From NCBI GenBank assembly GCA_951406725.2, contig OX597833.1, positions 21,018,001 through 21,082,000 on the forward strand: a stretch of DNA of 64,000 nucleotides, written 5' to 3'. The stretch is from Octopus vulgaris (lineage: Eukaryota). The notes below the pieces were generated by a model. It ran no database searches, was not told where the DNA came from, and saw only the letters and a program-made list of their open reading frames with translations. The first letter of the stretch is position 1, and the number at the start of each line of letters is the position of its first letter. Both the position numbers and the translations under genes were made by a program. Shown here in pieces: positions 1-64,000 of the stretch.

Positions 1-224
1 GCTGCTGTGTCTACGTCCCCCATCACTTAGTTGTTCAGCAAGAGAGACCGATAGAATAAGCACTAGGTTTACAAAGAATAAGTCCTGGGGTCAATTTGCT
101 CGACTAAAGGTAGTGCTCCAGCATGGCCACAGTCAAATGACTGAAACAAGTAAAAGAATAAAAAGAGAAAATGCCCTTTGCAGGTGCTGGTCCCATGTAA
201 AATGCACTCATGCTGGTGCAATGT

Positions 225-410
225 GAAACACACACCTGTGCCGGTGGCACGTAAAGAGCACGGAACACATTTTGTAAAGAGGTTGGCATTAGGAAGGGCA
301 TCCAGCTGCAGAAACTGTGCCGAAACAGGCAACTGGAATCTGGACAACTCCTCTCAAACTATCCAACCCATGCCAGCATGGAAAGCATACATTAAATGAA
401 TGATGATGAT

Positions 411-412
<2 letters not shown>
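225..412 (+). mobile_element. RTE-tail-related short repeat (3' end, (GAT)n tail)
   Basis: GGCATTAGGAAGGGCATCCAGCTG...CCAACCCATGCCAGCATGGAAAG...GATGATGAT matches the 3' UTR end of the RTE at 23685-25160. Confidence 0.75.
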
Positions 413-500
<88 letters not shown>

Positions 501-1387
501 TACATACAGACACTTGCCCAAGGTGCCACGCACCTTGGGCAAGTGTCTTCTACTATAGCCTTGGGCCGACCAAAGCCTTGTGAGTGGATTTGGTAGACAG
601 AAACTGAAGGAAGCCCGCCGTATATATGTATATATATGTTTGTGTGTCTGTGTTTGTCACCCTACCATCGCTTGACAACCGAAGGTGGTGTGTTTACGTT
701 CCTGTAACATAGCAGTTCAGTAAAAGAGTAAAGAGTATATATATATATATATATATTGGACTTTCACACAGTTTCTACTGAAGTCAGTCATAAGAAATTA
801 TTCAGCCTGGGGATATAAGTTGAAGACACTTGATCAAGATACCATAAAGTGGGACTGAACCTAAAAACATATAGTTGCAAAAGCAACATCCCTAACCACT
901 TAGCCATGCCTGTGCCCTACAATACCCATTAAAAAAAAATTTTTAAATAAATAAAAAGAGAGATGGTTATAGCTGGAATACCTTTGATCAATCAAGGATC
1001 TGCAGAGGGGACAACCCTAGCATAAAACAACAACAACTATAACAGTACTACAACAACTATAACAGCACTGCTATCTCTATCTTCAATGCCATTAATACTG
1101 CCAACCATTATTTAATGTGGACACCATTAATGTCAACAGTAACACCAAACCATTAAGCATAGCAACTAAATCTCTCTTTAATCACTACGACAGGTGGGGA
1201 GGGTGGAGGAGGAGAGAAAAAAACACAGCTACAGCTGGAACACATTCTGATCAAGATTGCTCTGGAGGTTAACCATTATTACCACCATCCTTAACATCCT
1301 CACTGCCACCACAAACCACCAAAACACTCCCCCACCCCACTGCTGTCACCTCTGCTGCCACCGCCACCAGCAGCGGCTGCAGCAACT

Positions 1388-1580
1388 GTGGAGGTGCAAT
1401 GGCCCAGTGGTTAGGGCAGCGGACTCGCGGCCATAAAAACGCAGTTTCGATTCCCAAACCGGGCATTGAGTGTTTATTGAGCAAAAACACCTAAGCTCCA
1501 CGAATCTCCGGCGTGGGGTAGTGGTGAACCCCGCTGTACTCTTTCACCACAACTTTCTCTCACTCTTTATTCCTACTTCT
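1388..1580 (+). mobile_element. tRNA-derived SINE family C, 5' part
   Basis: A-box TGGCCCAGTGG and B-box-like GTTTCGATTCCC; matches the copy at 16372-16751. Confidence 0.75.
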
Positions 1581-1864
1581 GCCACAAAGCAGAGGAACCA
1601 TGGTGTAACCCACTATGGTGTGGTAAAACTTTCAGACCCTAGTCTAGATTGCGAATCCTCTGTACCCCAGGATGGTTCAGCTCTCCACCCGTTAAAAGCC
1701 ACCGTTTACGGAATGAGGATAACAACGTAGCTTTCGCGCCCGTGCAACCACCAGTCTATCGCGTGTGGTGGGTGGATCTTCAAGTTGCCACACGCATTCT
1801 TAGTAGGTTAGAGTAGGCTCGAATTTGAGATTATTCTTTGTGGCTAATGGCGTGAGTCCTGATT

Positions 1865-2095
1865 GGAAGAAGTAGAAGAAGAAGAAGTAGAAGAAGAAGA
1901 AGAAGTAGAAGAAGAAGAAGAAATAGAAGAAGAAGAAGAAAAAGAAGTAGAAGAAGAAGAAAAAGAAAAAGAAGAAAAAGAAGAAGTAGATGAAGAAGTA
2001 GAAGAAGAAGAAAAAGAAAAAGAAGAAATAGAAGAAGAAGTAGAAGAAGAAGTAGTAGAAGAAGAAAAAGAAAAAGAAGAAGAAGAAGAAGAAGC
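1865..2095. repeat. (GAA)n-type imperfect microsatellite
   Basis: Direct inspection; explains the poly-E/L/S ORFs. Confidence 0.95.
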
Positions 2096-3344
2096 AGCAG
2101 TAGCAACTATGTCAGTAAAGCTTACTGTGCTAACAGGAATCATTGAGTGGGATATGATAAATGGCTTTTCTTAAACCACCAATAATCTGTTTGCTTGTTC
2201 ACAGTCAATATCCATATATAAGAAAGAAAGGTGTTTCTTATATTACACAAGAAAAGTAATGAAGTGACAGGGGTAGGAGGGAGTGTGGGAGATGCAGAGG
2301 CTGGGATTTCTGTTGTTTTCTGAGAACATGGAGAATATGTACACAAGGAAACTTCTTTTTTCTCCAAGGCACAAGCTTTCTGTATTGGCACCGGTGTAGA
2401 TAGGTACAGGTGTGGCTGCATGGTTTCTGTTTCAGTGCCACTGAGTGGCATCTTGAACAAATGTCTTCTATGGTAGTTCCAGGTTGACCAAAGCCTTGTG
2501 AGCAGATTTCGGAGACAGAAACTGAAAGAAGCCTGTCCTATATGCTTATATATGTATGGTGTGTGTGTGTACGTGTATATGTGTGTGTGTGTGTGTACAT
2601 GTGTGTGTTACTGTCTCCTTTTTTGACATTTTGTAATAGTTGTATGACTATTATGCAAGCAGTGATGAAGGGATGTATGTATGTATGTATATATGTATGT
2701 GTGTGTGTATCCTTATCTTGACGTCATGTGATTGTTGTAAATTTCCAATATTTTGCAGAAATATATCCAACTATGGGGAAAATATTACCTTGCTTGGAAA
2801 CAGGTGAGTGTGTGGAAACATGAAGGGCATCTTGGTCAAAAAATTTGCCTCGCAAAACTCTGTCCAGCTTATTCAAGCATGGAAAAGCGGACAATAAAAT
2901 TATGATGATGAAGACCAGTTTCCTCTCTCTATGATAGTGATGTCTAAGAGACAGATTAAGAGCAGAAACAGCTGGGCACTAGGGTTGCCACAGGGAGTTG
3001 CTTTGAGAATGTAAAAAAGTCAGAATAGACACTGCAAAACACCCTGTCTGTTGCATGCTTTCCCAGTTCCAGTAACTCATTACTCCAAGAAAGGCACCTG
3101 ATTTATCAACTCTCAAAAAGATGAAGGAGAGAAGCTGAGCAGAGCAGAATCATAGCAAGGCCATACCCAATGACTTCTACACCATCCTGTATTGATTTGA
3201 TTAACCATAACCAGGTTAATCAGAGCACCTCTGCAATTGTCTCTGATGAACACACAGCTCTCCCTACTTTCATATCCTTGGTTTCTTTATCAATCAAGCT
3301 ACTGTCATGCATTTACATGCTACTTTCTTGTCTTGCACATCCTC

Positions 3345-3780
3345 ATTATCATCATCATTTAATGTCCGCTTTCCATGCTAGCATGGGTTGGACGATTTGA
3401 CTGAGGACTGGGGAACCAGATAGCTGCAACAGGCTCTAATCTGATCTGGCAGAGTTTCTACAGCTGAATGCCCTTCCTAACGCCAACCACTCCGAGAGTG
3501 TAGTGGGTGCTATTATGTGCCACCGGCATGAGGGCCAGTCAGGCGGTACTGGCAACGTCCATGCTTAAATGATGCTTTTTATGTGCCACCTACACAGGAG
3601 CCAGTCCAGCGGCACTGGCAATGACCTCACTCGAATGTTTCACATGCCACCAGCACAAGTGCTAGTAAGGCAACGCAGGTAACGATCACGCTCGAATGGT
3701 GTTTTTAACGTGCCATCAGCATGGAGGCCAGCTTGTTGCTCTGGCCACGATCTCACTCGTATGGTACTCTTAGCACTCCA
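3345..3780 (-). mobile_element. RTE-tail-related repeat with ~60-bp internal subrepeats
   Basis: (CAT)n tail followed by TTTAATGTCCGCTTTCCATGCTAGCATGGGTTGG...CCCTTCCTAACGCCAACCACTCCG. Confidence 0.75.
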
Positions 3781-4319
3781 CTAGCAATGCTAAATAAGCC
3801 TTTATCATTCTGTATACGCTACATCTGATGCTTCACATTCTCAGTTTTTCTCTCAAATCACTTACACTCTGTCGTATATGCACACCGACATCACCCATCC
3901 AGTGGAGCATACTAGGTCCATTTGTTTCAAGCGTTCGCATATCCTCAGTAGTCACAACCCATGTCTCAATGCCATGTAACATAGCTGTTCACATACAGGC
4001 ATCATACAACCTGCCTTTCACTTTGAGGAAGAGGACCTGTGTTACAAACAGACATAGCAGCTCTCTGAACTTTGCACAGCCTATTCTCATTTACGCTAAC
4101 CCTCTTCCTAATTAATTGAGCGATGACCCTTTCTATAACTTACATCACCTGGGCCAGCAATTTGATGCTGCTGTAATTATTTCTGTCTGGGGCATCACCT
4201 TTGCTTTTGTAGCGGTTGATTATAATGCTGCTACACCAATCGTTGGGCATTACTCCCTCATGGACAACCTGATTAACTATACAGGTGACTAGGTCTTGTC
4301 CCACTCGACCAGACATTTT

Positions 4320-4821
<502 letters not shown>

Positions 4822-4852
4822 GTTATCGTGTTATTTGTCAACAAGCAGCCAG

Positions 4853-5080
4853 CCGATCGTGGTCGTTTGCCAGCCTCATCTGGCACCTGTGCCGGTGGCA
4901 CGTAAAAAGCACCCACTACACTCATGGAGTGGTTGGCGTTAGGAAGGGCATCCAGCCGTAGAAACATTGCCAGATCAGACTGGACCTGGTGCAGCCTTCT
5001 GGCTTCCCAGACCCCAGTTGAACTGTCCAACCCATGCCAGCATGGAAAGCGGATGCTAAACGATGATGAGGATGATGATG
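4853..5080 (+). mobile_element. RTE-tail-related repeat
   Basis: Same 3' end as the RTE at 23685-25160, ending in GATGATGAG/GAT repeats. Confidence 0.75.
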
Positions 5081-5432
5081 TATGTATGTAATACACACAT
5101 ACATACACACACACATGACAATGTTGAGCTGAGTTGTTAATGTCTCTAAGTAACTGCTGTAGACAGTAGTAGCAGCTCACCATGGCAGAGGAAGTAGACG
5201 ATGGTTGGCGTTATCGTGTTATTTGTCAACAAGCAGCCAGACAATGCAGTAACACTGTGTACAAGACAAGTGGCAGATGTCAGTGATAAATTACAATGTT
5301 TGGTGCAATTATTGGAATTGTCACTTATTAACCAGTTCAGTCTAAGAAAGTATGAAGACTGATTTACATCCGTTGGTGTTGTTCCAAGACAGACAAACCA
5401 GCAGAATTTCCAGATGTGGTATTTGACCTGCT

Positions 5433-5664
5433 AAGGTGGCAAGCTGGCAGAATCGTTAGCACGCCGGGCAGAATGCCTAGCGGTACTTCGTCTGCGTTAC
5501 GTTGTGAGTTCGAATTCCGCCGAGGTTGACTTTGCCTTTCATCCTTTTGGGGTCGATAAATTAAGTACCAGTTACGCACTGGGGTCGATGTAATCGACTT
5601 AATACCTATGTCTGTCCTTGTTTGTCCCCTCTGTGTTTAGCCCCCTGTGGGTAATAAAGAAATA
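5433..5664 (+). mobile_element. SINE family B (Nin/Deu-domain-like core) with 15-bp TSD
   Basis: Core GCCTTTCATCCTTTTGGGGTCGATAAATTAAGTACCAG; GGTATTTGACCTGCT duplicated at 5418-5432 and 5665-5679. Confidence 0.85.
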
Positions 5665-6557
5665 GGTATTTGACCTGCTTCTCTGCAATCAAGAAGGTGA
5701 CGAGGAAGTGCTGTTATGCAAAGCTGCTCAACAGGGAGAATACACAGGATGAAAAAGGGACTCTGTTATACTGACCCTACTGACAGAGTTGATAGCAATG
5801 TGGTAAATAAAGCAATCATGAACATGAAGGGATGGGAAGCTGTAGGTCCCTCAGGAATAACTGCAGAGATGCTCAAAATATCTCATGTGATACAGCATAT
5901 GATAACCATCTGTAATCAAATTGTACCTGATGCTGTCTGACCCTAAGACTGGAGAAGCAATATCATTATTCTTTTACTCTTTACTTGTTTCAGTCATTTG
6001 ACTGCGGCCATGCTGGAGCACCACCTTTAGTCAAGCACATCGACCCCAGGACTTATTCTTTGTAAGCCTAGAATTTATTCTATCAGTCTCTTTTGCTGAA
6101 CTGCTAAGTTACGGGGATGTAAATACACCAGCATCGGTTGTCAAGCGATATTGGGGAGACAAACACAGACACACAAACATATACACACACATAGGCGCGG
6201 GAGAGGCTGTGTGGTAAATAGCTTGCTTACCAACCACATTGTTCCAGATTCAGTTCCACTGCGTGGCACCTTGGGCAAGTGTCTTCTACTATAGCCTTGG
6301 GCCAAGGCTATATACATATATACGACAGGTTTCTTTCAGTTTCCGTCTACCAAACCCACTCACAAGATAAAGATAAAGGAGATGCATTAGAGAGAAACAA
6401 CTAAACTGGCACTAGTAGTCTGGTTCCTCTTTAGTTACTAAACTGGCACTCCATCGGTTATGATGACGAGGCTTCTAGTTGATCGGATCAATGAAACAGC
6501 CTACTCATGAAATTAACCATGCAGGTGATTGAGCATCCTACAGACACACATAACCTT

Positions 6558-6857
6558 GTTTGCTCCTTCTCGAGCCATGCCTGGCTCATAAGGGCCGGTT
6601 TCTCGGTTTCCTTGGCATATAGGTTCCCCACCTGGACGGGATGCCAGTCCGTCGCAGGTGAGCCGCATGATGCAGGAGGAAAGAGTGAGAGAAAGTTGTG
6701 GCGAAAGAGTCAGCATAAGTTCACCATTATCTTCTGCTGGAGCCGCGTGGAGCTTAGGTGTTTTGCTCATAAACACACACATCGCCCGGTCTGAGATTCG
6801 AACCTGAGATCCCTCGACTGCGAGTTCGCTGCTCTAACCACTAGACCATGTGCCTCT
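6558..6857 (-). mobile_element. SINE family C2 (V-domain-like core) nested in a family D SINE, 14-bp TSD
   Basis: ACACACATAACCTT at 6544-6557 and 6858-6871; core CCTGCGACGGACTGGCATCCCGTCCAGG on the minus strand. Confidence 0.85.
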
Positions 6858-7719
6858 ACACACATAACCTTAACATAGTTCTCAAGGGAGATTCAGCATG
6901 ACACAGAATGCAACAAGGCTGGCCCTTTGAATTTCAAGTACAATTCAATCTTGTAAGCTGAGTGGACTGGAGCAATGAGAATTTAAGTTTCTTGCTCAAT
7001 GGCACAATGTGCCACCAGGAATTGAACTCACTGGTGGGCTGAATACCCTAACCACTAAGCTATGTGCCACCACAAGAGAGAAGCAACTACAGAGGAATCA
7101 AGATACTAGATTAGTATGAAGGTCATAGAAGGGGTCAAGACCCGATAGGATGAGGTTTAGCTTTGTCACAAGAGAAGGCACCAAAGATGCATATTTCTTA
7201 GTGAGGCAATTGCAGGAGAAATACTTGGCTAAGAATAAACCACCATTTCTGGCTTTCACTGATTTGGGGAAAACATTTGACAAAGTACCATACTTAGTAA
7301 TTTGGTGGTCAACGAGGAAACTAGATGTAGATGAAAGGCTTGCGAGGCCTGTACAAGCTATGTACAAAGAGGCAGTAAGTGAAGTGAGGGATGACAAAGA
7401 CTTCAGTAACAAATTTGACATGGGGCAGAAGTAGTTTATGAAGGTTAAACCTCAGCTCCCTTATATTGGTCATAGTCCTAAAGACTAACACAGAATGATT
7501 TAAGACTGGATGGCCATGGAAACTCCTACAAGCTGAGGATCTAGTCCTCAGGGCTGAATCTATAGTGGAATTAATGGGGAAATTCCAATCATGGTAATTA
7601 AACCTAGAATTGAGAGGTGTTAAAGTAAATTTAGCAAAGACAAAGGTTTCAGCAAGTAGGAAAGAAGGCAGAACCTCTGTTTTCTTCAAGGAAACGAACT
7701 TGCTTGATATGCAGAAAAG

Positions 7720-8455
7720 GAGTAAATAACATTATTTACATTCGACGGATATTTGTCCTCATCTTGTTTGTTGTTAACACAACATTTCGGCTGATGTACC
7801 CTCCAGCCTTCAACAGGTGTCTTGGGGAAATTTCGAAACTGGGTTCTCATTCCTAAGGTATTTTTCAATGTTATTATTATTATTGTTGTTGTTATTGTTC
7901 AAGTCACTGCTTGGAATCGAACTCGGAATCTTGGGGTGAGTAGCCCGCGCTCTTAATCACTATGCCATATGCCCATGGGCAATTATGGAGTGAATTTTAG
8001 GGCTTGTAAATCTAATATTTTTCTATCCTTCCTTAATACTGATTCCCATATGCTGCTCATATCTGCACTTGGTCTGCTTAGGAGGTTGTTGTGTCCTAGC
8101 ATATGTGCTGCTTCTTTTAGTTTTTGTATTTTCCAGTAGTGTTCTCTGTCTATTATTTTAACTTCATCCTACAGGGAGAGGTGGTCTCCATTTTTCCATA
8201 CATGATCAGCTATATCCAATTTATCAATATTTCCTCATGTCACAGCTGCAATGTTCGTCTACCCTTATTTTGAGGGGGTGGCATGTTTCGCCTTTGTATA
8301 GCCTACCACAGCTGCATGGGATGGCGTACACACAGTCTTTGGTCACATTCTCTTCTATTGGTGGTTTTACTCAAATGAGATATTTGCGAAGTGTTGTATT
8401 ACTCTTGAAAACTCCATACACTGTACTTGATGTAAGCTATGGACACACAAGAGAT
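7720..8455 (-). mobile_element. Penelope-like element 3' fragment (GIY-YIG plus pLTR)
   Basis: Minus-strand peptide KPPIEENVTKDCVYAIPCSCGRLYKGET; HHR-like motif downstream at 7777-7820. Confidence 0.75.
7777..7820 (-). ncRNA. minimal hammerhead ribozyme-like motif (variant core CUGUUGA)
   Basis: ACAC-CTGTTGA-A-GGCTG..CAGCC-GAAA-TG-TT-GTGT. Confidence 0.6.
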
Positions 8456-8458
8456 GTA

Positions 8459-8860
8459 CTCTTTTACTTGTTTCAGTCATTTGACTGCGGCCATGCTGGA
8501 GCACCGCCTTTAGTCGAGCAAATCGACCGCAGGACTTATTCTTTGTAAGCCTAGTACTTATTCTATCAGTCTCTTTTGCCGAACCGCTAAGTTACGGGAA
8601 TGTAAACACACCAGCATCAGTTGTCAAGCAATGTTGGGGGGACAAACACAGACACACAAACATACACACACACACACACACATATATACATATATACGAC
8701 GGGCTTCTTTCAGTTTCTGTCTACCAAATCCACTCACAAGGCTTTGGTCAGCCCAAGGCCATAGTAAAAGACACTTGCCCAAAGTGCCACGCAGTGGGAC
8801 TGAACCCAGAACCATGTGGTTCGTAAGCAAGCTATTTACCACACCACCACCCCTATACCT
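8459..8860 (-). mobile_element. tRNA-derived SINE family A
   Basis: Matches the copies at 15823-16229 and 41521-41958. Confidence 0.85.
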
Positions 8861-9390
8861 GTAGTGAAATTACTGGCAGATTAACAGAGAAAGTAAGCTA
8901 TGTGTGCAACAGATGCTCTGGAGCAGTACGCAGCAGTACCACTCTTAAATATCTGGCTGGTTCACTAGAAGTAGTTGATAGCTTTTGTTACCTAGGAGAC
9001 TTAACCAGCAAGGGAAATAGTCACTCTGAAGATATGGTAGCCAGAGGAAGAATGGATTGGAGAGAGGACAAAGAGCTTCTATCACTGTGACAACAGAAAT
9101 CTTTTCCCGAAGAACAAAAGGTAGATTGTATGATGCTTGTATTAAAACTGCAATAACAACAATGATGATGATGATAATGGTTTCAAATTTTGGCACAAGG
9201 CCAGCAATTTTGGGGTAGGGGACAAGTCAATTACATTGACCCTGCCAGTGTTCAACTGATACTTATTTTATTGACCCCGAAAGGATGAAAGGCAAATTTG
9301 ACTTTGATGGAATTTGAACTCTGAATGAAAAGATGGATGAAATGCTGATGTTTGCCCAGGGTGCTAAAAATTCTGCCAGCTCACTGCCTA

Positions 9391-9394
<4 letters not shown>

Positions 9395-9454
<60 letters not shown>

Positions 9455-9506
9455 GGCAATACAAAAGACAATGGGGGTTTACATGGAAACGAGAAGTAGT
9501 AGTAGC

Positions 9507-9547
<41 letters not shown>

Positions 9548-9587
9548 AAGTGGTGGTGGTGGTAGTAGCAGCAGCAGCAGTAGTAGC

Positions 9588-9635
<48 letters not shown>
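9395..9635. repeat. (AAT)n and (AGT/AGC/GGT)n microsatellites
   Basis: Direct inspection. Confidence 0.95.
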
Positions 9636-10752
9636 TCAGCAACTAATCTTGCTTATGAAGAAAGCCACAATTTAATAAAATCTTAGCGTACATTGATTTG
9701 TCAGCTGAAGAACCTGATACGAAATTAAATAACTATGGCAGAATTGTTCTTTATCCAATGCAAACGCATGTTATGATTTATAATTCTATTCCTATTTTAT
9801 TTTATGTTTATGCTGCAATTGGTTTCCAATAATTCAGACATTCACAGCAACAGAAAAGATGGTTCGGTGCCAAGTATTTTGCATAGCACCAACTTCTAAA
9901 CCATATTGTAAAATAGTAGCAATGGAATTTTAAAACCCATGGCTGAAACTAAAAAAACCTCAATTGCCAGCTTTACCTCCATGAAAAACTGCAGTGTCTA
10001 TCAACAGGAAATATGAACTATCCTATTGCTGCCACCGGAGGTAATCTCTCCTGAGGAACTTCAAACTACTAGCTGCCGACAACCAAGATATATCACCTTA
10101 AAACTGACTGATTCTCAATCAAGATAGGATTCCCAGCCATCAATGCCTACACAGACTGAGGGTTTCATTTCATGAATTTTCTTTATTTTTTGCATATTTA
10201 GACAGAAAAATGGAAACAGTATTCGAAGCTCTTTCAGCCATTTGTTTGGAGATTTCTCTTATGGATGTACTGTGTTGGCAGTGCGTACATGCCACTGACA
10301 AAGCCCAATGAGAGAGAAATGTGTATCTAGTAATCCCACTGCTGTTGTTGGGAGACTCTTGTCTGTTAATAATATTCTTTCACCCTTTTACTTGTTTCAG
10401 TCATTAGACTGCAGCCAGGCTGGAGCACTGACTTAAAGGGTTTTAGTCAAAGAAATCAAGCTCAGGACTTATTCTTTGTAAGCCTAATACTTATTTTATT
10501 AGTCTCTTTTGCCAAACTGCTAGATTACAAGGACGTAAACACACCAACATTGGTTGTCAAATGATGGTGTGGGGGACAAACACAGACACATATATAGGCA
10601 TAGGTGCGGCTGTGTGGTAAGAAGCTTGCTTCTCAACCATGTAGTTCCGGGTTCAATCCCACTGCATAGCACTTTGGACAACTGTCTTCTACTATAGCCT
10701 CAGGACTTATTCTTTGTAAGCATAGTATATATATGTATACATATATATATAT

Positions 10753-10803
<51 letters not shown>

Positions 10804-10889
10804 CATATACATATATATACATATATATACATATACATATACATATATACATATACATATACATACATATACATATACATACATATACA

Positions 10890-11392
10890 TTCTCTTCCCG
10901 TCTGTCTTGATAGACAATGGGTCGCGCCAAGGGTGGGGCCTACTTTGATGATGAGCAGCGTCTGCTGTGACTGAACAGTCCAATTCTAGAGTGGCAGTCC
11001 CTGGTACAGTTGCTGCACACGAACATCGATGGGTACATGTGGGGTGTTGCTGCAGTTGTCCTCCTCCTGTCCCGCCTGTCCGACCACAGCTGTGCTCTCC
11101 TTTCCTCAGCCATGGAAACGCCTTTCCTCACTGTCCGACGCCAGGCAGAGCGGTCAGCAGCTGTTACCTCCCACGTGTCCACACAGATGTTGGCAGTCCT
11201 CAGGTCACGCTTGCACACATCCCTGTATCATAGCTGTGGACGTCCCTTGGGTCGGGATCCCGTGGTGAGTTCACTGTACAGGATGTCTTTAGGCATGCGA
11301 CCGTCCTGCATGCGGCAGACGTGTCCGAGCCAGTGCAGTCGTCTCCGCACGAGGAGGGCATGCATGCTTGGCATATTAGTCTGTTCTAGGAT
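10890..11392 (-). mobile_element. RTE-BovB-like LINE 3' fragment
   Basis: RRLHWLGHVCRMQDGRMPKDILYSEL...DRSAWR...[17 protein letters not shown], the typical BovB/RTE-1 C-terminus; one internal stop; inserted in a CATATA/TA tract. Confidence 0.85.
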
Positions 11393-11526
11393 ACATATAC
11401 ATATACATATATATATATATATATATATATTTACCCTTATTTGTAATTGCTAATAATTTTCACCTTTAAAGGTATTTTTAATATGCTGGCCACTTTGATG
11501 AAATTTTTGGAAAAAGGTTTATCCTA

Positions 11527-12578
11527 TCATCATCATCATCATCGTTTAACGTCCGTTTTCCGTGCTAGCACGGGTTGGATGGTTCGACCGGGGTCTGGGG
11601 AGCCAGGGGCTGCCCCAGGCTCCAGTCTGATCTGGCAGTGTTTCTACAGCTGGATGCCCTTCCTAACGCCAACCACTCCGCGAGTGTAGTGGGTGCTTTT
11701 TACGTGCCACCTGCACAGGTGCCAGAGGGTTCTGGCATCGGCCACGATCAGTTGGTGCTTTTTTTTTTTTTTTTTTTTTGTGCTACCGGCGCAGAAGCCA
11801 GTCAAGGCGGTGCTGGCATCGGTCACGTTCGGATGGTGCTTTTTATGTGCCACCGGCACAGAAGCCATTCGAGGCGGGGTTGGCATCGGTCACGTTCGGA
11901 TGGTGCTTTTTATGTGCCACCGGCACAGAAGCCAGTGGAGGCTGCACTGGCAACGGCCACGTTCGGATGGTGCTTTTAATGTGTCACCGGCACAGGTATC
12001 ACAACTACTGTTTCCATTGATATTTGGTTCGATATTCATGTGCCACCGGCACAGAAGCCATTCGAGGCGGGGTTGGCATAGGTCACGTTCGGATGGTGCT
12101 TTTTATGTGCCACCGGCACAGAAGCCAGTGGAGGCTGCACTGGCAACGGCCACGTTCGGATGGTGCTTTTTATGTGTCACCGGCACAGGTATCACAACTA
12201 CTGTTTCCATTGATATTTGGCTCGATGTTCAGGTGCCACCGGCACAGAAGCCATTCGAGGTGGGGTAGGCATCGGTCACGTTCGGATGGTGCTTTTTATG
12301 TGCCACCGGCACAGAAGCCAGTGGAGGCTGCACTGGCAACGGCCACGTTCGGATGGTGCTTTTTATGTGTCACCGGCACAGGTATCACAACTACTGTTTC
12401 CATTGATATTTGGTTCGATGTTCATGTGCCACCGGCACAGGAGCCATTCGAGGCGGGGTTGGCTTCGGTCACGTTCAGATGGAGCTTTTTATGTGCTACC
12501 GGCACAGAAGCCAGTGGAGGCTGCACTGGCGACAGCCACGATCAGATGGTGCTTTCTATGTGTCACCGGCACAGGTAT
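11527..12578 (-). mobile_element. RTE-tail-related repeat with an internal 193-bp higher-order tandem array
   Basis: About 4 copies of a 193-bp unit built from three ~65-bp GTGCCACCGGCACAG subunits. Confidence 0.85.
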
Positions 12579-12584
12579 CTAGAA

Positions 12585-12622
<38 letters not shown>

Positions 12623-13225
12623 CAGGCTTCTTTCAGTTTCCATCTACCAAATTCACTCACAAGGCTTTGATCGGCCTAAGACACTTGCCCAAGGTACCAC
12701 ACAGTGGGACTGAAGCCAGAACCATGTGGTTGGGAAGCAAGATTCTTACCACACAACCACTTGTGTTTTCAGACATAGTACATCCATAAGAGATATTATC
12801 TCTAGATGAAAACTGCAATTATTTTGCTTTTGCATGATGTATCAGCATTAAGTATGATATACGGATGGCTAGTTTACTCTAACACTGCTTCTGTTTCACA
12901 ACCCATGGCAGCATGGAATATGATCGGTAAATGAGTGTATATATATATATTTTTTACTTGCTTCCGTCATTTGACTGCAGCCATGCTTGAGCACCGCCTT
13001 TAGTTGAGGAAATCAACTCCATTACTTATTCTTTGTAAGATAGTCTTCTTTCAGCTTCCATCTACCAAATCCACTCACAGGGCTTTGGTCAGCATGAGGC
13101 TATAGTAGAAGACAGTTGTCCAAAGTGGTATGCAGTGGGATTGAACCTGGAACTACGTGGTTGAGAAGCAAGCTTCTTACCACACAGCCACACCTATGCC
13201 TATATATATATATATACACACACAC

Positions 13226-13422
13226 AAGAGGGTACTGAGAAGTTCCTGGTTTTAAAGGTATTGCAAAAGGCCTGGTTGGAGGTCCAATCTTCCAAGTTCT
13301 TTTATATGGACTGCTGTAATAAGTGTGTGAATCTGAGAGGGGAATATGTTGGATAAAATCATAATTAACTGAGCCTCATGTATTTTCTTTTACCCAAAGC
13401 CAGGAGTTTTTCAGCACCCCCT
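13226..13422. mobile_element. Tc1/mariner-type MITE
   Basis: Imperfect TIRs GAGGGTACTGAGAAGTTCCTGGTTT / AAAGCCAGGAGTTTTTCAGCACCCC. Confidence 0.6.
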
Positions 13423-13443
13423 TGTGTGTGTGAATGTGTGTGT

Positions 13444-13511
<68 letters not shown>

Positions 13512-13521
13512 ATGCATGTAT

Positions 13522-13665
13522 ATAGGGAGAATTCACAAAACAAAACAAAAGACGAAGACAGGTGGTGTAGACAACAAACAGATGTATTAGTATAACGCTT
13601 GGGAAGTGAAAAAGCCTTTAAGGTTTCGAGCCTATGCTCTTCCACAGAAAGGAGCACAGAAAGAA
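13522..13665 (-). mobile_element. Penelope pLTR remnant with degenerate HHR
   Basis: Same family as 46097-46262; minus strand TTT-CTGTGGA-AGAGCATAGGCTC-GAAA-CCTT-AAA. Confidence 0.6.
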
Positions 13666-14247
13666 ATTGTATAAAGGATTGTGGGTAAGGCCAGAACAAT
13701 GTGAAGTAAATGCAAGGCAAATCACAAGTAAACAAATATATGAATTAATGTAGACTTACCATGCATTTAATATTTCGCATTGTTCTGGCCTTACCCATGA
13801 TCCTTTATACAATATATTCTACACAATGTTTCATAGTAATTATTCCATATATATATTAAGGTGATTCCCACTGAGCATTCTCAACTTCTCTCCTAAATGT
13901 GAGTAGCCCTGTAGCCGCTCTACAAGAAGAACCTGTCTACCAACCCCTTCTCTCAAGCTTTAACCCCTCATCTACTAGCATAGAGGTGCCTGCCTCCCCC
14001 ACCTCAGGTTTTGTGGTCTTGTGCCAGGGGCACAAAAACTGCTCAGCAAATGCTGTAAATAGTAGGCATTTGAAAGGACATTCAGTCATAGAAACCATAC
14101 CAAAAGAGACACAAGTGTACAAAGGAGCCCTTAAACCCATCAGATCCTGTCGAACCTTATCATCCATGTCAGCATGGAACATGGACATTAGATGATGACA
14201 ATGATGATGATGCTATATAAGTGTGTGCATCTATATATATATGTATA

Positions 14248-14789
14248 TGAGCACAACACCCCCCCGTCCAATGGACAGTGCTGAGTTGTCAAACATTTAA
14301 ACCAATTTTCTCAAAACAACTTGTCCGACCGTCCCATAGGCCTCCCCTTTGAGAAATTTGAGACACCCAGCAAAAGAAGAAATAAAGATATACTTTTTTC
14401 TATCCCAAAGAAAAACGATTTTATTCACACAAATATGCAACCGAAGAGTTTAAAGTACCAGTAATGATAAGGCTGTTGACTGGGAGAACACAAACATGGT
14501 TTAAACAGTAAGCTTGGCAGGAAAGAAACATGCCTTTAAGCAGTACAAAAACAACAAAAAAAATGGAAGGTGCAGTTATGTACAGGTTGACGGAAGAAAA
14601 GCAGGACAAAAACTGCTTTATCGATCGCATTCTCACCTGGAATTGATTTTTGTAATTTTTTCAAGACTTATACACGCCCTGATACTGTCGGTATCTACAT
14701 ATCAAATTTGAGCGCAATCGGATGGAGGATGCCCGAGATCCTAGAAGACACACACACACACACAGACAGAACGGATTTTATATAATAGA
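14248..14789 (-). mobile_element. non-autonomous Helitron-like element
   Basis: Minus strand begins A|TCTATTATATAAAA followed by a (GT)n tract; degenerate 3' hairpin CCGTCCAATGGACAG near the other end; terminal CTAG is degenerate. Confidence 0.5.
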
Positions 14790-15822
14790 TATGTCTGTTG
14801 GTATGTATGTATGATTTTTCTTTGAGTTTAATGTAAGTTTTTGAGAGAGTTCAAGCCAGTCACTAACAAAGTTAGTGAGTTAAAAGAGTTCCCAATGTTT
14901 GTAAATATATGGTTGAGTTGGTGTGTTAGTTGAACTGTCGATGCATACACCCAAGCGTGTGCAACTATTCTCATAGAAATCTCAGATGTGGGTATCTTTT
15001 GGAAAGTCTTACAAATCTTCATTGTGCCACTAATTAGATTGAATTTGGAGAATATGCATCAATTTCTTTTGTTCTTTCTCTGTGAAACTGAATATTTGTG
15101 GGTTTTTTGTGTAAATTTGTTGGTGTATGTATGTATGTATGTATGTGTATATATGTATTATTCTGCCGAGAATAATAAATTACAAAATTATCCAGCTGAT
15201 TAGCCTGACAATAAGACAAATATGTTTCTTGTTGCGCACTTCTCAAAAGACAGAACTGTTTACAAGTGAGTTTCAACAACCTAATCAAAACACTGTTAAA
15301 ACTACTAATTCCAAAGTTATCTATTTTCTTAACAATACCAATTTATATAACAAGCACATATACACACAGGAAAATTTATATGACAGAGAACATACACATA
15401 CAAACACACATGCTCATAAATCCATACAGTTACGCTGTACAATTAAATATAATCACAATGGCATTTATTTTTTCAAGTACTCAGCATGCAAACAGAAGTG
15501 TGTGTATATAAAGACGTACAGATATATATTTACAAGCATGTATATATTACATGCAATCACAGTTGCCATCAGCTTTTTTAGCATTTTCTGTTCTATGATG
15601 GCTCTAATTACAGGAATCTCTGTCCATTCTAGAAACATTTTTTAATTGATGTCAGCTCACCATCCAGCTGCCAGTATACACATACATACTTATTTACATA
15701 TACATATATACATGATCATTGCTGATTAACACACAGAAATGCATTGATCAAGGAGTATCTGAAGACCCGGTGGTGGTGTGTTAAGCTGAATAACTAAGCA
15801 AATCTACTTCCCCCATACATAC

Positions 15823-16229
15823 TCTTTTATTCTTTTACTTGTTTCAGTCATTTGACTGTGGCCATGCTGGAGCACTGCCTTTAATCGAGCAACTCGACCC
15901 TGGGACTTATTCTTTTGTAAGCCCAGTACTTATTCTATCGGTCTCTTTTGCCGAACCGCTAAGTAACAGGGACATAAACACTCCAGCATCGGTTGTCAAG
16001 CAATGCTAGGGGAACAAACACAGACACACAAACACACACACGCACATATATATATACATATATACGACAGGCTTCTTTCAGTTTCCGTCTACCAAATCCA
16101 CTCACAAGGCTTTGGTCGGCCCGAGGCTATAGTAGAAGACACTTGCCCAAGGTGCCACGCAGTGGGACTGAACCCTGAACCATGTGGTTTGTAAACAAGC
16201 TACTTACCACGCAGCCACTCCTGCGCCTA
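15823..16229 (-). mobile_element. tRNA-derived SINE family A, full length
   Basis: Head GGCGCAGGAGTGGCTGCGTGG (A box) and GGTTCAGTCCC (B box); tail GAAACAAGTAAAAGAATAAAAGAG. Confidence 0.9.
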
Positions 16230-16371
16230 TACATACATAACTGGAACTGTACAAATCTGTAGAACTTTCCAGACATTTGTCATTTAAGTATCTATGAGCA
16301 TGTCTAGACATGCAACTATATGCATGAGAATACATACATAAAACAAAACATACAAATCTGCACATATGGTT

Positions 16372-16751
16372 GACACTCCGTCGGTTACGATGACGAGGGT
16401 TCCAGTTGATCCGATCAACGGAACAGCCTGCTTGTGAAATTAACGTGCAAGTGGCTGAGCACTCCACAGACATGTGTACCCTTAACATAGTTGTTGGGGA
16501 GATTCAGCATGACACAGAGTGTGACAAGGGTGGCCCTTTGAAATACAGGTAGAACAGAAACAGGAAGAAAGAGTGAGAGAAAGTTGTGGTGAAAGAGTAC
16601 AGCAGGGCTCACCCCCCGCCCCCTGCCGGAGCCTTGTGAAACTTTAGGTGTTTTCGCTTAATAAACACTCACAACGCCCGGTCTGGGAATCGAAACCACG
16701 ATCCCACGACCGCGAGTCCGCTGCCCTAACCACTGGGCTATTGTGCCTCCC
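16372..16751 (-). mobile_element. tRNA-derived SINE family C, full length
   Basis: tRNA-like head with B box GTTTCGATTCCC; 3' half shared with family D. Confidence 0.85.
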
Positions 16752-17169
16752 TCTGCACATATATATACAAAAAATACCTGATATTGTTAAAATTTTAATG
16801 AAGGAGTCTTGGATCAATGTTCGAAAGCGGTTCTTTCTCTATTGGCATGAAATCTGGAAATAAAACTGAACAATGACATACATACATATATAGTGAAGGC
16901 AGATGGCCTAGTAGTTAGGGTATTGCACTTATGAATGCTAGATTGTAAGTTCAATTCCTGGACCGAGTAGTGTGTTGTGTTCCTGAGCAAAACACTTCAT
17001 TTCATGTTGTTCCAGTTCACTCAGGTGTAAATGGTAGCCCCATGACAAAGGGAATGGAGGAAAGTTGGCCTGTTCCCTTAGCCAGCGGGTTGGCATTATT
17101 TGAAAGCTAAAATGATGCAAGGTGCCTTATAACCAGTGATACAAAACAACATCTGATAGTCTGGTCATT

Positions 17170-17218
<49 letters not shown>

Positions 17219-17225
<7 letters not shown>

Positions 17226-17581
17226 GAAAGAATTATCGCTATGGACTCCGAGTGGGCAGTCATCTAAGAGTTTTTGTTCATCTTGATGCTGACATAAATT
17301 CCTTGTTTCTCCTGATGAGAAGGCAGCATAATGCACCCCTTATTCCTTCGAAATTAGGAATATGCAGCCTTCGAAACATATGTCGAGAATAAAGGAATTT
17401 TGTTAAATCGTCGTTCAACTCCATTCTTTCATTTATTTGTATTAAAAAACACATAAATTTCCACACAAAAGCACGTGATCTCTGTCCTTGGCATGTAGCT
17501 TCAACCGTGTTTTTCTGATGTGAATTTGCTACCAGGTATCGGTTAACCGAATTATCCATACTAGGATAATTCATTCAACTA

Positions 17582-17584
<3 letters not shown>
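17219..17584 (+). mobile_element. ORF-less ~365-bp unit between (TA)n tracts carrying a hammerhead ribozyme (solo Penelope pLTR or retrozyme monomer)
   Basis: Flanked by (TA)n on both sides; contains a canonical HHR. Confidence 0.65.
17292..17403 (+). ncRNA. type I hammerhead ribozyme, canonical core, extended stem I
   Basis: Stem I AAATTCCTT-GT-TTCTC / GAGAA-TA-AAGGAATTT; CTGATGA at 17312-17318; stem II GAAGGC/GCCTTC plus GCATA/TATGC; GAAA at 17373-17376; palindromic ACATATGT stem III; GUC site, cleavage after 17384. Confidence 0.88.
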
Positions 17585-17629
<45 letters not shown>

Positions 17630-17807
17630 TCTATCTATCTTTATATATGTGTGTGTGTGTGTCTTTGTTTGTCCCCCAACACCACTTGACAACTGGTGCT
17701 GGTATGTTTATATCCTTATAAGTTAGAATAAATTCCAGGATCAACTGAAAATTCTTCAAGGCAGTGCCTCAGCATGGCTACAGCCTAATGGCTTAAACAA
17801 GTAAAAG

Positions 17808-17842
<35 letters not shown>

Positions 17843-17952
17843 GGTTAATGAGAGCCGTCTCTCAACATAACGAACACTGTGAAAGTGACCATACTTTATC
17901 AGTAAGCTACCGGGTATAAATGATTTGTTTTATTATCTAATATCTAATTATT

Positions 17953-18140
17953 TTACTCTTTTACTTGTTTCAGTCATTTGACTGTGGCCATGCAGGAGCA
18001 CCACCTTTTAGTCAAGCAAATCGACCCCAGGACTTATTCTTTGTAAGCCTAGTACTAAGTATCAGTCTCTTTCACCGAACTACTAAGTTACAGGGATGCA
18101 AACACACCACCATCGGTTTTCAAGGGATGTTGGGGGACAA

Positions 18141-18173
<33 letters not shown>

Positions 18174-18359
18174 CACACACACATATACATATATACAATG
18201 GACTTCTTTCAGTTTCCGTCTACCAAATCCACTCACAAGGCTTTGGTCAGCCTGAGGCTATAGTAGAAGACACTTGCCCAAGGTGCGATGCAGTGGGACT
18301 GAACCCAGAACCATGTGGTTGGTAAGCAAGCTACTTACCACACAGCCACACCTGCGCCT
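17953..18359 (-). mobile_element. tRNA-derived SINE family A
   Basis: Matches the other family A copies. Confidence 0.85.
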
Positions 18360-18460
18360 ATGTATATATATATATATATATGCTTTATTTAAAGCAGCAG
18401 AAAATTCTACAAAACCTGTTACTCTGAGTTTCGCGTTGCCGTTTACTCCGGTATATATAT

Positions 18461-20657
18461 CATCATCATCATCATCATCATCATCGTTTAACGTCCGCTT
18501 TCCGCGCTAGCACGGGTTGGACGGTTTGACCGGGTCTGGGAAGCCAGGGGCCGCACCAGGCTCCAGTCTGAATCTGGCAGAGTTTCTACGGCTGGATGCC
18601 CTTCCTAACGCCAACCACTCCGTGAGTGGATTGGGTGCTTTTTACGTGCCACCTGCACAGGGGCCGGAGGGTCCGGCATCGTCACGATCGGTTCGAGCAT
18701 TTTAACGTGTCAGCGGCACGGGGGCAACGAGGTCCGGGGTACTTTGGGGATCCAGGGTACTTTGGGGATCCGGGGTACTTAGAATGAGTAGGGGGTATGT
18801 GGAATTGCTGCAGAAAGCAGCCCGGGTCTTTGTAGTCACAGCATTTATCGTCACTGAGTAACGTAATTAGGTAGAGGAAAGAAATACAGATATTCTAGAG
18901 TTGAGTTGGGGAGGGGAGGTCCAGTTGAGGCGGGTAATATAGGAGAGCAACCAGTGGGGAAGGTTGGGGTAAGGAGGAACGATGGCAGGAAGGGTTGGTG
19001 TAGGTTCCTAAGAAATAAAGACATTCGTTATCGTCACTGAGTAACGTTATTAGGTAGAGGAAAGAATACAGATATTCTAGAGTTGAGTTGGGGAGGGGGG
19101 TCCAGTTGAGGTGGGTAATATAGGGGAGCAACCAGTGGGGAAGGTTGGGGTAAGGAGGAACGATGGCAGGAAGGGTTGGTGTAGGTTCCTAAGAAATAAA
19201 AACGTAGGATATTACGAGGCGGGAGGGTGCTAAAGGGGATAGTCGGAATGAGGCAGTGTCAGGAGGAAGCGTAAGATCGGTGGGCAGTTGATGAGCTATG
19301 GCGCTAGCAGCTTGTCTTTTCACAGTGAAAGCATATGAGGAGAAGGGGTAGTGGGGGGAGGAGGAGGGAGTAGGGCGTACCCGGTGTAGATGAGTAAGGC
19401 GTATCCGGTGTAGATGGTGAGGACAGGGTATACTGGTATTGGTGGTGGGGGGTGAGGAACAGTGTTCACCGGTATTGGTGGTGTTGGCGGTGAGAACAGT
19501 GTTCACCGGTATTGGTGGTGGGGGTGAGAACAGTGTTCATCGGTATTGGTGGTGGGGGTGGGGGGCGGGCGCACCGCCAATGGCTGAAAGATGGGAAGAG
19601 ATGGGATTACGGCTTGAGGTAGCCTAGCCTAAGGTTAAATTTTGTAGAGAGAGAGATAGAAAGATAAATCAAGTTATGGCGAAGGCTTGAAAGTAGCCTA
19701 AAAAGGTTAAATTTTCGTAACAATGTATGAATAAACGTAGTAACAACGAATAAAATAGTAAGATAAATTTTTAAGAACTTGCTGCGGACATCGATCGGGA
19801 GTTGAAATTGAAGAAGAAAGTAAGTTGAATTGGGAATTTAAATTGTAGAATCGTAATGGTAAGAGGAGGAAAAGACCGCCAATGGCTGAAAGATGGGAAG
19901 AGATGGGATTACGGCTTGAGGTAGCCTAGCCTAAGGTTAAATTTTGTAGAGAGAGAGATAGAAAGATAAATCAAGTTATGGCGAAGGCTTGAAAGTAGCC
20001 TAAAAGGTTAAATTTTCGTAACAATGTATGAATAAACGTAGTAACAACGAATAAAATAGTAAGATAAATTTTTAAGAACTTGCTGTGGACATCGATCGGG
20101 AGTTGAAATTGAAGAAGAAAGTAAGTTGAATTGGGAATTTAAATTGTAGAATCGTAATGGTAAGAGGAGGAAAAAGACCGCCAATGGCTGAAAGATGGGA
20201 AGAGATGGGATTACGGCTTGAGGTAGCCTAGCCTAAGGTTAAATTTTGTAGAGAGAGAGATAGAAAGATAAATCAAGTTATGGCGAAGGCTTGAAAGTAG
20301 CCTAAAAAGGTTAAATTTTCGTAACAATGTATGAATAAACGTAGTAACAACGAATAAAATAGTAAGATAAATTTTTAAGAACTTGCTGCGGACATCGATC
20401 GGGAGTTGAAATTGAAGAAGAAAGTAAGTTGAATTGGGAATTTAAATTGTAGAATCGTAATGGTAAGAGGAGGAAAAGACCGCCAATGGCTGAAAGATGG
20501 GAAGAGATGGGATTACGGCTTGAGGTAGCCTAGCCTAAGGTTAAATTTTGTAGAGAGAGAGATAGAAAGATAAATCAAGTTATGGCGAAGGCTTGAAAGT
20601 AGCCTAAAAAGGTTAAATTTTCGTAACAATGTATGAATAAACGTAGTAACAACGAAT
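18461..20657 (-). mobile_element. composite non-autonomous element: RTE-type 3' tail plus tandem-repeat-rich 5' region
   Basis: (GAT)n RTE tail at 18461-18720, 2 x ~182-bp repeat at 18845-19200 and 3.6 x 302-bp repeat at 19573-20657; bounded by TA tracts. Confidence 0.55.
19573..20657. repeat. 302-bp tandem repeat, 3.6 near-identical copies
   Basis: Units start with ACCGCCAATGGCTGAAAG at 19573, 19875, 20177 and 20479. Confidence 0.95.
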
Positions 20658-21206
20658 ATATATATATATATACACCCACACACGTACATACATGTGTATG
20701 TCTGTACATGTATGCATGTGATTGCATCTCCTTATTGCTTGCTAGCTGTAAACAAGTGTCACTGTCACACAAGCATTCATGTTATACATTCCTGACCATT
20801 GGGGAAATATTACCTTGTTTAGAGACCTGTGAGGGTTTAGCAACAGGAAGGGCAATCTGGCTGTGGAAAATTCACTCTGAGAAACTCCGTCCAACCCATA
20901 CAAGCATGAAAAAATGGACATTAAAACAACGACGATAATGATAATGAAGATGATGATGATGATGACGAAGATGATGACAGCAAAAGAGTGAATGTTTTGC
21001 ATAACCATGCGATATAACTTAACTGCTTTGTGTGTAATTATGTAATACAACTTATATCAAATCTGTTTCTGTAGTTGATGTAAATTATGTAAATAAACAT
21101 AGGATGAGTTGTATAAATGACCTAACACAAATTTGTCTAATTTTGTCTTTGACAACTACTTGTTTATTTCAGACACCACCTGCAACAAATATACATATAT
21201 ACACAG

Positions 21207-21262
<56 letters not shown>

Positions 21263-22251
21263 GAAAAATACAAACTGGGACAAGAACGTAAAACATTTAG
21301 AAGACGATACAAAAAACACGGACGGGACATTCGAAGCCTTCAATCTTCAGTCAAGAACCGGATCATCCTAGCAATTTCGGCTGATTAATCTTGAGATCGC
21401 TCCGATCCGGCCAGCCCCAAGGAAAACACTAAGCTACGAGCATTAGATTTCTTGGAAAAAGGATCGAATGTATACGAAACAAGGACAGAAAAACGGACGA
21501 TGCCACACGAATATAAATACAAAAAACAATAAAGTAAAAACAGGAAAAAAACAGCGGGTGTCTTACGGCTAATAGACAGTACAACTTTGTTTAGCTGGTG
21601 TATTTGGAAAAAAATGCCTTTTTCGGCAGACAAAGACAATGATGTTCTCATGGCGCTGGTTAGAAGCCTGAAGGCTGGTTGACCAGCGGTCATGTGAGAG
21701 GAGAAGAGAGAGAAAAAAAAGGGGGCAAAGTAATCAAAGAGAGAGAGAAAAAGAGGAACGAAGGCAACAAAGGGGGGAGAAGAGAGAGAAGGAAGGAATT
21801 AAAGAGGGGAGAAGAAGGAGAGTGCCAAGGATTGGCTTGGCGACAGAATCAGTGAGTGCAAAGTGAGAAAGACAGAGAAATGTGAGAGAGTGGGGGAAGA
21901 GTAGACCAAAGAATCAGAGGCAAGAAAAGAGAAAGGGAGGAGGAGAAGTAGAGAGAGAGAGAAAGAGACAGATCAAAGTAGAGTGCAAAGTGTGAAAGGC
22001 AGAGAAATGTAGGAGAGAGAGAGACAGTATTATAGAGTCGTACCAAATTTTAAGGAATATGTACTTACATAAGGCCAAATATAAACATTTTTTAGTAATG
22101 AGATAAAAAACCAAGGCTGTGTAGAGACCAACAGGACAAGTTGCAGACATAATAAAAATAAAGTGGTGCCCCAGCGTGGCCGCAGTTCAAAGACTGAAAC
22201 AAGTAAAAGACAAGAAATAAAAGAGAAAAAGATATAAAACCAGAAACCAAC

Positions 22252-22561
22252 CTCCAAAATTGTCTTCATCAAGATCTGCATCCTTTTTGTCTCCAGAAGA
22301 AAGATTCTGTTTTCTCAAGGAAGATTTCAGACCAGCAATAAGTTCAGCAAGCAGTTTCTGGAGTTGAGGGTCCATCAGCTGATTCCAGTTTGTGTCCTCA
22401 AGAAATACTGGGGCATAAAGGCTTTTGATGACATGGTAGAATGTATTGAAAGGGGAATCAATGATGGAAGAGATACAGATGTTATTGTGTAGGTTATCAG
22501 GAGTTATAACTTCCAGTCTTAGCTTGAAGAATATTAAAACCTCTGACGGTACTCTGTCAAC
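22252..22561 (-). CDS. DYNC2H1: cytoplasmic dynein 2 heavy chain 1, second coding exon
   Basis: VDRVPSEVLIFFKLRLEVITPDNLHNNICISSIIDSPFNTFYHVIKSLYAPVFLEDTNWNQLMDPQLQKLLAELIAGLKSSLRK resembles human VLVFFKLRPEVITDENLHDNILVSSMLESPISSLYQAVRQVFAPMLLKDQEWSRNFDPKLQNLLSELEAGL (recalled); polypyrimidine-CTAG acceptor, phase 0 in; GT donor, phase 1 out. Confidence 0.92.
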
Positions 22562-22780
22562 CTAGATTGTGAAAAAAGAAAAGATATTTTGATGTAAACC
22601 TAGGTTTATATCACAAAGGAATAAAAAAAAATATAGACATGGCTGTGTGGTAAGAAGCTTGCTTCCCACATAGTTGCAGGTTCAGTCCCACTCTGTGGCA
22701 CCTTGGATTGACCAAAACCTTTGTGAGTGGATTTGGTAGACAGAAACTGAGAAAAGCACGTTTAATATATTCTCTCTTTT

Positions 22781-23176
22781 TCTCTTTTCTCTTCTACTTG
22801 TTTCAGTCATTTGACTGCGGCCATGCTGAAGCACCGCCTTTTAATTGAGCAACTCAACCCCGGGACTTATTCTTTGTAAGCCCAGTACTTATTCTATCGG
22901 TATCTTTTTGCCGAACCGCTAAGTGACGGGGACATAAACACACCAGCATCGGTTGTCAAGCAATGCTAGGAGGACAAACACACACACACATACATACACA
23001 CATATATATATACATATATACGACAGGCTTCTTTCAGTTTCCATCTACCAAATCCACTCACAAGGCTTTGGTCGGCCCGAGGCTATAGTAGAAGACACTT
23101 GCCCAAGGTGCCACGCAGTGAGACTGAACCCGGAACCATGAGGTTGGTAAACAAGCTACTTACCACACAGCCACTC
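22781..23176 (-). mobile_element. tRNA-derived SINE family A
   Basis: Matches the other family A copies. Confidence 0.85.
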
Positions 23177-23684
23177 ATATATCAATAATAATAATATGGT
23201 AATATAATTCTCTCCCTGATAGTAAACTGCAGTTTCTGTGGAATTTTACTCATTGGCACAGGTGGGTGAGTGAGGAGGAAAGCGAGATCTCATTTGTCTG
23301 TTTGAATTCAGAAGTACTGGTCTTTGGAAATAAGCTGTTTGATGTTGCTTGGTCAAATACGTATGTTAATTATCAGTGCTCTCAAATTTAAAATTTGAAT
23401 TACTGTGCTGATGGGGAGAATGAGAGAGCAGAAATATGATTTTACATTTTTCACATCTCTCTAATTCCGAAACGCATATACAGTTAATCAGAGCCTGGTA
23501 GATTCGTTATTTTTTTCTCTTTACCTGTGTGGGTTGTTGAGTATTGCTGTCTGGGAGATATCTTATAGTAGTAAAATAGTAGTTTTTAGCTGCTATTTCT
23601 AAATTTTGGTATGTGGTGAAGCAAATTTTGCTGAATCCTAATTATAATTATACTCATAATTATAGAATTTATATACATATATCA

Positions 23685-25157
23685 TATTCGTTTAACATCC
23701 GCTTTCCATGCTAGCATGGGTTGGACAGTTCAACTGGGGTCTGTGAAGCCTGAAGGCTGCACCAGGCCAGTCAGATCTGGCAGTGTTTCTACAGCTGGAT
23801 GCCCTTCCTAACGCCAACCACTCCGAGAGTGTAGTGGGTGATTTTATGTGCCACCGACACAGGTGCCAGACGAGGCTGGTGAACGGCCATGCTTGGATGG
23901 TGTTTTTTACGTGCCACCAGCACGTAGGCCAGTCAATGCGGTACTGGCTATGGCCACGTTCGGATGGTTTTCGTATGTGCCACCACAAAACTACAAATTC
24001 CATTAATGTTCATCGAGTTTGCTTTTGATTTTGTCCATTTTCACTTGCCTCAACAGGTCTTCACAAGTAGAGTTATGTGTCCCAAGAAGGAAGGTATGCA
24101 TAGGTGCACTGACTATGTTCCAGGTAGGGGCCATGGGTTATGGCCTCACTTGTCCAGCCGGGTCTTCTCACGCACAGCATACTTCCAAAGGTCTCGGTCT
24201 CTGGTCATTTCCTCGGTGAGACCTAAAGAGCGAAGGTCGTTCTTCACCACCTCGTCCCAGGTTTTCCTGGGTCTGCCTCTTCCACAGGTTCCCTCAACCG
24301 CCAGGGTGTGGCACTTTTTCACACAACTACCTTCATCCATTCTTACTACGTGTCCATACCAGCGTAGACGCCTCTCTTGCACACCACATCTGATGCTTCT
24401 TAGGTCCAACTTTTCTCTCAAGGCACTTACACTCTGTCTGGTATGAACACTGACATTACACATCCAACGGAGCATACTGGCTTCATTTCTTGCAAGCTTA
24501 CGCATATCCTCAGCAGTCACGGCCCTTGTTTCACTGCCATGTAGCATGGCTGTTCGCACACATGCGTCATACAGTCTGCCTTTTACGCTGAGCGAGAGGC
24601 CTTTTGTCACCAGCAGGGGTAAGAGCTCTCTGAACTTTGCCCAGGCTATTCTTACTCTAGCAGTTACACTTTCGGCACACCCACCCTCGCTACTGACTTG
24701 GTCACCTAGGTAACAGAAACTATCAACTATTTTAAGTTTTTCTCCCTGGAATGTGGCGGAAGATGGTCTCTGCGCACTTTCAGTGTTTATTGCACCAGAG
24801 CATCTGCCACATACAAAAACTATTTTCCTAGTTAGCCTTCCTTTGACATTGCTGCACCTCTTATGTGTCCATAGCTTACACTTCGTGCATCTTATAGAGT
24901 TCCTACCTACGCCTTTTCTACAGATCGAGCAGGGCCATCTACCTGATGGCGTTTGAAATTTGTCTACCTTCCTACTTATTAGGACTTTGGTTTTAGCTAG
25001 ATTGACTCTAAGGCCCTTCGATTCTAATCCTTGCTTCCACACCTGAAACTTCTCCTCGAGTTCCGATAGTGATTCAGCAATTAGAGCAAGGTCATCAGCA
25101 TAGAGGAGCTCCCAGGGGCATCCTGTCTTGAATTCCTCCGTTATTGCCTGGAGGACT

Positions 25158-25160
<3 letters not shown>
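23685..25160 (-). mobile_element. RTE-clade LINE, 5'-truncated, open RT C-terminal half plus 3' UTR
   Basis: Uninterrupted frame 24146-25160: GCPWELLYADDLAL, DSFCYLGD, RRLRWYGHVVRM, GRGRPRKTW; 3' UTR ends in the tail shared with the short RTE-tail repeats. Confidence 0.92.
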
Positions 25161-25188
<28 letters not shown>

Positions 25189-25811
25189 CACGTATACACG
25201 TATGTATGTATGTGTGTGTATATGTCTTTGTGCCTGTGTTTGTTGTCCCATCACTGCTTGACAACTGGTGTTAGGGTGTTTATGTCCCCATAACTTAGCA
25301 ATTTTGCAAAAAGACCGATAGAATAGTCTTAAAAAATAAGTACTGGGGTTGACTTATTTGACTAAAACCCCCTCAAGGCTGTGCTCCAGCATGGCTACTG
25401 TCAGATGACTGAAATGAGTAAAAGAATAAAACAGAATAAACTGCATCAAAAAATTGTCAGAATATTCTGTGGATTGCAGAAGTATAACTAATTCATTGCA
25501 CATAAAGTTTAACAACAAAATCTTATAATGAACTCCCAAGGGTCATGTGGACCCCAGTTGAGAACTACTGATATAGGTTATAAATTAGTTCAGATAGTTG
25601 GTCTTTCCCCATTGTTGTTCAACAGTATTGCAGACACAGTAACCTAACCCCTCTGCTGTGCTTGAGCTGTTTCCAGAAGCAAATGCCTCAACTCAAACAC
25701 TCTTATCATTTCTCCACTCATGCATATACCATGAAGGAAAGACAAGTCAATACATCTACAGCATCAATGAAGACACAGGAGTTGCCAAATATTGGTTAAG
25801 TATAACCACAT

Positions 25812-26148
25812 AGTGAAGGCGCATGGCTCAGTGGTTAGAGCGTCGAGCTTACGATCGTGAGGTTGTGAGTTGAAATCCCAGACTGGCTACATGTTGTGTT
25901 CTTGAGCAAGACACTTTATTTCACGTTGCTCCAGTTCACTCAGCTGTAGAAATGAGTTGCGACATCACTGGTGCCAAGCTGTATCGGCCTTTGCCTTTCC
26001 CATGAATAACATCAGTGGCGTGAAGAGGGGACGCTGATATGCCTGGGCGACTGCTGGTCTTCCATAAACAACCTTGCCTGGACTTGTGCCTGAGAGGGTA
26101 ACTTCCTAGGTGCAATCCCATGGTCAGTCATGACCGAAGGGGGTCTCA
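25812..26148 (+). mobile_element. tRNA-derived SINE (family D head, alternative tail)
   Basis: GTGAAGGCGCATGGCTCAGTGGTTAGAGC head; CORE-like GTGTTCTTGAGCAAGACACTT. Confidence 0.75.
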
Positions 26149-27263
26149 GCATAACCATATGTACCTGCCTTAGGGTCCCGCTATCCAGACTATCTATAGG
26201 GGTTTACTCCTTGATTTCTTTCTAAATGCTCAATAGATTACACCCCCACAAGGTAACAGGAGATTATTTTTGTAGTGGGTATGGTTTTTGTGCTGAGCCA
26301 GTCCCAGTCTCCCATCCTATGTTTGGGTCTGGTGCAACAAGTGCTACAAGCCCAACAGTTATCAGGAAATAGGGTTTGTATGGAGTTACCTTCTCTTTGA
26401 TGAGCAGCTAAAGTGCCGAAGTGTCTCAACTGCCCTGGGTTCATTTAGGTGTGAGTGACATTCTCAAGGCAATTCAGTGATATGCTAATTAACTTACAGC
26501 TAGGACCCAGATAGAGGCTACTAATCTAGGTCAGAGTAGACCTGAACAACAGCGGTCAGTTAGTGGTTTCTCATGGCTCAAAGCTCTAGAACAACCAAAT
26601 CAGGACCCTGCTAGTGGATACAGTTTTAAGTCATAATGTCCTGATCCTCTCTTTATAAATACTTGTCTGGTCATGGAAAGACTTAGTTCAATGACTAATA
26701 TTGTTTTATCATTTGAAGAAATATGGGAGGCAACTCCATACGTGTTTTAGTCTTATTAGACTTCCTCAGTGAAAGAGACTTCAGTGCACTTGTCAAAATA
26801 GTGATGAAATAATCACTCTATAGATGTATAATATTAGATCTTCCCTTGAAAATCTTCAAACCCAACATCATACTGTTTCTTTATCCTATATGTTCCACCC
26901 TCATTACAGCTCTTCTTCTCATCTTAATGGATGCTTTTGAAATTACCCACTCTCCCTGAGATTTTGTTATTTCTCTCCCTAGGCTATATAGGTTCAAAGG
27001 CTGCAACATGCTCCAGTAACTGCTTTGGCATGATTTCTATGGCTAGATGCCCTTTCTAATGTCTACCACTATAGACAACATACTGGTTGTTTTCTTTTTT
27101 TTTTTTTTTGCATGCCATAAGCATTAGTGAAATAACCATGCAGCTCAAAAGACTATGAACCCCAAGAGATGAGGACCAGCTTTACTTTATGAATAAATAT
27201 CTGAGATCAGATTTTATAAATGAGAAAATAAAGAACAACTTGAACAGGTAACCATTAACTTAC

Positions 27264-27449
27264 GCTATTGTTGAACAATATTTGCTTTGTGTTGCTTTTA
27301 ACATAACAAGACAAGATGGTTGTACTCTCATCATCAAGGAAGTTATTGAGGCTTTCACTCTGGTACAAGACATTGTTATCTTTCGGCTGGACATTGAAAT
27401 GATTAACTACAGATGTCAGTATAAATTCTTTACGGGAATCTCCAGCCAT
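27264..27449 (-). CDS. DYNC2H1: cytoplasmic dynein 2 heavy chain 1, first coding exon
   Basis: MAGDSRKEFILTSVVNHFN...SLNNFLDDESTTILS resembles the human N-terminus DVRKLFIFTTTQNYFG...EINNFLDDGNQMLL (recalled); GTAAGT donor, phase 0; a polypyrimidine-TAG acceptor 5 nt before the ATG implies an upstream non-coding exon. Confidence 0.9.
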
Positions 27450-29153
27450 GTTTTCTATTTAAGAAGAAAAACAAGAAGAAAGAAAAGAAGAAATATAAGA
27501 AAAGCAATTCAGTTTATATTATTATTGTTGAGAATAAGAGAGCAAACTAGCTTTCCTTTCGTAAGTCCTAAGTTACTAAAGTAGTTGAAAAAAAAACTGG
27601 GACTGTATACCATATATGATGCATGGACGTCATGGAAATGTCCTGTATATTACAGGTGACACACGGGGTAAGCAAAGGGACTGGTATTTCATTTTATTGA
27701 GACCCAAAAGAATGAAAAGCAAAGTTGTCCTCGGCAGGACTCGACCTTACAACATAAACGTCTACAATATGTGATGTCTGGCGCTCTAATGATTCTAACA
27801 AACGACCATCTCTAAAATTAAACAATCCTGGTACCTATTTCACCGAACCGATGAAACATAGAAGACAAAGTGGACTTGCGCGACTCGAACTCTGAACGAA
27901 AAGGGACGCAACTAAATATTTATCGCAAGGCACTTTGTCCAACCTCAACTGATTCTGCTAAGCCATCGGAATGGTGATGCAACTTTGTTTCAGAGAAAAA
28001 CGTTAAGTCGACAAAAAAGCAAATGGAAATGCAATATTAATAAAAACTGGGGAATAACCGATTTAGATCAATGAATATCTCATGTCTAGAACGACATTAA
28101 AGAAAAAGAAAATAACAAATCTGTTTATTGTCCATGAACAAGTTATAAAATTTTATACAGTCAGTCACCTCATACATTTATATAAAATAAAAATAAAACT
28201 TCAACCGACGGTATTATAATCATTAGATCTTACGGTGCAATATACACATGAATAACTATAGTATAAAACGAAGGAAAAAATTACTTTCTACGATTTTTTT
28301 ATATTCCTTTAACTTCTAAATTTTGTTTTCCATTTCACACAAAAAGACTTCATATACTGTAAAATTATTCAACACTATCGTAAGAATGTTATTTTGAATT
28401 TCACTGTGTCAGAGTAAAATTAATGAAAGAGGTTAAGTTCGGCTAGCACTGAAAGTGCTTGGTTGTTAAAGTTAAATGAATAACTTTAATTATTTGCAAT
28501 ATATAACTTTAAAACAACTGTTAATCTAGTTACGAAAAGTTGTAATTTGTCAGTTAATTTCTAACTTTAACGATTACCCAAACAAGTAATTTAGTCACAA
28601 ATAATATATATATATATATATATATATCTTTAGGAACGTTGGGTCTTGAAATATATACGCTATAAATAATAGCTTAGCTACTTCAAGATGCAACGTTCCA
28701 AAAAAAGAATTACCATTTCATGTTCTCTTGAACTTTATAAATTCTCAAGTACAAGGCAGACGTAAAAGTAAAATTCTTAAGACATCAACAATATTCATGC
28801 ATCTATATGATGCTGTATGTATGTATATATATATAAAATAAAAAAATAATAATGAAATTATTGTATACAGTGCTCAGGTGCACCACAACGTATTATTATT
28901 ATTATATATATATATTTATCTTGGCTACAGAATAATTGTCACATATTATTTTTACAGATATATATATATATAATGAGTGGATTTTATTTTTCACTCATTT
29001 AGATGTTGCAAATGTTCTTTGTAGCCGTTGCTAATTGACGATATCAAAGCAGTTAACGAAACACTTGTTACACTCTTGCTTGACACAACACGGCAATAAT
29101 TAAACGACATTTGAATGAGGTAAACTGTGTCGTTTCCCCAAACACCGTCATTA

Positions 29154-29167
29154 GTTCCCATAACAAC
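29154..29167. promoter_or_regulatory. candidate RFX X-box
   Basis: GTTCCCATAACAAC fits GTHNYY-AT-RRNAAC; lies in repeat-poor DNA upstream of a ciliary gene. Confidence 0.6.
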
Positions 29168-29583
29168 ATAACATTGATAGACGTCGCAAAAGAAAATTAA
29201 CGAACAAACAGTCTACTTCAGCAAAATTTTCGATTATATTCAATAACTTGCTTGGGAGAAAAATGATAAATATGTCACAATAAAATATTTAAAAAATTAC
29301 CTTTGAAAAAAGAATATCGGATAACATTAAGGAAACTCGGCGCCCAACTTATCTAAAGTTTATCCAGTGGGCGGTGTAAGTGAAGACGAGAATAGATTTT
29401 ACAACTTTATTATTATTTTTGAAAAGAAAATGCTGATTGATTACAATCATGAAAAATACTTCAGACACAAATCATTAATCGTTATTATATACCTTAACTA
29501 TTTTCAATAAATAAAATCAGAAAACTTGTGGAATATGTTGATAAGTATTGAAAGAAATGTCGGAAATTTTTTATTAAGATATC

Positions 29584-29596
29584 ATTGTCATGAAAC
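29584..29596. promoter_or_regulatory. weaker X-box-like site near a reverse CCAAT (ATTGG at ~29626)
   Basis: ATTGTCATGAAAC (reverse complement GTTTCATGACAAT). Confidence 0.3.
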
Positions 29597-29866
29597 ACCG
29601 AAAAACAAGCTAAAAGCTGGAGATTGATTGGTTGACTGTTGTCACGCTCTTGCTTCCATGGTGTTTGGTGTTAGTAAACAGTCGAAGCATTCGCTCTCTC
29701 TCTATCTATCAATCTCTATCTCTCTCTCTCTTTCTTCCTCTCTCTCTATCTCTTTCTTTAACCTCTTCTTTTTTCTCTCTCTGTAATCTGCTCCTGTAAG
29801 TCTACATCATTGCTCGTTGCCTTCGATTTATGCCCGTACATGAAATACACACACACACAATATATA

Positions 29867-30901
29867 CTAGACTACCCGTGACCTATCGGGTCACCGGGAA
29901 ACACTAAGTTTCCCAGCAAGAGAGCTTTGCTTCGTGGGTTGAAAAGATTTGGCTACTATTTCTTGCACGCCCTGCTACCACGTAACAGGTATTTCGGGTC
30001 CTTTATCGCAAATAGCTGTTACGTGGTAGCATGGTTTGCTAGAAATAGCAGCCAAATCATTGGAGGGGAGATACGTTGAATCACTCGAGAGGTTACGAGC
30101 GGTTCTTTTACGAAATATCTACCGTATTTTTAAAGTCATTTGGGATATTTTTTTTAAATGTGCCATTTTGCTTTTTTGTAATGGTATTCACTTGAAAATA
30201 ATTTTAAAAGGTATTAAAATATTGCCTATTTAAAAAAGCTAATACACACATACTTACCGTACAAACAGCTTACATTTTTGAAGTCTCATTCACTTAAAAA
30301 CATTTGTAAATGATAAAAATATTTTGTTTAACAAAAGCGAAAATAGAAATTGCAAAGAAAAAGAAGTCTTCCAGGATGAAGATTATTTTTGGAACATTTT
30401 CCCATTATGCACCGTATGGGGTATTTATTACCCTGAAAATCTTTAACATCTTCAAAACTACTTTACCGATTTACGCGAAACATGTTTCATTCGATTCTGT
30501 AGAGACCGAAAAGGACCGAGGGGAACATATCTTAAAGGTATCAAGGATATACAACCCGATATGTTCGCATACATCAGTGCTGTCGTCGGCCCCCATTTTT
30601 ACACCAAAAGAGCCCTCGGGGTCGGATTGCTTGACCCAGGTGGACCCTTTATTGAACAGCACTGTTTTCCTGGCGTGCAAAATTACTTCTATATCCCTGT
30701 CGCTAATGCCAATGCAACGCTTGCATTTCAGGAAATTCCTACTAACCTTTTGGAACCCCCTTTGTTGACGTTGAGTAACGAGCTCACTTCCTCCTCATTA
30801 TTCTAGAGAGTCCACTCACTAGAGAGGCCTTTAGCCAACAGGTTTTGGGATCAGATGATACCCTTTATGGATGTGAAACGTAAGGTAATCCCATAAACCG
30901 G

Positions 30902-30957
<56 letters not shown>

Positions 30958-30974
30958 ATATATATATATATAGA
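29867..30974 (-). mobile_element. non-autonomous Helitron-like element
   Basis: Minus strand has 5' A|TCTATATA..., a 3' GC hairpin CCCGGTGACCCGATAGGTCACGGG and then CTAG|T. Confidence 0.65.
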
Positions 30975-30979
30975 TATAA

Positions 30980-33700
30980 ACAGGAAGGTAAGTAACCCTG
31001 CTTTTTTTTTTTTTTTGGTCTCAACCCTTTCGAGCCGTCATGGCGATTGTCAGGGTGGGCTGCAGAAATGTTCGTGGCCTGAGGTCACCCTTGAAGCAAG
31101 GTCGCTTGCTCAATGACCTCAGGTCGCTAGGTTTCGATGTGATAGCAACCAGTGAGACCAGAATTTCCGACACACGTGATCTTGCACCCACTTTAGGCGA
31201 TTATGAGATCTACGCATCTCTTATTCGGCCCAGAATGGGACGCGAGGTGGAAGTGCTGTTTAGGAAAGGCCTGGATCTCGAAGTCCGTACGATCTTCCTG
31301 GACCCGAAGGGTAAGTTGGTGGTCCTGGAAATTAACGCCAGAGAAGGTAGTGCCTTTAGACTAGTCGCTGTTTACGCCCTCACGGAGGCAGGGCAACCAG
31401 GTTTCTTCAGACGTTTGGAAGTTTTTCCATGGGACGTCACGCTCTTTAATGTTAGTGGGTGACTGGAACCTTATTTTGGACGCATGCCTAAATAGGGCGG
31501 GACTAGTTGATAGGAGAAGAGGAAGTAAAATCCTCACAAACCTGCTCAACCGCTTTCAGTTGACTGACTGGCTTTCCTGAATGCGCCAATATGAACATGG
31601 GCGAACTGCATCGAGTCTTCCAGGTCGCATCTAGATAGAATATTTTGTAGGCCAGTAGATAAAAGTAGTATAAGGTGTCCACGTTTCAAAGACGTCGGTT
31701 ACACGGACCATAAATTTGTGATCTGTACGGTCCACATAAATAGGATCCATGGACAGGGACCCTGATACTGGAAGCTGAACGCGTCCTTCCCAGCGCACTA
31801 AGCTTTCAGAGACCGGATTAGCAAGTTAGTCCATCGAGTGTTGGCGGGCACAATCAACAGCCGTTGTTGAATAGCCTTGGAAAGGGCTATTAGAGTAGAG
31901 GCAGTAGGTTTTAGTAAGGAAATAGTGTTAGAGGAATCTAGGTAGCCTAGTTAGGAAGTTTGAAGAGGTACTTAGGAAGTCACAGCGACCGACGTGGTGG
32001 TGGCGAGATTATCTTTTGATCAATTCTTCAATGTCAAGCACGAACGTTTCGTTGTCAGAGCTAGGGCGCGTGCACTGAGGCGGAAGGTGGATGTTTTGAG
32101 GGGAATACCGCGTGATCTAGGATGCGGAAGGTTCGTGTCGACTTACACGAACGACGTCACCGTAATAGTGTCGGACATCTCGGAAATCGAGTTGGTCGGC
32201 ACGGCTCTAAGGGAGTACGAAGCTGTGACAGGAGCAAATATCAACCAGGAGAAGTCGGTGGGTCAGCAGCTCGGCACCTGGAGAAGCAGGACAAGGCCAA
32301 CCGACAGCCTGATAGGCCGCAGGACGGAAGGACTGATTAAATTGCTCGGGGTCTGGTTTGGTCTAAACCTTCACGAGAACAAGAACTGAAAGGGTGGGGT
32401 GCGAGCAGGGCAGCCAATCTCGCCCAGAAATGGGCAGAGAGGAAGCTGTCCCTGAATGGTCATCTACTATCGCATAACCGTCATCGCTTGCCCCACTTCG
32501 TGCCTGATAAAGTTGGATCGCTTGTTCTTCCACTCCCTATAGAAGGGACGTGTTCCGCTCATCAGACGGTCCATCTGCTGTCAACAGCCGCTGAGCGGAG
32601 GATTGGGTATGCAGTGGCTAATGATGCGCAGATACGCGCTGAGGTTGCAATATCTCCAGCGTTTCCTTAACGGTGGTCGCCGTTCATCAAAAGGGACTTC
32701 CCGCAGCTTGTTTCAATAATGGAACCACAGTCCTGGGTCAAGCGCAGACCAAGAAAGGGTGCTTAGCACCAGGACTCGGAGTGTTGGCAAGCGCTCACTG
32801 CCTTCTGTTAGTCGGGCAACGCAGTCGGTAGAAGTTCCACCATGGAGTCCTATAGAGGATTAGTGGAGGGAGAGAGCGATGACGTACTCGAGGAAACTCT
32901 GGGCGTCGACAGGGATCAACTAATTTGCCTTTTCCGGAGGACTGTTGGGCCAGAGCCTGTGGATAACTTCAAGAAATCCCTGGCCTGGAAGTACAACCGG
33001 GGAGCTCTGCTGATTCGAGACAAGTTCTACAGACACAGAAGTGTTGTTAGACGGACCTGTCCGAGGTGTGCGCAAGGTGATGAAACCGTCCGGCATGCAT
33101 TCGTCCAGTGTCCGTGCATTACTGACCTGTGGAGCTTTGTCGAACAGCTGTTGTCACGTGTAGGACGGATCCGGTTATCAGCCGAGTCCATTGTGAGGAA
33201 CACCCCTCCGCCTTATTTTGGCCGGGAAGGGAAAGGCAGTTTTCTTCTGCAGTGTGATGGACGAGGTTGAAAGGACTGAAGACAGACACTTTTCTCTTCT
33301 CATTGACTTTTACAAGTTCCACTTGAAAAGGAAAGTGAGGGTTGAGAGAGAAGTACTGCCGCCACCCCATTAAGTTTGTTGAAAGTTGGGTGAATGTTGC
33401 GAAAATGGCTCGTGTGAATGGGCCTACTCTGAATTTTCGTCTGTAAGCCGGAGCAGTTGAGGGGAAAAGAGATGTCTACCTGGCGTGCCCTTGGCGGTCG
33501 GGGTGACCATGATGTGCTGGGTACCCTGGTTGGCTCTGGGTGGAACTGCCCACTATTGGGGAATTTTGTTGTTTTGATTTTTTATGTTAACTGTTTTAGT
33601 TTTTATTGTTTACACGTTTTTCTGTTTTAAACCCCACTTGTCCCTTGTTTTGTATTGCCTCTAATTGTATTTGTGTTTGGCCCTTGTGGCCAATAAAGAA
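30980..33700 (+). mobile_element. L1/Tx1-clade LINE ORF2 remnant, internally deleted
   Basis: APE domain GCRNVRGL...ATSETR; SHLDR/TDH and WKLN motifs; YADD-equivalent TYTND at ~32140; KLLGVWFG; C-terminal CPRCAQGDETVRHAFVQC; AATAAA at ~33692. Confidence 0.88.
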
Positions 33701-33703
33701 AGG

Positions 33704-33766
<63 letters not shown>

Positions 33767-33767
<1 letters not shown>

Positions 33768-33975
33768 GGCAGCAAGTTGGCAGAGTCGTTAGCACGCCGG
33801 GTAAAATGCTTAGCGACATTTCATCCGTCTTCATGCTCTGAGTTCAAATTCCGCCGAGGTCGACTTTGCCTTTCATCCTTTCAGGGTCGATAAATTAAGT
33901 ACCAGCTGAGGACAATGTAATCGACAATCCCGCTTCCCAAAATGTTCAGGCCTTGTGCCTATAGTAGAAAGGATT
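33767..33975 (+). mobile_element. SINE family B, short form with (ATT)n tail
   Basis: GAGTTCAAATTCCGCCGAGGTCGACTTTGCCTTTCATCC core. Confidence 0.8.
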
Positions 33976-34297
33976 ATTATTATTATTATTGTTATTATTA
34001 TTATTATTATTATTAATTTTTTTCTTCTTTCAAATTTGCTTCCATTTCTTGCCGAGTGTCTTCCCGACTCCTAGGGCAAAGAAACTCATAGTATACATTG
34101 GTAGGCCATTAAACCAAACTCAATAGTTCGTTCATTTTTTTTTTTTTTTTTTAAGTTAAATTAAAATACATGAGCAGCAACAGTTCTCACATCGACAATG
34201 CTCTTCTCAATACGTGTGATGTACCAGTTAAGACAATATTTTGCACTTCTTGCAGGGATGGTAAGCCAGGGATCATTCTCATATAATCTTTTTATTA

Positions 34298-34354
<57 letters not shown>

Positions 34355-34490
34355 CATTATTATTATGAAAAACCACAGGTCTTGTAAAATACAGATACTC
34401 GGTGGTTTTCATTATAATAATAGCTTTATTCTCTTGGCTGATCGAGTGGTATTCTACTTGCTGATGCCTTACCATACAACGCGCGCGCGC

Positions 34491-34534
<44 letters not shown>

Positions 34535-35002
34535 ACGCGTGTGTGTGTTTGTATACGCAACTATAAAACTCTCTTTTGCTAAATGTAAAGCTAATATATA
34601 AAATATAAGGCAACGCCTCCTCTCTGATTCACTTTGATTTCCTGGTTCCATCAGCGACATCATTATTAACTTGCAGAAATTATTTCTGTCTTGACCTTTT
34701 GGGTAAGTTGATAGGTCGATATGACTAGTGACTATGATGAGAGACCAGATCAATGGACAATTATAATTACGCTGATCCGGCTAATTTTAATCTAAACGAA
34801 ACGAACATGTCAAGCAGAAAATCGATAATAGCAAACCAAGAAATACTGGGGGTGTTTGAATTTTTGGTGTTCGAAATTAGGTACCTATTCACATCGTGAA
34901 AATGTAGATTTGCTTTCGAGAAGTGGGTGAGTCTCAAAGCTAATTCAGTTTCTACACACATACACACACACAAACACACACATTCAGTTATCACACACAC
35001 AC

Positions 35003-36435
<1,433 letters not shown>

Positions 36436-37147
36436 GGGAAGCCTTGTGCCTATAGTAGAAAGGATTATTGTTTCTGAATCTATTCTGACCCAGAATAGTA
36501 GCACTGTTCAGGGTTCCCGATATGGGAATTTGCATGTCACGGAGCTTTCACTTACAGACACCCGAATGGGTTCAGTGGAGATGAGGGCTTTCAGCTCTTT
36601 AGCTGCTCGTCTAAGGGAAGGTAACTTCATTAAAATCCTGCATCCTGATATCTACTGTGTTCATAACACTTGTTGCACCAGACCAATACAACTTCAAGGA
36701 GAAGAGAGTGGGACTGATTCCGTACAAACTATGCCTACTGTACTAATAAACTCCTGAAAAGGCGGCGAATTGGCAGAGTCGTTAGCACACAGGGCAAAAT
36801 GCTTAGTGTCATTTCGTCCACCTTTACATTCTGAGTTCATCTTCTGCCAAGGTTGACCTTTGTCTTTCGTCCTTTCGGGATCGATAAGATAAGTACCAGT
36901 TGAGCACTGAAATCGATGTAATCGATTTACCCGCTGTCCCGAGTTTGCTGGCCTTGTGCAAAAATTTAAAACCAATAATAAACCCATGCTGCCTTTTGGA
37001 GTAATTTATTGAGCGCTTATAAAAAAAAGATTAATGAAGTAACCCCCTACAGAAAATACGGAAAGAGGAACCCTAAGGTAGATATGTATGGTCATCTTTT
37101 TCTTTCTTTCTTTTGCGCTCTTTTCAAGCCTAGCCAGGCTCATGATG

Positions 37148-37430
37148 CGATCAACGGAACAGCTTGCTCGTGAAATTAACGTGCAAGTGACTGAGCAATC
37201 CACAGACACGTGTACCCTTAACGTAGTTCTCAGGGAGATTCAGTGTGGTACAGAATCTGACAAGGCCGGCCCTTTGAAATACAGGTACAACTCATTTTTG
37301 CCAGCCGAGTGGACTGAAGCAATATGAAATAAAGTGTCTTGCTCAAAGACACAATGCGTCGCCGGGAATTGAACTCACGACCTTACAATCGTGAGCCGAA
37401 TGCCCTAACCACTAAACCATGCGCCTTCAC
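37148..37430 (-). mobile_element. tRNA-derived SINE family D
   Basis: GTGAAGGCGCATGG head, GAGTTCAATTCCC B box; tail shared with family C. Confidence 0.8.
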
Positions 37431-37977
37431 TTGGTTAAGTTACTGTTTTTGCAATACGGTCGACCAACGACAAAAGCAAAGCCAACCAAATCAAATTAGA
37501 TTTAAAAATAGGCAAACCGAAAATTAAAAATAACAAGACTACAAAAATCAAGAAGAAGTACACACAGAATACATTTGGCTGATGTTCAGTATAAGATGGA
37601 AAAAAGATGAGGTGTGTAAACGTGTCAAGCACAATCCTTCATCAGAAATAGGAAAGATGAAAGGTTCGGAGAGAAAGAAAAAAGTCCCAAGAAAATCATC
37701 TTGGATGGATAAACGGTCGAAGGCTACTTCGTGTCCCACAAAAATAGCTTTCAAAGCATTTTCCATCCAAGTATTTTTTTAACGCAGTATATAACAAAAT
37801 ATTCATAACTATATCCGCTTTGAGACTCTCTTTTCAAAAGATATTTTTAGATAAGTTAATCTTCTTCATGTGATTTGTTGTTTATCCCGAGGCCAATCCT
37901 AAATCAAATGATCAAATGTATTCCAGTGGCGACCATAACGTCAGACATCAGTTTTTAATATATCTATTTCTAGGTAC

Positions 37978-38285
37978 GTGGAGGCACGTTGTCTAGTGGT
38001 TAGAGCAGCGAATTCGCGGTCTAGGGATCGCGGGTTCGAATCTCAGATCGGGCGATGTGTGTGTTTATGATCGAAACACCTAAGCTCCACGCGGCTCCGG
38101 CAGAAGGTAATGGCGAGCTTCTGCTGACTCTTTGGCCATAACTTTCTCTCACTCCTTCCTCCTGCATCTTGCAGCTCACCTGCGACGGACCGGCGTCCCG
38201 TCCAGGTGGGGAACCCATACGCCAAGGGAACCAGGAAACTGGCCCTTATGAGCCATGCGTGGCTCGTGAAGGAACAAACAACAAA
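37978..38285 (+). mobile_element. SINE family C2
   Basis: B box GGTTCGAATCTC; V-domain-like CCTGCGACGGACCGGCGTCCCGTCCAGG. Confidence 0.85.
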
Positions 38286-39169
38286 TTTATAGGTACAGAT
38301 ATACTTGTGTGGTTAAGAAGCTCGCTTTGCAACCATGCCGTTTCAGGTTCAATTCAACCGCGTGACACCTTTGGTGTCTTCTACTATAGCCTCCGGTCGA
38401 CCAATGATTTATGAGTGAGTTTTAGTAGACGGAAACTGCGCGGAAACCCGTTGTACATAGACAGATAAATAGATAGCTGTTTATGTGCTTGTGTTTGTCA
38501 CTCCCACCACCGGGGTTGTTTTGTTTGCGTCCTCGTAAGTTAGAGATTCGGCAAGAGAAATCGATAGAACAAGTACTTGGCGTAAAAAATAATAATAAAA
38601 AAAAAAATAATCATTTCTTTATTGTCCACAAGGGGTTACACATAGAGGGGACAAACAAGGACAGACAAAGGGATTAAGTCGATTACATCGACCCCAGTGT
38701 GTAACTGGTACTTATTTAATCGACCCGAAAGGATGAAAGGTAAAGTCGACCTCGGCGGAATTTGAACTCAGAACGGGAAATAAAGACATAAGTACTGGGG
38801 TCGATTTGTCCGACTAAAACCCTTCAAAGCGATGCCCTAGCATGGCCGCAGTCCAACGGCAGAAACAAAGAAAAGAATATAACGTCGTTGATTTGAAAGC
38901 GATCCAGTTGTTATATTGTCAATAACAGTATTAATAGCATCAATGATTTTGTAGTTGGTGGTAGTGAGGCTGTTTTTTAACCTCAAATTAAATCTGCATG
39001 AGCACACATGACGTTACATCCATGCATGACCATCCTGTCTTTTTTTTTTCTAGATTATATTATTCAATGTCTTTTTTTTGTTTTAAGATTGTGAAATGAT
39101 TTAAGAGAGACTTGGTCCCATGCTGCTTGTGTTGTTACCAGTGACGAGGCTGGTATTATTTCTAATTGT

Positions 39170-40430
39170 CATTGGACAGTGAACTGCCAGAATCGTTGGC
39201 ACGCCGAACAAACTGCTTAGCGACGTTTCGTCCGTCTTTATGTTCAGAGTTAAAGTTTTGCCGAGGTCGATTTTGCATTTCACCCTTTCCGAGGTCCATA
39301 AAATAAATACCAGTTGAGTACTGGGGTCGATGTGATTTACTAACCCGCCCTCCTCCCATAAAATTTTAGGCTTTGTGTCTATAGTGGAAACGATTATGGC
39401 TTCATTTTGAGTCAACAAGATGGCAAAATCGTTAGCACGCCGCATAAAATGCTTAGCGACATTTCATCCGCCTATTTGTTCTGAGTTCAAAATTTGCCGA
39501 GGTCGACTTTGCCTTTCATCCTTTTGGGGTCGATAAAATAAATACCAATTAAATACTGGCGTCGATGTAATTGACTAACCCCTCCCCTCAAAAACTGCTG
39601 GTCTTGTGCCAAAATTTGAAAGCATTATTACAAATTCTCATAGGGCGGCGAGCTGGCGGAAACGTTAGCACACCGGACGAAATGCTTAGCGGTATTTCGT
39701 CTGCCGCTACGTTCTGAGTTCAAATTCCGCTGAGGCCGACTTTGCCTTTCATCCTTTCGGAGTCGTTTAAATAAGTACCAGTTACGCACTTGGGTCGATG
39801 TAATCGACTTAATCCGTTTGTCTGTCCTTGTTTGTCCCCTCTGTGTTTAGCCCCTTGTGGACAATAAAGAAATAGGTATTTCGTCTGCCGTTACGTTCGG
39901 AGTTCAAATTCCGTCGAGGTCGACTTTGCCTTTCATCTTTTCGGGGTCGATAAATTAGGTACCAGTTGCGCACTTGGGTCGATGTAATTGACTTAATCTC
40001 TTTGTCTGTCCTTGTTTGTCCCCTCTGTGTTTAGCCCCTTGTGGGTAGTAAAGAAATAGGTATTTCGTCTGCCGTTACGTTCTGAGTTCAAATTCCGTCG
40101 AGGTCGACTTTGCCTTTCATCTTTTCGGGGTCGATAAATTAGGTACCAGTTGCGCACTTGGGTCGATGTAATCGACTTAATCTCTTTGTCTGTCCTTGTT
40201 TATCCCCTCTGTGTTTAGCCCCTTGCGGACAATAAAGAAATAAGAATCGTTAGTACGCCCGAAAACATGCTTAGCGCCATTACTTTCAGCTTCACGTTTT
40301 GAGTTCAAATTCCGCCGAAGTTGACTACTTTTCATGCCTTCAAAATCGATATAATAAGTATCAGTTGAACACTGGGATCGATGTAATCGACTTAACCCTC
40401 CCCTAAAATTTCAGGCTTTGTGCCTATAGT
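39170..40430 (+). mobile_element. cluster of family B SINEs including a trimer (39643-40245) nested in another copy
   Basis: Head-less ~190-bp bodies repeated through AAGAAATAGGTATTTCGTC junctions. Confidence 0.85.
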
Positions 40431-41320
40431 GATTCTTAGCTCGTGTGGGTGTTGTTGCTCTTGTTTTCGCGAATGTTGTTTAACCACAGATCAATCTTAA
40501 TTGAGCAGACCTATAATCAAAGTCGCTCTTTCCACAGCATAATCCAATGCGTCTTTCCTTTTATTTTTCCAAGATATTAGGTGATTCGGGGATGAATGAC
40601 GTTAGGCTGCTATTTCTAGCTGGTCGACGGATCGCATAGACTCGTTTAATGACTTTCCGTTTAACGATAACCCATATGAATTTTTTCTTAAGCCCTACAA
40701 TTCATAAAGTTAGTTACCCGGCTTCCGTAGCCAGTCCGTTGCATGGCTCAAAGCCAGCAGTCTTGGGGAAAGTGACAGTTAATTTCATCGACTCCAGTAC
40801 TCGACTGGTACTTTATTCTATCAACCCTGAAGGGACGAAAGGCAAAGTTGACCTCGGTGGGATTTGAACTCAGAACGTAAACAGTCAGAACTACTACCGC
40901 CAAGCATTTTGTCCGACACACTAATAATTCTGCCAGCTCGCCGCCTTGATAATTATATAATTCACAATAATAATACTTTATTTCTAAATCGTGAAAAAGG
41001 AAACGTAAAGGTTTTCATTTCCATGAAATCTTTTCTGGCTTCTTTTGCATTCACACGACACAGAGTTTCTTATTTCTTTATTGCCCACAATGGGCTAAAC
41101 ATAGAGAGGACAAACAAGGACAAACAAAGGGATTAAGTCGATTAGATCGATCCCAGTGCGTAAATGGTACTTAATTTATCGACCCCGAAAGGATGAAAGG
41201 CAAAGTCGACCTCGGCGGAATTTGAACTCAGAACGTAGCGGCAGACGAAATACCGCTAAGCATTTCACCCGGCGTGCTAACGTTTCTGCCAGTCAACCAA
41301 ATCCACTCACACTTGACCGG

Positions 41321-42636
41321 CCGCGAAATTTTTTTTTCCCACGAGAGTTCCGGCCCCCCAGTAATGAACTCATTTGCATACAACCAATCAGAGCTCACCT
41401 TGACCTTGTTGTTAAGTTAACAAACACACTCTGCCAAGTAAACTCAAGACGAGGAACGGTGTTGTAAGTCAACCGATCGCCAAATTATGCCTGGTTTTAG
41501 AAGGAGACAAGTAATTAGATTTGTGGTAAGTAGCTTGTTAACCAACCACATGGTTCCGGGTTCAGTCCCACTGCGTGGCATCCTGGGCAAGTGTCTTCTG
41601 CTATAGCCCCGGGCCGACCAATGCCTTGTGAGTGGATTTGGTAGACAGAAACTGAAAGAAGCCTGTCGTATATATGTATATATATGTATATATGTGTATG
41701 TGTGTGTTTGTGTGTGTGTGTTTGTGTGTGTGTGTTTGTGTGTGTGTGTTTGTCCCCTTAGCATTGCTTGACAACCGATGCTGGTGTGTTTACGTCCCCG
41801 TCACTTAGCTGTTCGGCAAAAGAGACCGATAGAATAAGTACTGGGCTTACAAAGAATAAGTCCCGGGGTCGATTTGCTCGACTAAAAGGCGGTGCTCCAG
41901 CATGGCCGCAGTCAAATGACTGAAACAAGTAAAAGAGAGTAAAAGAGAGAGTAAAGAGTATACCTATTATCGGATTTTGTCAGAGCCCCATATGGTAAAG
42001 ATGGGGGTGGGGAAAATGTGGGTAGATAGAGGGTGATGTGTTACCAACTCTCTCCCCTTACTGCTTTATAAAGTAAACAAGACAAATAACTACAAAGAGG
42101 CAGCCATGGTTGAAACAAGAACAAGAACAACAGGCATTCTTAAAAGAGAAAAGAAGCATGGTCATTCCTTACCCAAGTCGCCTTAACTTTATTTCATAAA
42201 GATTTGCCATAGAGGCATTACAAAGAGTAGCTTTGCGGGCTAGACATAGACATTAATGAGGCGGATGATTACGATAAAAAATGATAAAGATGGGAGAAGG
42301 CAGAAGGCGCCCGCCGACCCTCTGCTTCTCTAAAACATTGGGGTTTTTTGGGGTTTTTTTTTTAAATACATGTACCGAGGTGATGACCCTCTTACAATTT
42401 AAGATACAATTTCTTTGGACCAAAAAGTCCATACAACCACAAATTACATTTTTTAAAATCAAATTAGAGGCAATAAACCTTTACAATTCCTTCCACACAA
42501 GTCGCCTTAACTTATCGCCCATCACTTGTAATGCGCTCATAAATTAGTTTGATAGTTGAGCTCTGATTGGCTGTATGCAAATGAGTTCATAACTGGGATC
42601 CGGAACTCTCGAGGAAAAAGATTTTTCGCTTTCGCT
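41321..42636. mobile_element. unclassified TIR element (~80-bp TIRs) inserted in a family A SINE
   Basis: 41321-41399 is an imperfect inverted copy of 42555-42636; the SINE A sequence resumes on either side. Confidence 0.75.
41521..41958 (+). mobile_element. tRNA-derived SINE family A nested in the TIR element
   Basis: Matches the other family A copies. Confidence 0.88.
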
Positions 42637-43816
42637 GGCCGGCCCGGGGCTATAGTAGAGGATACACTTAGCCAAGGTGCCGCGCAGTGGGACGGAAGCC
42701 CAAAACACACGGTTGGAAAGGAAGCTTCTCAACTGCACTGTCACACCTGCTCCTATATAACTGCAAATAAATGCTAACCATAATTATCGTTTTAAAAGTT
42801 TAATTACTACAACATAATTCAATAATGTGTTGTGCGAGTGTTCGTTAGTTGTTTACACGATGTTGAGCGTTCATATTGGATTCACAGACTTCGCTTCTCT
42901 TTCGTTCTAAAACTTTTGAATTAGGGTTGCTAATTTAACTAATTTCTAGCTGGTGTATTTTAGCACAACATAGTTAATCAAAATAATCACCGAGTTGATA
43001 GCTACAAATCTAGTTAATTTCTTGAAATAATTATAGCACGTTCTAGCTAGTCTTTTCATTGTTAGTAATTTTATATTTTTTAATTACACGGCCTAATCTT
43101 GCTCCAGAGCAAAATGAGTATTTGATTTATGGCCAAATGACATTTCGCAATTTTTGAATGGCTACAGAAGAAGTAACAATCGAGGACATAATCCCCTTGC
43201 ATAGAATTATTTCTATTTGAAATGGCCTCTCACTTAACGATTGGACGTTTGAAACAAAATGAGTCGTTAAACTGAAGTACAAGAAATCTGCGATGGCTAC
43301 AAATGGCAGAGTTAATATCCACGTCTGCTCATGTCCATAAGAGATATTTTCTTAGACGAACACCGCAGTTTACAAGGCTTTCAACATATAGTCGCTTTAA
43401 GTATGTATTACAGATCGCTAATCTTGAACTTAATATTGCTTGCATCGCTATTAATGAATTTTTGTTTTTTCAGCCTGCAAGCTAAACGCGATGTCGGTGG
43501 CCTTTCAATTACTTTTTTACTATATCAGCTATCAGCCGATGTTTGCTTGCTTGACATAACATGACATGGATATTTACTACTGATGAAGGTCACAAGTAGA
43601 TATACGGATCTAGCAATTTTACCACAAATGCTAGGCAACCTCCGCCTGTGGCTGCTATTTTTCTGTGTTCCAAGACGAATACCGCAGTTTAGAAAGCTTT
43701 CAGTAGTATACACACTTATATACATATATATATGTATATATAATCAGATGAGTGGTAAAGGCACCAATATTTACTGGAAAATAGCAATCGATACAAATAC
43801 GACGCTATTGTAAAGC

Positions 43817-43885
<69 letters not shown>

Positions 43886-43891
<6 letters not shown>

Positions 43892-45960
43892 AAAAATGAA
43901 AAAACTACAGAAGGCTTAAATGTTAAAAAATATATATTTGCGTCAATATGTCTGAAGAATATTAAAAAATTTTTTGAAGAATATTAAAAAATTTTTTTTT
44001 CCTCTTATAATGACATAATTTAGAAGAAATTCTCCTAAACCCTTCTGAAACCCTTCCTTAAACATATCGATAGCCATATCAGAGATGACTTGGATATATT
44101 AAACCACCTTCCAAAAAAAGCCAAGGAAGAAACAATCCTGGTTTCATTTGATGTCAGTTAACTTATATACCAGTATACCTCATAATTATGGACTAGAGGC
44201 AATACAGTTCTGGCTGGACCAATTTCCGGAAGAAATACCAAAAGGATCAGTAAAGAATTCATTACTAAATCAATTGAATTCATCCTACACAATAACCACT
44301 TCATGTTTGACAATACATTTTACCGTCAAAAATCCGGAATTGCTATGGGTACAAGGGCAGCACCAGTCATTGCGAACCTAACAATGGGCTACATGGAAAT
44401 AATCATTTACCAGGAATCTTTATCAATCTTTGGAAACCCCATTTCTCAATACATAAAAGAGAATTGGAAACGATTCTTAGACGATTGTTTTATACTCTGG
44501 AATGAAAACACAGATAAACTCCTAAAATTTAAAAACCTATTGAACAGCATAAACCCAAATATACAGTTCACAATGGAATACAACCAAAAGGAGCTCCCGT
44601 TCTTGGATATACTAATTTAAAAAATTAACCTTAAAATAGAAACAGACATTTTTTACAAAGCCACAGACGCCAAACAATACCTTCTTTTTAATTCATGCCA
44701 CCCAAGACACACTAAAACAAACATCCCCTTCAACCTTGCACAGACGCCAAACAATACCTTCTTTTTAATTCATGCCACCCAAGACACACTAAAACAAACA
44801 TCCCCTTCAACCTTGCAAGAAGGATATGCACAATAGTGTCAGAACAAAATACCAGGAACTTTAGACTGCAAGAACTCAAAAACACCCTAATTGACAGACA
44901 TTACCCAGCTCAACTCATAGAGGATGGGATCAGACGTGCAACAGAAATCAACATAGAAACTTTAAGAAAAGTTCAACACAACAACACACCTTCCCCGAAA
45001 ATACTACCTTACATATCTACATACAACCCCAGAAACAAAGAAGCCTTCACCATCATCACCCAGAATTTACCAATACTTCATAAGGACCCCAAATTAAAGG
45101 AAATTCTAAACATACACCAAATCATTAAAAGCTATAAACAAACTAAATCACTTAAAAAGATTCTCACAAAGGCAAAATTGTCTTCTGATACTACGGATGC
45201 AAAAGTAAAAAAATGTGGTAGATCGAACTGTGCAACATGTCCAAACCTGCTAGAAGGATCAGAATTCCTCTTTAAAGAGGGACAGAAATTCAAGATCAAA
45301 TCTAACTTTACTTTTGCCTCTGAAAACATAATTTATGTCATAAAATGCTCGGGCTGCCACCAAGACTACGTGGGATCCACGGGACTATCACTCAGACGTA
45401 GATGCACACTGCATCGACAACAGATTGCATTCCCAGAATACAGAATGATACCTTTTAGTGAGCACATTGAGAAATGCGCAAAGCAACTACTACCACAATT
45501 TTTAATCTTTCCATTTTACCAATGTGCTATCGGATCATCAACACAAATTAGACTAAACAAGGAAACATTCTTCATTGAAAAGTACAAGCCCAGACTTAAC
45601 CATCCCAACATACTGATACAGAGAAATTCACACCAAGGGAAAGGAAAATATTTTTAAGCGATTATCTCCCTTACACCGGAAGAAATCACTCATTACCTCC
45701 CCTTATTTAGAACTCTTTTGAACATAAACATAACGATAACCCTGTTCAACATAAACATAACGTCGCAAGAAATTTGAAAAGCTAAACGCGAAACCGGTCT
45801 TTCTTCTAAATTATGTCATTATAAGAGGAAAAAAAAAATTTTTAATATTCTTCAAAAAATTTTTTAATATTCTTCAGACATATTGACGCAAATATATATT
45901 TTTTAACATTTAAGCCTTCTGTAGTTTTTTCACTTTTTACTATTTTCTATATATTCAACC
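43886..45960 (+). mobile_element. Penelope-like element, 5'-truncated (RT plus GIY-YIG pseudogene), with an inverted pLTR copy at the 5' end
   Basis: LVSFD..NLYTSIP, GIAMGTRAAP, WKRFLDDCF, LPFLD, IYVIKCSGCHQDYVGST; frameshifts and a 77-bp internal duplication at ~44662-44817; 43886-44029 is the reverse complement of 45800-~45945. Confidence 0.93.
45767..45805 (+). ncRNA. minimal hammerhead ribozyme with U3-A8 covariant core
   Basis: AAGAAA-(T)-TTGAAAA-GC-TAAAC-GC-GAAA-CCGG-TC-TTTCTT; palindromic loop III; predicted cleavage after 45799. Confidence 0.65.
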
Positions 45961-45993
45961 ACGTGCTTTCACAAACCAACTTTCTTATCTCTC

Positions 45994-46262
<269 letters not shown>

Positions 46263-46278
46263 TGTGGAGTGGCTAGCG

Positions 46279-46350
<72 letters not shown>

Positions 46351-46947
46351 GTGTGTGTGAGTGTGTGTGAGAGTGTGTTTGTCCTATCATTGCTTGACAA
46401 CAAATATTTGTGTACATCTCCGTATTGTAGCGGTTCGGCGAGAAGATATCGATAGAATAAATGCCGGTCTTTAAAAAAATTAAATACTGGACTTGATTTG
46501 TTTGATTTAACTCATGAAGGCTGTGTCCCAGCCTGGCCGCAGTATAATGACTGAAACTAATTAAAGCTAATTTCAATATTTATTTATCTAAGGCGGCGAG
46601 CTGACAGAATTATAAGCACGCCGGACACAATGTTGAGCAGCATTTCGTCCGTCTTTACGTTTATGAGTTCAAATTCCGCCGCAGTCGACTTTGCCTTTCA
46701 CCATTTCGGGGTCGATAAAACGAGTAGAACACTAGGGGCGAAGTAATCGACTTATCCCCTTCCTCGAAATTGCTGGTTTTGTGCCAAAATTTGAAACCAA
46801 TATTTATTTAAGGCGGCGAGCTGGCAGAATCGTTAGAATGCGGAGCAAAATGCTTAGCGGCATTTCGTCCGTCTTTATGTTTCGTGATCAAATTCCGCCG
46901 AGGTCGACTTTGCATTTCATCTTTTCGGGTTCGACGAAATAAGCACC

Positions 46948-47363
46948 GGATCTTTTCGGTTTGAACGGCAGTTTTTAACATAATTTCTAGGTAACTAAAA
47001 AATTTTAAACTTCGTATACTGGTAGAATGTGTTTATAAAAGATCTTTTTCTCTTGGCTTTATTGAGAAAATTCTATAGTTTGTAAGATATTTGTTGTTGT
47101 TTTTCTTCAATTTCTGCAATTTCAACCAATCAATGACCGTCTATTGAGGTGAAAACATTCTGTGCCGTATGAAAATGTCCCTCGTTTAAGAAACAGATCG
47201 GGTTTATTTACATTAGTGAAGAAAAAAAGATACCCTTCCCCCACCCCTAACCCTAACCCTAAAATAGATTGAAATGCAATAAATCGATACTAGGGTCATA
47301 ATTATGGGTGACAATTTCATATGACACTGCTAGAAAAAACTGCCGTTCAAAACGAAAAGATCC
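46948..47363. mobile_element. MITE, Merlin-like (GG termini, 8-bp TSD)
   Basis: TIR GGATCTTTTCG(G/T)TTTGAACGGCAGTTTTT; TSD TAAGCACC at 46940-46947 and 47364-47371; splits a family B SINE. Confidence 0.88.
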
Positions 47364-48169
47364 TAAGCACCTTCTGAGCATAAGTAAGAGTCTATGTAAT
47401 CAACTTACTGCTGTCCAGAAATTGCTGGCCTTGTGCCAAAATTTGAAACCAATATTTTGAGTTGAAATTTCAATAAGATTGATCTTTGCCTTCCACACTT
47501 TCCAAGCCGATGAGACTTAACAGCAACAGTAATATCTGTTTGTGATTTTGTCGACAATATCGTTCTGGCTTAGAAACAGGTTTTGTAGGAAGTGTAAGAA
47601 GGGAAAAAGAAACGGAAGGAATAAATAAACTCTTTAAAACTCAATTAATACTTTAGGCATAATACAAGCATCAAAAAACTGCTGCAGTTCCTCTCTCTCT
47701 CAAATTTGAACGAGATGTCATACTTATGTAAGAAATTACCATTTAATAGGTAGCTGAAAATCGAGTTTATTGTTGAAAAGTTATAAATATTCTATAAGAA
47801 AAAAATTGACTTGGTTTTTTTGTTTTTTTAAGGAAAAAATCCATTTAAAGTAGGAATTTAGCTTAAAGACAAAATCCTCATTCTGAAAAGAAGTTAAATA
47901 GAAAACAACTTTATTGATTATTTTATTATGTTCAATCTAAAAGAAGTACGAAAGAGAAAATTCTTTAATTTCATATAAATTAAACACTTGCGTTTTTCTG
48001 TTTAAAATTATAAGCTTAATCATTCGTTTAAAACAGGAGCAGTTTATACATACCTCGTTATATACATTTATAAGCATAGATTTTCTTATGTATATTGTAA
48101 TATCATATGTATAATGTATTATTCATACGTTATCATATATTTGTTAGGTACACAATTCGTATTCCTCGT

Positions 48170-48960
48170 AAGGCGGCGAGCTGGCAGAACCGTTAGCACG
48201 CCGGGCGAAATGCGTAACGGTATTTCGTCCGTCTTTACGTTCTGAGTTCAAATTCCGCCGAGGTCGACTTTGCCTTTCATCCTTTCGGGGTCGATTAAAT
48301 AAGTACCATTTACGCACTGGGGTCAATGCAATCGACTTAATCTCTTTGTCCGTCCTTGTTTGTCCCCTTTGTGTAGCCCCTTGTGGGCAGTAAATAAATA
48401 GATATTTCGCCCATCTCTACGTTCTGAGTTCAAATTCCGCCGAGGTCGACTTTGCCTTTCATCTTTTCGAGGTCGATTAAATAAGTACCAGTTACGCACT
48501 GGGGTCGATATAATCGACTTAATCCGTTTGTCTGTCCTTATTTGTCCTCTCTGTGTTTAGCCCCTTGTGGGTAGTAAAGAAATGGGTAGTAAAGAAATAG
48601 GTATTTCGTCTACCGTTACGTTCTGAGTTCAAATTCCGCCGAGGTCGACTTTGCTTTCGATCCTTTCGGGGTCGATAAATTAAGTACATGTTACGCACTG
48701 GGGTCGATGTCTGTCCTTGTTTGTCCCCTCTATGTTTAGCCCCTTGTGGGCAATAAAGAAATAAGGATCGTTGGCAAGCCGAACAAAATGCTTAGCGCCA
48801 TTTCGTCTGTCTTTATGTTCTGAGTTCAAATTCCGTCGAGGTCAACCTTTATCTTTCATACTTTCGGGGTCGATAAAATAAGTAACAGTTGAATAATGAG
48901 GTCAACGATATCGACTTAACCTTTCCCTAGAATTGCTGGCCTTGTGGTAAAATTTGAAGC
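48170..48960 (+). mobile_element. family B SINE trimer plus an adjacent copy
   Basis: One head followed by three ~190-bp bodies. Confidence 0.85.
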
Positions 48961-49309
48961 CATTTCTCATACTTATTGTATACACTACCTCGGTAACGCA
49001 GTAGTCTCATTATCTAAAATTAACAACCAATTAACCTGAAGGTCATAAGTTCAATCCTTTTAAATAGGTGCAGGCATAGCTGTGCGATTAAGAAGCTCGC
49101 TGTGCCACCAAATGGTTTCCAGTTCAGTCCTACTGCACGGCACCTTAGGCAAGTGTCTTTTACTATAACTCCTAAGTTGACTAATATCTTGTGAGTGAAT
49201 TTGGCATACAGAGACGAGGTTTCTTCTGCCGTATGAGGTGCATTCAATTCTATTACATCGTTCCTCACCCACTAGGGTTACATCGTTCCTCACCCACATT
49301 ATATATATA

Positions 49310-50591
49310 TCAGGTCATTCCATAACTTCCGTCCGAATTTTGAATAAAGAAAACAAGTAATCAAATGTTATATTTAATTGAAATTTAATAATCAATGTAC
49401 TTTCCCTGATTATCTATGACTTCCTTCCAGCTAGTTACAAGCTTTTTAATCCCATCAATGTAAAACTCTTTTGGTTTCAAAGCAAAGAGCTCTGAAATGT
49501 CAGTTTCGACCTCCTCCTGGCTTGCGAAAGTTATGTCCCCCAAATGATTCTGTAAACTATGAAACAAATGGTAATCTGAAGGAGCAAGGTCGGGAGAATA
49601 AGGTGGATGAGGAATTTTTTCCCAACCAAGCTCTTCGATCTTCTGTGATGTGATCTTTGTAGTGTGGGTTCGTGCATTGTCCTGATGAAACACCACTCCT
49701 TTTCGATTCACTAATGTGGATCTTTTTTCTCCAAAGCTTGGTTCAAACGCTCTAATTGCTGACAGTAGACTTGAGCATTGATTGTTGCATTATGTGGTAA
49801 CAATTCAAAGTGAATTACTCCTTTGCAATTCCACCAGATAGAGAGAAGAACCTTTTCCCCATGAAGTACCCTTTTCGGCTGTGGTTGAGCCTTTTCCCTT
49901 TTACCAAGCCACTGTTTATGACATTTATCATTTCGATAGAAGATTCATTTTTCATCACCAGTCACAAGTCTATCCAGAAAGGGTGAAATGAGTTCGCGAG
50001 AATGGAGAGAAGAACAGATTTCAACTCGGGATTTGCGGTTGATTTCGAACACTTCAAGAGGCACCCATTTTTCAAGTTTAGGAACCTTCCAACTTGTTGA
50101 AGATGACGATGAACAGTTGTATGGTTTGAACTAAGCTTTATTGCCAATTCTTCAACTGATAATGCAGGATTTTCTTCAAGTAATGCCTCAAGGAGTTTAT
50201 CATCAAACTCAACTGGACATCCTATTCGATTTTCAAGGCTGAAATCTCCACTTCTGAATTTTGCAAGCCACCTTCTGCAAGTTCTTTCATTCAAGCATCC
50301 TTTCCTATAAACTGAGTGTTTGTTTCGAGTTGCTTCGGCTGCAGAGTTTCCTTTTTTGTACTCATAAGGCATTATGTGTCTCAAATGCTCTTTGGATACT
50401 TTCATGTTAGAAAGGGTTTTAATCAAAGAAAATTTAATTCTATTATTGTGTAAAATAATATTTAATTAGTTTAAATGTACACAAATGCATAAAAATAATT
50501 TTTAATTCCATTAGACATTCTAAAATACTATTAAATTTAATCCAATTTTTAAAAAAAGGTAAAATCGGACAGAACTTATGGGACGACCTGA
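49310..50591 (-). mobile_element. full-length mariner (DD34D) transposon with a frameshifted transposase
   Basis: TIRs TCAGGTCATTCCATAACTTCCGTCCGA / TCGGACAGAACTTATGGGACGACCTGA, TA TSD; HTH region, VTGDEK, HQDNARTH, HPPYSPDLAPSDYHLF. Confidence 0.95.
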
Positions 50592-50817
50592 TATAAATAA
50601 ATAGAGATGGTGAGCTCGCAGAATCGTTAGCACTCCGGGCGAAATGCCTAGTGGTATTGTCGTCTGCCGCTATGTTCTGAGTTTAAATTCCGCCGAGGTC
50701 GATTTTATCTTTCATCCCTTTCGGGGCCCATAAATTAAGTGCCACTGGAACACTGGGGTCGATGTCATCGACTAGTCCCCTTCCCACAAATTTCAGGCCT
50801 TGTACTTTTAGTAGAAA

Positions 50818-50868
<51 letters not shown>

Positions 50869-51363
50869 TACATACATACATACATACATACAAACACAGT
50901 TACATTGTATGCGCACAAGAGAAATATATCTCGAAATCAAATAAATAAAGTGTGTTTGTGTATATATATATATATATATATATATGAAAACTACTGAAAA
51001 ACAAAAAAAAATGGAAAACAATTGCAACTAACAGAAGCTACGAAACTAACAGTGAAATAATCGCGAACACACACTCATTCACACACACACACGCACACAC
51101 ACACACACACACTCAAGCACACACACACGTGTACACATGTAGGCATACATGTATTGTATTAATGAAATACAGAAAACATATGGTATTTTATGGTTTATAA
51201 GACATACGTGTGTTTCGGCAAATTACAGTCAGGAGTTCATGATTGCTGGTTGAAATACTATACATTCCCGTAAATTTAACCCTCTCTGTCTCTCTTTGAA
51301 CGTACACACACACACACACACACATACACACACAGACACACACACGTGTGTATAATATATATA

Positions 51364-51397
<34 letters not shown>

Positions 51398-51519
51398 CAT
51401 GCATGTATGTATGTATGTAGGTAGGTATGTAACTATCTATGTATATTTATATTTGTATGTATACATACATAACTTTCACAATATATATATCTACACACAC
51501 ACACGTACATGCATACATA

Positions 51520-51582
<63 letters not shown>

Positions 51583-51584
51583 AC

Positions 51585-51618
<34 letters not shown>

Positions 51619-51859
51619 TGTTGCTATTATACAAAAGTATCGTAAGTCTAAAACATTGCTTTTTCAGGAAAGGAAAAAATAGCGTCACAATTCCATAGCA
51701 AAACCGCTGTACTACACTTTGGCAATTTTTGATATCTTGGCATCTGAAGCAGCTGGAGATACGATAGTTCGACCAAAAGAACCGGCTATTGCAAGCAAAA
51801 ATATATATTGCAGAAACGCAATTGGCCAAATTTGGACATACGACAGTTTAACATAACAG

Positions 51860-52820
51860 CAACGATATAATTTTTTAGAACCTTGGTCTCTGATAAGTTA
51901 GCTTTAAGACCCTTCTATTCCAAGTTTTACTTCTATACCTGGAATTTCTGTTTTAATTCTGTTACAGATTCCACTGTGAGAGCGAGATCATCAGCATACA
52001 GTATTTCCAAGAGGCAGCCGTCTTAAATTCCTCTGCTAGGGCCTGGAGGACAATGATAAATGGGAGGGTACTGAGACATGAGCTTTGGTGAATGCCTACC
52101 TGTACACTAAATTCGTCATCGTACTCATGGCTAACTCTCACCTTACTGACAGCATCCATATACATGGCTTAGAGGTCATAACAGAGGAATATAAGACGGT
52201 TGTCTTTGGGAACTATTATATCATCATATGCTGATGATTTCGTTCTCACAGTGGAATTTGTAACAGAATTTGAAAAAAAAGTGGAAGGAAAACCTGGAAT
52301 CGAAGGGACTTAAAGCTAACTTATCAAAGACCAAAGTTCTAGTAAGCAAGAAAACAGTCAGGTCCCTTCGGGTAAATGTTCTTACTCAATATGTAAGAAA
52401 GATGTAGGTCGTAATTCCATACGGCGTACCCTGTGCAAGCTATGGACCCACAAGAGGTGCAGTGGAATCACAGGAAGGTTAACAAGAGAGTAGTGCTTGT
52501 ATGTGGAAGATGCACTAGTGCCATAAAGACTAATGATACATGGGGAATTGATTATCTTAAATATCATGGAGACTCCCTATATTTAGCGGATAATTTCCGC
52601 ACCTATGCGACTTAATTAGCCGTAGAGGAGGTTGTTCGGAAAATATAGTTGCTAGAGTAAGAATAAAATGGAGAAAATTCAGAGAGTTATTACTTCCGAT
52701 GGCAACAAAAGGTCTCTCTCTCTTTCTTTATTTCTACGAATACAAAGGTAGATTGTATAAAGCTTGTCTACGTACAGTAATGCTCCATGGTGTTGAGACG
52801 TGGACCCTGAATGCAGAGGA
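51860..52820. mobile_element. two head-to-head degraded RTE RT fragments
   Basis: Minus strand 51860-52170 VQVGIHQ...IIVLQALAEEFKT; plus strand 52170-52820 YADD, Cys-rich region and downstream motifs. Confidence 0.8.
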
Positions 52821-53160
52821 TGATTTCGCAATGGAGACCTGAGCCTTGAAGATCGTGAGCGTAGTGGACACACATTTGTCATCGATGACGGTCAATTAAA
52901 GACCGTCATTGAGAAAGATCCACGAAAAACCACTCGTGAACTAGCAAAAGAATTTCAAGTTAGCCAGAAAACTGCCTGTAACCATTTGCATGCGATCGGA
53001 AAATCAAAAAGGCTCAACAAATGGGTACCACACGATTTGAATGAAACTCAGAAAATGCGCAGATATGAAATTATTCTCGTCGCTTCTCCGTAACCAGACC
53101 GATCCATTTCTCGACTGCATTGTAGCTCGCGATGAAGAGAGGATTCTGTACAATAACAGA
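52820..53160 (+). mobile_element. mariner transposase fragment
   Basis: FRNGDLSLEDRERSG...TTRELAKEF...KWVPHDL. Confidence 0.85.
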
Positions 53161-53278
53161 AATTTTAAATTCAGTTCACGGACCCCCAGCACTAGCTTAG
53201 TGGACCACCAGGGGTCCACGGTCCACAGGTTGGGAACCACTGTACAAGACTGAATATATATATATGTATGTATGTATG

Positions 53279-53339
<61 letters not shown>

Positions 53340-53447
53340 ATCACGTAACCGACCAGACCATCAGATGTTGTTACACATCGCTGGTCACAATGCGTTCGCA
53401 TTGTTTTAGCCTTCGAATGACGCCACCCCGCTGGCTAAGCGAGCAGG

Positions 53448-53527
<80 letters not shown>

Positions 53528-53529
53528 TT

Positions 53530-53575
<46 letters not shown>

Positions 53576-53590
53576 CAGACAGATAGATAA

Positions 53591-53645
<55 letters not shown>

Positions 53646-54676
53646 CTTGACCAAGGAGTCTGCATTGTGATCGATACCGGACCCATGTGGTTACGAAGAA
53701 GACTTTCTAACTACACAACCTTACCCCCACGCCCAAAAGCAGTGTAAAGGATTTTTTATCGGATCCTATACCATTTGTGTCAATTCGCCATTTCCGCGAG
53801 CTTTCCATATCGATTTTTTTCTTTTACCATAACGACAATTGCCTCAGATCTTCGATGGGAAGGAAATACACAAGTCTGTGAGACGTTTATCTCCTACTAG
53901 AGCGGATTAATGGCGCAATTGAAGTGCAATGAAACCATTCCACTTCAGTAACGTTATATTTTAATTACGCTCGAATTCTAATGATTTTTTTTTCTCCCTA
54001 TTTTCTTACGTTCTCTACATTTACTATTTCCTATGGACATTTGCGGTGATCGTTACATTTCATAACTAATTGTAGTTGTTGTTTAGAACAGTCGGTAGAG
54101 TTTCAACCGTACCCATCCCGGCTTATATTCAAATATGTTATTTTTTCTCCCTCGCACCACCCTTTTTAAAGGAATTTGAGTGTAATTTGAGAGAGATTTG
54201 GCTGTTATTTTTAGTAGAGCGAGTGATCCAGCCCGGTTTATTTTCTGATATACTGTCCTTTCCTTTTCTCCCCCCCCTTTTCATTGTACGGAGATATGGT
54301 ACAATTTGAAGGAGATTCGGCTGTTACATGCTTCTCCGCTGGTTAACCCACACTATTATGATTTAAGAATGAAACGTGTGATTGGTGGGCAAGGGATTTG
54401 GTTGCTATTCCTCTGTAGATTATGCGACTACCTTGAAGCCGTCCCCCTTACCAGTTTGTATCCAACCGTATCATTGTATGACCCTCCCCTCGGTTATGAA
54501 TGACCATGGGATTGCGCTTAGAAAGTTACCCTCCGTGGCACAAGTCCGGGCAAGGTTGTTAATAGAAGACCAGCAGTCGCCCACGCATACCGGCCTCCCC
54601 TCTCCACGCCACCGATGTTATCCAAGGGAAAGGCGATGGCCGATACAGCTTGGTACCTGTGACGACGCAGTACATT

Positions 54677-54990
54677 TATTAACGTGCAAGTGGCTGAGCA
54701 CTCCACAGACACGTGTACCCTTAACGTAGTTCTCGGGGAGATTCAGCATGACACAGAGTGTGACAAGGCTGGCCCTTTGAAATACAGGTCCAACAAAAAT
54801 AGGAAGAAAGAGTGAGAGAAAGTTATGGGGAAAGAGTACAGCAGGATTCACCACCACTCCCTGCCGGAGCTTCGTGGAGCTTTAGGTGTTTTCGCTCAAT
54901 AAACACTCACAATGCCTGGTTTGGGAATCGAAACCGCGATCCTACGACCGCGGATCCGCTGCCCTAACTACTGGGCCATTGCGCCTCCAC
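54677..54990 (-). mobile_element. tRNA-derived SINE family C
   Basis: Matches 16372-16751. Confidence 0.85.
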
Positions 54991-55501
54991 ATCATAATGA
55001 AAAGTAATTACCAGTTTAACTGAAGATGGTGAGCTGGCAGAATCATTAGCACGTCGAGCTAAAAGCTTGGCGGCATTTCATCCGTCCTTACGTTGTGAGT
55101 TCAAATTCCGCCGAGATCGACTTTGCCCTTTCATCCTTTCGAGGCCGATAAAATAAGTACCGGTCGAGCACTCGGGTCGATGTAATCGACTTTACTGCTT
55201 CCCTGAACTTACTAACCGTGTGCCAAAATTTGACTGCTAATATTAATTTCAAATTTTGACACAAGGTCAACAATTTCGTGAGAGAGTATAGGTCGAAATT
55301 GCTAGCCTTGTGCAAAGACTCGAAACCAACATTGCATGGTGTAAGTTTGGCTGCTTACTATATTCCGGCAAAAGCCCGTGGGGAGGTATATGGTACACCA
55401 ACTCAACCTGTCGCTAGGCCTTCTTCCTGGTCTTGAGAACCAGACGTACACATCCCATAAGGCTTTGCTCGATAAATGGAAACTTCAATATTCCATGCAT
55501 C

Positions 55502-55905
55502 GAAGGCGGCGAGCTGGCAGATGCGTTAGCACGCCGGGCGAAATGTCTAACGGTATTTCGTCTGCCGTTACGTTCTGAGTTCAAATTCCGCCGAAGTCGA
55601 CTTTGCCTTTCATCCTTTCGTGGTCGATAAAATAAGTACCAGTTATGCACTGGAGTCGATCTAATCGACTTAATCCGTTTGTCTGTCCTTGTTTGTCCTC
55701 TCTGTGTTTAGCCCCTTGTGGATAGTTAAGAAATAGGTATTTCGTCTGCCGCTACGTTCTGAGTTCAAATTCCGCTGAAGTCGACTTTGCCTTTCATCCT
55801 TTCGGGATCGATAAATTAAGTACCAGTTGCGTACTGGGGTTGATCTAATCGACTTTCCCTCTCCCCCAAAATTTCAGGCCAAGAGTAGAAAAAAGAAAAG
55901 AAAAG
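55502..55905 (+). mobile_element. family B SINE dimer with TSD
   Basis: AATATTCCAT(G/A)CAT on both flanks. Confidence 0.85.
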
Positions 55906-57549
55906 AATATTCCATACATTGGTTAGGGTCCTCTTAAGCTACTCCCTTCAGCACACTTAAAACTACCCTGCTTTTCCTTTTTTAAATAACAACGTGGATT
56001 AACTAACGGAAAAATGGTTTTGGTGATCAAAAGCATGTGGCTGGTCTCTCACTCAGCTAACAATAACAACCGAATCTCCCTCAAATTATACCCTATCCTC
56101 TTAAATTGAAAAGAAAAAAAACGAAAGAACAGTATATCAGAAAATAAGTCAGGAAGGGTCGCTCGCTCGGTTAAGAATAACAGTCAGATTTCTCTCAAAT
56201 TACACTTTTTTTCTTGTTGCCCCATCCTTTATCAAAAAAAAAAAAAAGACTTCAGATGAGGTGGAAGATTTTGTGACATACTTGTCTCAAAATCTTTCTA
56301 ATTTTCTGAGTAATGACTCACACTCAGTATTACTATTGCCTTTCTTGTCGTCTTCATTGTTCCATGCTGTCAGTGAAATAGCCCTTTTTCTTACACTTCT
56401 TCCTGCCATTAGATTGCAGGCATGCTGGGGCACCACCTTGAAGAATTTTTTGTCGATCCTTTTCTATTAGTTTCTTAAACCAGACTGCTAAGTTACGGGA
56501 AAGTAAACACACCAACACAGGTTTCAAGAGGTGATGGGGATCAAACATAGTCACTCTCTCTCTCTCACACACATACACATATCTATATATTTGTGTATAC
56601 ATACATACATACATACATACATACATACATACATACATGCATGCATGCATGCATGCATACATACATACATACATACATACATACATACATACATACATAC
56701 ATACATACATACATACATAAAATAGTGTGCATTTAAACACAAGAGAAACTACCTCTAACAGGTAATTTTACACGCTAGAAAAAGCAGTCAAAACGACCAA
56801 AATCATATTTAAGAGCAATTTCGAAGGGAATGAAAAATAAAAACTTTTTCCTTGTTATTTTTTTACAGTTATACCTAGATTTTGAATATTTTTAACAAAT
56901 AAAATAATTTGCTAGGCGAAATTCTCGTCAGTAACCGCGCCATAACATTAACATATAATTTAGAGACAAATAACACACATACACATTCATGGCGGGCTTC
57001 TTTCAGTTTCTGCCTACCAAATCCACTCACATGGCTTTGATCGGCCCGAGGTTATAGTAGAAGAAGACTTACCCAAGGTGCCATCGAATGAGACTGAACC
57101 TGGAACCAAATGGTTGGGAATCTAGCTTCTTACTACACAGCCACGCACAATTTCTATGAGAGTATTTTATTCTTTAATTTACAAAATTTTCGAAAAAGAA
57201 GCCTTCGAGATACTGTGCGATGGATAATGTCAAAGGAAATGACCGCATTGTTTCACAAATAGGCGAATGTTTACAAAATGAAATATATGAAAAAGTCCAG
57301 AGATAAACTTTATATCATCCACTCCAAGATAGAAGAGGTTGGAATACAAATGTTCTGAAACGTATGAGCCATCTATGTATCAAACTTAATGCAAATACTT
57401 CGTTTAAATGCTATTTACTGCGGTATACATTTAGAGATAACGTGTCCTATGGACGTACTGTGTTAAAAAACTTAACATATATTGGGAGGAGACGAAAATC
57501 GTCCCAGTCGTGGCAACTGAGAACCCCAGATGCACTTCAGACTCGTTAT

Positions 57550-57961
57550 TTTTCCTATTTCTGTATTGCCCACAAGGGACTAAACACAGAGGGGATAAAC
57601 AAGGACAGAGAGATTAAGTCGATTACATCGACCCCAGTGCGTAACTGGTACTTAATTTATCGACCCCGAAAGGATGAAAGGCAAAGTCGACCTCGGCGGA
57701 ATTTGAACTCAGAACGCAAAGACAGACGAAATACCTATTTCTTTACTACCCACAAGGGGCTAAACACAGAGAGGACAAACAAGGATAGACAAACGGATTA
57801 AGTCAATTACATCGACCCCAGTGCGTAACTGGTACTTAATTTATCGACCCCGAAAGGAGGAAAGGCAAAATGGACCTCGGCGGAATTTGAACTCAGAGCG
57901 TAGAGACAGACGAAATACCGCTAAGCATTTCACCCGGCATGCTAACGTTTCTGCCAGCTCG
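57550..57961 (-). mobile_element. family B SINE dimer
   Basis: Reverse complement of the family B consensus. Confidence 0.85.
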
Positions 57962-57979
57962 TTAGGTTTCATTAATGGT

Positions 57980-58185
57980 CTGTACTCACAGCTAGCGTGT
58001 ACTCACAGCCAGCGTGTACTTACAGCCGGTGCGTACTCGCAGCCTGCGTGTATTCGAAACCAGCATGTATTCAAGCCAGGGTGTATTCACAGCCGGCATG
58101 TACTTCCAACCAACGTGTACTCAGAGTCAGCGTGTACTCAAGCCGGCGTTAATCACAGCCAGCGGGTACTCAAGCCAGCCACGGG
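57980..58185. repeat. degenerate ~20-bp minisatellite (GCGTGTACTCACAGCC)
   Basis: About 10 diverged units. Confidence 0.8.
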
Positions 58186-58274
58186 CTTAAACGAGGTTTT
58201 ACACTGAATTTTAATGTAAGGCTGTTCATGTGTATATATATATATATATATCAAAATAAATTCTCGAACCAACC

Positions 58275-59245
<971 letters not shown>

Positions 59246-59375
59246 TTTTATGCACTAAAATTTGAGTGCTGAGAACGTGTTTGAATGAAAAACATGGTGG
59301 GCCAAATATCACGCACCAAAACATTCGACATTTTATTCACAATAAGTTGGTTTTGTTGTTGTTGTTGTTATCATA

Positions 59376-59456
<81 letters not shown>

Positions 59457-59591
59457 TTTATTTATCATGTACAACTATGTGTGTGTGCATCCCTTTATTT
59501 ATTATTCAATTTTAGGAAAACTGATTTTGAAATATACGTTTTATATGTACTACATACATATATACAATATATATATATATATATATAAAGG

Positions 59592-59840
59592 AGCACTCCG
59601 TCGGTTACGACGACGAAGGTCCCAGCTGATACGATCAACGGAACAGCTTGCTCGTGAAATTAACGTGCAAGTGGCTGAGCAATCTACAGACACGTGTATC
59701 CCTAACGTGGTTCTCAGGGAGATTCAGTGTGACAAGGCTGGCCCTTTGAAACACAGGTACAACTCCTTTTTGCCAGATGAGTGGACTGGAGCAACGTGAA
59801 ATCAAGTGTCTTGCTCAAAGACACAACGCATCGCCGGGAA
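59592..59840 (-). mobile_element. tRNA-derived SINE family D
   Basis: Matches 37148-37430. Confidence 0.8.
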
Positions 59841-59900
59841 TTGAACTCGGCTTAACGATCGTAAGGTGAATGCCCTAACCATTAAGCCACGCGCCTTCAC

Positions 59901-59961
<61 letters not shown>

Positions 59962-60238
59962 CATATTTTAATCTTTGTGCGTGACTTTTGGCCCAGTTTG
60001 GGTGGGGAGAAGAGCGAAATGTGAGAAGAGGATGGTGTTGGGGTGTTGGTAATAAAAATAAATATTAGTTATCTATACTGATGCACCTGAAACGGCGTTG
60101 GATTTCGATATCCTTGATCTTTTGTAAGGTGTGTGTGTGTGTGTGTGTGTGTGCCTGCGTGTGTGCGTATGCACGTGTAATCTATATAAGCGTATACACA
60201 AACATACATATCTATCATCTGTGTGTGTGTGTGTGTGT

Positions 60239-60282
<44 letters not shown>

Positions 60283-60743
60283 GCGCATGGTGTAGTGGTT
60301 TGGGTGTTGCTCTCACGATCGTGAGAACGTGGATTCAATTCCTAGACCGGGCGGCGCGTTGTGTTCTTGAGCAAAACGCCTCATTTCACATTGCTCTGCA
60401 ATCTCTTCGACATCTGACGCGTGGCACACAATGTACCTGTGCAGACGACGTCGATTTGCTAGGCACAGTCAGCTGATGTGCGGCACGATAAACAAGTCAT
60501 TTGTACAGGTCGTTCGGCAAAGCTGAACGCTCATACGTCATCTTCGATGGGAGAGTCCATCACACACACACACACACATTCGGGCGCAGGAGTGACTGAG
60601 TAGTAACACATTTGCTTCCCAACCGCATGGTTCCCGGTTCAGTCTTTATACTCTCCACCCCGTTGACGTTGACTGCTCACCAATACATCAAGCTGTTCCT
60701 GACAAAAAGGAGACATAGAAAATCGTCAAATTTAGCCCAAACA

Positions 60744-60824
<81 letters not shown>

Positions 60825-60831
<7 letters not shown>

Positions 60832-61955
60832 TCTCAGAATGAGATTGAAACATAATCGCTCGATAATATAAATATAGAAGCCATCTTATCATGGCTAACC
60901 ACATTGGGGAGGGGGTGTTACTGTAGCTTTATAGCCCCGAGAGATCTTCGTCTCTAGCTGGCTTTAGACACAATATCAGTGTCCTTGGAGTATTTGCAAA
61001 GGGAGGCCATCCCTTCCTCGCAAGCCTGAGTGATACGCTCGAACTAGTTTCGGGTTTGTTGTCCCTCGTCAACGGGCGGTAACAACCAGGTCACGATGAA
61101 AGTGAAGGCCTCTTTGCAAACATATATAAGTTTTTCTAATGGCGTCTGCCACTGATGTCGAAAAACGAACAGTAAGCATAATTAAATCTCAGAATGAGAT
61201 TGAAACAGTAATCGCTCGAAAATGTAAAGTATAGAAGCCATCTTATCATGGCTAACCACATTGGGGAGGGGGTGTTACTGTAGCTTTATAGCCACGAGAG
61301 ATCTTCGTCTCTAGCTGGCTTTAGACACAATATCATGTCCTTGGAGTATTTGCAAAGGGAGGCCATCCCTTCCTCGCAAGCCTGAGTGATACGCTCGAAC
61401 TAGTTTCCGGATTGTTGTCCTTCGTCAACGGGCGGTAACCACCAGGTCGCGATGAAAGTGAAGGCCTCTTTGCAAACATATATAAGTTTTTCTAATGGCG
61501 TCTGCCACTGATGTCGAAAAACGAACAGGCGCTATAAAGCTACAGTAACACCCCCTCCCCAATGTGGTTAGCCATGATAAGATGGCTTCTATACTTTACA
61601 TTTTCGAGCGATTACTGTTTCAATCTCATTCTGAGATTTAATTATGCTTACTGTTCGTTTTTCGACATCAGTGGCAGACGCCATTAGAAAAACTTATATA
61701 TGTTTGCAAAGAGGCCTTCACTTTCATCGCGACCTGGTGGTTACCGCCCGTTGACGAGGGACAACAAACCCGAAACTAGTTCGAGCGTATCACTCAGGCT
61801 TGCGAGGAAGGGATGGCCTCCCTTTGCAAATACTCCAAGGACACTGATATTGTGTCTAAAGCCAGCTAGAGACGAAGATCTCTTGGGGCTATAAAGCTAC
61901 AGTAACACCCCCTCCCCAATGTGGTTAGCCATGATAAGATGGCTTCTATACTTTA
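60825..61955. mobile_element. ORF-less ~355-bp unit array (2 direct plus 1.2 inverted copies) with HHR motifs; pLTR/retrozyme-like
   Basis: Copies at 60825-61179 and 61180-61528, inverted tract at 61531-61955; (TA)n on both flanks. Confidence 0.8.
61745..61787 (+). ncRNA. minimal hammerhead ribozyme-like motif (UUGACGA core)
   Basis: CGCCCG-TTGACGA-GGG-ACAACAAA-CCC-GAAA-CTAG-TT-CGAGCG; minus-strand copies at ~61037-61078 and ~61392-61434. Confidence 0.65.
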
Positions 61956-62214
61956 TATATATATATATATACATACGTTAATAAATACATACATATTATG
62001 CTTGACTGCTAAATCTACAGGTTTTTTCATTCTCTCTCTGTTTCTTTCTCTTATTCCTTTCTGTTGAAGAGCGTAGACTCGATACGTAAAAGAGTTTTTC
62101 ATTTTTCATTGTCCTGTGCGTCGAACTAATACACCTGTTTGTTGTTCATACACCTGTTTTCGTCTTTTGTTTTTCTATAAATTTCCTCTCTCTCTCATCC
62201 TCTCTCCCTCCATT

Positions 62215-62292
<78 letters not shown>

Positions 62293-62296
<4 letters not shown>

Positions 62297-63951
62297 CAGA
62301 AATACCCGACGTTGCTCGCGATTTGTATATATGGTACAAGTTAAGTTGAAACGTGTGATATGGAGAAGTGTACAATTGACGACAAAGCATTTGTGGAGTA
62401 AATGAAGGGCTCGTTCGATTAAGTGACATGTCTTGCGTCTGTTTGGAAGATTCCAGGCCCTAACCTTGTCGTGGAAAAGTGAATGGAGGATATGTGATTC
62501 TTGAACGCACCAAAAAGCTGTCAGTGGATATGATTTCTTTTGCGGCTGTCGGCGCTGCCGCTACAAAGCTGAAAAATCATGAGATATAGGAACTTCATCT
62601 ATGCGATAAATTAAGCCTGAGGGCGCGCTCAACAGTACCACATGAGAGAAATCTACATGAAAGATATGACGTGGTAAGGCGGGGGATTGACAAAGAAGCG
62701 CTTGAAAACAACACAGTCTTGCGATATTTCGGTTTGGAATCAATAGTCGTGGCTCAATGATGCACTGCTTCGCGTAAACAGCATGTGACCATTGTGAGGA
62801 CAACTCAGCTACCAAACGAAAACAATTCTGCATGCAGCATTGGGGTACGCGAGGTCACATTAAGGAAGGATGAAAGTCAAAGTCGACCTCGGCGGAATTT
62901 GAACTCAGAACGTAACGGCAGACGAAATACCGTTAGACATTTCGCCCGGCGTGCTAACGCGTCTGCCAGCTCGCCGCCTTCGATGCATGGAATATTGAAG
63001 TTTCCATTTATCGAGCAACACACACAGTCTCTAACAAGAGTGGTTGGGTCACGTAATGTTGGATTGCTGACGTGGTTGGGGATCAATAATCGTGGCTCAA
63101 CTGTGCACTCCGCGTAAACAGCGTGCGACCACTGTGAGGGTTACTCAGCTCCTGAACGAAAACAATTCTGCATGCAGCATCGGGGTACGCGAGGTCACAT
63201 TAAGGACACGGTCTCTAACAAGAGTGGTTGGGTTACGTAATGTTGGATTGCTGACGTGGTTGGGGATCAATAGTCGTGGCTCAACTGTGCACTCCGCGTA
63301 AACAGCGTGCGACCACTGTGAGGGTTACTCAGCTCCTGAACGAAAACAATTCTGCATGCAGCGACCGGGGACGCATGGTCACATTAAGGACATGGTCTCT
63401 AACTAACGTCGTTGGGTCTTAGACACAATAAATTAGTAGGTTAATGTACATGTGATATTTTAGTTTGTAATCAATAGCTGAAGAATATTTGCATGGACTT
63501 TGTCTATGCTTAGACGGAAGACTTTGATACTGAAGCTAAAAGAAAATAGTTGAATAGTTGCTCAGGATTTAATATATTTTAGCATAATTTTCATAATAAA
63601 CAAAGTGCATTCCAAACGGTTTTTATTCCAACAAATTTCTACCTATGGTACTACGGGTACAGGCAATTATTGCTACCAATTAGACAAGGCAGTTTGAAGT
63701 CTACATCAGTTCTTCCATTTAATACAACCTACATATATTGTTTCAGTAGTTGAATTTGACAGTTTGAACAGAAGCAATGTGTGGACCATGCGAGTAGTCG
63801 TACGTATCCCAGGAAAGAGGGTATTCTGCCCCAAGAGGCCCCATTACTCATTATGTGAAAATTTTCAAGAGTCTAAAACCATCTCTGGAACGTAAGGAAT
63901 GCATGTTCCCAACTTGGAGAAAATCAGTTGCGAACTTCAGAAGTTCTGCGG

Positions 63952-64000
<49 letters not shown>
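62293..64000 (-). mobile_element. non-autonomous Helitron-like element with internal ~180-bp tandem repeats (62735-63420), running off the window
   Basis: 3'-end-like TAGCAGAAATACCCGACGTTGCTCGCG hairpin; far end resembles the 5' region of 14248-14789, before a (CA)n tract. Confidence 0.55.

Follow-up and report, generated by a model that had tools for sequence, protein, structure and literature searches.

A predicted hammerhead ribozyme in a short pseudo-LTR copy of a Hydra-type Penelope-like element of Octopus vulgaris

How does a ribozyme-bearing unit without an open reading frame (ORF) come to lie inside a (TA)n microsatellite, and to what kind of element does it belong? The question is raised by a window of 64,000 nucleotides of Octopus vulgaris DNA (assembly GCA_951406725.2, contig OX597833.1, positions 21,018,001 to 21,082,000), which is numbered here from its first letter and in which an ORF-less unit of 366 bp lies between (TA)n tracts. 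The original prediction described this unit as either a solo pseudo-LTR (pLTR) or a non-LTR retrozyme, a term reportedly found in papers of the de la Pena laboratory. The first description is essentially right; the second was not borne out. Judged from its sequence, the unit is not a retrozyme but a short copy, devoid of an ORF, of the pLTR of a Penelope-like element (PLE) of ~3.5 kb.

The hammerhead is real as a sequence and fold motif. It occupies 17291-17404 on the forward strand and, in the window sequence, its fold and an alignment of 19 copies, shows the CUGANGA / GAAA / NUH core and three helices, with helix I open, of a type I ribozyme. All catalytic nucleotides are intact, as had been claimed: CUGAUGA (C3-A9) at 17312-17318, GAAA at 17373-17376 and GUC at 17382-17384, with cleavage predicted from the sequence after C17384. 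Stem I, formed by 17291-17311 and 17385-17404 and recognized by sequence, fold and covariation, had been credited with at least 14 pairs and a 2x2 loop; it comprises 18 pairs, arranged as 5 bp (17307-11/17385-89), the 2x2 loop (UG/UA), 9 bp, a bulge and 4 bp, with predicted pairing probabilities of 0.83-1.0 in the window copy. The size of the internal loop varies among subfamilies. The extended stem II domain spans 54 nt (17319-17372), and its paired strands, 17319-30/17361-72, form the proposed 6+5 bp well in the predicted monomer; the whole is larger and more elaborate than the usual Penelope hammerheads, as the original prediction held. The further TTCCT/AGGAA hairpin at its apex is predicted in the window copy (0.97-0.99) but is not conserved (4-14 of 19 copies per pair); an alternative AUUC/GAAU apical hairpin, not predicted in the window copy, fits 14-19 of 19 copies. 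The region folds at a z-score of -5.8, and none of 200 shuffles was as good.

Stem III is the 8-nt palindrome at 17376-17383, within the segment 17373-17384 that also holds GAAA and GUC. It was correctly taken to be of the dimer type. Fold prediction gives it a pairing probability of 0.01-0.02 in the monomer, so that 'fully canonical' was an overstatement, and the self-duplex of the palindrome is predicted to be worth -7.0 kcal/mol; the stem is therefore predicted to form only in a dimer. Rfam did not recognize the hammerhead at either of two thresholds, the looser being E<=10. The 54-nt stem II domain is the probable reason, and similar elements may go undetected in standard scans as well. 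The bare core motif occurs in the window at chance level (5 matches against 4.16 expected), and on inspection the other four matches were without evident hammerhead stems. The window also holds seven short tandem arrays with units of 182-356 bp (11845-12579, 19573-20658, 39691-40242, 48221-48708, 57554-57919, 60823-61528 and 63022-63418), in which the hammerhead core pattern was not found.

Homologues were expected to conserve the core and stems if the motif is genuine, and they do. The aligned set was chosen by hand: to the window copy were added 18 of 52 distinct matches, which gave 19 representatives in all, with sister subfamilies included. C3, G5, G8, A9, G10.1, G12-A15.1, C15.2, G16.2 and U16.1 are invariant in 19/19 at a mean column identity of 71%, while U4 is kept in 17/19 and A6 in 18/19. 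In the named structure the paired cells amount to 89%, and double-sided changes are seen in 11 of 32 pairs; none of 500 shuffles reached this paired fraction or the covariation score, 17 of 500 reached 11 pairs, and slid controls of the same structure were paired at 34-53%, figures that lend support rather than a probability and lean toward the window copy, since the copies are related and the tested structure was taken from that copy. The stem II domain, with 93.7% of cells paired and double-sided changes in 5 of 10 tested pairs, was the only stem recovered by RNAalifold from the 19 copies, and stems I and III were for that reason tested as the structure named from the window copy. The two central bases of stem III, unpairable within a monomer, are complementary in all 19 copies (UA in 11, UG in 6 and CG in 2, the CG cases being one lineage), as would be expected if a dimer helix were selected. 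Both halves of the core are kept in 52 of 58 core-spanning arms, a local sample biased to young copies, and the core is conserved across elements whose ORFs are only 64-65% identical. A sister family with an ORF of 778 aa (L168, L183-L185), in which some ORFs are intact, has C for U4 (CCGAAGA) in several copies. At G000:C20:23328000-23357700 (L053-L055) about eight copies of 3.2-3.7 kb of a diverged sister element are found, some of them inverted; there A6 of the hammerhead is changed to G, the palindrome is broken, the ORFs are frameshifted and the proteins show a strong drift that looks like A-to-G change.

The unit itself has a composite build. Between the (TA)n target microsatellite of the left flank (17176-17217) and that of the right flank (17584-17623), both delimited by sequence and repeat scan, a 16-nt arm on the reverse strand (17218-17233), the exact reverse complement of 17424-17439, is joined to a 352-nt sense arm (17232-17583), with 2 nt of microhomology shared. 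The ORF-less unit in (TA)n had thus been seen correctly, but its first 16 nt are an inverted copy of an internal segment. The sense arm corresponds to the pLTR and 5' leader of a full-length element, from a putative transcription start (the A of TCA+1TT at 17232) to an outer end at 17583, and is 94% identical over its 352 nt to the arm of the closest full-length copy (L057), whose ORF is in pieces. A first look at the genome (2.8 Gb) gave ~3,120 candidates, the best 40 at 95-100% identity, and 20 of the 39 top copies have longer inverted arms in the same arrangement. The 51-mer that follows the cut site has 312 exact matches genome-wide, against 0 for the control.

Several of these copies extend upstream into a remnant of a GIY-YIG domain, and one carries the N-terminus of a reverse transcriptase (RT), by which the family could be traced to full-length elements. 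One such element (L060) is ordered as inverted arm, pLTR, 55 nt, ATG, ORF, 3'UTR, pLTR and (TA)n; its unit is 3,559 nt long and its ORF has ~880 codons with one stop, full-length copies having generally ~880-900 codons. Same-strand tandems of the element have a unit of ~3.2-3.7 kb. No uninterrupted ORF was seen among the examined copies of the window's own subfamily; sister subfamilies have many, of 778-908 codons, some of them 96-99% identical to each other. A shorter derivative (L014/L032, G000:C1:209502364-209502890) has ~155 nt of the ORF N-terminus fused to the pLTR unit, with ~3 kb deleted internally.

Insertion anatomy was examined in the first 100 of the 312 matches to the 51-mer, which represent 84 insertions on five contigs; the search pattern is neutral with respect to arrangement. 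Outer ends fall at two fixed sites, a short end (S) at +52-58 and a long end (L) at +199 nt past the cut site. Projected on the window copy, S is an AU-rich stretch at 17436-17442, a putative first start of reverse transcription; L is position 17583, a putative second start; and the tail between them, of ~141 nt, is 17443-17583. L lies 55 nt before the ATG in full-length copies, and AU-rich letters follow it. Among the 84 insertions, 54 combined S with L, 1 combined L with a very short S arm, 2 had S at both ends and none had L at both; in 20 one arm was found, and 7 had another or an unresolved partner. One S and one L end were accordingly present in 55 of the 57 classifiable two-armed insertions (binomial p 1e-14). 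Two sister families, represented by 24 anchors each, showed S+L in 11/11 and 13/13 two-armed insertions with tails of ~150-160 nt, so that the three families together have the S+L combination in 79 of 81 classifiable cases. Paired arms are head-to-head, that is, inverted; junctions mostly share 1-4 nt (29/60). In 37 of the 54 S+L pairs, about two thirds, the arms overlap, and this requires two templates or strand displacement. Of the L ends, 16/64 retain the first letters of the junction, consistent with internal priming by short TA pairing. The window copy is an extreme case of such a two-armed insertion, with an S arm of 16 nt and an L arm of 352 nt.

The 5' boundary of the arms points to the nature of the template. 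Arm 5' ends pile up at TCA+1TT, position 17232 of the window: 35 of 144 lie within 12 nt and 16 on three bases, only 7 of 144 begin in the 99 nt upstream, and 22 of 144 run upstream into 3'UTR or ORF. Counted over the 138 S and L arms, 34 starts fall at the pile-up against 6.6 expected. The window copy lacks two motifs of longer copies, TATAA at -28 and TGACGTCA at -41. In a second family 8 of 36 arms pile up at CA+1GTTT, where the TATA-like box is not conserved, and in the third family tested no 5' pile-up was found. The pile-up at 17232 is likely run-off at a transcription start. Starts at 150-156, the cut site with three bases to either side, account for at most one of the 138 arms, from which it follows that the templates of reverse transcription were likely uncut at the ribozyme. 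The contigs of four runs guessed to be RNA, which can show presence only, cover the pLTR far deeper than the ORF and, among the joints listed, contain no back-joint at the cut site.

The reading that best accommodates these observations, with a probability of roughly 0.8, is that the unit is a short pLTR copy placed in (TA)n by double nicking, its two cDNAs having started from fixed internal sites, S and L, on a transcript that was not cut. The endonuclease (EN) of the element would nick both target strands in (TA)n; one nicked strand would prime at L and its cDNA would run off the 5' end of the RNA at the start site, giving the 352-nt arm, whereas the other would prime at S and stop after ~16 nt, and the two cDNAs would be joined through the 2-nt microhomology. 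As a monomer the ribozyme is expected to have almost no activity; cleavage is predicted for a stem III dimer or with the help of protein. It would likely serve the full element by processing tandem transcripts, possibly yielding circles of unit length (~3.5 kb); any role at the window locus would be conjectural. Because the cut precedes both S and L, a unit RNA that had been cut twice would have to be circularised to give full-length copies. Tandem arrays with periods of 3.2-3.7 kb are explained equally well by read-through of tandems.

The same anatomy could arise with a different cause of the pile-up at 17232: a small hairpin (GCTC..GAGC-like) that stalls the RT or provokes template switching there. 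This alternative is unlikely, but it is the strongest of those considered. In two families such a hairpin motif follows the pile-up by ~13-25 nt, the third family is without a pile-up, the TATA box is not conserved, and repeated template switches occur at the place in several junctions. On the other hand, arms end 5' of the hairpin and not at its 3' foot, the density of starts drops ~7-fold upstream, as it would at the end of a template, and in two families the peak sits on an initiator-like CA.

Rather less credible is the proposal that units of ~350 nt form a non-autonomous family of their own. Their templates, copied in trans, would be short ORF-less RNAs driven by the 3' pLTR promoter of truncated copies and extending into (UA)n, by which they would pair with the nicked (TA)n. 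The proposal would account for the common 5' boundary of the units, and it draws on the failure of a prediction, in that letters of the pLTR-ORF junction, expected to be enriched in start-site arms, were rare there (1/18 against 16/50 in the other L arms), so that the template may be a short ORF-less transcript rather than the full mRNA. The lack of an intact ORF in the window subfamily, with many in its sisters, points in the same direction, as does the deeper pLTR coverage in the guessed-RNA contigs, which copy number also explains. Yet the arms that reach 3'UTR or ORF have the same sequence and the same two ends, and form a continuum with the short units; units that begin at +1 are without the upstream promoter-like motifs; and a single junction template could give both types of L end by priming in different registers.

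A retrozyme origin, in which tandem hammerhead repeats of ~350 nt elsewhere in the genome give rise to circular RNA that is reverse-transcribed into monomers, has in its favour the size of the unit, its dimer-type stem III and the available description of retrozymes as derivatives of PLE pLTRs whose monomers are dispersed (bioRxiv 10.64898/2026.07.22.740005), but it is largely refuted, and highly improbable, because the proposed search for tandem copies found no head-to-tail short repeats in 114 loci and no end-to-start junction genome-wide (one exact pattern), close pairs among the first 100 of the 312 matches are on opposite strands, and the ends are the fixed S and L sites with inverted arms that are typical of PLE insertion. 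The circle of ~350 nt envisaged by the original prediction is likewise unsupported: paired copies are inverted and the unit belongs to an ORF-bearing element.

The protein of the clan to which the unit belongs places it among EN-bearing PLEs. A single ORF encodes a telomerase-like RT and a GIY-YIG domain, and the pLTRs derived from partial tandems, the inverted 5'-truncated arm and the one-ended tail are those of the group. Aligned ORFs have the motifs RIRW, (S)DKT and GLYRDD, a C-terminal IYQC..YIG and CxxC..E..N..CxH (for CxxC..CxH, columns 901-970 were tested). Pfam and PDB sequence searches with clan ORFs found neither RT nor GIY-YIG; an AlphaFold model of one sister ORF (pLDDT 73) had telomerase RTs as its top six PDB matches, at E 3e-9 to 3e-8. 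The only protein match with a species name was one from Argonauta hians, at 35%. With the Hydra clade the clan shares the C-terminal EN, the RWK-type motif and DKT (as RIRWL and SDKT, with L for the K of RWK), the absence of CCHH, with CxxC and CxH flanking conserved E and N, and a hammerhead in the pLTR of elements inserted in (TA)n. Immediately after the anchored end, 75 of 84 insertions have a strict (TA)4, and most of the others are TA-rich. The clan departs from Hydra in its length, generally <3 kb in that clade and 3,559 nt in L060 (the 778-aa sister family has ~2.9 kb), and in the CxCX5C linker before the EN, which is present in 64 of 66 outside homologues (out of 100 homologues, those that showed the EN motif) and in 0 of 25 EN-bearing clan ORF pieces. 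Its place is taken by a disordered low-complexity insert rich in N, S and G and by a conserved SExNPNRIxF segment. By its motifs, the clan would be Hydra-derived but not a strict member of Hydra; Naiad was rejected on account of the C-terminal EN, and Neptune for want of a CX2-5CxxC linker and CCHH. The available part of PMC8557442 hypothesises that the linker mediates the bias for microsatellites and notes Chlamys as an exception. The clan is a second exception, from within the elements with a C-terminal EN.

Other remnants in these sequences are of separate origin. On the reverse strand of L031, 5360-5950 is a Hydra-type EN remnant with a CxCX5C linker; the genome therefore contains families of both kinds, with the linker and without it. 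A Neptune-like PLE fragment lies on the forward strand of the window at 44500-45660, with an RT thumb, a C-x4-C-x2-C linker and GIY-YIG (IYVIKC..YVG); it has 313 open codons and a 77-bp tandem duplication at 44662-44817, and aligns weakly with the clan profile. A LINE fragment is probably represented by 24146-25270 on the reverse strand, where an ORF of 374 aa partly matches RVT_1 and includes a PHD-like finger.

Among known systems the closest is the Hydra clade of Craig et al. (2021; PMC8557442), which includes Hydra-1_Obim from Octopus bimaculoides. As available from that source, its elements share with the clan a single ORF with RT and C-terminal GIY-YIG, the RW(K) and DKT motifs, CxxC/CxH flanking E and N without CCHH, (TA)n insertion, a pLTR hammerhead of type I whose short stem III is palindromic, and an inverted 5'-truncated arm. 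The clan differs in having the low-complexity insert where Hydra-1_Obim has the linker, in its size (~3.5 kb and an ORF of 780-910 aa, against <3 kb and ~700 aa), in the stem II domain (54 nt, where the Hydra entries of File S2 have no more than 24 nt) and in the tail (140-160 nt against 30-40 nt). Hydra-1_Obim, 2,507 bp long and with the linker and an unlike hammerhead sequence, is a different family. Long stem II domains have precedents in the same source, where PLE-X1_sMoe has ~52 nt and the 'half cores' of Naiad are 35-50 nt apart.

A second comparison is offered by PAc, a Poseidon element of Anolis, for which the available text of Frangieh et al. (2024; PMC11167929) describes two internal start sites and an uncut RNA template in vitro. 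There, too, two internal sites bound a tail downstream of the hammerhead and the target is AT-rich. The sites of PAc are inside the ORF (the first 111-118 nt in) and are used alike on both strands, unlike those of the clan, which are both upstream of the ATG, 141 nt apart and used one per end; the both-strand use in PAc counts against a strict one-of-each model. The present hammerhead resembles those described for PLEs by Cervera and de la Pena (2014; PMC4209133), which also occur in pLTRs, are widespread in the form of truncated single copies and have a palindromic helix III of the dimer type, but its helices I (18 bp) and II are much longer. The same source gives PLE hammerheads low, dimer-dependent activity and proposes circles as templates for more-than-unit copies. 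Metazoan non-LTR retrozymes share with the unit the lack of an ORF, ~350 nt, a type I hammerhead and PLE pLTR ancestry, and their defining trait, in the accessible part of bioRxiv 10.64898/2026.07.22.740005, is at least two head-to-tail units each with a hammerhead; copies of the window family differ in being head-to-head inversions continuous with ORF-bearing elements, and tandem organisation was not found in them.

Clan insertions also recall a pattern outside the PLEs. In L1 twin priming both target strands prime, and the resulting 5' inversion is joined by microhomology. A microhomology-joined inversion and, on the favoured reading, priming of both strands are common to the two, but the putative priming sites of the clan have fixed internal positions, and its arms frequently overlap. 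The literature search found no paper that applies L1 twin priming to PLEs.

Hammerheads in PLE pLTRs and Hydra elements in octopus are already published (available parts of PMC8557442 and PMC4209133), and recently active Penelope families of Octopus vulgaris are in print (PMC13282606, as far as accessible). The hammerhead itself is ordinary as a ribozyme find, and the value of the locus lies in the element family. No published account of the clan, its long tail, its one-of-each end rule or its linker loss was found in the search; Repbase, Dfam, bioRxiv supplements and most subscription journals were outside it, and the repeat databases and supplements may hold them. The available text of PMC8557442 and PMC11167929 states as open the origin of PLE inverted arms and tails, the targeting of microsatellites and the purpose of the hammerhead, and on all three the clan gives genomic counts. 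Its tail is about four times the published length, it targets (TA)n without the cysteine linker hypothesised to mediate targeting, and its hammerhead core is conserved although the templates are likely uncut at the ribozyme. A broader and more tentative view, doubtful as it stands, is that a linker-less Hydra-derived clan finds (TA)n without the zinc-finger linker and that its integration requires asymmetric double priming: one RT complex would use S for one target strand and L, 140-160 nt away in the 5' leader, for the other. The cDNAs would run off a capped start, and a dimer-activated hammerhead with a long stem II would convert tandem transcripts into ~3.5-kb circles, the source of the more-than-unit copies. 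The full replication cycle can be tested in vitro with young sister families, whose ORFs are uninterrupted. With its two fixed insertion ends and its missing zinc-finger linker, the clan would be a useful test case for the copying of Penelope-like elements.

Follow-up and report, generated by a model that had tools for sequence, protein, structure and literature searches.

An inverted 5' arm in a Penelope-like element of Octopus vulgaris ends at the predicted cleavage site of a minimal hammerhead ribozyme

Introduction

Inverted 5' arms with a one-sided tail are already published for Penelope-like elements (PLEs), and so are hammerhead ribozymes with a U3-A8 core (PMC8557442, PMC3846280, and PMC4209133, in the text accessible of each). 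In the insertions of EN+ PLEs described in the available parts of PMC8557442 and PMC3846280, the inverted arm abuts the body, a tail of about 30 nt is found on one side only, microsatellites serve as target, and there is no clear target-site duplication. The insertion studied here agrees with them in all of these features. The tail of about 30 nt is described in excerpts of both PMC8557442 and PMC11167929. Cores with U3-A8 were published for PLEs of Schistosoma, and minimal PLE ribozymes were found to cleave weakly in vitro, even as dimers (PMC4209133, in part). According to the accessible sections of PMC8557442, it is unclear what the hammerhead does in EN+ PLEs.

The integration reaction is described for Poseidon of Anolis. 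According to the portion of PMC11167929 at hand, its protein nicks and extends both target strands, RT starts at two sites that bound the tail, and the ribozyme cuts only together with the protein. In the same portion, ribozyme mutants left insertion in vitro unaffected, and RNA-seq reads ending at the site were absent. In R2, which we regard as working alike, a ribozyme defines the 5' end of the RNA (PMC6765202, in part).

Here we describe a PLE insertion from Octopus vulgaris in which the inner end of the inverted arm lies at the predicted cut of the hammerhead of the element. In the published descriptions of EN+ PLEs, by contrast, the inner end of the arm is not related to the ribozyme cut (PMC8557442, PMC3846280, as far as their available text goes). 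The literature covered held no statement of inverted arms ending at the cut, and such a statement was also absent from the accessible text of PMC7229834, PMC6765202, PMC6431247, PMC13282606, PMC13159263, and bioRxiv 10.64898/2026.07.22.740005. Work on dimer-cleaving variants of PLE hammerheads and on Terminons lay outside this coverage, and the absence of the link in print is not firm.

Results

The analysis was performed on a stretch of 64,000 nucleotides of Octopus vulgaris DNA (contig OX597833.1, positions 21,018,001 to 21,082,000), referred to as the window, and all positions are given in its numbering. The insertion is embedded in microsatellites, with (AT)n at 43820-43885 as the 5' flank and likely target, and (TATC)n plus (AT)n at 45986-46097 as the 3' flank. 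No target-site duplication was discernible in the flanks. The insertion begins with the inverted 5' arm (43886-44029, minus strand, possibly including 44030), which copies the 3' repeat from 45800 to about 45947-45954 and lacks a tail. A junction zone on the plus strand (44030-44041) connects the arm to the body, a dead and 5'-truncated ORF encoding RT and GIY-YIG (44039-45657, plus strand), which was assigned by tblastn to P0001 and by weak Pfam matches. Further downstream on the plus strand follow a minimal type I hammerhead (45767-45805) with the predicted cut after 45799, the 3' pseudo-LTR downstream of the cut (45800-45954, delimited by alignment and by the ends of family contigs), and a probable tail of about 30 nt (45955-45985, outer limit approximate). 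The tail is present at this end only, as judged from its being missing from the arm. The ORF is broken by frameshifts near 44155 and 44239 and by a stop at 44618-44620, and it contains an exact tandem duplication of 77 bp (44662-44815). An imperfect duplication of about 22 nt (45832-45875) was seen in the 3' repeat and is common to the arm.

The body is related to annotated proteins of Octopus and bivalves. In tblastn comparisons of the RT and C-terminal segments, it was 70-74% identical to P0001 and 52-59% identical to P0002; Pfam matches to RVT_1 and GIY-YIG were present, below the curated cut-offs. Within one broken ORF, an RT of the PLE type is followed by a C-terminal GIY-YIG domain, and the pseudo-LTR with its optional tail of 30-40 nt is that of an EN+ PLE. 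The GIY-YIG core (45334-45375, plus strand) carries CxxC between its two boxes, and the downstream residues H225 and H242, which complete the CCHH endonuclease motif, are invariant in alignment A2. Between RT and EN, a zinc-finger-like CX4CxxC linker was found (45214-45240, plus strand), a motif of the Neptune/Nematis type as given in the accessible part of PMC8557442. Based on this linker, the element was placed with Neptune/Nematis and not with Penelope/Poseidon. It shares with the former clades the RT, the CX2-5CxxC linker, the GIY-YIG domain with CxxC, and the (TA)n target (PMC8557442, in part). The name Penelope, used in the first-pass annotation, is therefore suitable in the broad sense of a PLE with an inverted 5' arm but not as a clade assignment, since Penelope/Poseidon lack the linker found here. 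Judged by its sequence, the element is a dead, 5'-truncated EN+ PLE of the Neptune/Nematis type in microsatellites.

The window contains further repeats. Several copies of a dispersed SINE-like repeat of about 140-220 nt are found in both orientations between 40009 and 50792. On the minus strand at 49385-50465 there are two ORF pieces that we take to resemble a broken Tc1/mariner transposase. A separate, diverged GIY-YIG remnant of another PLE is located at 36109-36507 (minus strand). A second family consists of short pieces, mostly beside microsatellites, at 46099-46279 and 13519-13666 (both minus strand) and at 62030-62170 and 35176-35208 (both plus strand). These pieces carry a degenerate motif like a minimal hammerhead (altered first core box, hairpin, GAAA, and a CG palindrome) and are likely pseudo-LTR remnants. 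Their alignable 5' parts run upstream of the core and not to the cut.

The extent of the arm was determined by base-by-base alignment. Two statements of the first-pass annotation, that the reverse complement of 43886-44029 matches from 45800 onward with identity ending at 45799, and that 45799 is the C of the GUC triplet in the hammerhead at 45767-45805, were both confirmed. The reverse complement of 43890-44029 corresponds to 45800-45939 with 138 of 140 positions identical, and the differences are 43991/45838 (a homopolymer shift) and 43896/45933. The outermost bases, 43886-43889, could be aligned only via a small gap, and blastn stretched the arm to 43878/45954 at 95.5% identity. At the inner end, 44029 pairs with 45800, followed by a mismatch at 44030/45799, and 19 of the 25 positions of 45775-45799 beyond the arm end are mismatched. 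With 45799 as the C of GTC 45797-45799, the identity of the arm ends one base 3' of the hammerhead GUC. Arm and 3' repeat both have G at 45828, where A accounts for 82-98% of the family depth, and the shared minority allele indicates that both came from one source element.

The high identity between arm and 3' repeat would also be compatible with later DNA-level copying or conversion from the element's own 3' repeat, or with an arm made by self-priming on an antisense template. Self-priming was proposed at junction palindromes for rotifer PLEs (PMC3846280, in part). However, there is no palindrome in the junction, and the arm stops before ACCGGT. The arm also lacks the tail and ends at the common family terminus, as expected of independent priming, and neither self-priming nor copying explains the register at the cut. 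Such an origin of the arm is considered highly improbable.

Family contigs allowed the register of the arm end to be defined more closely. An extra A follows in contigs clipped behind 45799 (9 in X1 and 11 in X2), and AA, corresponding to a GUA triplet, follows in 7 contigs clipped behind 45798. The copy in the window is without the A at position 1.1 that some family contigs carry and may be one base short exactly at the scissile bond. Such a loss might represent a scar of rejoining, the cause of read-through, or a later mutation. With an A at position 1.1, T45773 would be paired, stem I would have 7 bp, and arm base 44030 would be matched. The inner end of the arm may then be 44030, which is still at the scissile bond, and under the GUA variant the arm may pass the scissile bond by one base. 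Considering the extra A or AA in family contigs, the arm end is at +1, fixed to about 1-2 nt. The coincidence of arm end and cut is genuine and accurate to the base, in a dead PLE copy that is ordinary in all other respects.

The bases between arm and body (44030-44041) can be read in two ways. Most homologs read D-I/L-L-L-K-P, in agreement with a body that starts at 44029 and contains an 11-nt duplication. In three Octopus proteins the sequence is D-T-L-L-K-P-F, matching ACC at 44039; in this version the body starts at 44039 and is preceded by 9 nt of filler resembling 44054-44063. Under either reading, the junction overlap would be 0-3 nt. Tandem duplications of about 10-11 nt at the body start were observed in two inversion junctions, at 44035-44056 in the window and at 2736-2755 in locus L035.

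A strict scan of the 64-kb window returned a single type I hammerhead, the one at 45767-45805. Its stem I is formed by 45767-45772 and 45800-45805, with an extra unpaired T45773, and its core consists of U3 at 45774, A8 at 45779, a 2-bp stem II, GAAA at 45790-45793, and GUC. U3 and A8 form a compensated pair of the core. The palindrome of stem III, ACCGGT, is kept and self-complementary, with a duplex energy of -8.3 kcal/mol that is consistent with action as a dimer. Rfam at the gathering threshold gave 0 hits, and the cofold minimum of the palindromic dimer was different from the double-hammerhead fold. In free folding the hammerhead was not stable as a monomer (z +0.8 to +1.5), a result that is neither for nor against function because monomer instability is expected of dimeric motifs. 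The motif resembles the U3-A8 PLE hammerhead of Schistosoma mansoni in the U3-A8 covariation, G10.1-C11.1, the palindromic stem III, and the pseudo-LTR position, whereas its stem II has 2 bp instead of 7-8, positions 9 and 10.1 follow each other without an extra base, and U2.1 of this copy is unpaired (PMC4209133, in part). Hammerheads with a 2-bp stem II and a palindromic stem III were also found in three other PLE loci, L007, L031, and L059, so that the window hammerhead is not unique.

The first-pass annotation had concluded from the junction that this U3-A8 variant with a 2-bp stem II was active. A single junction is insufficient for this conclusion: the arm carries the 3' product only and does not record the core that may have done the cutting. 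The visible ribozyme at 45767-45805 was copied through intact and was thus uncut on that template.

Folded RNA could also place an arm end at this position without cleavage, if RT stalled at the folded core (dimeric stem III) or if the cDNA was trimmed to the base of a hairpin. An RNA hairpin does start exactly at 45800 (45800-45831, -6.1 kcal/mol, z -2.2, 5 of 200 shuffles), and the palindromic stem III duplex has the stability given above. As DNA, however, the hairpin has little stability (-1 to -3 kcal/mol), with its base two bases further inward, and no hairpin base is present at the junction of L012, the second case described below. RT would moreover have to melt stem I first, which would unfold the core. 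An arm end set by structure is regarded as improbable.

The family of the element was surveyed in the contigs of 4 of 24 runs; contigs cannot show RNA ends. In the contigs of these 4 runs, the family had a very high copy number. Among the variant rows listed (best 40 of 141), there was no change at 45774 or 45779, and U3-A8 is probably the family state. A45785C in loop II was present in 42-68% of the family depth. Family contigs often ended at 45954 in (AT)n (37 loose ends in X2 and 21 in X7). The outer end of the arm is likewise at about 45954; the sense copy continues beyond this point for about 30 nt, so that the tail is one-sided. No common start or end site of the family was called from the contigs. 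The inversion-type joints 44169/44514, 44182/45656, and 43963 to 45746 all lie away from the cut (best 15 of 70 joints and 12 of 39 filler rows), the last one being equivalent to an arm end near +67. No loose end was found at 44029/44030 or before 45800 among the best 24 of 1285 listed. The same-family joints are weakly negative for ends at the cut site; single-copy junctions rank low in these listings.

To cover other animal PLEs, 83 loci were analyzed, consisting of the best 80 of 112 confirmed loci (animal DNA in metagenome or genome contigs) and 3 loci from prokaryote genome contigs. Arms were mapped by self and all-versus-all alignment. Twelve independent arms abut the sense body, one of which, in L012, ends at the cut. 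L012 has the same anatomy as the insertion in the window: (AT)n is followed by the arm (2276-2337), which is the reverse complement of 3791-3852 in the sibling L006. Position 3790 of L006 is C17 of a C3-G8 hammerhead, and the L012 arm accordingly starts at +1 after GUC. The 3' end of L012 is off the contig, and the ribozyme was read from L006, which is 96% identical. The L012 body runs from 2336, giving a 2-nt overlap that was checked against L006 and L021. The inner ends of other arms were located at +96 (L028), -61 (L035), -221 (L037), -379 (L048), and -400 (L024), and six arms end in coding sequence (L042, L045, L061, L070, L073, and L077; L045 on a tblastn basis only). Kept outside the count were L060 (the event already represented by L024), L054 and L071 (which could not be assigned), L059 (a second copy downstream), and L056 (2076-2218, a small two-piece insert with its inner end at -276), the addition of which would give 1 of 13. 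The 3 loci from prokaryote genome contigs yielded no further arm, and no relatives were found in viral contigs in two scans. Three animal-type PLEs, L081-L083, are filed under a bacterial genome bin and P0011 under a symbiont protein name; these entries are likely host contamination.

The main rival to an arm copied from cut RNA is chance, in that an ordinary inverted copy was truncated at random and some of thousands of such copies end at the GUC by luck. The scattered ends of 11 of the 12 arms and the very high copy number of the family are in line with this explanation. One match among 12 arms has a rough chance of 0.02-0.17 over the nulls tried, so that a replicate like L012 is expected by chance at up to 0.17, and the 12 arms were collected retrospectively, with no null fixed in advance. 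On the other hand, uniform nulls give 0.02-0.11, and the L012 arm lies at +1 with a clean overlap in a PLE family 49% identical in protein. We rate chance as possible but less likely than cleavage, and the L012 replicate as suggestive but not decisive. The comparison of breakpoints in other copies with the ribozyme site, which the first-pass annotation had put forward as a check, gave a mixed outcome: L012 shows the same register, but 11 of 12 arms end elsewhere and the 3 listed same-family joints miss the cut.

Discussion

Our preferred reading, to which we assign a probability of roughly 0.55, is that the arm is a run-off cDNA of ribozyme-cut RNA and that integration was primed from both target strands. 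One cDNA, of about 1.95 kb, would have started at the outer RT start site and proceeded through an uncut ribozyme. The other, of about 150 nt, would have started at the inner RT start site and run to the 5' end of the cut RNA. Cleavage would have taken place at the ribozyme of the upstream pseudo-LTR, probably as a dimer via the ACCGGT palindrome. Both cDNAs may then have been end-joined head to head, with an overlap of 0-3 nt or a short filler. That priming took place twice, once at each RT start site, is an assumption drawn from the in vitro behavior of the Anolis Poseidon protein. Only a minority of arms would owe their end to cleavage.

In L1 twin priming, two primers on a nicked target lead to an inversion, and the inverted piece is an internal part of the RNA. 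In the insertion described here, in contrast, both outer ends are 3' ends of the element. The closest biochemical comparison is Anolis Poseidon PAc, which we take to be alike in its two RT starts bounding the tail, the extension of both strands, and the protein-assisted ribozyme (PMC11167929, in part). The two cases differ in that insertion in the Anolis system did not require cleavage and RNA ends at the site were not observed, whereas here a genomic junction lies on the site (PMC11167929, same portion).

An arm templated by cut RNA is favored by the arm end at +1 within 1-2 nt, by the same register in L012, and by the origin of arm and 3' repeat from one source element. The compensated U3-A8 pair, the kept palindrome, and the priming of both strands by the Anolis protein point in the same direction. 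The reading is weakened by the 11 of 12 arms that end elsewhere, by the listed same-family joints that miss the site, and by the fact that the window case was picked out from a high-copy family. In addition, the 9-12 junction bases fit filler or duplicated body alike, insertion in the Anolis system in vitro tolerated ribozyme mutants, RNA-seq ends at the site were missing there, and minimal PLE ribozymes cleave weakly in vitro. The statement of the first-pass annotation that the junction records an RNA end made by self-cleavage consequently holds in part: the inner end of the arm does coincide with the predicted cut, and L012 repeats the register, but most arms (11 of 12) end elsewhere.

Short of proof, the junctions hint that part of the RNA of these PLEs is probably cleaved in vivo by the ribozymes it carries. 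As a tentative extension, which we hold possible but do not consider established, a distinct class of inverted 5' arms across animal EN+ PLEs may be run-off cDNAs from hammerhead-cleaved RNA, with cut and uncut pseudo-LTR serving as two templates. A peak of arm ends at +1 would be evidence for cleavage in vivo by these weak minimal ribozymes and would account for the length of some inverted arms. If the extension is true, PLE integration would be two-ended, and cleavage events of minimal ribozymes in vivo, among them ribozymes with a U3-A8 core and a 2-bp stem II, would be preserved in genomes like fossils, exact to the base.

What the first reader, a model, noticed from the sequence alone, without database searches (positions are those of the whole stretch)
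60825..61955. Tandem plus inverted 355-bp HHR-bearing array: candidate non-LTR retrozyme
There is no ORF, the copies are highly similar, and each unit carries one minimal HHR with a palindromic CUAG loop suited to dimeric cleavage between adjacent units. The direct-then-inverted layout is the Penelope integration signature, and the array sits in (TA)n. Transcription could release unit-length ~355-nt RNA (potentially circular) and also a long dsRNA hairpin. The U3-G8 core and UU site may lower activity.
Basis: partly seen in the sequence, partly recalled or inferred. Interest (0 to 1): 0.72.

Follow-up and report, generated by a model that had tools for sequence, protein, structure and literature searches.

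The report
ORF-less Penelope-type hammerhead repeat insertion
This is a real but ordinary kind of animal transposon remnant: three copies of a 357-base ribozyme-bearing repeat, pasted into a TA tract in the direct-plus-inverted pattern typical of Penelope retroelements, with a ribozyme that looks damaged and probably does not release circular RNA here.

Summary
The array is real: two direct units (60823-61177, 61178-61528; 357-nt template unit) joined head-to-head to an inverted 1.2-unit arm (61531-61955), between (TA)n tracts, with no ORF. The hammerhead exceeds chance (0 of 5000 unit shuffles), but it has canonical type I architecture rather than minimal. All three copies have U3·G8 and a GUU site; the middle copy also lacks G10.1-C11.1, so only 2 of 3 pass. 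The anatomy is the published Penelope signature: both ribozyme-sense 3' ends face (TA)n, and a 47-nt tail is on one end only. None of the four ends maps to the cleavage site, so the template was an uncut multimer or a religated circle. Best reading: a non-autonomous, retrozyme-like Penelope derivative inserted in trans and probably inert as a circle source. Read-through RNA would bury the ribozymes in a ~425-bp hairpin. Such elements are described (Cervera 2014, 2020; Arkhipova 2013; Li 2026), and this window holds other hammerhead-bearing remnants in microsatellites. Copy number, expression and the autonomous partner could not be tested. A better lead lies nearby: a coding Penelope at 43.9-46.0 kb whose inverted arm begins exactly at its predicted ribozyme cut. 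Interest 0.3.

The parts
60746..60825 (.). Left (TA)40 target tract; overlaps the end of U1 by 3 nt
60823..61177 (-). Unit U1 (355 nt), 3'-most unit of the left arm in ribozyme sense; 6 private differences, 4 of them in its last ~50 nt
60823..60867 (-). Penelope-type 'tail' (47 nt in the template, seen intact at 61599-61645): present at the left outer end, absent at the right outer end
   Evidence: tail concept PMC8557442, PMC3846280, PMC11167929
61020..61090 (-). Type I hammerhead of U1 (core 61072-61042; U3·G8; predicted cut after 61042)
61178..61528 (-). Unit U2 (351 nt); its 5' end lies 5 nt inside the unit boundary set by the tail end
61376..61446 (-). Degenerate hammerhead of U2 (core 61428-61398): G10.1 to A at 61421, C11.1 to G at 61408, but an A-U fourth pair in helix II (61411)
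61528..61530 (.). Head-to-head junction of the two arms (1-nt overlap plus one mismatch, or 2 untemplated nt)
61531..61645 (+). INVa: 115-nt 5'-truncated unit end including the tail; identical to the 3' part of U2 (0 of 115 differences)
61646..61955 (+). INVb: 310-nt unit from the same unit boundary to the start of the tail
61695..61722 (+). TATA-like box and TCACT initiator-like motif upstream of the ribozyme (also 61101-61128 and 61457-61484 on minus); a pattern match only, chance not assessed
   Evidence: same motif pair described in an Adineta pLTR, PMC3846280 passage
61733..61803 (+). Type I hammerhead of the inverted arm (core 61751-61781; predicted cut after 61781)
61956..61971 (.). Right (TA)8 target tract

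Best explanation
The array is one insertion of a non-autonomous, ORF-less Penelope-like derivative (retrozyme-like unit, 357 nt), made in trans by the RT/GIY-YIG protein of an autonomous PLE. SHOWN: the layout, the ends, the absence of an ORF and the ribozyme motif. INFERRED: (1) the endonuclease cut both strands of a (TA)n tract. (2) Each DNA end primed reverse transcription on ribozyme-sense RNA at one of two internal start sites 47 nt apart (+221 and +174 from the predicted cut). (3) The two cDNAs (about 2.0 and 1.2 units) were joined at their 5'-truncated ends, giving the head-to-head inversion with a one-sided tail. (4) The template already held tandem units and was continuous across the cleavage site in all three units: an uncut multimer or a religated circle. 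(5) The template ribozyme was already impaired (U3·G8, GUU, helix I mismatch), U2 lost helix II closure, and this locus is probably not a source of unit-length circles. If transcribed through, it would mainly give a ~425-bp dsRNA hairpin.
For: Both ribozyme-sense 3' ends abut (TA)n, the 5' ends meet head-to-head, and the outer ends differ by 47 nt. This matches the published PLE structure of two direct plus one inverted pLTR with a 30-40-bp tail at one end (PMC3846280; PMC8557442). It also fits the in vitro PLE, which cuts and extends both strands of AT-rich DNA, starts at two internal sites bounding the tail, and does not need ribozyme cleavage (PMC11167929). The same tail-end/unit-start junction occurs in both arms (61174 and 61635), so it was most likely in the template. 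No end lies at the cut: 5' ends are at -250 and -130. A coding PLE in the window (43890-45990; RT, C-x4-C-xx-C linker, GIY-YIG-like; 63 RT/EN homologues at E<=1e-10) has the same inverted 5' arm between TA-rich microsatellites. pLTR sequences alone can be mobilised in trans (PMC3846280 passage). Retrozyme-like traits: 357 nt, 44% GC, MFE z -3.8 linear and circular in ribozyme sense (0 of 100 shuffles as stable), with the ribozyme at the end of a long stem, and canonical HH9-like architecture.
Against: No second locus of this family is in the window, and no eukaryotic DNA collection was available, so 'non-autonomous family' rests on one insertion. The unit has no similarity to the window's coding PLE: the best DNA hit is 22 nt at E 0.74, and tblastn of 63 PLE proteins gives best E 0.098. 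The partner is therefore unidentified. The tail is 47 nt, longer than the usual 30-40. The antisense strand also folds somewhat better than shuffles (z -2.3). The 76-nt ribozyme segments fold no better than shuffles (z -0.03 to 0.86). The cis dimer fold is only 4.5 kcal/mol above the MFE of a U2-U1 transcript, so some cleavage is not excluded. I found no paper measuring U3·G8; its damage is inferred from the C3-G8 pair and its U3-A8 covariation (PMC3088659 passage). Arkhipova 2013 explains head-to-head inversions by self-priming on an antisense template instead.
Confidence: 0.6

Rival explanations
1. The unit is simply the pLTR of an autonomous coding PLE, and the array is a dead-on-arrival insertion of pLTR-only RNAs or truncated copies joined by template jumps. 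There is no independent retrozyme family.
For: PLE insertions are typically 5'-truncated partial tandems with an inverted 5' copy. The unit has a TATA/Inr-like pair just upstream of the ribozyme, as in an Adineta pLTR. U2's 5' end falls 5 nt from the unit boundary (about 2-3% by chance, my estimate), which hints at a natural RNA 5' end. Paired HHRs on opposite strands 100-700 bp apart were ascribed to truncated PLEs (PMC4209133).
Against: There is no ORF remnant in any of the three units. The identical junction in both arms argues against random truncation of a long RNA. The ribozyme is canonical-type, whereas metazoan PLE pLTRs mostly carry minimal HHRs.
Confidence: 0.25
2. An active non-LTR retrozyme locus: transcription from U2 into U1 is cut twice by a dimeric hammerhead and gives a ~356-nt linear and circular RNA.
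For: Two same-strand ribozymes lie 356 nt apart. Helix III is 1 bp with a palindromic tetraloop, like axolotl HHR_Amex1, which works as a dimer. The dimer fold is within 4.5 kcal/mol of the MFE, and the monomer is significantly structured.
Against: U2 lacks the highly conserved G10.1-C11.1 pair. All copies have U3·G8 and GUU. RT read through the cut site in 3 of 3 units. The hairpin sequesters the ribozymes in read-through RNA. Only 1 of 9 predicted Xenopus retrozyme dimers cleaved in vitro (Li 2026).
Confidence: 0.1
3. One monomer inserted, and later DNA-level duplication and inversion (slippage, template switch or gene conversion) built the array.
For: The arms are about 99% identical. All 5 U2-private changes lie outside the part of U2 that pairs with the long arm (chance about 0.14 by my estimate), which is compatible with conversion.
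Against: This does not explain why both outer ends stop at (TA)n 47 nt apart in unit phase, nor the same layout in the unrelated coding PLE nearby.
Confidence: 0.04
4. An assembly or fold-back read artefact.
For: The arms are near-perfect inverted copies next to a long (TA)n. 3 of 12 private differences are 1-nt deletions.
Against: The flanks are not mirrored (local alignment score 16 for left versus reverse-complemented right over 300 nt). The arms end at different unit positions and carry distinct substitutions. The window has no N.
Confidence: 0.03

Closest known systems
Metazoan non-LTR retrozymes (Cervera and de la Pena 2020, PMC7229834; Li et al. 2026, bioRxiv 10.64898/2026.07.22.740005)
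   Same: ORF-less tandem units in the 150-450-bp range (mussel 350-390), under 50% GC, one type I hammerhead per unit, a self-paired unit with the ribozyme exposed, and a 1-bp helix III with a palindromic tetraloop as in axolotl HHR_Amex1. A PLE origin and PLE mobilisation are already proposed.
   Different: U3·G8 core and GUU site in all copies; no two consecutive intact ribozymes; an inverted arm and one-sided tail, which the sections I read of those two papers do not describe for retrozymes; expression unknown.
EN+ Penelope-like element insertions (Neptune/Poseidon; Arkhipova 2013 PMC3846280, Craig 2021 PMC8557442, Frangieh 2024 PMC11167929)
   Same: Two direct plus one inverted head-to-head repeat, a tail at one end only, an AT-microsatellite target, a hammerhead upstream of the 3' ends, and a TATA/Inr-like pair.
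   Different: No RT-EN ORF or other cargo between the direct repeats; tail of 47 nt rather than 30-40; no clear palindrome at the inverted junction beyond 4 nt.
PLE minimal hammerheads (Cervera and de la Pena 2014, PMC4209133)
   Same: Type I, palindromic 15.2-16.2/loop 3, presumed dimeric and weakly active; opposite-strand pairs 100-700 bp apart are already noted; U3 core variants are known (as U3-A8).
   Different: Here there is no extra nucleotide between A9 and G10.1, helix II is short (3-4 bp) and helix I is long with a defined internal loop; U3 faces G8, not A8.
Rfam RF02275 Hammerhead_HH9
   Same: Full-length alignment with a shared UUAC/GUA bulge and an A-rich loop 2.
   Different: 26-27 bits, far below the gathering score of 52; U2 is not matched at E<=10.

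Membership tests
Non-LTR retrozyme | Short tandem repeat unit of about 150-450 bp | tested here: met
   357-nt unit, 2 direct copies plus 1.2 inverted
Non-LTR retrozyme | No protein-coding ORF | tested here: met
   Longest frame 68 aa; no credible homologue
Non-LTR retrozyme | Type I hammerhead motif in the unit | tested here: met
   2 of 3 units pass a strict descriptor that allows U3; 0 of 5000 shuffles; HH9 alignment
Non-LTR retrozyme ('active' by Li 2026) | [quoted passage not shown] | tested here: not met
   U2 lacks G10.1-C11.1; no copy has C3. My descriptor, not their rnabob model.
Non-LTR retrozyme | GC below 50% and a highly self-paired monomer with the ribozyme free to fold | tested here: met
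   44% GC; z -3.8 linear and circular
Non-LTR retrozyme | Self-cleavage and accumulation of linear and circular monomer RNA | not testable with these tools
   Needs an in vitro assay or RNA data
Non-LTR retrozyme | Multi-locus family in the genome | not testable with these tools
   No other copy in the 64 kb; no match in prokaryotic genomes, phages or plasmids; no animal genome collection available
Non-LTR retrozyme | Lack of PBS and PPT | not tested
   No specific search made
EN+ Penelope-like element (autonomous) | RT plus GIY-YIG ORF | tested here: not met
   None in the array
PLE-type insertion | Direct pLTRs with an adjacent head-to-head inverted 5' copy | tested here: met
PLE-type insertion | 30-40-bp tail at one end only | tested here: met
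   47-nt extension on the left end only; somewhat long
PLE-type insertion | AT-rich or (TA)n target | tested here: met
   (TA)40 and (TA)8
PLE-type insertion | Target-site duplication | tested here: inconclusive
   Hidden by the microsatellite
PLE-type insertion | Unit homologous to the pLTR of a coding PLE | tested here: inconclusive
   Not homologous to the one coding PLE in the window; the rest of the genome is not available
PLE minimal hammerhead (min-HHR) | Extra nucleotide between 9 and 10.1, long helix II, short helix I | tested here: not met
   Canonical-type architecture; definition from PMC4209133
Rfam Hammerhead_HH9 | Score at or above gathering (52 bits) | tested here: not met
   27.4 and 26.4 bits

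The most novel reading that the evidence does not exclude
The array records rolling-circle reverse transcription of a 357-nt retrozyme circle by a Penelope RT primed from both cut strands at two sites 47 nt apart. That would be insertion-level evidence that PLE enzymes mobilise retrozyme circles. The family would also have kept spreading with a U3·G8 core, through trans or protein-assisted cleavage or none. Only 12 private differences in about 1130 nt separate the copies, which is compatible with identical units at insertion but equally with an uncut tandem transcript.
Probability: 0.15. Interest if true: 0.55.

Novelty: new member of a known kind. Interest (0 to 1): 0.3.

Why it matters
Modestly. 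PLE mobilisation of animal retrozymes has been proposed from shared features (Cervera 2020) and argued from co-occurrence and phylogeny (Li 2026). An ORF-less ribozyme tandem with the PLE tail, the inversion and a (TA)n target is anatomical support of a different kind. The window also offers a contrast: this array was copied straight through its damaged ribozyme site, while a neighbouring coding PLE has an arm that starts exactly at its predicted cut. Counted genome-wide, such ends would test whether PLE hammerheads cut their templates in vivo, which Frangieh 2024 could not see in RNA-seq. A single locus proves neither point.

Tried and rejected
Rfam at gathering thresholds: 0 hits in the window. 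At E<=0.5 there were 73 hits, mostly models hitting microsatellites; only 2 were hammerheads, both in the array. Search for relatives: an exact degenerate pattern in prokaryotic genomes gave 0 (1 of 2 scans used); blastn against phages and plasmids gave no match. Viral and metagenome contigs were not available, and no animal genome collection was offered, so copy number and partner stay open. The 68-aa frame across the ribozyme gave no hit in the word-indexed search and 2 hits among the representatives. Both were rejected as summed weak matches to repetitive proteins. tblastn of all 63 PLE homologues against the array gave best E 0.098. The 374-aa RT frame at 24146-25270 was considered as a partner and rejected: it looks like a LINE 3' fragment with no GIY-YIG (the RTE-like label is recalled). 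An alternative ribozyme register (extra nucleotide before helix II) fits worse than the U3 register. My idea that the unit boundary is the transcription start is weakened by the TATA/Inr-like pair lying 50-75 nt inside the unit. The sigma-70 scan is irrelevant here (3 found versus 4.2 expected). No tRNA was found. Cluster names for four proteins could not be obtained. Literature searches for U3·G8 activity and for cephalopod retrozymes or hammerheads found no paper describing this element or variant; most subscription journals are outside the library. The Cervera 2020 supplement could not be read, and the Li 2026 supplements were not available; either may list related invertebrate families.

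Full report
OBSERVATION. Two direct units run from 60823 to 61528 (TRF period 356), followed by an inverted arm, 61531-61955, that is 99% identical to 60866-61292. It sits between (TA)40 and (TA)8. Read on the ribozyme strand, the left arm is U2 (351 nt) then U1 (355 nt) on minus; the right arm is a 115-nt unit end plus a 310-nt unit on plus. The template unit is 357 nt. Pairwise differences are 11 of 352 (U1/U2), 4 of 310 (U1/INVb), 6 of 305 (U2/INVb), 0 of 115 (U2/INVa) and 4 of 115 (U1/INVa). The longest frame within the array is 68 aa, with no credible homologue. The window is repeat-rich animal DNA. Named homologues of its PLE protein are from bivalves. My impression of an octopus host is recalled from its SINE-like repeats and was not tested.

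THE RIBOZYME. A strict type I descriptor allowing U3 finds 3 motifs in the 64 kb: U1, INV and an unrelated one at 17312. It finds 0 in 40 shuffled windows and 0 of 5000 shuffled units. Rfam HH9 aligns over its full length to U1 and INV (E 2.7e-4 and 5.5e-4 in a 1.4-kb search; 26-27 bits, gathering 52). The shared features are the UUAC/GUA internal loop, a second helix I segment and an A-rich loop 2. This is canonical type I architecture with a 1-bp helix III and a palindromic tetraloop, like axolotl HHR_Amex1, and not the PLE minimal form. All three copies have U3·G8, a GUU site and a C.A mismatch in helix I. U2 has also lost G10.1-C11.1, a pair called highly conserved in PMC4209133. C3 and G8 pair and covary to U3-A8. 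I found no measurement of U3·G8, so reduced activity is an inference. The 76-nt ribozyme segments fold no better than shuffles. The whole cut-to-cut unit does, in ribozyme sense: z -3.8, 0 of 100 shuffles; antisense z -2.3.

HOW IT GOT THERE. Both ribozyme-sense 3' ends face the (TA)n tracts, at +221 and +174 from the predicted cut. The 5' ends meet head-to-head at -130 and -250. The 47-nt difference is a one-sided tail. This is the published EN+ Penelope structure (PMC3846280; PMC8557442). It fits the in vitro Poseidon enzyme, which cuts and extends both strands of AT-rich DNA, initiates at two internal sites bounding the tail, and does not need ribozyme cleavage (PMC11167929). The same tail-end/unit-start junction is in both arms, and RT crossed the cut site in 3 of 3 units. 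The template was therefore most likely an uncut multimer or a religated circle; the 12 private differences cannot tell these apart. U2's 5' end lies 5 nt from the unit boundary, which I cannot explain. The flanks are not mirrored, which argues against a fold-back artefact.

CONTEXT. At 43890-45990 is a 5'-truncated coding PLE with RT, a C-x4-C-xx-C linker as in Neptune, and a GIY-YIG-like domain (63 homologues at E<=1e-10). It has a 140-nt inverted 5' arm (98.6%) between TA-rich microsatellites. It shares no sequence with the unit, so it shows the machinery but is not an identified partner. Its inverted arm begins at the first base after the predicted cut of its U3-A8 minimal hammerhead, in contrast to the array. 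A relaxed descriptor finds four further hammerhead-like motifs outside the array (17312, 35179, 45774, 62061; shuffled mean 0.02 over 50 windows). Two more copies related to the 62061 motif were found by blastn (13545, 46108) but failed the helix I filter. Hammerhead-bearing remnants in microsatellites are therefore common here.

WOULD IT MAKE A CIRCLE? Only U2 and U1 share a strand. The cis double-hammerhead fold is 4.5 kcal/mol above the MFE of that dimer (monomer folds +6.6 and +13.0), so it is accessible. In that geometry U1's core cuts U2's site and U2's damaged core must cut U1's site (inference), so release of a monomer is unlikely in cis. Read-through RNA of either strand folds into a long hairpin (uninterrupted helices of about 210 bp) that fully pairs the INV or the U1 ribozyme. 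Li 2026 saw cleavage in 1 of 9 predicted dimers. I put circle production from this locus at about 0.1.

COMPARISON AND VERDICT. It works like a PLE-mobilised non-autonomous repeat and resembles non-LTR retrozymes in size, composition, fold and ribozyme type. It fails the 'two consecutive complete ribozymes' criterion and has no ORF, so I file it as an ORF-less PLE-type insertion of a retrozyme-like unit, not as an active retrozyme or an autonomous PLE. The kind is known: retrozymes as PLE derivatives, pLTR-driven insertion in trans, non-autonomous head-to-tail PLEs, opposite-strand HHR pairs. Searches for a cephalopod description found none, apart from 235 Rfam hammerheads counted in giant squid. 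New member of a known kind; interest 0.3.

PAPERS SEEN. Li 2026: parts 1-3 of 5, no supplements. Cervera 2020: parts 2-4 of 6, supplement unreadable. Cervera 2014: parts 1-2 of 4. Frangieh 2024: parts 1-2 of 4. Craig 2021: 12 of 21 passages. Arkhipova 2013: 11 of 11 passages found. Perreault 2011: 3 passages. PMC6962438: 2 passages. Others: search listings only. Hammerhead numbering and the dimer geometry are from established knowledge, partly restated in PMC4209133.

Noticed in passing
window 43890-45990 (+): 5'-truncated coding Penelope-like element (Neptune-type C-x4-C-xx-C linker, GIY-YIG-like), broken by a stop at about 44618 and a 77-bp tandem duplication (44662-44817). Its 140-nt inverted 5' arm (43890-44029 = 45800-45939) begins exactly at the predicted cleavage site of its U3-A8 minimal hammerhead (45774-45799): a single-case hint of in vivo cleavage.
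   Followed up: partly
window 17219-17583 (+), hammerhead 17312-17384: A ~365-bp solo insert between two (TA)n tracts with a canonical-core hammerhead (C3-G8, GUC, long helix II, palindromic helix III; fold z -6.0). It is unrelated to the array and a better candidate for an active ribozyme. It has a 15-20-nt inverted piece at its left end of doubtful significance.
   Followed up: partly
window 62030-62170 (+), 46108-46240 (-), 13545-13666 (-), 35176-35208 (+): A dispersed family of short microsatellite-flanked remnants (75-93% alike) with a minimal-hammerhead-like motif, mostly with U at core position 6. One lies 75 nt to the right of the array.
   Followed up: partly
window 19573-20658 and 18845-19200: A 302-bp x3.6 tandem (99% identical) and a 181-bp x2 tandem in a purine-skewed stretch ending at (TA)n. 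No hammerhead was found by the descriptors; possibly the end of another retroelement.
   Followed up: partly
window 24146-25160 (-), 32812-33270 (+), 49385-50465 (-): Other transposon remains: an RT C-terminus with a PHD-like finger, a zf-RVT fragment, and a mariner-type transposase in pieces (HTH_48, DDE_3).
   Followed up: no
window 39691-40242, 48221-48708, 57554-57919, 63022-63418: Several 182-184-bp tandem repeats of SINE-like elements, and a 193/67-bp tandem at 11773-12579.
   Followed up: no
window 61411: U2 has an A-U fourth pair in helix II where U1 and INV have A.A. If A-U is ancestral, U1 and INV share a derived base, which would favour a heterogeneous tandem template or gene conversion over a single circle. 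One site only.
   Followed up: partly
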